Source of the DNA: Laetmonice hystrix
Lineage: Eukaryota
Assembly (NCBI GenBank): GCA_965235115.1
Contig: OZ249436.1
Location: 12,216,001 to 12,276,000 of the forward strand
Direction of reading: 5' to 3'
DNA: 60,000 bases
How positions within the stretch are numbered: the first letter of the stretch is position 1; every line of letters starts with the position of its first letter. The notes beneath the pieces were generated by a model. It searched no databases. It was not told where the DNA came from and saw only the letters and a list, made by a program, of their open reading frames with translations. Shown here piece by piece: positions 1 to 60,000 of the stretch. Made by a program: the position numbers and the translations under genes.

Positions 1-32
1 AAACCCCAAAGGCATATCATGACTTCTCTTTT
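1..32 (+). ncRNA. 3' end of a Y RNA-like Pol III gene (copy 0), truncated by the window start
   Basis: CCAAAGG-catatca-TGACTTCTC-TTTT at 6-32 matches the 3' half (upper-stem strand, TGACYTC stem strand, T4 terminator) of the seven complete copies downstream. Confidence 0.6.
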
Positions 33-1338
33 CATCAAGCAAAAGGCTTTATTGCAATTTGAACGTTGATCAATACATCCCCCCCCCCCCTCCCACCACC
101 ATGTCCCTTCCTTTCTTATCCTCACGTCATTAAAATGTTGCTTACCTAATTAATAAAATATCACTTTCCTAAAACATTTTCTCACTGTCTTTTACCAATC
201 GAGGATAAGCCCTGATTTGTTGTGACTGACGATCAGAATATTTGGCTGCCGGAACCTTGGGAAATGATCCACTGAGCCACACCAGGCAGGGTAATCCATG
301 TTGTACTCAATAACCCCGTACAGCATACAGTATGGAGAGGTGGGGCCCAAACATACAAGATCAATTGGACTCGCTCCTCGTCCAAACGTACCTCAAGTCG
401 CCATCCGCTATCTCTTCTTCATAACTTGACATCCATTTGATATAAAGAGACAGTAATAATAACTAAGAATCCGAATGTTTTAAATCTGTCTTTCTCCCTT
501 TCTTTCTTTCCTTTCCTCCTTTATTCGCTTCCTTCTTTTTTTATTGCCCCTCACCAATCTGTTTGAAGGTATGAGATAAAGCCCCTACACTGTACAGTGA
601 ATATACCTCTGACGAGAGGAGTACAGTGTACAGAGGCCTCGATAGTTCCCAAAGTTCCCTGTAGGTGTCCCAGACTCCAACCTTTGAGCAACACGAGGCG
701 GTTGCAGCCTCTCTCTACCTGCCTTCAGTTAGCATAGACCTTACAGAGACATGACAAATTCCTTGTATACATTTTAATGTCGGTGGCTGGAGGTATACAT
801 GAGATTTATCGCCGCCCAACAAGTCCGGCTCGTTGGTATCCCGCCCGCCCGCCCGCCTCGCCACCCAGCCACTGGCCATCCTAAGGTGGACATGATTCTG
901 ATAACTCCGGTGCACTCCTACCATCTGGCTTGGAGTTCATGTTTACAATCGTGTCAACTCCAGCTGTCAGTACCAGATACACCCCCATTCCTTCCAGCTG
1001 TTCAACCATAGAGTATACTCAATGGTTCAACCGACTTCCCCCTTGCACCATCCGTGTCCTTCCCCACACTACATCGTTTTGTGCACTTCACTGTGATGAT
1101 ACAATTCGCGGTTGCCATGGCAACCCCCGAAGCCCCCTCTCTCTCGGTTTCCACCATGTTGATCGTCTTCAGAAATACGCCAACAAGACAGACAAAATCG
1201 GCACAAAGGCGCACTTTGTCTTGGGATCCGTAAACCGAGCATAATTAAAATGTTCACCATTGTCTAAGAGTCTGTCCTTGCTGAAGTACATGCCAAGAAA
1301 CCGTACCTGAGCAGCGCGGATCTTGACCAAACGGTCGG

Positions 1339-1398
1339 GTTATGTTAATGAGACTGCCAGGGCAGAGTGAGCCGGAGATGGTGAGGTGGGTTTATAAG
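1339..1398 (+). promoter_or_regulatory. Type-3 Pol III-like promoter (PSE-like element plus TATA) of copy 1; equivalents precede all seven complete copies
   Basis: A degenerate TAATNAGA(C)TGCCAG-like motif ends 59-63 nt upstream, and a TATA box starts 28-32 nt upstream, of each RNA start. Confidence 0.65.
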
Positions 1399-1420
1399 TA
1401 GGGGCACCTTCTCTCAGATC

Positions 1421-1531
1421 GGGAGGTCCGGAACCATTGGGCCCCCATGCTTCTGCATGAGATTACTTCTCTAGTATCCCATAGCTGTGTCTGGTCATTG
1501 TGCCCCCAATGGTGACCTTGACTTCTCTTTT
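1421..1531 (+). ncRNA. Y RNA-like Pol III small RNA, copy 1 (~111 nt)
   Basis: TATAA at 1393. 5' GGGAGGTCCGGAACCATTGG pairs with 3' CCAATGG-tgacct-TGACTTCTC, followed by TTTT. Upstream element TAATGAGACTGCCAG ends at 1360. Confidence 0.85.
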
Positions 1532-2344
1532 ACTATCATACTGACAACCTAAACGGTTTCACGCCGTAGAGATTTGGTTTTAACCCCTTGATTTATTAAA
1601 GGTTCATATACCTGACCAACGTATGCTTTATTTCAGATGAAACCAGAGATGTCGGTACATTACATGAAAATTAGACTTACTGTCTGTCAGATCATCTGCA
1701 AAATGTTGATACTATCTGCCATATATGTCTATCATTGTTTCACCTATAAAATTGCATATCTTATTTATAGGTCTAGAAAATGACAGGTAAGGACAGAATA
1801 TCCCTGTCCTTATCTCTAAGTTTTCAATTGTGTCAGAACTAAATTGTATGTTAATAAAAAAAAAATCAATAATCCAATCAGTCAGAAAGCCAGTAGGACG
1901 TCCACTGGCTGGGTGTTAGATTCCTGCCACTGTCGGTGACCGAGACCACCACCCAGCCTCTGCTTCCTGCCGTCTGATGCTGCCAAACCCCGGCTGTATG
2001 CCGGTCGATCTGCCGGTACCACTCCCTGGTTCAGTCCTCGCCATCTCTCAGCCACTTTTTCCACCTGAGACGCTCAGTCAGCCATTGCTTCACTCATAGA
2101 ACACTGAACATATCCACGCACCTTCCATATAGCCACATAATAACCCCTAACGTCGCTGATAGCAAGTTTGTAAAAATGTGAATTTCTAATGGCAGCGTTC
2201 TGAGCGAGCCAACCATACGATTTCCTCAAGGCGTACACCTGAATCAAGCTAACCAAAGCCCGTGATATGATAATGAGATGGCACTGATGTTGGAGGGAGA
2301 CTAAAACAGTCGGTATATAAGAGTGGAAGGGCCACTACTCCACT

Positions 2345-2445
2345 GAGGAAGTCCGGAACCATTGGCGACTTATGCATGCTATTAATTTCCCAGTAAAACA
2401 TAGACATAAACATTGTCCGAATGGTGTAACATGACTTCCTCTTTT
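2345..2445 (+). ncRNA. Y RNA-like Pol III small RNA, copy 2 (~101 nt)
   Basis: TATATAA at 2314. GAGGAAGTC pairs perfectly with GACTTCCTC (compensatory changes relative to other copies). CCGGAACCATTGG...CGAATGG upper helix; TTTT terminator. Confidence 0.85.
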
Positions 2446-2940
2446 GGAAATTGTGTTCACAACCCCAAATATACTTGGGCTGACCGTACAGATTATCAAA
2501 TCTGTTAATGTTTTTCAAAAGGTCATTTTGTATTGATTGTGCTGGCCAATGGTTGTAAAAATGGCATCTATCGCCCTATGATTCATAGTGTAAAGGTTAT
2601 GCACATGCAGCACATACATTAATTATTTTATCCTTTTTTTAACCTTTATCTTAACCTTTTACAGTACAGCAATACATATAATGCTAATTTCTTTTTTTTT
2701 TTGGTGGGGGGGGGGGGGGGTGTTGTAAACAGTTCCTGGAGAAATGTTTATTGGTGTTGGACGTTGTTTACCCATCAACTAGAGACCAAACATTCGGTTG
2801 GCAGTTGTAGAAACGAGATGTCATACCTGGTGCACGCACATAACGTTTTTATCATTCAAGGTTGCATCCTCGGGCTGATAAAGTTAACTTTTGCCACGTC
2901 TCACAATGACATACACTGATATATAATGCTATAATAAAGC

Positions 2941-3150
2941 CAGTGCTGCCAGCTGGATTTGACCAAAAAAGTATAGAATTTTTCAAGAGAAAAGTATCCA
3001 AATTGTCGAGACAAAGTATTAAAAAAGTACATATATGTATTATTTAAAAAGTATTTTTTTAAAGTATTTGCACCTGAAAACGTATGAAAAAAGTAGTTTT
3101 GCTCGTAAAAAGGTATAATACTTTATAAAAGGTATAAAGTGGCAGCACTG
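2941..3150. mobile_element. MITE with 6-bp target-site duplication
   Basis: TIR CAGTGCTGCCA / TGGCAGCACTG, flanked by TAAAGC on both sides; internal AAAAGTA repeats. Confidence 0.7.
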
Positions 3151-3889
3151 TAAAGCACTTTGAGCTGTATATTTCATCTTTGAATCAACACTTCTCTAAA
3201 GTTTGCTGTATAACCCTTTTGACCATCACAGGCTGGAGCGTCCATCTCCTACAGGCCTGTTCGTTATTGAACGAAATCCTCTAACTGCCTTCTTCACATC
3301 TTGGTGGCCAGTGTTCCCTCGAGTTTATAGCACTAGTTCAAAATTCTAATGAAGCAGTGATGAAAGAGGGAGTTAGAAAACAGATGGAAAAACATACAGT
3401 AGCCTTGGAATAACAGATCACAGATGTAAAACCCGGTATAGAGAAAAACTGATCAGACAACCAAACCTGACCATCTCCCTATTGGAAGCAATGGATAATA
3501 TGAAAGTATCGTCAATCTGAGTCACCCCCCACCCCCGACCCCACCCACACCCACACCCTCCCCATTCTTTCAGCTGACTCACTGATTCAACACTAACAAC
3601 TCCAACGGCCTCATCAGGAACTGCTCGGACCCACTGGCATAGCAACTAGGTCTATTCTAATATTTTCTCCAAAATGAACCTAAATAGAAAACCATCTCTT
3701 TCAACACTCTCACCAAAAGTCGCATAAAAGTTCCTCCTTCTGATCCATTATTTACCAAGTGTTTTCCATTAATTAAAGCCTGAGAAAACGTCAATGATAA
3801 CTGTGAATAATGATAATCATTGGGCAGCGTGTGTGAGTGACGTGACGGTGGTGGGGGGTATATAATACAGGAGATGGCAGAATGTGTCA

Positions 3890-4106
3890 GAGAGGTCCGG
3901 AACCATTGGCCCCGGCAGGCTACTCTATGCAAGGCTCTCCGATAAGGCCCCCTGATACTGACTGATGATACTGCCTCTGGTGCTAAACAAAATGTCAAAA
4001 ACTACAACTGACTTGAAGTACACGAACGAAAAGACACTCCCTGAATGTAGCGGCAAATAGGGCACTAATACCGTGGGGGAAAATGGAACCTCAGACCTCT
4101 CTTTTT
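3890..4106 (+). ncRNA. Y RNA-like Pol III small RNA, copy 3 (~217 nt)
   Basis: TATATAA at 3859. GAGAGGTC/GACCTCTC stem; CCGGAACCATTGG...AAATGG; T5 terminator; no internal T4. Confidence 0.8.
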
Positions 4107-5223
4107 CTCTATTTGATAGCGTTCTCTATCTGATAGTGTTCTCTATCTGACAGCTTGCGTTGCTGTGACGGAAAGTGAAAAAATCAAATTAATGCGCAAC
4201 GAATCTTTGAGGTTTCCAGCAATGGATTTCTTCTTCGCAGCATATATTTACTTATACTTAAGTTTACTCTGCTAATTCGCACTAGTTAAAGCTTCACAAC
4301 AAAAAGAATGGCATACACCAGACCCTCTTCTTCCAATCGCCAGGAGGTTTTCAATTTGAGCAAATACACGACCGGTGTGGCGCAACAATGAATATCATAT
4401 TTCGACATGTTTGTTTAACCCCGAACACACATTTTCTCCCGAAATGAAACACTGAGAGCTGCACAACTTTCAGTCTGGCGACACGCGGGTATCAATAGAT
4501 TTCCGCTTAGCAGGAGCAAGTGGCGCCACCTCGCGTGAAATTCTTGTTCTAATATTTTCAAACCTTTTTCATTACGTTTGAAGAAAGTTTTTCTATTGGT
4601 TTTATTCATCTATTTGTTCAAATATACAATATAGGGGGGGGGGCTACTTATTAATCAACTTACCTACTTATTCAGCTACTTATTCATTTTAATTATACTC
4701 ATGCATTCAACCCTCCTGCCCCATCCATGACCGTATAAACTCCAAGTGCTCTTACAAAACTTGCGTCCACTGAATGGCCTTTGGACGTTATCCGTGCGTT
4801 ACCCGTTTCTACCACTAGGTGTCAGTGCCATGAAGCGACATCTAGTGTTATCCTCAGGTACCCGGAATTCCCCGATGTGTAATCGACGGGTATGATTCAC
4901 AATTCTCCGGGAAGCCCGGAATTCCATGCCGATGCTGACTCAACCCTCAGACCATCGATTCACAGCAATGTCTTTATCAGAAGACCTATACCGACAAAGA
5001 ATTGCTGCGTTTATTGGAAAATCGGCATAGTATGTAAATATAAGCCACACTAAAATATGTTCAAAACTTACACTGTCCCGATGCTCTTAAAAATTCAATA
5101 ACAGTTTTGATGTAGACTTCACAATATGTTACAAATGATTTCCAGAATTCTAATTACTATCCAGTGGGTCGGGTGTACCATGGCGGTGAGATACTATAAA
5201 GCATGAGTGAGGCACTTCTAACT

Positions 5224-5417
5224 GGAAGGTCCGTGCCCATGTTCTGGACGGTTGTGCATACCACATTGAAAGTGAAAGTATGAAGAATCACGTTGTAGAG
5301 ATGTTCTGTCCGTACGTCTGTCTGTTGTACCCTGTATAAGTTGCGGATTGAGTTTCAACTTGCCCACAGTTTCGTCTGACAACTGACGCCAGCATGGGGA
5401 ACTTGACTTTCCTTTTT
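5224..5417 (+). ncRNA. Y RNA-like Pol III small RNA, copy 4 (~194 nt, divergent)
   Basis: TATAAA at 5195. GGAAGGTC-CG...CTTGACTTTCC-TTTTT. Upper helix covaries to CCCATG/CATGGG. Confidence 0.8.
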
Positions 5418-6097
5418 ATGATAAAATATCATCCGTCTTTACACTCACAGGAGTATAATAAAGTCACTTAATTGAGCAATGTGATGCAATGATAAGAGTG
5501 AATCCAGGATGCTGGAATGGAGGGGGTTCTTCTTCTTCATCGTCTTTTTTTTAAATGTTCTTTTGTTGCTTGTACGTTTTCTTCTTTTTAACAGCGTTCA
5601 CGTTGGATTCGCTGCGCAACCACCAGAGCCCCCTGGCGTGCGTGGAGGAAGGTGAGTTTGACCCGATTGGCGGCGGTCCAGGGTGCACTGACTGGGAGCT
5701 GAGGTGGGAGGCAGTCCGAGGCCAGACAAGCTCAGTCAGTCCACCAGACGGGCGGTGGTGGGTGCATCCTCCCTGCTCTCACTACCCGCTACACCCGCTA
5801 TACTCCTGGCTCCCACCCCCACCCCACCCCTATGCCAGGCCTCACACCTGAATTTCCCCTCAGCTTAATCATTTTCTCATTTTCTAGCAAGCCAAGTCGT
5901 TTGATTCTAAAATAAGCTAAATCAAAATCTGCCAAAAAGCATTATCCTTGAATTTGCAAAAGACTGCCGAGATACGCATAGCTATAGTTGCAGATATCCT
6001 ACCCAAAGGGTTCTGGATTTCACATTAGATGCCAGCGGATGGTAAGTGCCAGGCTCCGTGGCAGGTATATAAGTGGGTTGGAGAGACTTAGTAAGTG

Positions 6098-6276
6098 GGG
6101 AGGTCCGGAGCCATTGGCCGTGAAAGCAACAGCCCCCAGGGTAGGGTGGTGTATGTCGAATGATGAACGCTTCCCGAATGTGGTGCTAGAGAACCCAACA
6201 CTGAAGCTAAGCTTCCCAACTAGAAAAATGATTCTAAAATATGTGAAACTTCAATGGCAAGCTTGACCTCCCTTTT
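6098..6276 (+). ncRNA. Y RNA-like Pol III small RNA, copy 5 (~179 nt)
   Basis: TATATAA at 6066. GGGAGGTCCGGAGCCATTGG...TCAATGGC-aagc-TTGACCTCCC-TTTT. Confidence 0.85.
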
Positions 6277-6703
6277 GAATTGCCTTTTGATCAATCGATG
6301 TATTTATCAGACTTCCTGATAACTTTTAATTTTCTTTAATATATGACTATTTCTTTACCTAAATTTTACCCCCCCCCCCCCCCCAACTCAGCCTGTTTTA
6401 TTCCCTGCATTTTTCTATACTATAAGTACCTGGTTGATTATTGCATGTGCATGAAAACAGTTTGACTTTGGGGAAGAAAATGTTGGAGAAGCCTAACTCT
6501 TCGAAGTCAAATTCCAGCTATGATTCTCAAAGCCAAAGATAATGATTCCTAACAATTTATTCACCTGAGCCAAAACTGTTAATGAAAAGTCTACACAAAT
6601 TCTCAAACAGGGCGTCGGGTGGGGTCAAAAGTTACCCTCCACTCAGTCCTGATGCAGGCTGATCCCTCGCCCTCCAACAGTTTGCTAATCAGACTGGGCA
6701 CCT

Positions 6704-6860
6704 CAGGGCCGTAACGGGGGCGGGTCTGTACCCCCCACCCCCACCCCCGGTGCCAAAGAAAGAAATTCATTGGTCATACGGTGCTCGCTTCGCTTGCACT
6801 TTACACAATTCCGCCCCCCCCCCCCCCCCCCCCCCCAATAAATCTCTGGCTATAGCCCTG
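6704..6860. mobile_element. Non-autonomous DNA transposon remnant (hAT-like ends)
   Basis: CAGGGCCGTA...TATAGCCCTG imperfect terminal inverted repeats with poly-C subterminal tracts. Confidence 0.45.
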
Positions 6861-7849
6861 CAACTTGCCATTCTACCGGACATTCCTAACGCTTGAACAG
6901 ATTTCTTTTTTATTATACGTCTCGATTTTTTTTGTACACAAACGTACTACGACATATCCTCGCACGTTTACTTAGGTCCACGTGCGTTGCAACGACAGCT
7001 TCACTGTCGTATCGATCTGTCGTCCCGGCCTCTGACGTCACACCGCCTGGCGGGAGTTATGTTAATGAGATGACTCATCCAATGGGAGCACGCGGCCCCC
7101 GATCCCCACCCGTTACCATGGCGTGAGGCAATGTTTACCAACAGCCATTACCGCACGTGTGCCATGTGAACGCTATCATAGACCAGCCTGACAAAATCAC
7201 TCAATTTAGCTGCTTTGTTTTTTCTCGGCTCTCACTACAATATTCTACCCCTGAATGAAATATGCGAGTCCGGCTAAATGATAATGATCAACAAAATAAT
7301 TGTTGGTTACTTTTCTTCCAATATGGGATTTTTAAAGAGAAAACAAGATGGTAACATCATGACTGGTTTCCGTAAAAATCCTTATCTGTCCTTGAGTTTT
7401 GGGAGTAGAAACAAGTTGGCCAGCTCCAGGACTGTGACATCCCATGGATCGTCTCATTAACATAGATTTACCGACATCTCCGGGAAACCCCATCACTTAC
7501 TGACTCATGACTGCAACTATTCTCTCCTTCTGCAATGTCTGTCCTTTCTGACTCAGCTAACAGTCCGACAAAGGATGACTAAAATGGCAGTAGACCTTCT
7601 CTTCAAACCACAATATATGGGAATTCCCCCTAAAACACAAGACATTTGAATTTGTCTTCCAAAACTACGTTAATCAAACACTGCAAAACTTTCTGTGCAA
7701 CCTATCAATATAAATATTACCGCTGAGGACGCGATATAACGGGAGAACATCTTGTACCAATGGTCGGGTATGATGATGTGCTGCCAGTGAACCAAAGGTA
7801 CTCGCATCCTTGGTTGGCATATAAGGCGATCCGTGGTACCACACAACAA

Positions 7850-8169
7850 GGGAGGTCTGGAACCATTGGCCCTAGGGTTGGAACGGGAACACCACTAGCT
7901 ACCTATATGTTATCATTGTCTTCTATGCACAAACGTTACATTCCACTGGGTAAATCATGCCTGAGAGAGCTGTGCCTGCCCCTTGAATGTTTCCCTGAAA
8001 CCCCCTCTGTGCCCCCCCTCCCCGTGCCTGACCAGTATGAATGTCTACACCCACGTCCGACCAACCAAACACCTCACCATCAACTTCCACAGTGCCTTCC
8101 AAAGCACCGAATGGTCTTCCTACTGAATCAGTGATGGACAAGGGTCAATGGCCCTATGACCTCCCTTTT
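7850..8169 (+). ncRNA. Y RNA-like Pol III small RNA, copy 6 (~320 nt, long loop)
   Basis: CATATAA at 7818. GGGAGGTC/GACCTCCC stem; CCATTGGCCCT pairs with AGGGTCAATGG; TTTT terminator; no internal T4 over 320 nt. Confidence 0.8.
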
Positions 8170-9345
8170 GCTCTCAGTAAAGCGAGTTTGAGAGAAGACA
8201 ATGCAACACAACAATCTCTTACTTCTTAGCTTTTTCTCCCTGGCGATTCAACTATTGTCCAATTTTCAAACTTTAATTTTTCCAATTTGAAAGAACCTGA
8301 AGTAGGATGTTGTAGGATGTCTACATCACTGAGATTTGATTACTGATACGGGACTCGTATCATCTGTGTTTCCAGACTTTGCGTCTTGCTAAACTTTCTT
8401 AAAGGCACTCCAAATACCAGAACCTGATGAAGGCTCCTGGAATCTTGAGCGTGCCAACCCAGTGATTTAAGCCTATATCTGAGTATGTCCCACGTAACAG
8501 TCGGCAGGAACTGTTCCCGATTCAATGGGCCAAAGACAGCTACATATGCAGTTACGGGGTACCTTATAGCAAATCCAACACCTCTTGGACTATAAACCGA
8601 AGAGTGGTTATAATATCGGTTACTGGATGATATGCTGACTATTACCGCATTGGAAACACCTCCAACGAGTCACAGAAGGTAGTTTCCTATTGATAGAAGT
8701 CCTCCAAAATGAGCCGCACCTCTGCCCACTAGTCTATGCAGGACGACACATAGCGCCGGGTTGACTGCTGACTGCCGCAACCTGGCCATTCTCAAGCACC
8801 TGTTACATGGCAACTATCTGACACTACTCCTCCACTTTCCATAACAGACCTGGCCATATAACTTTATAAGGTAATAAAGTAATAATTTCACGCAATAAAT
8901 AATGTGGACATTACGCTTGAACTGAATCACTAAGGCTTTTTTTTTTATCTCTAATGCAGTACCGTATATAGCATGTTATCAGTGGAAGTTTATTTTCAAC
9001 AGTGACCCATAAAATATTACTGTCCACAAAGTCGGCAATTCCTCCCTCACTATGAGCCCTACCAAATCCAATTAATTCTCACACTGACACAGCCAGATGT
9101 CAAAACCGTCATGATCTCTGGCTGGATATTTTCACCTATTCTACCCCTTATATACTGATATTTCTGTTCTATGATTTAATGAAAATGTCAAGAAAAGTCT
9201 GGGCTTTTGATGGATGAAAAATGACGCCCAAACACCTGGCCAGTGTCCAGTTCATGTTGTATTAAGTGTTTCATCTATGCACACCAGCTGGGAGTTCAGC
9301 CTGGAGACAGTGACTATAAAAGGCAGTTCTCTCATACACAACAGT

Positions 9346-9440
9346 GGGAGGTCCGGAGCCATTGGATAACCTGATCCCTGTTAACAAAAACTTCACCTCT
9401 ATTCCAATCAATTACCCAATGGAGACTTTGACTTCCTTTT
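9346..9440 (+). ncRNA. Y RNA-like Pol III small RNA, copy 7 (~95 nt)
   Basis: TATAAAA at 9315. GGGAGGTCCGGAGCCATTGG...CCAATGG-agact-TTGACTTCC-TTTT. Confidence 0.85.
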
Positions 9441-10408
9441 GTGACTTCAATCTTTGAATATTGCTTTGCCATGAAAAAGCATGACTTTGCACATAGATAC
9501 TATTCCAAATGAATTTTAGCATACACGGTATCAGAAAGAGAGGAATAATGTATCATTTATGAATTTTCAAAAAATGATAAAGAGTTACATGTATATCTTT
9601 TAGGGAAAAACTTTGAGGAGTGAGGTGGGTTGTGGGTTTTTGTCAATACATGTAATATTTTTTAGCAAAGGCAGAAATAAAGTACACCGTACATGTACTT
9701 TATAATGAACCCACTCATCAAAACTTTTAACAAGAATTATCTTTCTCCTCATTGGTACGATGGTCTCAGGAAAAAAAATTAAGATTTTCCGATTGTTACA
9801 TAAAAGCTAGAAGAGCCCTTCTATGTCGCTTCTGATAAACTCAGTTAGAATGAACAGCCAACAACATCTACAACCTTTACACTAGTGTTGTGGCTCATTG
9901 CACCTATTGCCCTGGTACAGTGTACATGTATAGGAATGCGTCGCAGACGATATTAATACCTGCTCAAATCACCAGGTGGCAGCAGCGTACCACGCTGTTT
10001 CTCACAATCTTTGTGGTCAAATTATAAACAATTTGCAGTTCAATACCTCTGACTTTGGAGATTCCGCCTTATGGTTTCTACAGCTACCTTTATCTATACA
10101 CGGTATACCAGTGTCACTAAATACCAGACAGAGGGTTAGAACTTTTACAAGAAGCTGTATTTGTGCTATGATGCTATGAATGTGTTTGTTGAAGGTCCCA
10201 CTGATGCTATATATCTAGAACATAGAAGCCCGATTATCTCTGACCCTCACAAATCACCTGGTGCACAAAAACATGTTACGTCCAATTAAAACCCGATTCA
10301 TATTACAAAGCAAAATCAGTACACACAAGGGCTACAATTCAATAAAAACTCTTAACAGTTTCTAACTCTTCAGTATTCTCTGGTACTTGTGTAATGTGGT
10401 GTACTTAC

Positions 10409-24244
<13,836 letters not shown>

Positions 24245-24953
24245 CGTGGTTCACATAAACATTGAAAACACAGCTGACACTCAGTCTATCACCCACGTTT
24301 ATTGCCGCCGACACATGCGCTCATCTGGCGGCTGTACTCTCAAAGTCAATTATGGTTTACAAAGTTACATAATGACTATAAGAAATAGACCTGTTTCTCT
24401 ATAGATATTTCTTAATGCCGAATTTACACACTTCTGGGTAATTTTACAAGTTTTTGGCATTAATAACCACCAAAAAAATCTAAATATGATATAGTAATCG
24501 ATTATCGAGAGTAGTCGACCGGTTCCTCTCTCCTGTTTTCCCCTCTCTTTTTGTGTATGCCTAATACTACCGCTAGATGTCACTGGAGTACTTAGAACAA
24601 AAAAAGTTATAATTTCTTTTGAGAAAACGAATTCACCGAATATCTTAAATTTTGGAATCTATGGATCTATTTAAATTTCAGGGTACCCTGTTATCTTTAG
24701 TCAAGGAAGTTCTGTCGTGTTTTATTTTATTGGGGTGTCCACCACTTACTGGGTCACTGAGTGCAGCCTCAGAGGGGTGACCTCCGGCTCCGGCGAGTTA
24801 GACCATTTTGGGAACGAGGCTGAGTTGGGAAAGCTTCGACGCCATCATTACCGTTTGGCGAACGTAGCAGTGAGGAAAAGGGAGTTTAGTTTACAGAAGA
24901 AGGCATCGAGTGCAAGACAGCTTTGGTGGAAATCACTGTTTATTGAATTAACA
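24245..24953. promoter_or_regulatory. Bidirectional promoter/5' UTR region shared by POLR3A and SF1
   Basis: Divergent start codons at 24244 (-) and 24954 (+), about 710 bp apart. CpG-containing; CTCF-like motifs at 24317-24331 (-) and 24570-24583 (+). Confidence 0.65.
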
Positions 24954-27900
24954 ATGACGAAAAGGGAAGCAGACTTCACGGGAATGGAAACTCTTGTTGG
25001 ATTTGAACCTCGTAAGTTGCGCCAGTCTACCACTGCGGGCAGTACTGCCAGTGCCCGGCAGTGGGGACACGTTGTCGTTGGATGGGTTTCGTTGGTTGTT
25101 GTGACCCCTTTGTCCTTACTGCCTCAGTGCTTTCAGACATGGTGTCACGATCTCCGTGAACCCCACCACTGGGAGGAGCTTGACTTCTTCTCGTTATAGG
25201 CACGATATTGCCCCTGACCTTGTCATTGACACGATAATTTTAATTTGGCAGTGCCAGTGGTTATTTTGCCGGCATGTGTGTGTGTGGGGGGGGGGGGGGG
25301 GGGTCATGTGACTCTAATACTGGATTCCTATTGGATGATCGTGTATTAAATTTACAACCAATTTGAGATTAAACTAACACCCTAACGGTTAAGCCTAAAC
25401 CTTAACCCTAAGCCTAACCCAAACTTATGATATTGTTTCGCATGTTTGGCGCCAGGCCATTGAGAAATGGGGACCCAGTTTCGCGGTCTGTTTTCTCGGG
25501 CGGTCTGTAATCTCCGGGAGCATGGTTTCCTATCAGGGTTTCCGCCAGAAAACAAAATTAGGGTGACCTCCAGTCGTCTGCTAGCTGATGGGGGTGGAGT
25601 TTTCTTCCAAACAGTAATAAACGACAGCCTGGAGAGGCAAATTATGGACCAAAACTGACGGAGGCGAAAAGGGTTATTACGTGAGACTCCATGATCCTGA
25701 CCTGATATTTCGGATAGTTTACCGAGAATGATACAAATACACACGACTGCAGCCCACCTCCCGAAGATTCCAGACAGCGGAGAAAACAGACCACGACACT
25801 GGGTGTTTAGAAAAATGGGGTCCCAGTTGAAAAAAATTAAATGGGGTCCCAAAATAAACTCAAACTGAACCAAACATTGTTATATATGGTGGATACAGTC
25901 TGTTTGAGAAAATATCTTTTCTGGGAGTGGTTTCACGAAAATATTTAAGGGCAGGATTCCACTTTAGTTTTAAGTCACCCATTTCAAAAGTAGGCAGGTG
26001 TTTCTGTCAAAGATAGGATTTTTGAGATTGCCTGATCCTATCAATCTTTTTAACTATGATGGTATACACAAGTATGCATCATGGAAATTTTCAATTCAGA
26101 ATGAATTCCAAATATCACCAGACAGAAGGAGCCCTTACCTTAGGTCTACTGGCGTAATACTAATAGATCTATGGCCTACCTGTAGCCACAAACTCGCTTG
26201 TCCTTTACCCTTGCAACCCCCCCCCCCTCCCACCAGCTACCAGGACATCCCGCCCATCCTCATTTCCTCCCCCCCCCCTCCCGCTCGCCTGACGGGACAT
26301 CCCTGCCCACCCTTGCCTCCTCCCCAATCCTGCCCAACTGCCAGGACAGCCCCACCCTCCTCCCCAATCCTGCCCGACTGCCAGGACATCCCCACCCAAC
26401 CCAGTCTCAGTCACCCGACCGAGACTGCACCCAACCTTGCCTCCTGCCTGAATCCCAAGACAGCCATGCCCACCCTGGCTGCCACAACGGCCAGGCCAAG
26501 CAAAAAGCCGGGGCACTGACGACGTGCATTCACTGCATACACGGGACGTGCCAGCTTCTTCATTTTTGTGTCGTCCCCCCTCCCCCACCCAATTTCGTTG
26601 AAAAAATTGATACGACGGACGGCTTTCATATCATCAGCATAAGCAGCAATAAGCGACCTGTTAGTAAATCAGTCATCAGGGGATGTCGCTGTTTGGGGAT
26701 GTCGCCAATTGGGGACAAAATTCTTAGTACTTAAGACAGGCCCCAGAAATACTGCTGACTGGATGTTAATTGAAGTTAAACACACACTACTCAGTCACTC
26801 ACTCCAGTAATAGGGTGGATGTTTGATGTAAGAAACATACTTAACATAGGCATTGGAAGATAATTTTTTCCGAGGGGGGGCTAAAGTCAGCCAACTCAGG
26901 CCAACTCATTGACAAAATAGGCTGCTAGGCACAGCTGAGTGGGGTTCGGCAAAGGGCGACTCTGCCCCCTGCTTGGATCATGTCCGAAGGCCAAAGCAAC
27001 CTCAAAAACCTCCAAACAACCCTAATTTTATTTTACACTCCTGGTCCCCAGTCAATCATTTCTGGCCCCAGGACATCTTATGCCCACAATTATACAGGGG
27101 TCGAATTACGTTGGTCAGGGGGCACGGCAATAGTTGCCTCAGTGGACATCCTGTGATTTGTAAGGGCACCGCGGCAATTTCAAGGACTGTTGAGGGGCAC
27201 CAAGGCAATTTTAAACTTTTGAAGGGGCACCAAGGCAAATCACACATTAATCTTATTGACAAGCCCGTATACATAACATTCTTCAATCAGAGAAAAGGCC
27301 GCTGACGACAGATAAAATGATAATGATAGGCAAACGCCGCAAAGAAGGGCACCAAGGCAAGAGGTGAAAAGGGCACGGCATTTTATTGCCGCCGTTAGAG
27401 ATACAATTAAAGGGGCATCACAGCAAAGGCTAAAGAAGTCACGGCATTTGCCGTGGTTGCCGTCGTGTAATTCGACCCCTGATTATAAATAAACTACCCT
27501 GGGCTTACCTTAAGTGAAATGCCAGCTTGCTGAGTGGTAATAAAACTTATTTGGTCAGGGTGGAATTGAATTTAAGGCTTGTTCAGAATCTGAATTTTTA
27601 AACAGTTTGGCTTCAGTTGTAAAAGTTGGTACTAGAAGATACATGTATTAAATTCCAACCTTTTTTTCTACAGAACTGTCATCAAACTGGCCTCCAGAGC
27701 CAAGGAAACGCAAGAAGCGTAGCAGATGGGGAGGTGATGACTCTGAGAAGGCTTTCATCCCAGGAATGCCCACAGCTGTACCCATGGGCATGACAAAGGA
27801 GCAGGAAGAACAGTATCTAGGTAGGCTATAATGAACACAACTGGCTCTCTGTTTAGGACAGGACAAAACAGAACTCAATAAAACCAACAGACCGAGCAGA

Positions 27901-30900
27901 CATGACAGATAGGCCACCGATTGGTATCATTTAAATTGGTTATATTTAATGACTTACTTCCGTGACAGCTTTTGGGGTTCCTTTTTCATTTTTTTAACTT
28001 CAGTCATGAATGTGAGCTCGGAACAATCACCTAGAGGCTAGACAGGACTTCTACTGCCAGCTCCCTGACATTCGTAACATCCAAACTCATTGACGAAGAC
28101 CATTCTGGACAATGTTTTAATAGACGAACGTTCATAATTAATCTTTATCTTTGCTGCCATTACTAAGGTACAGGAAACACTTGGAACAAATATCTAATGA
28201 ATCTTTTTCTTCCTTCCCCCATTAAAAACTATCAATGTTCTCCCATCGCAATAAAATACACCCAGGAAGAATATAACAATGCTTTGTTTTACATGTGTAC
28301 TGAATAATTTCTTTACATCCTGACAGTATGCTCGTGGGACACAGTTTTTGATTGTGTATCATATGTTTGAAACATGTTGATAATAATCCTTTATCCTTAT
28401 GAAGTATATTGTTTGTATACTTGTAGATACATAAAGTTGAAAGAAATGAAATAATACTTTACAGAGATAGTATAATCAGTATTTTTCCCCACAGGATACA
28501 TACTCGTAATGCACATTTCTATAACCATAACAAAAAGCATTTGAAATTTCAGCTGGAAGAGATGTTTCAAACTTATTGCATATTTTTATTTAAATATTGT
28601 GATACATATTGTTTTGACATAAAAGTATAATTGGTATATTGAAGCTTTCAGCTTTTATTTGATATCAACCTGACAACATTGCTTGATTTATAAAAATGAG
28701 CCAGTTATTGTCTGATATTGTTTTTATGCTGTCCAAGGATATGTCGGGAACGGTCATAGAATCAGTGTAGTGTGCAAAAACATTCAGTTTTGTGAGATAG
28801 AGACACAATTAGGTTGGTGATAGATGTTGGTGCTAGTTATTTGTAGCAGGAAAGCCCGGCCTGCTCCTGGTTGTCATTGTGTTAATCTAAAAAAATAAAG
28901 CTAAAATGCTGTGCTATTGTATGTTAAGTAAGTAATGTGGTCACCCTGATACAGTGGAGTCCGGTTATAACGGACATGCTTATAATGAATTCCCCCATAT
29001 AGCGAAGTAGGTCAAGTGGCAACAGACCTCAAGTCGGTAGGCGTGGGCTGGGCAGGGAATAAACTGTTAACTGGACACTTCATTACATAATGACTAGACT
29101 AGACTACGAGGCTGTTTTGGAACCACCCCTCAAAAAATTGGCACAATAATATATTTCATAATGATGGTAAAAAGTGATAACATAACAGCATTGATGCCTA
29201 TAGATCTATATAGGTCCAAAACAAAAAATTGATTAGTGATTAGTCCTATATTTAGGCCTAACTAGAGAGCACTCTAGTAGCAGTTACGGACCTAAGGACT
29301 AAATCTAGTAGGGAGAGACCCCTGGTGGCCAACTGAAACATTAAAGGCGTCTCCCGCTTATATAACCAAATTCCACATACAATGAATTTTTTCCACAGTC
29401 CCAAGTACATGTACTTCTTTATTTATATAACTGGACTCCACTGTACATATGTTCTGGATGTATCTGCTTCATTCAAAACTTTCAAAAAATAATTATTAAT
29501 TTGATTGATTTACTATGCCAATGAAGGCTCTTTCAGAATAAAAATTAAATTCCCCCCCCCCCCCAAAAAAAAGAATTAAAAAAGTCAACGAAATCCCTTA
29601 GCTTCTGAGAACAAGCTTCATAAATCCAGGGGATAGAGATTATTTTGGAAATTAGTGGTGGGAGGGGATATTGTGCCTGTGCTGGGATCAGGTTGGGCCT
29701 CAATATTGCGATACACTTCAATGGATCAAAACAATAAAAAATAATCCCATACATTTTCTAAAACACAACAGTTGTACGAATTACGCCATTTCAGAATTCT
29801 GCTCAATTATAACAGGTGGTCTCCATCTCTAGGTTGTTATGCACCAGCATTTAGTATGCTGCCATGCAGTGACAATAGGGCAGGCCAAACGGGCAATGAT
29901 GCCGCATAAAGATGAGTCACTAGTATTTAGAGGCGATTCTTAAAAATATAGTGATCTAGATATATGTAGATGCACTGTGCATAAACACCATGACATTTTC
30001 TACAGAAATACAGTTGAGTTTTTTATGGTGCAGTACAGTAATATCTCATTATTGTTGTAATCTTTGAAATATTCTCATTCAAAATGTGAAAATCTCTTCA
30101 AATGATTTTAACATAATGAGATGTCTGATGAGAGACAAAAACCAAGCCTGGCCCGTGCTGTGCATTGGACAGTATGGGTTAGCACTTGCACTAGAGCTGC
30201 ATTTGTTCCTGACATATCCTTGGTGAATAGCTTAAATAGGGCAGTATCTACAGCACCATTAACTTACAGTGTTTAATAAAGCTTTTTGAAATGAAGCCCC
30301 TAATTATCTGGCAACATATGTGACAAAGTTATATTATGCAGATTTTTTTATCCTTAGCAAAAATCATTCATTGTGATGAACTTTATAATTTCTACATAGG
30401 GGCCTTCCAATGTTATGCTAGTTGATATTAGTTTAGTAATATAAATACTACACTAACATGATCTAGTGTAACATTGTGATAATCCCTACAGTACATCCTG
30501 AATATAATAACCGTATTTTGAAGGAACGTGCCAAATACAGAATTCATTGTTAATATGGATGAAATTAGAGAACTAGATTTTACTATCAGAAAAGTAATTA
30601 AGAAAGTAACCAAAATATAATAACAAAGTTATTGCAAATGTATGAGTTCTGTGTCAGAAAGTCATTTACAAAATTACTACCTGTTGCTCTATAGTTTCGA
30701 TGACACAAAGGTGGTGCTCTAGTTACTTGTCCTACATGTATTGTTGCTGAGCAAAGAATTAACCATGTTTTGTTTCCTATTTTAACCCATTACGTTCCAG
30801 TGCAACTACAGATCGAGGAGATCAGTCGTAGACTGAGAACGGGCGACCTGGGGATCCCACCCAACCCTGAAGACAGGTTTGGTGAATGGCCGCAAGCCAC

Positions 30901-33900
30901 TGCTTCATACCGAACTTTAATGCTCCTCATCACATGACATGGTTTCCATGGTTTCCATCTACAGCCGCAGGCACCTGACCCTGGGCATCTAGACCATCAT
31001 GCAACAAAAACCAAAAAGTCACACATAAAGATAGTATTCAAAATGATAAAAAGTCACATAAAAACGGTTTAAATTCTATGATCTTACATCGGGGAACAAG
31101 TCGTTTTAACATAGGAAATTATAGTTTTACTTAAAATTATGGAGTCGACTGTGTGATTATGTCAGAACCCTGGCCTATATTGTGCTATTTGATGTATGTT
31201 CAGCTAGATAATTACAAAGGTCAACTTGCACATAGTTATGACCTTGATACTATTGATATAGATACTTTGTTTTCATGAGAAAGCTCTACTCATCACTGTA
31301 TCAGTCATTCTAATCTTTGTTTTATGTGCTACACTCATGGAAGACATACCTTCACTGGATGTATCTTATTTGATAATAGCACCAAAAATCTGGAACTACA
31401 TGGGAAATACCTGCTTAGACGAAATATAATTTATTCAAAACATTGTTTGACATAGAAACCTGTAGGACCTATATCAGCATGAAGTTAAAACACACAAACG
31501 AATGAATTATTGTAAAAGGAAGGAAGTGCCTTATGCCTGATATTTGTACAGACCAGGCTAATACAAATGCCAGAATTTGATAGCTTTTGGTTAGGAAATT
31601 GATGGGGAGTTAAATTTAAAAATTTGTTAATGGGAATTCTAGTCGTCTTTAAAGTAACACCAAAAATTCCTCAGGTACATGTACTTACCTTCGAACCCCA
31701 GGGACACCATGTTAAAATTTCAGGGTCTAGCAGTAAGCGAAAGTATGTTAAAAGCTGAAGGGCAAAATATGTCTCCATTTGCTTCAACACCAATTCCACT
31801 GCTATATTTTGTGATCTCTAAATAAATTGCCACTAATGCCCAGCTTGGGAAAATAGAGGACGGGCAGTAGGGTAACTCGGAAACTTGACATAACTCACGT
31901 TTTGCTTATCACTCGAACCTAAAATTTTAACATAGTGTCCCTGGGGTTCAAAGGTAAGTAACTGAATTTTTGGTGCCAATTTAAGAAATACAATTTTCAA
32001 AGGTGTGTCGTTTGCAGAATGTAAAGCAAAATGGAAACACTATTGAACCTTAACTTGTCTTGAGTGCCTAAATACAGTGAACATTGTCAGGAGGGAATAG
32101 AGGCTGCGGTATATCGGGATCTGCTTCCAGTATATGAACTGCAGACTTAATACATTAGAACTTTAAAAGAAACGGTGCTTGATAAGTTGGAGAACCAAAA
32201 AAGGAGTCTTGGTTAGGTAAAAGAGGATCTTGTATTTCTCGGTTTCTGTTGTACATTGTACTTAAAGGATAGACTGGTCAGTTGTTAAGCTCGCAGCCAT
32301 CCCCTGATCCAGGCAGACAAGAGGCAGTCAATAATCCCTCAGACAATTCGGAAGTGCATCTTTAGCATAGTAGGTCGCATCCAAGATATATCTAAGACAT
32401 GTCATTTGAGTTCTAGAAAGCATGCCTCTTAGATTAAGAACACATTTATAATGCAAAGGGAGCTACGAGTTTGTGCTGCCTGAAGGGGCTAGATGTCGGT
32501 TGATACAGGAGTTCTGTGGTGCCGGTAGTAAAATCATGCACAAATTCTTAGCCTCCATTGACGTTACTTGATAAATTCCCCTTTGGTAGCAGTAATTCCT
32601 TCAACATCGATGATACTAGTGGGAGCCTGGCATATAGTGTTTGTCGAATCCAGTGTCCTGTTTTGAATAGGATGGAAAAAATGGGATCAGACTTTTTCCT
32701 ACCATGCTATCGCCACACTGGGCGTGTCTACGATGACGATACCCTGTTAGTGTTATGTTAGGTTTTGTTCAGCTGTTAGCGGTATGTTGTATGCAGGATA
32801 TCTGTCGTACCAGCACAGTATGCATGTGTAAACGAGATCAACAAACAGAAATAGGATCCCCAACAGTTGGTTCTACTTTGCCCTGGTGCCGGTTCAGTCA
32901 GGTCAAGCTTATAGTGGTGTGGATGGCCAACTCCTGACCCCGTCTAGATGACAGGTCTGAGAAGAGTACATAACATTTTACTTGCGCTATACGGTTGCTT
33001 TGCAAGATCAGCACAGACTGTTCTGTTATATTGCACAATGTTACTAACCTTGCACACACACATTTCTCATGAAAACAAATGTGCAGAGAAACAGAAAATT
33101 GACCCCAGTCCCGTTGCATGATGGTCTCAACAGGTATGATATAGTTTAATAGTATTTTTCTTTTCTTCCATAATAATTTACTGATTTTAAAAGGGTACCG
33201 GTAGGTGCTTTGAGGTGTGTGATTCCTACTGTTTACTTTGACAAGCATGGACAATCACTTGTGACCTAAATCCGACTCTTCATTTGAAAAGAAACTTCAA
33301 GGGAACTCTACTACGATATGTTCAAGATATGTACTTAGTCCTCAAATTGTAAACCCATGAGACCAACCATTCAGATCCGTTGCCTGAGCCAAATTTTGGA
33401 ATGGTAAGTTCTCACGGCCACTTTATCCATTTTGATTGTTCTGAGATCTTATGATAAAGGACTTACATTTTCTTTGTCTTATCCAGGACAGTGTGGGAAT
33501 CAGTTAATCGCTTTTGATAATGGAATGAACCTTTCATCCTTCTGTAGGTTGTTTTAGGAGAAATTGGTTGAAACTGGTCTCTAGTCCTTCCTTCGCCCCA
33601 GAGGTTATAATGAAATTGACACATTTTCAGGGTCCAGTAATCTCTGAGAACTTCCAGGTCCATCATGATTTGTCTCTTTTCAAAGATAACCATGTGCAGT
33701 TGCCTTTAGCACGTCAAGGGAATTCATGGGAAGGGTGGTACATATTTATGTCTATCAGTATTACCTGATACTGGGAGAACATAACAATAGAGGATCATTT
33801 GTCAACTTTGACCCAGACATCCCCCCCCCTTTTTACTGCCTACCTGTGGTCCTGTCCTTAGATGCAGTCGGTATCAAATTGAACGTGTCCAGTTATCTGT

Positions 33901-36900
33901 AAAGCTTAACATGCAAGTACTGTTTGTGTATGTAATAGATATTCTTGATTACCATATAAGACAAAAGTTGTCTGCTTCTAGCTAAACACCCCTGCAATGA
34001 AAGCCCCATGCCCAGCTGTCTGTTCCTTTCCAAAGAGGTAGAAAAGTACCGAAAAGCATTTTTTTACTGTTTTTAGGAAGTGGGCGGGGGAGAGGGAGTA
34101 TGATCGAAGCCAATGCATACAATATACCAAATTTAAATGGCAGCAGCTAAGCGTTTTCTTTACTACTTTTTTTCTACTTTTATCTTCAACATAGTGTGGG
34201 ATCAAACCATTGTCAGCCAATGGACATGGGGCTTTTCACATACAAAACTCTTATTGTGGGTTGGCTTGCTTTTTTAGGTTCACCTTGATTGGGCATATAA
34301 TAAATATGACAACCTTCTGAGTGTTAACCCGAAATTGGTGTTTAAGTTCACCAGTGTAACAACACCAAAGCATGTGTGGAATATATTGTAATGTATAATC
34401 TATATATACAGTTTCCCTTTTAAATACATTAATTTCTTGACAAATTTTCCTGATATTTTTATATAAAATTATTTTCAGCAGTTCTGCCCACTGCCCTGTG
34501 TATACCTCCTAATGTTTTATATAATAATAAATCCCAGCACCTATCTATTCAGCAGCTACAAGACATGCTTCGTCATGAAATCCTGGACATGTTTTAACAT
34601 ACAATTTGAATTAATATTCTTCCGTTTCATGTGAACCAGTGTTTGGGGATATGGGAAGGAGGGACAATTTAAATACCTACCAATAAAAAATACTTAGAAT
34701 AGTGCCATATAAGATATTAATACGTGGAGAATCTTTAAAATACAATAATGCACACTTGTCATTACAAGGGAATATGTTATCTCAGGATCACTTTTATCAG
34801 ACCTCACGAAGAAAGTTTCAAACAAGTGGGGGAGGGGGGCAGGTACTGATTAGTATTCTTCCATTATAAAATTAATTCTGACAAATTAGGGCAAACTATT
34901 GATGGCAAACTATTGATTGCAAATGTGTATGGTAGTAGGTTTCACAATTTGACATAACTAATAGTGTATCACAAAGTCTGCCAACGGTTGGTACTGGTAT
35001 GTGTAAGGCTAGGGCTCTATGTGCACTTTTTGAAAAACAGCCTAAACCAAAGCAAAATCCACCACACCAACCAGTAGAACCCTTTGCATGCGCCAACTTC
35101 GTCCACTGGTCATTACTGATGCCCATGGCATGGAGACTGTGGACTTCTGCAGTGGCAGTACATGGCTTCTGTCAGACTTAATTTTTTTTATTAATAATAG
35201 TCCGGTAATATAATAAATTTATTCATCATATATATGATGTTTTTGCGATTTTTGACCAAATTCAGAATGTTAGTGCCATTTCGGGATAATGTATAAGCGG
35301 GAAGGTTTTTACACTCGGTTGTGGAATTATTCAAGACTGACCAGTAGCCACAAGCACTGGGACTGGAGTCAATGCAGTCTTCCTGAGTGTTGCTTTTTTA
35401 AAGTGAGTCTTAGAATAACTGAATGTCCACTATTTTACATGCTTTGTTTAAGATATAATTGGCTTTGATCTAATTACTAAAAGTGAAAAAACGGACCTTA
35501 ACATAAAAGTTAAAGTAAAATTGTTATTGGTGGTGACATGAGTTACCGGTACTTCTCCAGTCTGAGGCTATGTACTGCTCAGTGTGCAGACCTGCAGAAG
35601 TCCCTCTCTGTTAGTTTCAATCCCGGCTTATTTAGGGCTGGGTGTTGAAACGTGTGCCTCATCAGGCCACCTTTTATATCCAGGTCTCCTTCACCTGAGC
35701 CGATATACAACAGTGAAGGCAAACGGCTAAACACACGGGAATACAGGACAAGGAAACGTCTGGAGGAAGAACGGCATTTGGCGATTCAAAGGGCTCTTAA
35801 ACTAAACACAGAGTACAAGCCTCCAGCTGATTATAAGTGAGTACTGGTATTGGCCAATTTAAGATGTAGACAATCAGATATGTTGTACTTTGGTAATTTC
35901 TTTGGAGTAGTAAACTTGAAAGAGGTCGTTAAATCAGAAAATATAAAGTTAATGGTTGAGAGATTTCAATGACTCATTTCAATGACTCCAAAATGCAGAC
36001 ATGGTATCTTAGGTTAGATAAGGCCTTAGACGCCTGATGAATTTCATTGGATGTCATTGAAATGAGAGATACTCTGTGATTGGTTTTAACAAATTGACTT
36101 AATAACATATTTGACATTGTATAGATGATATGTGGAAAGTTTAATTTATTGTTAAAGGCCACCAGTGATCCGGGTGAGTGACAAGGTAATGATTCCACAG
36201 GAGGAACATCCAGATATCAACTTTGTTGGTCTGCTTATCGGGCCACGAGGAAACACACTGAAGAATTTGGAAAAAGAGGTAAGTCAAAGTTCACTGCAAC
36301 ATTGAAAGGACACGGGTTCACAGCCATCGATTTTTTATGGGAAAACTACCTCTTACAGCGGTCATCATAAACTACCTACCTACCTTTCAGACTGGTGCCA
36401 AGATCATTATCCGTGGAAAGGGCTCAGTGAAGGAAGGGAAGATAGGCCGTAAAGATGGCCAGCCGTTGCCCGGTGAGGATGAGCCCCTTCATGCTTATGT
36501 CACCGCCAACAATCCGGAGAACGTGAAGAGGGCAGTGGAAAAGATAAAGGAGATCATTCGACAGGGTATCGAGGTTCCTGAGGGTCAAAATGATCTTCGT
36601 CGTCAGCAGCTGCGGGAACTGGCCCTTCTCAATGGAACCCTCAGGGAGAATGATGGCCTCAGGTAATGTTCAAGTATTGAAAATTTCAGTCAGCTTTCCA
36701 GTATAATTTTTCTTGGTAGCTGTTTGCAAGATTAGTTGAAGATCATGTCTGGTTTTATTAAGATATGCCAAAAATAGTCGTATGCTTCTATAAAATACAA
36801 CCGTTCTGTTTGTGTTGCAGCAAGCTGAAGCAACTACAGCAGGCTCAGAGTATTGTGACCAATACAATCATCTGTACTGTGTGTGGGGGAACTGGACACA

Positions 36901-39464
36901 TTGCACAGGACTGTAAACAGAAGCGGCCTGGAGACACCATCAGGGCCATTCAGCAGCAGTCGGCTGTGGATAAGGCCAAGATGGACAGTGAAGTAAGCTA
37001 ATGTACTTTGCAATGTATCAAAAACCATCTCCAGGGGCCCTGGTTTGAGAGAACACTCTTGAAGTTCCATAGCAGAGGAATACAATTTTCAGTAACAGCT
37101 CCAAGGTAACTTAGATAACGGAAAAATTAGATTGTGATTCAGCTGTTTAATGAATACATTTTATAAGCTATGAGAACTCTGAAAAGATCACATTCTCAGG
37201 GTTTCCTAGAGGATTTCACCTTTGTGCGTAGAGTTGAATGACTTTGGGGTGGTAGACAAGGGGCAGGCATAGTTGCCTTTACTTTTTCACTCTATTACTG
37301 TCTAGTTATACCAGAACATACATCCCATCTTGAAATCTTGATGCTCTTTCCCACCTTCACTGGAATTGAGTCAAATATCAGTTGTTGTTATATGCTTGGT
37401 TTCAGTATATGTCACTTATGGCAGAGTTGGGAGAAGGTCCGCCACCACCCAAACAAGAACCACAAAGAAACTCTTTCTCGTCACATCCACCACAGCAGCT
37501 GATGAACGTGAGAGTCAGTTTATTTTCACATTTTTGTTAACAATTGACCTATTCTAGATTTAGTTGACCCCTGGCTTCTGCATTTTATGCCCAAGTTAAA
37601 GTGTGCCTCTGGAGATACAAGGTGCTGTTGGCTTTTCATTTCCCCTAAATGAACATTCAATTGCAAGTCCACTTTGTTTATGTCTTGGGACTGTATTTTA
37701 GATATCCCATTCGATCTTTTCCTCCCAGTCCATTTTTCTCTCCCAAAACCATGACTATATATGTTTCCTGTGTTAACCATGACAAAATCTCAAACATTAG
37801 GACAAACAGAAAGTTTTAGATTGTTGCTTTCCACCATACAGAGGAGTCCCTTCACAAATCAACTAGATCGTCAACACCAACACCGAGTAAGATATGAGCT
37901 ACTGTTAGGGTACAAAGAACCTCTGGCTTTACTGTTGAATAGACTTCATCGTATCCACCATGGTGGAGTTCTTTGTATTCCTGCTCCTGACATCATGGAA
38001 CAGTTTATAAGAAAACGTCTCCAAATACATAATGATCCAGAGATGTCAAAGGGGGGTATAAGGAAAGCTGTTGTGAAGTAGCTATGTTTTATAACAGTGT
38101 TGAATTTCTCTTCACAGGCTGCCATTACAGCACCGCCACCATGGCAACAGGGAGGTCCTGGCGGCCCGCAACAGCAACAACAGCAACAACAACCTCAGCC
38201 CAAGCCTCCAGCCTTGATGGCACTCAATCAACCTCCAGCAAGTATCGCTCAGCCACCCCCGATGGTGGCGCCACCTCCACCCATCGTTTCCTCAGCACCA
38301 GCCATGCCGCCACCACCATGGCAACAGATGGCAATGTCCATGGCAACTCCTATGTCCAGCGCTCAACCTACAGTGACCACCACCGCGGCCAATAACAGCA
38401 ACTTTAATCAAGGTACAGTCAGTTTTAATCAGTTTTATAAACATTGGAATTATACTAGTTCTTCTGTTCAAGTACAGATGGCAGCATGTCTGCAATATAT
38501 CATTAATAATGATGTGGCCATTTGAAAGATTTTTTTACTTTAGAACTGCAGTCTCGATAGACAGATGAGAAAGGCTTGCTAAACTGGACAGTAAATGATC
38601 GTTATTTTACCGGTATTTCTGGGGTTCTGTTGAAATTAATCAGGTTTTTGCCTTTCAAGAGACAGTGTAGCAGCCTAAAGACAGAGTAGCAACCTAAATA
38701 CAAAGCGTAGTGGCCCACTACAAAAAAAGGCTGGTGAGAACACTGATTTTGTTGTAATAAATGTGTAAGTCACGGTGGGATTCCGTATTAAATTTCAATT
38801 GCCCTATTGATGATTTGATGCAGGTGTGCCACCACCAAGCCTAATGCCGCCTCCACCACCGCCTCCTCCCAGCAGTCAGCCACCCACAGGCAACAACGCT
38901 TTCCCTTGGCAGCAGCCTCAGCAACAGATGAGTACGTACCTGACTGATGTCTAATCTGGTATATTGTCCATGGTATTTTACCATATCACCATTGTGAACG
39001 GTTAAAAGCTTTAATGTGAACTTCATTGAGCAGTCATTATTTCCAGTTTGATAATTTTAAACGATACTTTGAGTAGTAAGTTGAATTCTCTTTATACACG
39101 TATACCTATAATTGTATCGTCCTTGTGTTTTAATTGCGTGTATGAGTTGAGCTGAATCACTGATCATGTTGTGCTAATTTCAGGTATGGGTTGCCCACCG
39201 CCTCCACCTCCTGCACTGGCGGGTTCACTGCCACCATGGCAACAACCTGGAGTGGCTCCAGTCCCACCACCTCCACCACCAAGTAACCTGCTGCCATGGC
39301 AACAGGCACCGCCTCCACCGGTCGCCAACCCTGGAGCCCCGCCGCCACCCCCACAAGGCTTTAACCCCATTGCGCCGCCACCCCCGCCACCCGGGGCAGA
39401 TCATATGAACATGAACATGCCTGGTATCCCCCTGGGGGTTCCACCCCCACCCCCACCCCAGTAA
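24954..39464 (+). CDS. SF1: Splicing factor 1 / branchpoint-binding protein (ULM, SPSP, KH-QUA2, zinc knuckle, Pro-rich tail)
   Basis: RKRKKRSRW ULM, GDLGIPPNPEDRSPSPEPIYNSEGKRLNTRE, INFVGLLIGPRGNTLK KH, RGKGSVKEGK, QLRELALLNGTLRE QUA2, CTVCGGTGHIAQDC knuckle. Exons: 24954-25011 (first exon least certain), 27674-27820, 30801-30876, 35684-35836, 36158-36278, 36391-36662, 36821-36992, 37406-37507, 38118-38412, 38824-38931, 39184-39464. Confidence 0.95.
25473..25804. mobile_element. MITE-like element with long imperfect TIRs
   Basis: ACCCAGTTTCGCGGTCTGTTTTCTC...CGGGAG is inverted at 25758-25804. It is preceded by degenerate CCTAAC telomere-like repeats at about 25375-25423. Confidence 0.6.
26236..26480. 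repeat. C-rich minisatellite
   Basis: Repeated CTGCCAGGACATCCC...CCTCCCCAATCCTGCC units; explains the overlapping Pro/Gly-rich spurious ORFs. Confidence 0.7.
27095..27481. mobile_element. MITE
   Basis: TIR CAGGGGTCGAATTAC / GTAATTCGACCCCTG, flanked by ATTATA; internal GGCACCAAGGCAA repeats. Confidence 0.75.
28952..29443. mobile_element. Tc1/mariner (pogo/Tigger-like) MITE
   Basis: TA|CAGTGGAGTCCGGTTATA ... TATAACTGGACTCCACTG|TA: TIRs with TA target duplication. Confidence 0.75.
31653..31980. mobile_element. TTAA-flanked MITE (Kolobok/piggyBac-like)
   Basis: About 65-bp imperfect TIRs (CACCAAAAATTC...TACTTACCTTCGAACCCCAGGGACACCATGTTAAAATTT and its inverse), with TTAA on both sides. Confidence 0.7.
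33087..33133 (+). other. Candidate poison (PTC-containing) cassette exon of SF1
   Basis: TACTAAC at 33042-33048; first downstream AG at 33085-33086; donor CAG|GTATGA. Joined to exon 3 it reads AG|A GAA ACA GAA AAT TGA. Confidence 0.45.
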
Positions 39465-41018
39465 CGGCCCGGTCCGATAGGAAAGGTTTCTCCAACTTTA
39501 AGCAGCAGGTAGCGCAGGTGGCAATAACTGATTGCTCTTGGAGCAGCGATTATGCATTTTCATACTGGAACTAATCAAATGTTGTCATGCATATCTCTGC
39601 CACAACCACGGGTCTTCGGCAGGAAAACAAATCCTAGTGTAATCATGTTTGCGGGTATAATCAGAACTGTACGTGGAATTAAATCTAACGAATTGATTAT
39701 CCAATGCCAAATTAAGTAAGCTATTGTATATACCTTGCTTTCAGAAAGAGTGGTAATGCACTGGTAAAAAATAATTTGGGGATCAACAAGAATATATATC
39801 ATGAATGAATTTTAATGCTGTGTAGAACATAAGTTTCATATGATGGAAATAATAGTTGAAGTTCCCATGTAAAAATATTCCACATGTTCAGATGTTTATG
39901 GTACACAAATATGAGAGTGGCAAAAATTATTATCATGGGTTTGGTCTTTGTAGGACATTAAGGCAGCACCTGGGGAAGTCAATATGACGAGCTTCGGAAC
40001 CGAGCGATGAGAATGTAACCCTAAGAATTAGTCCACAGAATGCTTAATATTAAACAGCCTTGACTTGTGGAGGAGGAAATATGTTGGATGATAAGATAGA
40101 TATATTACCGGTAATTCTGTGTCTGATAAGTGGCAAGAAGATTTTGCTGGCGACCAGGCCAGTTTCATAGCATTTTTTTGTACAAACATGTTGGACTGTG
40201 AGATTCATGGTTGCTTGTAAATGTTTGCGTATGGAATTAAGATATTCTTGGCATTTTCCTTTCTTATAAAAGAGGTTATGATTGAAAATCTTACTTGTAC
40301 TGATGAGACGTGTTATTGTGACACATTGTCCTGATCACAGTCGAGATGTTTATCTTGTAATCAAAGGAAATGGTCTGAAGAATTAATGAAATATTACAGC
40401 TTTGTCATAGTTTAATAAGTAAGGGTTGCAATATGGAGGGTTAAATGGTAAATTCCTCTATGTGTGGGTGATTTAGAAGCAAGCAAGTCTCCATTGTCGG
40501 TGCAGTTTACAAGCCATGTAGATGGGAACCATTCCGGTAGCAGTCATCCACAGTACCGTATACAGTATCCTGTGGTATTTGCTAAGGGCTCAGTGCCCTA
40601 CTAACCCCCGCATATCCTGTGAAACGAAGCTTTGGTGTGAATGTGGAGTTCATTTTTAGGGTAAGAGACTAAACTACCCTGTGCTTCTTTAAGGCCTCGA
40701 CGATGACAAGTTTCGGGCTACGCAGTATATTCGTTACTTCAAAATGTACTCCTCTGAAGTATGTTCAGATTTCCAGGCTCTACATCCGAAAACATGATAG
40801 GAGGAGGATATTTGTCACGAGTCGTAGCGGTCCACATGGGTGGATGTTTTTAAGTCATCACTTGATGAACCATTTGTAAATATTTTAACTCGTTAGCTGT
40901 CACTGAGGGGTTAAGTATGTGAACCTTCGCCAGCCGTAAAACAAACGAGGCACACCTATGTTCGCGTTTGGTCGTATGGTCTTAAACTGTTTTGTGACTC
41001 TGGTTGGTTAAATGATGC

Positions 41019-41024
41019 AATAAA
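41019..41024 (+). terminator. Probable SF1 polyadenylation signal
   Basis: AATAAA about 1.55 kb after the SF1 stop, just before the convergent neighbouring gene. Confidence 0.45.
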
Positions 41025-41608
41025 AACCACGTCCATAGAAAGTATTCAGAAATGAGTCATTCTTATCTCAACGTTCTCAGGTCTAGGTGTAAGTACGGTT
41101 ATTGTAACCCAGGGCAGCATATTAACATGTCCTCTCTCTTCTTCTACCGTCCATATTTAAACAAAATTGTCTATAAAGAAAGGCGCCGTTGGTATATCGT
41201 AATGTACTTTTTATATACAAGGATCCTTGGATTGTGAGAAGGAATAGTCCGACCCGCGGGTTCTTCTTCTCCCTCTGGATACTCGGGGCTCTGTGGGAAT
41301 GTTCCTACCGATCCACCGTAACCTAACGTCGGCTTCAGCCCTCACATCTCCTCCAGACAATGGTGATCTGTATTTGACGCAGGCTGGGGCCACATCCTCA
41401 GTTGAGCTTGGTATATTGACCAGTCCCTCGCCAGAAGCAACCTGCACAACCTATAATAGCCTACTGATTGACAGACTCACGGCCCTGACGTGTGTAGACC
41501 ACGCTGTCCAGGTCTTTGTATTTACACCTTGCTGAGCTCGCAGTATTCCCATTCACAAGGTCGTTGGAAACATGCTGCATCTTTGGCCTTCAGAACCCAC
41601 AAGCCACC

Positions 41609-43493
41609 TTATCTCCGTCCACTGTGCAGGAGGCTCGTCTCTCCCATGAGGCTGGGTTCGTAGAGGCGTTGACAGCCAGGCTGACTCTCCCACCTTCCAG
41701 CGGGACTACAGACAGCGGCACACCTCCGACCAGAGCTCGAACACACGTAGAAGACCAGGGAGAAGACATGCGACCCTGTGACACTGTGGATGGTGGCTCC
41801 AGGAAGTGCTGGTGGCTCCCCACACCGGATTTCTGAAATAATGAGGGGAGTGTGATCACCCATCTCCTGCAACAACCTTCAGCCCTATATAGGCAACCTA
41901 GGCATAGATCTATACCCTTTTTGGCTCCCCCTCTATAGTGTGATCGTTTAGACATCATTGACCAGAATATTATCTTCACACAGTGAACAAATTTTATCTC
42001 GATAAAGACGTCACCGGCAAAGATATGCAGGCTATATACGTATAGGAGAGTTTGGATTACCCCCCCCCCCCTCCCCCAGCCTCCCCACCCCTTTACCTGG
42101 AAGACTGGGTACCAACTCACCTTGCCGGCAGAGTGTACCAAAGTAACCAATCGGACATTGACACAGGCGACTCCCGCCCAGGGTACCTATCACCGGATGT
42201 CCACCGTTGGAACAGGAGGGACGGAACGCCGCCATTGTCTTTGTTACGGGGTCATCTTCTGAGACTTCAGAACCTGCTGCTAAGGGGAAAACACTGTCCT
42301 TTTCTATCATATGATTCGCTCGGGATGATAAGGACGGAGCATTCGTGTCTGTAGACCCGTATGTGGTCGACGACGCCTCAGTGATAGTAACCTCAGGCTC
42401 TTGTGATAACGCTTGTAATGATAACGTTTGAGTAGTTATCTCGTTTCTAGGTAATTTGCTCTCGCCAGTTGTAGATTGGCCATGGTCTGTGGTCGCGGTG
42501 GTGGTGGACCCAGTGGTGACTGTTTCAGGATCCTGTGTAGTGGTGCCTTTGTCCTCGGTCGACCCGGAAGACTGAGTAATACCTTCCTCCGTTGACCCAT
42601 AGGATTGGTAGTATCCAGGTGTGGTGTCGGTCTTCAGTTCCTTCACTGAAACAAACGATATACCTGTACACGATCTGCAGTTTGATAATTTAATGGACGC
42701 CAAAATGGCATATCTTTAATATAAGTCAGGGGGCTAGGCCCTGCCTACAGCATGCTTAGTTCAATTTGACATAACGTGGATTTTCGTTGATTAATTTGTA
42801 GGCCTAGAAAAGAACAACATTGGCACTTACCTACACATTTTATTTTAATTTGAACCGGGCGGAAAAAATAGCCACTGAAGACCCACCATGCATTAGTGAT
42901 CAGTTCAGGTCGGAAGGCATAATCGCTCACGAATAAACTTATGTGACTTGTGTTCAAACTCGATTTAATCATCCACGTCCCCCCGTATAACAAATATCCG
43001 ACGCCATCTTCCTTCTTATAAACTGGACGTAAGTATGACGTGAACTGCTGCAGTCGGTACGTCCCCGCGAACTTGGACTGTGCCCTGGAGGCGTCGGAAA
43101 TCCCGCTGATTTCGATTGTGCCCGAGGTGCATACTCCAAAGTTTTCATCCACGCAGGTTGTTTTAAGTTCACGATGTTCTTCCCAGCCGCCGGAGGCTGT
43201 CTTTACGAACCACACTTGCTCAGCCGACAAGGAGGGTTGGCGTTGTTTGGACCGGAGACAGACTGTGACATCCTGTAGATCATTGCTGATGTTCGGACTG
43301 ACCACCCACGGGCAGAGCACCTTACCGGCGGCCCCTCGGGGACGATACATGTAGAAGGCACCCGATTCGTGCCTGTAGACCTCCCGGGCCACGTGCCTGA
43401 GCCCAGGTTGGAGGATGTACACACCCGAACTGGCCAGCAGCTCAGGGTAAGATTCGTTCACGCTACCCAGGTAGAATCGTCCCGTGTCACACT
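41609..43493 (-). CDS. Uncharacterised extracellular-type protein: two tandem aromatic-rich modules, Ser/Thr-rich stalk, EGF-like domain, sushi/CCP domain (5' exon(s) not resolved)
   Basis: Phase-1 exons 42831-43493, 42121-42663 (or alternative acceptor 42645) and 41609-41832. EGF motif CSNGG...CQCPIGYFGTLC; sushi motif CGEPP...VFYVC...C...GRW...PGC; stop TAA at 41609-41611. Confidence 0.75.
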
Positions 43494-46400
43494 CTGATAA
43501 AGGCAAAAAAATGGATGTCAGCAATGAGGATGTAATACTGTACCCCTCCCCCGCCCTTGCCGCAAGAATGGTACACTGGCCACCATTCTTGCTTGCCGTA
43601 GGCTACAAACAAAATACATGTAGGCCTTTACATTGTACAGGCCAATGCATGTTCGTTCCTCATCTGAACGTCATAGATTCATAATGATGTTTGGTGGAGC
43701 CTATTCAGGACTACAGATCGTAGCTACATTTATGCATGTAGATGCATTAATATGAATGCATATTCGGTGCAAAAGATCTATGTAAGCTTATACGTGGAAA
43801 TGTATTAGCTAATATGTGCGCGAAACACCCCCACCCCCACCCCGAAATGCATGTTCATGCCTGGATATAGGCCGATACATAGGCCCCTAGAGCTATTTCA
43901 CGCATGCGTGCCCGGCATAGATCTACATAAACTTCTATGATATATAGACCTAAACACATAGGTTGGTCTACATCACGCATGCGGAAACTTCGGTTTTGGT
44001 CAAATGATATAACTTTTCAATAATATGGAAGTACAAAGTATCATATACTAACCCCCAGATGTCGTACGGCATAACCACAATACCGCTCCAATCAGCGCCA
44101 CTGAGAGCATCTCTATGTGTAGTATTCCGCCTGTGACAAGTCTTACATCTGACCGACAAAACGTTAAAGAAATGTTTGACGGTTTCCTTGTCCAACCTTA
44201 TGTCAGGTGAGAGAAGCCGTCCACACGTGCACGTTGAGTGGTCCTAGAAGGGTGAAGAACTGATGAGTGTCCTGCTTCCGTCTTCAGATATAACGGGAAG
44301 CTTGGTGGTCCCTGTGTAGTCACGTCCATTGACACACAGCATGGGTCACCTATCCACCCACGCCAACTACGGTCTGGGGTCACGGGGAAGGCGGAGCGCG
44401 CCAAAGTTGTAGTATATAGCTGTAGTAGTATTGGCTGAGGTTTTCCAAATTGAACAAAAAAACGTTTTCGCGGGACACCAACGCAAGAAGCCTCGTGTGT
44501 TTGACTCACGCTTCGCGTCAAGGCTCAGTATCTGTTTTATTTGGTCATGATTTGTTCAGGAGCAACATTTGTTTTTTAAGATATGGAAAAGTCTCGGGCC
44601 GCGTATAAGTCATACATGCATATGTACATGCGGGTGGTGAGAAAGTGTGGGTAGTAGGCTAATTACAAAGACTGCATTTCAGTGGTTTTTCATTTACATG
44701 TGAACATTGTAGTTCATTTAGGCCCATATAGTAGAGGAGTCTAGCATTTGGCAGTCCGCCTTTATAACCTTGATAATGAGGCTTGGTGAAAGGGCCAGGA
44801 CGTTCTGGACATAATATAGTCCAGCTTTGCCCTAAACATATTCAGATATCATATATCCACCCAGATTATTTCCTGCCGCTCCCCAAGCAGAGCACACCGT
44901 CGCCTCTATTAGGATGTGTGCGACGTGTCATTGTACATGTATAATATTAGCACATGGAAGTGGACTAAAACAGTGGCTATAGGCCTAGTTTTGGTATTGA
45001 TGAATGTTCGGTGAAATAAGAGACCCATAAGGATGAGGTGGAATGAGGTGTAGGCCTTTGCTTGAGAGGAAAAACGGAAGTGCCTGTGGGATAGGAATGT
45101 ATGACGTCATTAGGCCTAATTGATTCGGGGTGCGGGGGTTATGCATTCGGAACACCGAGCCCTTTACGATGTAGAGAGACACAACTACAGCGAAGCGACC
45201 GGAAGTTGGGCCGAGGTTTTCCGAATGGGGGTTATGGTGAAGCTTTGTCAGGGTGCGCTACTTTCAGAGGTTTCATCATAACCAAGATTATGTTGATAAG
45301 ATATGCCGATGTGCCTATAGGACGCTGTGGCCAATAGATTGCTGAGGGCGATGGCAAATTGAAAAAGTGAGGTCCATTCTATTTGCTCGTTTTTATTTGT
45401 CATCCATTCCTTTTCCTTAAAGTATATATTTGTTATGCGTTATCTTTCATGTGTAAAAACGAACGTCAACAGTAATGTCTGTTCCTTTTGAATTTCATGA
45501 ATGATCAGACCGCGGTCAATTTGGCATGACAGCGTGAGACCAAGTTCAGCCTGAGATTTCTACACCAAGTACATAACGTTACCGAGGTACAAACCGCGAC
45601 AAGGGACGCCACTTGCTCCGACCCATCATGATGATGTTTTCCTAAACTGACCTCGACCTCCGCGTGGAACGCCGCAAACCACGTCCTGTGTCGAGGAACT
45701 TCAAGAACCACCAGGTGTCCCCGTCCCCGCCGTACGGGGCTGTGTACCGCGGCAAACCGTCCCCGCCGTACGGGGCTGTAGGTCCTATAGGCCTACCACG
45801 GGAAACCTGGTCATATATCGTCTGCCAACTATGCTCTTATCTGGCCAGACTGAACACGTGTACAGACTGAGTGACTGAGTCAGTCGGTAGGCCTACACAT
45901 GGGCGGATTCAGGGATTTTCTCCCTGTAGGCCACTGCTATAAGCTATATACCCGATTAAAAGGGCCCATCCGTTTAGAGCCCTCACCCCACCCCACCCCT
46001 ACGTGTGTTGGTCCCTTTCCGTTTCCCCGTCGTTTCCGGCCACTCAAATATTCAATCATTGCAATTAGGCCCCAAGTCCAAATAATCGCGCCCAGAATGT
46101 TTTCGGCCTACTCTCCCATATTATGATGTTCGTATTACGGTCCATTTCGAACCCTTTGTTATTTCTTGTGTCCCCGTTTTGAGCACACAAGCATGTCGAT
46201 GCCTCACGTATAGGTCTGCCTTGAGAACAATCGGAACACCGAGCCCTTTACGATGTCGCCTTGAGAAGGTCTTTTACTATAGACTGTGTCCATGCACTTT
46301 CAATCGTCGGTGACACACTCGGGGGTCGTCATAACAACTCCACACATAGTTGGCTGACCATGACTGTACCTTGCATGGCCTGGCCAACACTCCACGTTTC

Positions 46401-46610
46401 ACACCTGACATTTCCGTATACACAGCTCAGGAATGTCAATGGTCATGAAAAGTAGACGGTTGTTTATATACGATTTCCTTTTTCTCAACGGATTCCTTGA
46501 AGTTTCGTACGAGGTAGCAGTAGTTTCACCATGCAACCATATATAGTCCAGCTCCATGATGGGGCTTACAACAGGATGGACTGATATGATACTAAGTCAA
46601 TTGCCATCGT

Positions 46611-46866
46611 CAGGGGCGGATCTGACTGGTTTCCAATCTGGGCGTGCTCGGGAGGAGGGGGAGGCGAGGCATGTTCCTCCCGAAAAAAAAATTGGAGTGC
46701 TATTGCGTTTTAGGCAGGAACATTACCGAACATAAACCCTCGAAAGTGCATATTCTATATCATAACCAGGCCTAATTGTGTAAAGACATTCGTTGTTTGG
46801 GAGGGTGGAGCAAAACCTTTGATAGGTTGTCGGAAAACTGTCGAACCCCCTCTGGATCCGCCCCTG
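46611..46866. mobile_element. hAT-like MITE
   Basis: TIR CAGGGGCGGATC / GATCCGCCCCTG. Confidence 0.65.
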
Positions 46867-48154
46867 AATCACTAATAATGGTCACAACACACGGTGAATA
46901 ACAGGTCTATTTAGCCGTAGTCACGGGCCATTACCTGAATATATATGTGAAAAGTGAATCATTGTTCTTTTTTTATGCGTTCTGGTATGCCTTTCGACAT
47001 GACCTTGAATATTTCATGCGGTCGATATATCTCGGGCGTACATAAGAAGGGGGCGTGAACTCGTGCATACATAGGCCTACGTGTTGGCATAGATCTATAT
47101 CCGTGTGCGGGGGATATTGAAGGTTGGAAAGAAGCTGCACTAAAACGAAGCTGTAGACTTAAGTATTTTGGTTAGCGCCTTCCTCTCCCTTTCTTCTTCT
47201 GCTCAGTTCTTCTTCTTCTGCTGTCTTCTTCTGCGGCGATTAGCGTTTTTAGTCTATAATGGCCGAACCGCAGTGCAACGACGCAGAGAAGAGGGCGAAG
47301 AACTTTGCTGTCGATGGCGCAGAGAAAACTGCGAACTTCTCGGCAAAAAAAATGAATTTCCCCCTCTTTCGGTTAGGTACAATTACAATTTCAGGAAATA
47401 AAACATCACATCCATTCGGATTATAAATGTTTATTACCATTATTATATGCCTATAAAAGGGCATCAAGGCATGTGGTAGATAACGAGTCCGGGAGGAAGG
47501 TTCGAGGCGTTCTTTACGGGGGTTAAATAGATAAAACACGAGTCGCCGGATTTCTGATTCTGTCGACACATCTAGGCCTATAATCTGATACAGACAAAAT
47601 GTGACAAAGGCTGCTACGATTTGGTTGGACAGGAATGTAGCCTATATATCACGCAGCTAACAGGCATGGATCAGTTAACTTAAATATAGCCTAGCTTTGA
47701 TAGACCGGTCTCTCTAAACCATGAATTGGCTGTTTGGTCAGAAGACATTCCTGATCATTAATTGCTTTTTGTATAAAGGTCTAGATCTACCTACATTATT
47801 CTCAACCTCACTGACCTTGGCAAAATGACACCTAGTTACGAGAAGCCAAACTAACCTGGATGTCAAATTGAATATCGTCCCAGACCTTCTCTTGGATTGT
47901 TAGCCTGAGAAATCCATAGTTAGACTCGAATTAGGGAATGGGGAGAGGTATCACCCGGCTTCACAGTGATGAACTTGTATGCTGGAGTTTACAGCAGGTG
48001 GCAGCACCATATCGTACAACTTCCGTGCTTACCGTTAGACTGAGGGGAGATGCTCTTCGATATCCCCCGCCAGACTGTATTTTTCTTTTGAAATGCACGG
48101 GCATCAGGGGTAACCCAATTACTTTGACAATGTCCCTAAAGAGAAAAGTTGTAT

Positions 48155-48254
48155 AGTCCTCTACAGGAATCGAACCCCGGCCCCAAGATTACTGCACCCA
48201 TTCGCATAGCATAAGGTGTCGACACCCATGCCCACTCGGCCACCGCCACTCCCC
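48155..48254 (-). mobile_element. tRNA-derived Pol III unit (SINE head or tRNA pseudogene), copy 1
   Basis: A-box TGGCCGAGTGG (rc 48232-48242) and B-box GGTTCGATTCC (rc 48166-48176), then TTTT; acceptor stem does not pair. Confidence 0.6.
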
Positions 48255-48487
48255 TAAAAAAGGAGCTTTGGTGGTCGAGCAGGACAGTGGACCTTCCCCT
48301 CTACACACATCTTTCGAAATGAGACGAAATCCATATTTTCCTAGATAGAGCTACACATGATTACTACCGAACATTGACTGTTAAGGTAATCCTGGCACTG
48401 GCGTAGACTGTATTTTTCCTTTGAAATGCACGGGCATCAGGGGTAACCCAATTACTTTGACAATGTCCCTAAAGAGAAAAGTTGTAT

Positions 48488-48587
48488 AGTCCTATACAGG
48501 AATCGAACCCCGGCCCCAAGATTACTGCACCCATTCGCATAGCATAAGGTGTCGACACCCATGCCCACTCGGCCACCGCCACTCCCC
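48488..48587 (-). mobile_element. tRNA-derived Pol III unit (SINE head or tRNA pseudogene), copy 2
   Basis: A-box rc 48565-48575 and B-box rc 48499-48509; same unit as copy 1. Confidence 0.6.
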
Positions 48588-48816
48588 TAAAAAAGGAGCT
48601 TTGGTGGTCGAGCAGGACAATGGACCCTCCCCCTACACACATCTTCCGAAATGAGACGGACTCCATATTTTCCTAGATAGAGCTACACATGATTTCTACC
48701 GAACATTGACTGTTAAGGTAATCCTGGCACTGGCGTAGACTGTATTTTTCTTTTGAAATGCACGGGCATCAGGGGTAACCCAATTACTTTGACAATGTCC
48801 CTAAAGAGAAAAGTTG

Positions 48817-48987
48817 CCCCTATGTACTCCACCTGACTGTGATGATTATATAGGCCCCTATGTACCCCACCTGACTGTAGTGATAAGGCCCCTATATACC
48901 CCACCTGACTGTAGTGCTTATAGGCCCCTACGTACCCATCTGACTGCAGGGACTAGGACCTTATGTACCCCACCTGACTGTAGTGAT
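48817..48987. repeat. Minisatellite (~33-38 bp unit x5)
   Basis: Repeats of GGCCCCTATGTACCCCACCTGACTGTAGTGAT. Confidence 0.85.
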
Positions 48988-51900
48988 GTAGGCGTAGGGC
49001 CTATATGGCTTCCAAGCGATACTCAGACCGTAGGCCTACCTGTGTAACGTTATTGTGTAAAGTTCCATTTTGACCATACCCTTTTGAAAAATCGCAATCT
49101 ACGGACGTCCGTACGTCCATAGGCCTCCTGACCGGGGGCGAATTAGGAACCCCCGCCCCTTTGGGTTGGGAGCTAAAATCACAGAATCTACAACTTGTTT
49201 GCTCACAACGCCAAACACTGCTTGCTATGTCATTATTTCCTGTTATGGAATTCGCAAATTTGTACCTGTTTTATTAGTCCCAATTCAATCAATTGTTTAA
49301 TGGGTATTCATAAACATGGGGATCTTTAGATTTTCCTCTTTTCCCCCTTTTTTGATGAAGATGCATTATTCCCCTGAAACCGGGATTTTAACCAAATTCT
49401 TTAATTGTATGATAGTAACATCAAAAGGGCCTCCTCATCCAGCACCAACATAACTCTGGCCAATCAAATCATGCCGGGCGTAGCGATGCTAAAATTTTGT
49501 TAGGTGCCCCCCCCCCCCCCCCCGCCTATCAAAATCCTGGATAAATCCTGATAAACCAATCAACTCCAAGCGAGTTCCAGGTTTGTCTTCAGACATGTTT
49601 AAGCATTCGTACATAATGTGCTGTTGCAGTGTCTCGTGTGGCAAGCAGATAAAAGGTCATAGACTACGAACGGGTCCATTGGGCACGACCTCTATACCAG
49701 GAGTGTCCACATATAGACACAGAAGATACCCTACGGACGGGAGAGGACGCATATAATCAGACCTCCTTCATCCTTGCTTCTTTAATCCTTATACAGACCT
49801 ACCTCACAGTCGGAACTTCCTGGGAACCTTTTCTACCATTTATATAGGCTACGTTTCACAAGCCTAACAAATTTTAATGGGCACCAAGGCCTTCAGGTAA
49901 ACGAGGTCTGACTTTATTTGAATAAACTACACTGAGGTGATATTCAACATCCAGTAAAGCGAAGACAGTTTCTGAGAGGCCCTTGTCTTTCACGAATAAT
50001 ATTGTACTGTATGAGAGAGGTTCGGCAAATCTGGTCGAATCATCGGTGTGCCTCAGACGGTGTATATTGAATAACGATAAGATGCAACTGCTCGAATATG
50101 GGCGGGAACCGGGGCGCTATAGGGGCGTAGGGGCTTACATGACTGTGTACCTCAAGTGCAATGATGCAATAGTTCCTACTACGCATATGCCTGATGCAGT
50201 GGCTAAATATAGCATTGATGGAAACTACTCTTTGAGATCTATAATTTAAATAGAGTCCAAGCAGACAAACTTAAAAACAAACTTCTTTTTCAGACGCATT
50301 TATTGAAATACGTTCAATCATATACCACAAGGGCAAGAACAGCAAAACAAATTCAAAACAGGAGACATGGAATTGCCTTTCATTATGAACCACAAGGGCA
50401 AGTAGAGTAAACGGACCTCTTGAATTATGATATTATTTATACGCGTTAGACGTACCGTAAATAGGATTAGGAACATAACAGGTAACACAAACACCCCTAC
50501 TGTCAGATAAAACAAACGGCTGTGTATCGTTCGTCAGGCCAATTCAGTTATAGGCCGTAAAACCACATCTGGACAGGACCTACACAACACCACAAGTAAA
50601 GTCCTCGGCTATGTACGTATATGAAAATCACCTGTCACGGTATAAACGCCATAAATCCTTGTTTAAACAGAAACCAACCCTAGCGGATCACAGAAATTTG
50701 TACATGTTCTGTGAACGTCAATATCTATACAGCCAGAGTGGCACTGGGTATACAGCGGAAACCTTGTAACTACGGTCGGACACATTGGGTGGGATCAATT
50801 TGAAGCAAAATGCAGCCATGCACTTAACCGACAATCGATCGTATGGTACCGTACTGCCGCATCGAATAACGCGACTTTATACAGAATACATACCACACTT
50901 ATACCGCCCGACTACTTCTTACTGGACGGAGATAGCCGAATGTTACGGAAATAGCCGAGGACGTTTCCAGTGACACAGCATGGGTCACACTGCCCACTTT
51001 CTTCACTCTCGCAACTATACGACTCTCCCTCGAGAGTATAATATTCCTTAATGATAATACATGTTGTATCTTCAGAATCATGAATAAATAGGAAAAGGTG
51101 GTCTAAATGGCTAAAAGATTGGTACATCTTAATTTAACCACCATTATATATCAACTAGATGATCAACTTTATTTTAACAATCAATAACTAAACTCCTGCA
51201 TTAAAATATATGTGTTTACTATTTCTGTTAAAACTGATCAGACTGACATAAAATGATGTATCACAGTCCCGCTGGTTAGCCTTCAAACCGTCAGAAACGG
51301 GTTACGATGAAAGAAAATAATCTTAGGTAATTTTAGGTGAATTAGGAGCAGGCATGTGTATACGTCTGTGTAAACTAGTCTTTATGAGGCGTATAACGTG
51401 TCTATAAAACATAGCTCTCCGTAAAGGCAAACTGTGATTTTTTCTAAAACAATTAAAATGGACTAAAAACCACAACGTTATGACATCTTACATATCTTTC
51501 CAAATTAAATTTAATGTAAAGAAATATACCAATCTGAACAAGCCGTTTTTTTTTCAACTGTGGAACTCTCTCGTGCAAGCGGTCTATTTAATGGGATGAA
51601 GTATCTGAATCGGCTCGAATACTTACAGGCGTGCCCGAAGTGCTCCTCCCAATTACCATGTGCTCAGCAATCTAGTTGATCTAAGATAAACGACAATTTC
51701 ACTAAACTGTAGAATGTCACTTATGGCTAGATGTATGCGTCAACTCTGTATCCCGATGGTTATATAATTCTTAGACTATCCCTTAAACAACTATGTATAC
51801 AGCCATCTTCAACTTTCTATTTCAGCAATGTCTAGTTGCAGCTTCAACTGCTTAGAAAACAAGGTACTTCTCACAAATTAACCTCAGAAATCCAATGACT

Positions 51901-54900
51901 GAGATCAGGTGGTATAGCTTAGAACTAGCTACAAGTCTTTTAGCGCAGTAAAACTTCGTTTAAATAAAAAGAATTATGACTGCCCCCAAGCCAGGACAGC
52001 AGTCATTATTCACATAGACTTGCTATGAGATATAACATTATAATAAAGTCATTATAATAAAGTAACTGTCATAAGGTCACTGATCAAATTATGATCTTCA
52101 GATCGCGTTCTTGCAGTATAAAACCCACCTCTGAGCAGCCCGTTCAGTGACTAACAGCATTAAAACATTATTTTCAGTAGAAACTTTGAGTCAAGAATTT
52201 AAGCAACAGCTTAGAACACAGGAGCAGTTACTGCACCTTTCAAATTATTTAAAAAAGAAAGTTCACATGCGAGAAATATTTACCTGCTGGTAGATGGTCA
52301 CAGAACTGCAAACCACTCGGTATCATAATAATATCATAAAGCCTAAAATGTTCTTCCAAGAAAATAGAACTATCTGCATGTCTGAGGAATGGTAAATAAC
52401 CAAGATCCAGCCGACTGACACGGTTCTTACGTTATCTACAATTACAATGAGATCAAACGGAACATTCTGCGCACACGTACACATACCGAGCACCTTGCTA
52501 GACAATTGGTACGACTGAAACACCAACAATCGTCTGAAAGGATTTTTTATATCAGATCTCTCGTCATTTGGCCTTTCTTTGGTGCAACTTTCTGATGACA
52601 ACTGCCACAAGACTGTCTGTCGGTAAAAATATCGTCTCTAGTCTGCGATAGGAATGACAGCAAATTTCAACAATATTACTGACTAGTCATGAGCTATTAC
52701 GACGACATTGGTATTCAGGCTTTCTCTGTCATTCACAAGTCCACACCGCCATATTTACATTTTAAAAACTACAGCTAGCAGAACACACAATAACCATTAC
52801 ACGTTCATCCGATAAATGAGATCGGGAGACAGGACTCATACAACCTTTGCTGGAAAAAAAATAACTAATAAAAAGAATAAATAAACAAAAAATGTAAACG
52901 TCAAGCGTGTGCCACTCCTTACGTTTGTTAGTCGAAATAGATCTTATCTGATCGTGTGTGATCATTCGCCATCATCAAATGTACAGTGAAGGCAATACAA
53001 TCATGCTCCGTACATATAAAACCTTTCAGTTTCACAATCCCCATTCCTCACGAGCTGGTTAAATAAGTCGTTACTTGCTATCTATTCCTACTGCCTCAAT
53101 ACTTTGCGTACGTCAGAAAGGTCACCAGCACGACCTGAATTCACAGTCACTTACCTCTCAATCTTGTTTACTGGTACATTCTAAACTGATAATAATAATA
53201 AAACACGTGCAACTTTTTACCCCTGCAAGTTTGAAGTTCAATACCTGTGTGCAAACTTCATATTACATGTAAAAATAACCATTTGAGAAAACTTAAATCT
53301 TAATTTGTCATTCTTGGGTAAACATTGCTTACATTGTAGGCTAACTAAAGCTTAGTTCAGAATTTCTGACATAATCAAGCCAATTATCCATACCGATAAA
53401 ACACTTTGATCCCAGTTACGAACTTCGCCTCTGAGGTGCACGCGAATAGGTGGTTTCTTTCAGTTTGATTAGTATGCCTAATGACAACACAGTGCCTATT
53501 CCACATTTAACATTATACATCCAGGAAAATATATGTTCGCCATATCTTACGTGAACACACTGACGTTTCTATCAAATGCACCCCCCCCCCCCCCACTAGA
53601 AAAAAAATCTTCAAGACCATCAATATAAAACTCCTTATCTCCCGATCTTGGCAATCTTAACTACTTACATAGAGAATACGAGAAGATGCGATTACACAAA
53701 TTGAAGGAAGACGCTGCAATGTTTTGACTTATTGTTACCACAACATCTTTGTGATCAAACATCAAAAACGTCATTTGTTAGAGATTTCCTAAGTCGTCAT
53801 TTGTTACAGACTTTCCTAAGTACAAACGTTTATTTGACAGTATAAACGACTCCTGACTTACCTTTATCAAATGTAATGTCCAGTCCTTACAAATACTTAA
53901 GAAATGGATGCCACAAACCTGGCCTAGCCAAGGGATGTTATTATAGGTCAGTGGGGAAAAAGGTCTACAGATTAGCCGGATAAATTCAACAGTTAATATT
54001 TACTCCTCATTGCAGAGGCAAATATTGAAATTGCTGGTTAAACCTCCAGAGGAAACCCATACAACAGTTACTGATGTGTCCCACAAGGAAAGCCCCCTGT
54101 GATCAAATAAGCATCGTCTACAATGCTGTGGTGAGTCAGCAAAAGGACTTAAAAAGATGAATGGAAGAAAGAAGGAAAAAATAGAGGGAGACTTTAGCAC
54201 ACCGTGAAAGTCGATCGGTCGCCAGTCGTCCAAATTTATTACTATGTTGAAGGAGCCCAGCGCCAAGCACTGCAAAAAGTTCAGCACAGCACATCGAGGC
54301 TGGAGACACTCAGATCTGAGGATATAGTATTTCAGTTGAAACATACCTAATATCTGGAATCAATACTTGGGCATTACATTCAGATCCGTAACTGTCATGG
54401 TCGTATCTGACTAGAAACCCGACTCCAAATGACAAAATCTGTTTACAAAACTTACAAAGGTGATCATGATATACCAGTAACCTTTAAGTACGACCTTCAA
54501 AGAAACCCATAATTTATTATTATACAAAATTACGCCAGAGATTGATTAAAAAATAAATAAACAAGTTAAAAGCAAAGAAGCACTGAGCTCCAACGATAGC
54601 TTATGCAGAAAGACCATCATATGGCTAAATCAGTCATGCAAGACATGATGTTATTCAACAAATATTTTACAACCTCAAAAATTTCCATAATATATCACGC
54701 CAATAATAGTTTGTGTGCTACAAAATTGCTGTAATTTTATAGTACCTGTGTTCTACTTGGAACCAATGGAATCAAGACTCTAAAGATCACGTGTAACTCT
54801 CGACAGTACATTGTGAATACACAAATTATACAGAGATATACAGTATTCCAATTTCAGTCTCATAAAATCTAACCCCATTCCACAATTATATCTTTAAAAT

Positions 54901-57900
54901 CACCTGTCAGAACTACATGTCTAAAGTTATTATGTTTCCTAAAATGCATGGACGACTATCTAGGCTAGGCTAGGAATACACTATAACATCTCCTTCAACT
55001 GACAAATCGAATCTGATCATATAAAAACGCCACGTTTCTTGATATGCAAGAAGTTTCCATCCACACAGCTCACATCCTGTGGCCGTCAAAGGCCCTTGCT
55101 TCACACACCAGTAAGTTTAAATCGCTTCAAGTGTCGACTAACTGTGTCCTAACAAATTGGGTCTGTCAACCTGGTCCATTACAATGATATTCTCAAACTT
55201 TGTTTCCTCTTCGTATCACTGAATCCAACTGTTTGTCACCTTCATAAGCTGAAGATTCCCTGACATGGCCCTGAACCCTGGACAGTGACGTGTGCCCTTG
55301 TTTGATCGACTGCTCCGGACTGTAACGACGTCCCCGGACTCTGGCTGCAAATCACTGCACTGTCTTCTTCTTGTTCTTCTCAGACTGGAGGTAGCCTGCG
55401 TCACTCCACTGGCACTGCCTGAAGAAGTGAAAAAAAACAAAAAAACAGAGGATCAAGAAACATGCCAAATTTGCCTGCGAATATCTGTCCGGTGTGATGT
55501 CGTTTCTAATCGCATTTGATTATAACACATAACCGGGGTGCACGTGATACTTTTTTTTTTTACACAAAACATATTGGAAGTGTAACATAAAAACAGTTTT
55601 CTTTATAATGATGATGCTTGACTACTCTACATATGATCATTCAGCTCCATTCTGCCGTTCTTGTTTTTCTACTTATATGCAGGTGTACCATGCGGCATCC
55701 TGAGGTAGGCCTAGTCAGTGAGTCAGTCCGTGTCAGCACTGCAGTATACCCGATGTGTTTTATCACAATTAACCAATAACATGTATTGTTCCCTGAGTGG
55801 AAATATAGATTCTTTCTAGCTAGGAGAAACTATCTAGGTTTGCTACCTCCGTAGGCATTTCTGTCAAAACAGTCACATCAAAGACATGACACGTTTTCTT
55901 AACATACGGCCACCATTCTTATTTGCCTGACACAGTTAGAGATGTCATGACTGAAGGCCTACTTCATACAACAAAACGCCACGCAACCCCAGCCATGTCG
56001 AAGTCAATGACATTTATGTATGTAGACCACTTGTCACTGCTTCAGCGAGCACAAAAAGCTCATTAATTACATACACTATTGTGTATTCCAGTCGGAAGAC
56101 CTTTCAATTTCAACTCTCTGAGCTATTTCAAGTGCGCTGGCAAATGGTAATAAATCTGGCGTACATGACATTCTACTTGGAAAAAAGGAGGGCGTCATTT
56201 TAATAGTGGCATCATTTACAGCTGGTGGCTGCACGCTGATGAGAGGGAGACACATCCTGAACATACTTAGTAATACACTAAACGTCTCATTAGACTTTCA
56301 CAGGGCATGATTTAATGGATAAGTAGGAACATGATTTTATGTGTAGCAAATTTAGCGAGTCAAAATCTGATTTGTGTAGCATTTGCTACACAATGTATAG
56401 CCCGTTTTCTTTTAATTAAAAAGTGCTGGAAATAAAATAATTAATAATAGAAAGTTTTATTGAAAAACTAAAGTGACTTTAGCATGTACTTAAAGATACT
56501 AAGTTTGCAGAACTTCAGACTGAACATCTCTCAACTTTTATTCAACTATCGCACTCATCGCCTGAGTCAGACTCAGTGGCTGACTGGAACCATGGTCTCT
56601 CGCTAGAGGACCCATCGGTCCCAGGCATAGATTGGGTTCTGCTCCCATAAGGCTGCACACTGAACCGGCGGCTTTTGTCATTACAGAAGAGACTGACTGC
56701 TCTAGTAGGATTAAATATGCATCGCATTTTTTGCGAGACAGTCATCTTGTATCCAAATGAGCTTATATCATGAACTCCTCACAAAGGCTGAGGGTTAGTT
56801 ATTCTAATATTACGCTCTCCTCCTGGAGGTTACACTCCTGGAGGTCTATAATAGGCTACGTTGTATATTCATTACCTTTGGAGGGCTCTACCCCTTCACG
56901 TAACGCTAACCTTTTGACCTATACGTGGTAACCTTCTGGCATTAGCTATGGCTGGGTATGAATGCTGAAACTCGTTATATTGTGTTCTGTGCCTGGGCTG
57001 ATGATTAAATCGGGGAGACATGGAGCGCCAAAGGTCTCATAACGTCATGCAATACTCCCCGTTAAGAAACCGTTAAACAGAAAGGGCGTTTCTTACCACA
57101 AGTACTGCTGCCGAATAAGGTAAAAATTTCCCCTGATCCGGCAGTGGTACTTGTGGTCTTGCCTTGCGGTTCACATGCTATAATAAAATGTTTTCAGGAT
57201 ATGCCATGACATCGGGTAATTCATAGTGCGAATAGCTCTCAGCCGTTTCCCCTTCGCTGGGTATCTGTGTCACTCGTTTCTAGTTTCAAGTAAATTACCG
57301 TAAATTAAAGGCCCATCCTGGATATATAACGACGAAATTGTCCCCTAAAAGTATGAATCAGCCTTGCCCATTATCTGTAACCTGGAGTTCAAACAATCAC
57401 CAATTATGCCCCCCCCCCAAAAAAAAAAACAAAAAACAAAAAACAAAAAAAAACAAAAAAACGCGCAGGGATCAGTGGCAGATCATACCATTGACTGGTT
57501 CCCTGCCTCTCATTTGAAATAGATATCTCTGAGAGCAGTCAGAGGCAGGGAACCAGCCAGGTCATACCATTGACCTATTTATCTGAAATTTGTACCAAAT
57601 GCCCCAATTAACGAGATATCATGTTCCAAATATTATGACATTGGGGTAAAAATTATAGAAGTTACAGTCAAGAAAAGTGTGTGTTCCAAAAGTTTTAGGC
57701 CCACCCGATATACTAGCTTTGTCCCAATTACTAGTATGTTGATAGGAATTACACAATCACTATCATCATTTCTGTTCACAAGGTTAAAACAGAACATGCT
57801 ACCAAGCTCAATGAAAATGGTGGCTATTGATTAAGTATTTTGACCGAGACTATAAACCAATACATTGTACATGCATACATTTGCAAGCTGAAAATCCCCT

Positions 57901-60000
57901 TGTCTACGATGGCAGTATATTTTGTTGCCTGAAAGCCAGCCAGCTGGCAACAGACGAGTTACACTACATGCTACATAGACTCTATCCCTACGGCCTCTAA
58001 GTCTCCTTCATCCCATAAGCCCATGGTGATGAGCAATGACAAGCGTATGTCCTCGCTTACAAAGGGATCTCATTATCAAACCTATCAAAACAGGCTCTTG
58101 ACGGATATCAACACAACAATTTTGAAATTAAAAAAATATAAATTTCGATTGATGGGCACATATATAATTTGTGGCAGCGCACGGAACCATTTTAACACCT
58201 ACCGGTACTTGGTATGCAAAGTGAAGTAAGGTAACCAGAACATTTTCATGTTACTGTGGCGTGATTATAATGATGGTTTGAGTATAAGCTTAGACGTTGG
58301 GCACGTATCACCTTACCCTGCCGTACCGTACACAAGGTAATGATACCTGGCCAAAGGATCAGGTTCTGGAGCACCACACAGAAATGGAAACATCCTAGTG
58401 ACAAACTGATCCTTTCTCTATCACCACCAACGAGCTGGTAATAGAAGCCTGTACTTATGGGGCGAGCAATGCTGACTCAGTTCATATTTCCGGGAACCAA
58501 ATACATGTACCTAAACGGAGAGCCTTCCCATCATGAACATCTTATACTTGGTTTCATATAACAACACCATGACACCGGCACAACAGATACTTATACCGAA
58601 TCGTGGCAAATCCATGCATTACAGAAGATGAAATCTATTCCTCTTCCGAAGTAAACATTACTCATGATTCTAGAACTATGTGCATCCTTATTGAGCAGAC
58701 ACATTCAAGAGTCGATAAAAAATCTTACTGTAGTCCTACGCAGCACAATCTCTATGTAATCATAATGTCTGTCAGTTTATCTAAAGGTTGGGGGACTCCG
58801 CCCACTCACCACAATCCATGATTCCGGGATCATGGATCCAGTCGTCTAGACTAGAGTACAGCAGTGATGAGTGATGCTGAAGTTCGAGCCACCCAAGAGA
58901 CTAGGTCGAAGCATACAATAGTTAATTACAGGGGTTACAAATGCTCCTGATGGTGATAAGCCAGTACTGGGGTTGAAGTTGTAACCAGAAATTCTTATCA
59001 ACCCTCAGGGTAGATCACTCTGCAGAGTCGTATAATCTTGTCGCCATGGTTCGCTACACAGGCTGTCACACTGCGGTCTCATTCCAACGTTTATCGTGCA
59101 AGCCAAGGTCTCGGTCGTGAAACCCTATTAACATTCACATTTCTATAACATTTTACAATAGTAATTGCGTACCCTGCTAGAGTCCAGATCAGATCAGATT
59201 AGATCAGACTATAGAGCTGGCGAGGTGACTGGGTAATACCGCTAAGTGGTTTTAACCTGATGAAGTCTGACCTCGTCAGCTACCAGGATGAGGTAATCAC
59301 TCCTCCGCAGGCAGATTTACTAGTTACGTCATCAGCAGATTCCTTTGAATTGTACAAGTTCATGTTTGGTTAGTGTGTAAACATGACCTCAGCCCTCAAG
59401 TAAAGGTCATTTACGCGTCAACACCACTGTATTTCTTTTGGGCGACATCGTGTATTATCGGCAAACGTTTGGCTCTTGGGTTTCGTCTTTCTTATCTATG
59501 TCAGAGATAACGCTAATATCGCAGCACTAAGCCTGAACACCACGCCTTCAGGTTGTCGTACTGGTTAGTAGAATCTCAGCAGAATATTCAGTGTCTGTAC
59601 TCATACAGGCCTCCCATCGACCACTATTATGGGGCTCCGTGTAAGGGAGGAAGACAAGGAACGAGACATCAGGTCTCCAGACTCCACATATAAAGAAAAT
59701 AACCATTAGGATTTACGAATGTGTCCGTCACCTGTCTTAGGTTTTCCGGCAGTTTTCCGGCAGTGCCTCGAAGAAAACTGAGAGGTACCTGGATGTAACA
59801 ATAGTCTTTACTAATGCGTTTCGGGGAAATAGAACTTACTTTCCTGCCTCTTTTTACTAAAGCATAATGACCTCTGGGGAAATTAATTTTCTGCATTTTA
59901 GTATCACCATGGTTAACCTTGTGTTATATGTTTAGTGTTGTTTACAACAGGAAAATGTCCTCCGACTTAGACAGTGGGTAAAATACATCTCCACGTCTTC

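Follow-up and report, generated by a model that had tools for sequence, protein, structure and literature searches.

Nine paralogous genes of RNA polymerase III (Pol III) type in Laetmonice hystrix probably constitute a divergent, expanded Y RNA-like family, whose transcription, binding by La and Ro60, and function we infer. Eight of them (U0–U7) form an array in the window, i.e., the whole 60,000-nt stretch that was analyzed (assembly GCA_965235115.1, contig OZ249436.1, 12,216,001 to 12,276,000, forward strand), and the ninth copy is located on contig C19 (25165-25262, minus strand). Sequence inspection places seven complete units between window positions 1421 and 9440, all on the plus strand and at the very starts given in the original prediction (1421, 2345, 3890, 5224, 6098, 7850 and 9346). 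The remainder of the truncated unit claimed at positions 1-32 lies immediately upstream of the window: U0 starts at G000:C1:12215927 with its promoter and 5′ part outside, only its 3′ arm and T4 terminator (1-32, plus strand) lie inside, and the matches of model R1 to L010:9927-10000 and to window 1-32 are the two halves of this unit. The complete genes are U1 (1421-1531, 107 nt plus T4), U2 (2345-2445, 97 nt plus T4), U3 (3890-4106, 212 nt plus T5), U4 (5224-5417, 189 nt plus T5), U5 (6098-6276, 175 nt plus T4), U6 (7850-8169, 316 nt plus T4) and U7 (9346-9440, 91 nt plus T4), such that five of the nine units measure 91-107 nt and the other four 175-316 nt. Start-to-start distances of 874-1752 bp agree with the predicted 0.9-1.8 kb. 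The intervening DNA is indeed unrelated: apart from homopolymer runs, the units have nothing in common but their promoter boxes and the two arms of the RNA. Divergence has erased any likeness among spacers and loops, but promoter boxes, arms and terminators have been preserved, a pattern of sharing that suggests selection. With up to three mismatches allowed, 0.12 matches to the 5′ motif AGGTCCGGARCCATTGG would be expected in the 60-kb window; six are found, every one at a unit start, and U4 carries a more divergent version, AGGTCCGTGCCCATG. The 3′ motif has 24 matches against 7.25 expected, eight of which sit at unit 3′ ends. Genome-wide pattern searches (627 Mb) returned the array and the C19 copy only, and no further unit was found in the 20 kb upstream of the window.

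Each unit is preceded by what appears to be its own external promoter. TATAA is located at -28 to -31 in all seven complete window units, in line with the claimed TATA near -30, and is also present in U0 and the C19 copy; about 40 bp upstream of it, i.e., near -70, lies a box resembling a proximal sequence element (PSE). On the plus strand, these promoters span 1343-1398 for U1 (PSE-like box TGTTAATGAGACTGCCAG, TATAA at -28), 2266-2323 for U2 (PSE-like box TATGATAATGAGATGGCAC, -29), 3811-3868 for U3 (-29), 5145-5202 for U4 (divergent box, -29), 6018-6075 for U5 (-30), 7770-7827 for unit U6 (-30) and 9265-9322 for U7 (-31); the PSE-like box is weak in U0, U4, U7 and the C19 copy. When the upstream regions of all nine units are aligned with four of this genome's U6 snRNA promoters, hardly any gaps are needed, and GGTATATAA as well as the TAATGAGA..CA box coincide in column and in distance from +1. 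The single 7SK gene shows the same layout by eye (CTGATGGAAACACCAC then GCTATATAAG). The units appear to have promoters of the U6/7SK (type-3-like) kind. At the other end, a T4-5 run terminates every unit, again as claimed. The nine gene bodies (1383 nt) contain no T4+ run and ten A4+ runs, and composition-matched shuffles of these bodies hold 3.51 T4+ runs on average, with 2.06% of 5000 holding none. The spacers carry 7.3 T4+ runs per kb, a rate that gives a Poisson P of 1.8e-4 for T4-free bodies in the seven window units; even the 316-nt body of unit U6 lacks such runs. This strand-specific scarcity of T4 fits Pol III transcription, and as far as sequence goes both the external promoter and the oligo-T terminator of a Pol III gene are in place.

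The predicted RNAs are closed at their ends by an 8-bp stem with a bulged base and G-U pairs, followed by a second helix. Across the nine units, 92.0% of 162 alignment cells are paired, compared with 86.2% after shuffling and 35-58% when the register is slid; changes on both sides are found in seven of 18 pairs, a value reached by one of 500 shuffles, and across the structure measures 0 to 2 of 500 shuffles attain the observed values. The terminal-stem covariation quoted in the original prediction is correct and exceeds both controls. U2 has a 9-bp terminal stem (GAGGAAGUC/GACUUCCUC), and U4, the most divergent unit, shows compensatory changes in both helices, the second included. Minimum free energy (MFE) folds pair the initial 8 nt of the RNA (nt 2-8 in the case of U7) with its 3′ end in all nine units, enclosing a large loop, and form the upper helix in eight. 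Two details of the prediction hold in part: the bulged base is C in eight units but U in unit U6, whose upper helix extends to 10 bp, and the second helix CCATTGG/CCAATGG occurs in five units but as a variant in the others. On the 3′ strand, 3-6 nt remain unpaired. The most conserved part of the units is the GGUCCG...UUGAC module with its bulged pyrimidine, held at constant distance from both RNA ends; GGUCCG is exact in seven of nine units (AGUCCG in U2, GGUCUG in unit U6), and the seventh base of the motif is G in eight units and U in one, never A. The upper stem reads UUG-CAA, with a UG-CA core in five units. One caveat is that GGTCCGGAACC also resembles the consensus of a tRNA-type B box, so that a conserved 5′ strand, taken by itself, does not point specifically to Ro60. 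According to excerpts of PMC4726728 and PMC4201824, the Ro60 site consists of a GGUCCGA strand, a single bulged C and an opposite-strand bulge, and the latter source reports that Xenopus Ro60 contacts GGUCCG within a GGUCCG/UUGAC module; the units possess the strand, apart from its seventh base, the bulged helix and the opposite-strand bulge. The upper-stem motif GUG-CAC given for Y RNAs in the passages available from PMC4726728 is replaced by UUG-CAA.

The expectation that standard annotation misses these genes proved right, with an Rfam scan of the window yielding no match at gathering scores. Four of the five short units were run singly against Rfam, namely U1, U2, U7 and the C19 copy. The Y_RNA model (RF00019) aligns over its entire length (1-96 of 96) to U1 (25.3 bits, E 0.0016) and U7 (22.1 bits, E 0.0095), with the two stems and the bulge falling where the model has them, yet these scores are 13-16 bits under the gathering threshold of 38 bits, and neither U2 nor the C19 copy matches Y_RNA at E up to 10. 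Since U1 and U7 are paralogues, their two matches are not independent. Y_RNA is the only Rfam match for U1, and U7 has a second match that is partial, weak and on the opposite strand (ZEB2_AS1_2, 11.2 bits, E 1.2). Among 4227 Rfam families, which may or may not include sbRNA and CeY models, only Y_RNA aligns end to end with units tested singly, and the others match short stretches. No Y_RNA match emerged from a 10-kb scan, or genome-wide among the 51 of 81,721 first-look candidates that were scored.

The original prediction pointed to Ro60 as the partner to be looked for, and the genome does encode it, as an intact, intronless 546-aa open reading frame on contig C18 that can be aligned along its whole length with solved structures of Ro60 (E 4e-162); by Ro60 similarity the genome looks lophotrochozoan. 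Ro60 occurs across animals, and Y RNAs have been described in few groups. The parts available from PMC4726728 (2015) and PMC11825425 (2025) name vertebrates, nematodes, two insects, amphioxus and some bacteria, the portion available from a 2009 survey (PMC2770079) states that Y RNAs were not found in a lophotrochozoan genome, and no literature on lophotrochozoan Y RNAs was found among the matches listed. A well-defined family here would provide a covariance-model seed reaching protostome Y RNAs that Rfam misses, would mark GGUCCG, the bulged C and UUGAC as ancient parts of the Ro60 site, and would show that loops can reach about 270 nt, a point relevant to the way in which Y RNAs gain partner-specific functions.

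The Y RNA or stem-bulge reading is supported in part, by the promoter, the scarcity of T4, the covariation, the GGUCCG/UUGAC module and Ro60, against which stand the below-threshold score, the long units and the absence of GUG-CAC. Under it, each gene would be driven by its own external promoter, of the kind used for U6 snRNA and 7SK in this genome, and Pol III would start at the G run and stop at the first T4-5. The RNA ends would then pair into an 8-bp stem, beyond which would come a bulged C, G-U pairs (one or two) and an asymmetric 3′-strand bulge; an upper helix of 7-8 bp would continue the structure and enclose a loop domain that varies from about 40 to 270 nt. La would bind via the 3′ oligo-U, Ro60 would be contacted on the outside of its ring by the bulged stem's GGUCCG strand, just as happens in vertebrates, and the variable loops might recruit separate partners for each paralogue. 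Going further, the family could be a modular Ro60-tethering system, in which a constant Ro60/La stem presents nine different loop domains of 40-270 nt, all kept clear of Pol III terminators and each with its own partner or substrate; we regard this extension as unlikely. If it were true, some members would be the longest Y RNAs known, and the system would parallel, in an animal, the bacterial Y RNAs, in which a second domain links Ro60 to an effector. The U5 loop (6125-6222), which contains AUGAUGA...CUGA, may be a separately conserved module of such a system, as two partial relatives on contig C20 keep about 100 nt of it at 86-87% identity. The four members of 175-316 nt would in any case exceed any characterized Y RNA, for which excerpts of PMC4201824 give a range of 80-130 nt.

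Some of the same observations can be read differently. The units may be lineage-specific, closed stem-loop Pol III RNAs that serve another ribonucleoprotein without binding Ro60, their likeness to Y RNAs being convergent or too remote, a reading to which we assign a modest, minority probability. It accommodates the Y_RNA scores, which stayed below threshold and were obtained for two of the four units tested, the four members above known Y RNA lengths, and an upper stem that lacks the complete Y RNA and sbRNA motif; the sbRNA loop motif UUAUC, as described in the part available from PMC4450293, occurs in one of nine units, inside the loop of unit U6 and not at the loop start. It fits poorly, however, with an exact GGUCCG...UUGAC and bulged pyrimidine that are best conserved and at fixed distance from the RNA ends, with Y_RNA as the sole end-to-end alignment among 4227 Rfam families, and with an intact Ro60 gene for which no other Y RNA candidate was found, the last being a weak test given that 51 of 81,721 candidates were scored.

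The array could also be a set of decaying pseudogenes, relics of an old tandem duplication whose expression has been lost. We consider this improbable: the weak PSE-like boxes of four units, the long units, which could be insertion-disrupted genes, and the U5-like fragments on C20, which lack a 3′ arm, would all suit decay, but decay is at odds with promoter boxes, arms and terminators that were kept while spacers and loops diverged, with compensatory double changes even in the most divergent unit, and with a 316-nt body that is free of T4 although A4 runs are common. Least probable of all are ends of transposons or SINEs, or vault RNA genes. Repeated units with conserved ends around a variable middle recall the former, and vault RNAs are likewise clustered Pol III genes with paired ends. 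Yet the dispersed, high-copy pattern of transposon ends, named beforehand as a reason to abandon the Y RNA claim, is not seen, with nine copies in 627 Mb, eight of them in one array, and no other copies of unit ends in a DNA search with window 1-9600; Vault is absent among the matches at E up to 10 in all Rfam scans, and a search for tRNA-like genes found none.

Set against known systems, the Y RNA-like units resemble the U6 snRNA and 7SK genes of the same genome in the distances at which a PSE-like box and TATAA precede +1, and the U6 snRNA genes likewise form tandem arrays, in which a copy recurs about every 1.5-1.7 kb. The RNAs are unrelated, however, and whereas the copies of the U6 snRNA array are near-identical in Rfam score, the Y-like units share promoter boxes and RNA arms only. 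The likeness to vertebrate Y RNAs extends to an external promoter of Pol III type for each gene, termination at a T run, clustered genes, paired 5′ and 3′ ends, GGUCCG, bulged C and UUGACU at equal distances from the RNA ends, an extra 3′-strand bulge, an upper helix, a variable loop and a genome encoding Ro60. In contrast, the units score at best 22-25 bits in Rfam where 38 are required, lie all eight on the same strand of the array, include four RNAs of 175-316 nt compared with 84-112 nt in vertebrates, bear G (U in one) instead of A as the seventh motif base and UUG-CAA instead of GUG-CAC in the upper stem, and number nine genes, as opposed to 0-4 Y RNA genes per vertebrate species in the part available from PMC11825425.

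Nematode sbRNAs and CeY RNAs similarly form an expanded family, with at least 19 members in C. elegans according to excerpts of PMC4450293. As in the units, every gene comes with a putative Pol III promoter, and the RNA has a lower stem with a bulged C, an upper stem with a UG-CA core and a poly(U) tail. The same excerpts describe (A/G)UG-CA(C/U) for the upper stem and a loop whose 5′ end carries UUAUC; the units show neither, as the flanks of the UG-CA core differ and UUAUC is absent from the loop start, their loops are much longer, and Y_RNA is their only end-to-end Rfam match. Bacterial Y RNAs (YrlA/Yrn1), for which the portion available from PMC4201824 gives the motif GNCGAAN0-1G, showed no detected sequence likeness to the units, in which no tRNA-like domain was detected either. 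Nevertheless, they combine a Ro60-binding stem with a large second domain of separate function, a domain layout that offers a possible analogue of the long loop domains described here.

The Y RNA-like array is far beyond chance. Within the 627-Mb, 35-contig assembly, all seven complete same-strand units of the original prediction are present on the plus strand of contig C1 (window, C1:12216001-12276000), namely U1 (window 1421-1531), U2 (2345-2445), U3 (3890-4106), U4 (5224-5417, the most divergent unit), U5 (6098-6276), U6 (7850-8169, with a 316-nt body) and U7 (9346-9440), spaced 874-1752 bp from start to start. The truncated copy at the window edge (1-32, plus strand) belongs to an eighth unit, U0, of which it forms the 3' arm. 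The U0 gene starts at C1:12215927, with its 5' part and promoter immediately outside the window on the upstream side, and the 20 kb preceding the window yielded no further unit when scanned. Allowing up to 3 mismatches, the 5' motif AGGTCCGGARCCATTGG matches six times in the 60-kb window against 0.12 expected, each time at a unit start, and the 3' motif matches 24 times against 7.25 expected, eight of these at unit ends.

We then asked how many copies the genome holds, using three genome-wide searches with IUPAC patterns, each set against a control pattern. A tight 5' motif gave nine matches (control, 17), seven of them within the array; a looser motif gave 46 (control, 18), of which seven belong to the family and the others are mostly a GGGGGGTCCGGNCCCC-type repeat; and a gapped pattern joining 5' and 3' ends gave 11 (control, 24), including three family members. 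R1, a covariance model built from four short units, confirmed one extra full copy at C19:25165-25262 on the minus strand (38.5 bits, E about 1e-7), found nothing else over 30 kb around it, and matched none of 29 other loci from the looser-motif search, the remaining ten being mostly of the GGGGGGTCCGGNCCCC type. When window 1-9600 was searched as DNA against the genome, the sequences that recurred were an element in one spacer (2722-3156) and a portion of the U5 loop, and not the unit ends. The pattern and R1 results thus put the family at about nine members, eight of which form a single array, and the pattern, R1 and DNA searches agree that the units are not a dispersed repeat; the original prediction had named dispersed, high-copy transposon ends as fatal to it. 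The element at 2722-3156, between U2 and U3, is itself a dispersed repeat, with dozens of genome matches at 70%–93% identity that fall in pieces (2728-2905, 2941-3030 and 3061-3156), and is probably a small transposon. Long homopolymer stretches of C or G, about 10-25 nt each, are also unusually frequent in the array spacers (77-95, 2703-2720, 4633-4642, 6368-6386 and 6813-6835).

R1 is unable to span long inserts and missed U3, U4 and U6 or matched them in fragments, even with filters off; all nine units were therefore aligned by MAFFT on their exact ends, which brought both arms into register in every unit. The arms, that is, the conserved 5' and 3' ends that pair into a stem around a variable loop, begin with an 8-bp terminal stem, next to which lies a bulged C in all units except U6, where the bulged base is U. 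The bulge is followed by a G-U pair in eight of nine units and by a second pair (G-U or G-C) in five of nine, then by 3-6 unpaired nucleotides on the 3' strand, and finally by an upper helix of 7-8 bp. This upper helix is the predicted CCAUUGG/CCAAUGG in some units and a variant of it in others. Across 18 pairs and nine units, 92.0% of the 162 cells are standard pairs, compared with 86.2% in shuffles (the observed value was reached in 0 of 500) and 35%–58% in slid registers. Covariation, originally proposed for the terminal stem, is borne out by changes on both sides in 7 of the 18 pairs, a number equalled by one of 500 shuffles; in U4, compensatory changes keep both helices, with A-U as pair 3 and both G-C and U-A pairs within the upper helix. 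In minimum-free-energy folds the first 8 nt pair with the 3' end in all nine units (for U7, nt 2-8), and eight units form the upper helix. Otherwise the units share only promoter boxes and homopolymer runs, in keeping with the prediction that they lie in unrelated DNA; they are therefore old duplicates that have retained exactly those parts for which a function would be expected.

Upstream of the units, TATAA lies at -28 to -31 in all seven complete window units, close to the -30 first proposed, and a TATA box is also found in U0 and the C19 copy. The genome holds 21 matches to U6 snRNA genes, in tandem arrays, and a single 7SK gene. An alignment of the 90 nt preceding each of the nine units with four U6 snRNA promoters is almost gap-free, and it places the TAATGAGA..CA box and GGTATATAA in shared columns, equally far from +1; the 7SK promoter shows by eye the same layout; two U2 snRNA upstream regions inspected have no TATAA at that place. 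Such a layout is that of type-3 Pol III promoters, and the upstream box of the units would correspond to the PSE. The U6 snRNA arrays (C2:53.92 Mb, C12:19.15 Mb and C21:10.84-10.86 Mb) have periods of about 1.5-1.7 kb, and a U2 snRNA array (C4:36.53-36.61 Mb) one of about 7.4 kb. A 21-nt inverted pair at 7058-7078 and 7444-7464, 86% complementary and with arms facing each other across 365 bp, bears the TATGTTAATGAGA box that is found in the promoters of units U1 and U2. A TATA box is missing 40 bp downstream of either arm, and Rfam shows no family in the interval between them or next to ten other motif matches. The motif matches the genome 47 times, compared with 26 for the control, and we therefore rejected the pair as a high-copy element.

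Every unit ends, as predicted, in a T4-5 run. Inside the nine gene bodies (1383 nt) there is no T4+ run, as against ten A4+ runs; composition-matched shuffles of the bodies contain a mean of 3.51 T4+ runs and lack them in 2.06% of 5000, and the spacers have 7.3 per kb. This avoidance is strand-specific and reaches across the 316-nt body of unit U6, which argues that Pol III would transcribe each long unit in one piece. A 17-nt sequence, TTCTCTATYTGAYAGYG, stands in three tandem copies at 4105-4155, which begin within the T run that terminates U3. In the U5 loop, about 100 nt (6125-6222) have two tandem counterparts on contig C20, with 86%–87% identity (L205, C20:12261751-12262300, minus strand), one of which keeps a degenerate 5' arm (GGGAGGGCTGGAGC) and neither of which keeps the 3' arm. 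The common part contains AUGAUGA ... CUGA, resembling box C and box D; a terminal stem could not be made out by eye, Rfam gave no match and a permissive 10-kb scan listed no snoRNA there, and we do not claim it as a box C/D snoRNA. Elsewhere in the window, none of eight ORFs of at least 150 aa has a Pfam match, including three adjoining or overlapping frames of 285, 227 and 198 aa at 41590-43602 (minus strand).

Judged from their sequences, the units almost certainly represent functional genes that encode structured RNAs and have U6/7SK-type promoters. The genome encodes Ro60 as an intronless 546-aa ORF on C18 (L050:856-2496, minus strand), which can be aligned from end to end with solved Ro60 structures (E 4e-162). 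Its best named relatives, at 54%–57% identity, come from a chiton, a brachiopod, abalones, an annelid and a nemertean, and we accordingly take the animal to be a lophotrochozoan. Further TROVE-domain matches at C5:9746073-9748570 (a multi-exon locus) and C8:3367526-3368038 (a 209-aa open frame) could be TEP1-like or a Ro60 fragment.

PMC4726728 describes the Ro60 site as a helix that has one bulged cytidine and, on the opposite strand, a bulge, and PMC4201824 reports that Xenopus Ro60 contacts GGUCCGA, mainly on the 5' strand; exact GGUCCG occurs in seven of the nine units. Scanned singly, U1 and U7 match the whole Y_RNA model (RF00019, 1-96) at 25.3 bits (E 0.0016) and 22.1 bits (E 0.0095), below the threshold of 38, with the bulge and the terminal and upper stems where the model puts them and with 5' GG..GGUCCG.A and 3' UUGACU...UUUU in common, and Y_RNA is the sole full-length match among 4227 Rfam families. 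These are two of four units so scanned, and they are paralogues; Y_RNA matched neither U2 nor the C19 copy and did not come up in the permissive 10-kb scan, and Rfam at gathering scores returned nothing in the window, which agrees with the expectation that standard annotation misses the units. R1 applied to 80 metagenome loci, from a 5'-motif scan that returned at least 120 stretches, gave one weak match (15.3 bits, E 0.093), which we take as chance. The main alternative, a Pol III RNA restricted to this lineage and without Ro60 binding, would fit the units that escape the Y_RNA model; we consider it rather unlikely. The best-supported reading, which we hold to be probable, is that the units are divergent Y RNAs with predicted Ro60 binding. 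They would add Y RNAs in an animal clade that is poorly covered, and their unusually long, terminator-free loop domains are of value as well.

Compared with known Y RNAs, the seventh motif base is G or U here, never A, and one member (U6) has a bulged U. The upper stem is UUG-CAA, in contrast to GUG-CAC in vertebrate Y RNAs, which is not present here, and the UG-CA core that PMC4450293 gives for Y RNAs and sbRNAs is kept in five of nine units; unlike in sbRNAs, no loop starts with UUAUC. The nine genes compare with 0-4 Y RNA genes in vertebrates, according to PMC11825425, and four members, at 175-316 nt, exceed the 80-130 nt that PMC4201824 gives for all characterised Y RNAs.

Follow-up and report, generated by a model that had tools for sequence, protein, structure and literature searches.

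Y RNA-like genes, predicted to be transcribed by Pol III, are nested antisense in a long intron of POLR3A

Positions 1-10408 of the window (the whole stretch of 60,000 nucleotides that was analysed) make up most of a 12.7-kb POLR3A intron that probably hosts eight type-3 Pol III Y RNA-like genes, likely partners of Ro60. Each unit would be an independent gene with an external promoter like that of U6, with initiation at the G-run of GGGAGGUCCGG and termination at a T4-5 run. In the predicted transcripts the paired 5' and 3' ends would form a lower stem of 8-9 bp; above it one C is bulged out and the 3' strand leaves a few bases unpaired, before an upper stem that is capped by a variable loop. 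A U-tail would end the RNA. Such RNAs would partner Ro60 in a Ro RNP (RNA surveillance, stress response), with La on the U-tail, and by analogy with the mammalian Polr3e-MIR case they would slow Pol II head-on in the host gene only modestly, if at all.

The host gene, RPC1/POLR3A, lies on the minus strand; a 1389-aa RPC1 (P0003) used as tblastn query matched exons between 24241 and 10407 of the window. An earlier note on this DNA had placed the end of the last exon in the window at 10409 in front of a GTAAGT donor, and the minus strand indeed reads ...GCCACCCCAG|GTAAGT (CCAG|GTAAGT) there. The note had also reported that the C-terminal RPC1 motifs are absent from 1-10408 and had proposed an intron of more than 10 kb. 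The same query detected no C-terminal RPC1 exon in 1-10406; the next matches (aa 1238-1363) are at L002:7690-6573 on the minus strand, L002 being the 10 kb preceding the window, and the exon bearing LGIEAAR is located 2.3 kb outside the window, ahead of position 1, with its acceptor AG at L002:7691-7690. The missing exons are outside the window, so they are neither within 9440-10408 nor absent, and the intron hosting the units is 12,719 bp long. It is 3'-proximal, before codon 1238 of about 1390. The remark that all other POLR3A introns here are shorter than 2.1 kb was close but inexact: in merged tblastn blocks from six RPC1 queries the other inter-block gaps are 55-471 bp, with one exception of 2,576 bp (15134 to 12557), which covers a poorly conserved protein segment. 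Pfam gave no match among the nine longest ORFs of the window part of the intron (1..10408). The features are listed in Table 1.

Table 1. Coordinates of the host gene and of the antisense units
Feature	Position	Strand	Description
RPC1 exon	10409..10520	-	codes approximately aa 1201-1238; donor GTAAGT at 10408-10403
Remaining RPC1/POLR3A gene in window	10409..23278	-	25 tblastn exon blocks
Window part of the 12,719-bp RPC1 intron	1..10408	-	extends 2,311 bp past window start, to L002:7690
Ya, 107 nt	3' end at 1..32; start L010:1496	+	5' GGGGAGGTCCGGAGCCCTTGG; 3' end ...CATGACTTCTCTTTT; TATAAAA at about -30
Yb, 111 nt, Y RNA-like gene	1421..1531	+	CM 96.9 bits; TTTATAAG at about -30
Yc, 101 nt	2345..2445	+	orthologues L088:3000-3097, L082:3586-3682
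Yd, 217 nt, long loop	3889..4105	+	ends pair; terminal T4; no internal T4; TATA and 3' partner present
Ye, 194 nt	5224..5417	+	TATAAA at 5195; 5' GGAAGGTCCGTGCCCATG, 3' CATGGGGAACTTGACTTTCCTTTTT; MFE pairs ends; no internal T4
Yf, 180 nt	6097..6276	+	CM 41.6 bits; no internal T4
Yg, 320 nt, longest loop	7850..8169	+	3' partner CAATGGCC...TGACCTCCCTTTT at 8146-8169; MFE pairs ends
Yh, 95 nt	9346..9440	+	CM 89.2 bits; TATAAAAG at about -30

A looser motif scan places eight complete units on the plus strand of the intron, all antisense to POLR3A, and finds no minus-strand unit; seven are wholly inside the window and Ya begins 74 nt before it. The motif GGTCCGGAACCATTGG, with up to 3 mismatches, occurs six times, always on the plus strand and within 1425-9365, a count reached by none of 100 shuffles. 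The small-RNA genes that the earlier note had described on the opposite strand are real, but they do not fill the intron: they are dispersed through it at a spacing of 0.9-1.8 kb and cover about 10% of its length (1,131 nt for seven and 194 nt for Ye). Unit lengths range from 95 to 320 nt, four being 95-111 nt and the other four 180, 194, 217 and 320 nt. The units were missed by ARAGORN (0 genes in the 60-kb window), Rfam gave no match at gathering score in the window, and Rfam E-value scans returned nothing relevant. The ARAGORN result in the 60 kb and the lack of any Rfam tRNA or SINE match speak against a tRNA gene array or a tRNA-derived SINE.

In all eight units a TATA element stands at about -30, RGRRGUCYG occurs at the 5' end and the complementary GACYUYY at the 3' end, and a T4-5 run directly follows the lower stem; the 5' start GGGAGGUCCGG pairs with the 3' ...UUGACUUCUC, the bulged C being present. 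TATAA or TATAT starts within -36..-21 in 7/7 units tested vs 4.3% of intron positions, and the eighth unit (Ye) has TATAAA at -29. Internal T4 is found in none of the eight (joint chance for seven approximately 0.002 vs random segments of the same intron); in Yg no T4 occurs across 316 nt, for which P = 0.14 in a random intron segment of equal length. U6 genes of the same genome carry CTATRAGAYGACACC at -74..-60 and TATATATA at -30..-23, and the Yc promoter has a PSE-like TAATGAGATGGCAC at -74..-61 and TATATAAG at -31..-24, with spacing as in the U6 genes; ATGAGAYG.CA-like blocks and TATA stand at U6-like distances in the units. Resemblance to U6 in the PSE-like block is moderate: three units agree at 9-11 of 18 positions when correctly offset, and in the remaining units the best ungapped match landed on the TATA box instead. 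Both the units and the U6 genes place a PSE-like block near -75..-60 and a TATA near -31..-23, and both end in a T-run terminator; the U6 genes differ in having an unrelated transcribed sequence and in being packed into tight tandem arrays (C2, C12 and C21). From this anatomy we infer transcription by Pol III.

MFE folds pair the 5' and 3' ends in 8/8 units. In Yb, GGGAGGUC pairs with GACUUCUC, followed by the bulged C, the upper stem ACCAUUGG/CCAAUGGU, and then T4; in Ya the CM matches both halves and scores 81.5 bits over the whole unit; in Ye the upper stem differs in sequence (CCCAUG/CAUGGG). A MAFFT alignment of seven sequences (A2) has the lower stem 100% paired, 92.2% of all cells paired and 4 pairs changed on both sides, and its covariation score was reached by 1 of 500 shuffles. 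In a CM-fitted alignment of 15 rows from three organisms (A4), which includes near-identical C3 rows and one truncated Yb duplicate, 94.9% of cells pair and 7 of 16 pairs have changed on both sides, values reached by 0/500 shuffles; slid registers of A4 pair at only 34-66%. The covariation supports the unit stems.

The antisense nesting, whose synteny the earlier note had proposed to check in related species, was also found in two other organisms, represented by metagenome contigs. On L082 (JAAUXT010074603.1) minus-strand RPC1 exons flank an intron of about 2.7 kb with three plus-strand units, and L088 (JAAUYG010015877.1) carries downstream RPC1 exons with two plus-strand units upstream of them, so that 3/3 and 2/2 units, respectively, are antisense in the same RPC1 intron. 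The organisms are deeply diverged: identity at fourfold sites among the three is 33-36% (saturated), and orthologous units have 76-83% column identity. The Yc loop block TGCATGC.A.TAATTTCCC is invariant across the three organisms, and the orthologue at L082:3000 has no clear TATA. Because orthologous units share the intron and the orientation in these two organisms, antisense nesting in this RPC1 intron is ancient.

Dispersed repeats with variable internal sequence might be mobile-element copies (SINEs or retroposons) or dead pseudogenes, and Pol II snRNA genes also use a PSE-like element, but we judge all of these origins highly improbable. The units have no tRNA-like part or A/B box (ARAGORN 0) and no poly-A tails; their conserved promoter is external to the transcript, so that retroposition would leave it behind; a genome-wide search with the unit-specific motifs yields only three loci; and orthologous positions are conserved across species. 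The stems are maintained by compensatory change, and the combination of TATA at -30, a terminal T-run and the lack of T4 inside the units points to Pol III rather than Pol II.

The likeness to Y RNAs is in the ends of the units. The excerpted text of PMC4726728 defines the Ro60 site by a helix of 7 bp, a bulged C and a bulge on the opposite strand; in the units the helix has 8-9 bp (GGGAGGUC/GACUUCUC), the C that follows is left without a partner, and the 3' strand also has unpaired bases. In architecture this is a putative Ro60 site. The excerpt of PMC13501136 gives the human Y RNA 5' ends as GGCTGGTCCGA in hY1/3/4 and AGTTGGTCCGA in hY5, and the hY3 3' end, from a reverse primer, as ...CACTTGACTAGCCTTTT. 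The units read GGGAGGTCCGG ... CTTGACTTCTCTTTT, with GGTCCG at positions 5-10 and CTTGACT before the tail, and the GGUCCG and CUUGACU of the RNAs are identical to these human ends in the same register. The most conserved part of the units is this Ro60-site core (GGUCCG with the bulged C, and CUUGACU). A predicted external Pol III promoter and a 3' oligo-U (putative La site), by which Y RNAs are also recognized, are both found. As far as the excerpted sources describe them, vertebrate Y RNAs (hY1, hY3, hY4, hY5) resemble the units in being small Pol III genes with external promoters, in their end-paired lower and upper stems around a variable loop, in the C that is bulged out behind a helix of 8 bp, in having GGUCCG at 5-10 and CUUGACU before the U-tail, and in the clustering of several divergent paralogues at one locus. 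Unlike the vertebrate cluster, the units are nested antisense inside POLR3A, an arrangement of Y RNA genes for which the literature searched held no report.

The genome encodes a full-length Ro60, a 546-aa ORF on C18 with a TROVE match of 174 bits, which aligns over its full length with human RO60 (9nen; E 4e-162) and with Xenopus Ro at E 2.8e-160. The Y RNA architecture together with the core sequence therefore makes RNA partners of the encoded Ro60 the likeliest function, and the RNAs would be expected to bind it. The same RNA family occurs outside POLR3A in at least six copies on C3 and one on C19.

Several features set the units apart from vertebrate Y RNAs. The Rfam Y_RNA model RF00019 (gathering score 38 bits) has no match in the window at gathering score, and none at E<=10 on 12 kb, on 146 nt, or genome-wide, so that this curated model does not recognize the units as Y RNAs. 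Four of the eight units (180-320 nt) exceed the size of 100 +/- 20 nt that is given for Y RNAs, and the other four (95-111 nt) fall within it. The upper-stem A/GUG-CAC/U (RUG-CAY) motif, which the PMC4726728 excerpt reports for Y RNAs and sbRNAs and ties to DNA replication, is absent from 7/8 units, which have CCAUUGG/CCAAUGG or a variant (UUG-CAA); AUG-CAU upper stems are found only in Ye and in the C3 copies (CAUGGG/CCAUGG). Nematode sbRNAs and the Y-like RNAs of insects and amphioxus are, like the units, multi-copy Y-like stem-loop Pol III RNAs, and such non-vertebrate RNAs are recognized by structure and short motifs rather than overall sequence (PMC4726728, excerpt; sbRNAs compared by description only).

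The units could also be type-3 Pol III stem-loop RNAs of another class that merely resemble Y RNAs, either sbRNA-like replication factors that do not bind Ro60 or lineage-specific RNAs. The missing RF00019 match and the great length of half of the units would fit such a class, as would the absence of most nematode sbRNAs from Ro immunoprecipitates stated in the PMC4726728 excerpt. Against it, conservation is strongest in the Ro60-site core, in human register, the replication-linked upper-stem motif is mostly absent, and a full-length Ro60 is encoded; we find this class assignment quite improbable, and prefer Y RNA-like genes that partner Ro60.

The earlier note had further suggested that Pol III units head-on to POLR3A form an autoregulatory circuit. 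Its structural premise holds more strongly than claimed, with a 12.7-kb intron, eight antisense units, promoter and terminator features, and synteny, and its mammalian precedent, the antisense MIR in intron 1 of Polr3e, was cited accurately according to the excerpt of PMC5358760. There the Polr3e-MIR acts as an antisense-specific roadblock with an approximately 1.5-fold protein effect, and a feedback loop was proposed without demonstration, Pol III products being unchanged (Yeganeh et al. 2017, PMC5358760). Like the units, the Polr3e-MIR is a Pol III unit lying antisense within an intron of a gene that encodes a Pol III subunit, and it is conserved across species; head-on Pol II interference and possible feedback were proposed there. 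The two differ in that there are eight units rather than one, with type-3 external promoters vs an internal A/B-box SINE, in a host encoding RPC1 (catalytic) vs RPC5, and in a 3'-proximal intron vs intron 1. By analogy, an autoregulatory roadblock like that of Polr3e-MIR is plausible.

It would be a further step to regard the units as a selected negative-feedback sensor, in which high Pol III occupancy slows or aborts Pol II in POLR3A and RPC1 falls, a reading that leaves room for the units to be Y RNA genes as well. All eight units are antisense to the host, intron and orientation are kept in L082 (3/3) and L088 (2/2) despite saturated synonymous sites, the host encodes the catalytic subunit of the enzyme expected to transcribe the units, and the Polr3e-MIR roadblock works only antisense, its authors having proposed a feedback loop (PMC5358760, excerpt). 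However, orientation is inherited through tandem duplication, and therefore all 13 antisense units may trace back to one evolutionary event, and nested genes tend to remain nested through linkage alone. Other family loci exist on C3 and C19, so Y RNAs need not come from POLR3A; the intron is 3'-proximal, not promoter-proximal; and the effect in the precedent was only about 1.5-fold with Pol III products unchanged (PMC5358760, excerpt). On balance we consider a selected sensor unlikely. An ancient Pol III homeostat, in which Y RNA genes placed head-on in POLR3A throttle Pol II and limit Pol III's own catalytic subunit, is likewise doubtful; if true, it would have arisen independently of Polr3e-MIR and yet converged with it, and would couple the output of Ro/Y RNPs to the dosage of Pol III.

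Beyond vertebrates and nematodes, the catalogue of Y RNAs is poor. The unit family was missed by Rfam, and its eight divergent paralogues with orthologues in two organisms provide a ready covariance model, which may be used to find Y RNAs in neglected animal lineages. In the literature covered, Polr3e-MIR of mammals is the only experimentally supported case of a Pol III unit interfering with a Pol III subunit gene (PMC5358760, excerpt). A second, independent and conserved case, here involving the catalytic subunit and eight head-on units, would make Pol III self-limitation by interference directly testable in another lineage. If the nesting is neutral, the locus would still be a clean example of a small-RNA cluster kept in a host intron while the surrounding neutral sequence was replaced.

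The gene for RPC1 (POLR3A), the largest, catalytic subunit of RNA polymerase III (Pol III), lies on the minus strand of the window, where a 106-aa exon at 16741-17058 matches 659 RPC1-type proteins. The assembly searched comprised 627 Mb in 35 contigs, the window being C1:12216001-12276000, and the 40 kb preceding the window were also taken in. In a tblastn search with a 1389-aa RPC1 query (P0003), RPC1 exons were found in the window from 24241 down to 10407 and none in 1-10406, in agreement with the earlier note, which had seen no C-terminal RPC1 motifs in 1-10408. The final exon within the window ends in ...GCCACCCCAG at 10409 and GTAAGT follows directly, exactly as that note had read it. 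The search of the flanking contig that it had proposed was run and placed aa 1238-1363 on the minus strand of the 10 kb before the window (L002:7690-6573), and an acceptor, ...TTACAG at L002:7691-7690, precedes this next exon. Since the donor follows 10409, the intron measures 12,719 bp, where more than 10 kb had been predicted. The accompanying statement that all other POLR3A introns are shorter than 2.1 kb is roughly right, the remaining inter-block gaps being 55-471 bp (six RPC1 queries merged) apart from one of 2,576 bp, which covers a poorly conserved segment of the protein. None of the nine longest ORFs of the long intron has a Pfam match. The RPC1 protein, that of an invertebrate animal, is about equidistant from its annelid, mollusc, nemertean and hemichordate counterparts.

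The intron has a higher GC content (0.41-0.46) than the rest of the RPC1 gene (0.36-0.41) and contains the homopolymer runs G15 (2706-2720), C16 (6369-6384) and C23 (6814-6836). Some 4.5 copies of CACTACAAACAGGACCTGCACAAAA, in a tandem repeat with a 25/50-nt period at 11394-11505, adjoin or overlap the RPC1 exon block 11695-11483. Upstream of the 5' end of POLR3A (25970-26740), overlapping open frames, rich in proline and 141-182 aa long, occupy both strands of a GC-rich patch. At 48072-48800, words that return every 332-333 bp three times (48073, 48406, 48738) indicate tandem repetition with a unit of about 333 bp.

The long RPC1 intron harbours eight Y RNA-like units (Ya-Yh), whose DNA motif came to light through a peptide pattern that recurs in the six-frame translation. 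At up to three mismatches GGTCCGGAACCATTGG has six sites, all on the plus strand (1425-9365), a number reached in 0 of 100 shuffles. Alignment with the flanks resolved four conserved parts, namely a block upstream, the TATA box, the start (GGGAGGTCCGGAACCATTGG) some 25-30 nt past that box, and a downstream block (CCCAATGGTGAC.TTGACTTC.CTTTT) complementary to the unit start. One unit (Ya) spans the window start, and the eighth (Ye), with a divergent upper stem, was detected by its 3' signature. A loose scan of the intron for RRGTCYG with a TATA box or the 3' partner returned exactly eight plus-strand sites with both and none on the minus strand, which bears out the earlier claim that small-RNA genes lie here opposite to POLR3A. 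Tandem- and direct-repeat finders missed the units because their conservation is limited to about 20 nt at each end. ARAGORN found no tRNA gene in the window, and a tRNA array was rejected as a reading of the units, and in Rfam searches of the window and its parts no family reached the gathering score and nothing relevant appeared at E<=10.

Coordinates of the Y RNA-like units in the window and in three metagenome contigs, with the RPC1 exons of two of these contigs
Feature	Sequence	Position	Strand	Length	Remark
Ya	window	-74..32	+	107 nt	
Yb	window	1421-1531	+	111 nt	
Yc	window	2345-2445	+	101 nt	
Yd	window	3889-4105	+	217 nt	
Ye	window	5224-5417	+	194 nt	
Yf	window	6097-6276	+	180 nt	
Yg	window	7850-8169	+	320 nt	
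Yh	window	9346-9440	+	95 nt	
RPC1 exon, aa 1084-1238	L082 (JAAUXT010074603.1)	5958-5217	-		intron of ~2.7 kb to next exon
RPC1 exon, aa 1238-1389	L082	2472-690	-		
Unit in RPC1 intron	L082	3000-3118	+		
Unit in RPC1 intron	L082	3586-3682	+		
Third unit in RPC1 intron	L082	~4662-4969	+	308 nt	no internal T4
RPC1 exon, aa 1238-1262	L088 (JAAUYG010015877.1)	1999-1925	-		
Unit	L088	start 3000	+		
Second unit	L088	start 3936	+		cut by contig end
Unit	L083				1.2-kb contig, no exon

A TATAA or TATAT starts within -36..-21 of all seven units tested, as against 4.3% of intron positions; in Ye, TATAAA stands at -29. An internal T4 is absent from all eight units, although T4 starts occur once per 86 nt on the plus strand of the remaining intron; random segments drawn from this intron put the joint probability of such an absence from seven units at about 0.002. 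In the U6 genes of the same genome (21 matches to RF00026), CTATRAGAYGACACC occupies -74..-60 and TATATATA occupies -30..-23, and the units carry a block related to this U6 PSE (in Yc, TAATGAGATGGCAC at -74..-61) with the TATA box at a U6-like distance. The PSE similarity is moderate, the best ungapped match falling at the expected offset in only 3 of 10 Y-like units. In combination the features match type-3 Pol III genes, and from this we infer Pol III transcription. The U6 snRNA genes themselves form tight tandem arrays, repeating every 1.5-1.7 kb or so, on three contigs or more (C2:53918286-53925299, C12:19150366-19153659 and C21:10844573-10856349).

In the MFE folds of all eight units the first 8-9 nt pair with the last 8-9 nt ahead of the T-run, and beyond this helix a single unpaired C is followed by a second stem. 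With seven units aligned by MAFFT alone, 100% of the lower-stem cells and 92.2% of those of the whole structure are paired, compared with 34-60% in slid registers; four pairs are changed on both sides, and the covariation score was equalled in 1 of 500 shuffles. A second alignment, with 15 rows drawn from the three organisms, has 94.9% of cells paired (34-66% in slid registers) and both-sided changes in 7 of 16 pairs, with none of 500 shuffles attaining any of five measures, its rows being fitted to the model, those from contig C3 near-identical, and one a truncated Yb duplicate.

According to passages in Kowalski and Krude (2015, PMC4726728), Y RNAs are Pol III transcripts of 100 +/- 20 nt in which the two ends pair into conserved lower and upper stems enclosing a variable loop; at the Ro60 site a 7-bp helix is combined with one bulged C and an opposite-strand bulge, a U-tail serves La, and the vertebrate genes are clustered at one locus. 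Human Y RNAs start with GGCTGGTCCGA (hY1/3/4) or AGTTGGTCCGA (hY5), and hY3 ends in ...CACTTGACTAGCCTTTT, as given by a reverse primer, in passages of a second paper (PMC13501136). The units begin with GGGAGGTCCGG, with GGTCCG as positions 5-10, and finish with ...CTTGACTTCTCTTTT, with CTTGACT ahead of the last four helix bases; positions 3-4 differ from the human RNAs, and complementary changes at the 3' end compensate. A full-length Ro60 is encoded in the genome by an uninterrupted 546-aa ORF on C18 (E 4e-162 against human RO60 and 2.8e-160 against Xenopus Ro), the nearest named Ro60 proteins being 54-58% identical. This locus (G000:C18:24761186-24762121; L024:856-2496, minus strand) is a single, apparently intronless ORF, and two more TROVE-domain loci lie on C8 and C5, the latter multi-exon. 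On the other side, RF00019 (Y_RNA) has no match in the window or genome-wide, four units of 180-320 nt exceed the 100 +/- 20 nt of Y RNAs, and the upper-stem RUG-CAY motif is missing in seven of eight units; for these reasons the units are termed Y RNA-like and kept out of the Rfam family. Judged from promoter, fold and ends, they probably form a cluster of Y RNA-like Pol III genes.

Elsewhere in the genome the family has further loci. Exact matches to GGTCCGGARCCATTGG number four, all within the RPC1 intron, and a BLAST-type DNA search with Yb returned only the self-match. A two-ended pattern combined with the covariance model (R1) yielded two: on C3, a plus-strand group of six or more near-identical copies at 9843976-9856835, and on C19, a single minus-strand copy roughly 25.2 kb into the contig, with satellite-like DNA beside it. 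The C3 and C19 copies have TATA, start, bulge and tail as in the intron units, and the C3 upper stem differs in sequence with its complementarity kept. Within the C3 cluster (L062-L066) start-to-start spacing is 826-3535 nt and the flanks are near-identical too, which suggests recent tandem duplication. C19 opens with a satellite of more than 10 kb (C19:1-12000; L069, L070) with long open frames and a repeated basic peptide (GKSAGKKPRRSKWGQRRSQRGRQ...), and its Y-like gene is situated some 13 kb beyond that. Outside the intron, C3 and C19 the census, made by pattern searches, is a lower bound, since upper-stem-independent patterns do not beat controls (28 matches versus 93; the extra yield consists of unverified singletons, e.g. 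on C4 and C13). A genome-wide pattern of TATA and 5' end was too loose (616 matches versus 414 in the control, mostly an unrelated repeat); an abundant dispersed repeat of the shape TATAAAAAATTAAATTTGGCAAATTTGAG(G)nTCCGG (G000:C1:3546210, 5342268, 10535784), probably a transposable-element terminus, dominates the loose search. A pattern match on C20 was rejected as a family member, as the covariance model gave no confirmation.

Metagenome contigs scanned with the 19-mer GGAGGTCCGGARCCATTGG gave 14 loci, three with full-length covariance-model matches (L082, L083 and L088); the other 11, without such a match and two of them with weak partial matches only, are attributed to chance. The synteny check suggested earlier thus gave a positive answer, with plus-strand units and minus-strand RPC1 exons in both L082 and L088. 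Yb-like, Yc-like and long-loop units keep a collinear order along the intron across organisms, and such collinear, co-oriented units in the same RPC1 intron mean that nesting and orientation are older than the split of these organisms. At fourfold-degenerate sites of shared RPC1 codons the three organisms are 33-36% identical (13/38, 20/56, 16/49), which is near saturation, and blastn found no similarity among them in the intron outside the units. Mean column identity of orthologous units is 83% in the Yc group and 76% in the Yb group, one loop block is invariant in all three organisms, and in the L082 orthologue of Yc two upper-stem pairs are changed on both sides (CCGAAGG/CCATCGG vs CCATTGG/CCAATGG).

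The earlier note had proposed that head-on Pol III units could act as a dosage sensor for POLR3A, citing the antisense MIR that interferes with Pol II in Polr3e intron 1. Its account of the latter agrees with passages in Yeganeh et al. (2017, PMC5358760), by which the MIR blocks Pol II only when antisense, POLR3E protein is about 1.5-fold lower, and a negative feedback loop is proposed, not demonstrated. As in Polr3e, Pol III units stand head-on in a Pol III subunit gene and are kept across species, and this shared logic speaks for feedback. The present case is more extreme, with eight units and the catalytic subunit gene as host; it also differs in that the intron is 3'-proximal, the unit promoters are external and the RNA family has further loci elsewhere. 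Tandem duplication, however, hands on the orientation of a unit, and a nested gene is not easily dislodged, so that conservation alone is no proof of selection for interference. We consider feedback of Pol III on POLR3A through the units unlikely. Such feedback and a cluster of Y RNA-like genes are mutually compatible. In the literature searched, only general Pol III papers, judged from listings, touched on these subjects together, and no report of Y RNA genes antisense in a POLR3A intron was found. The RNAs themselves are new members of an already known kind of RNA, and their conserved nesting in POLR3A is a new form of the single known arrangement of Pol III units within a Pol III gene.
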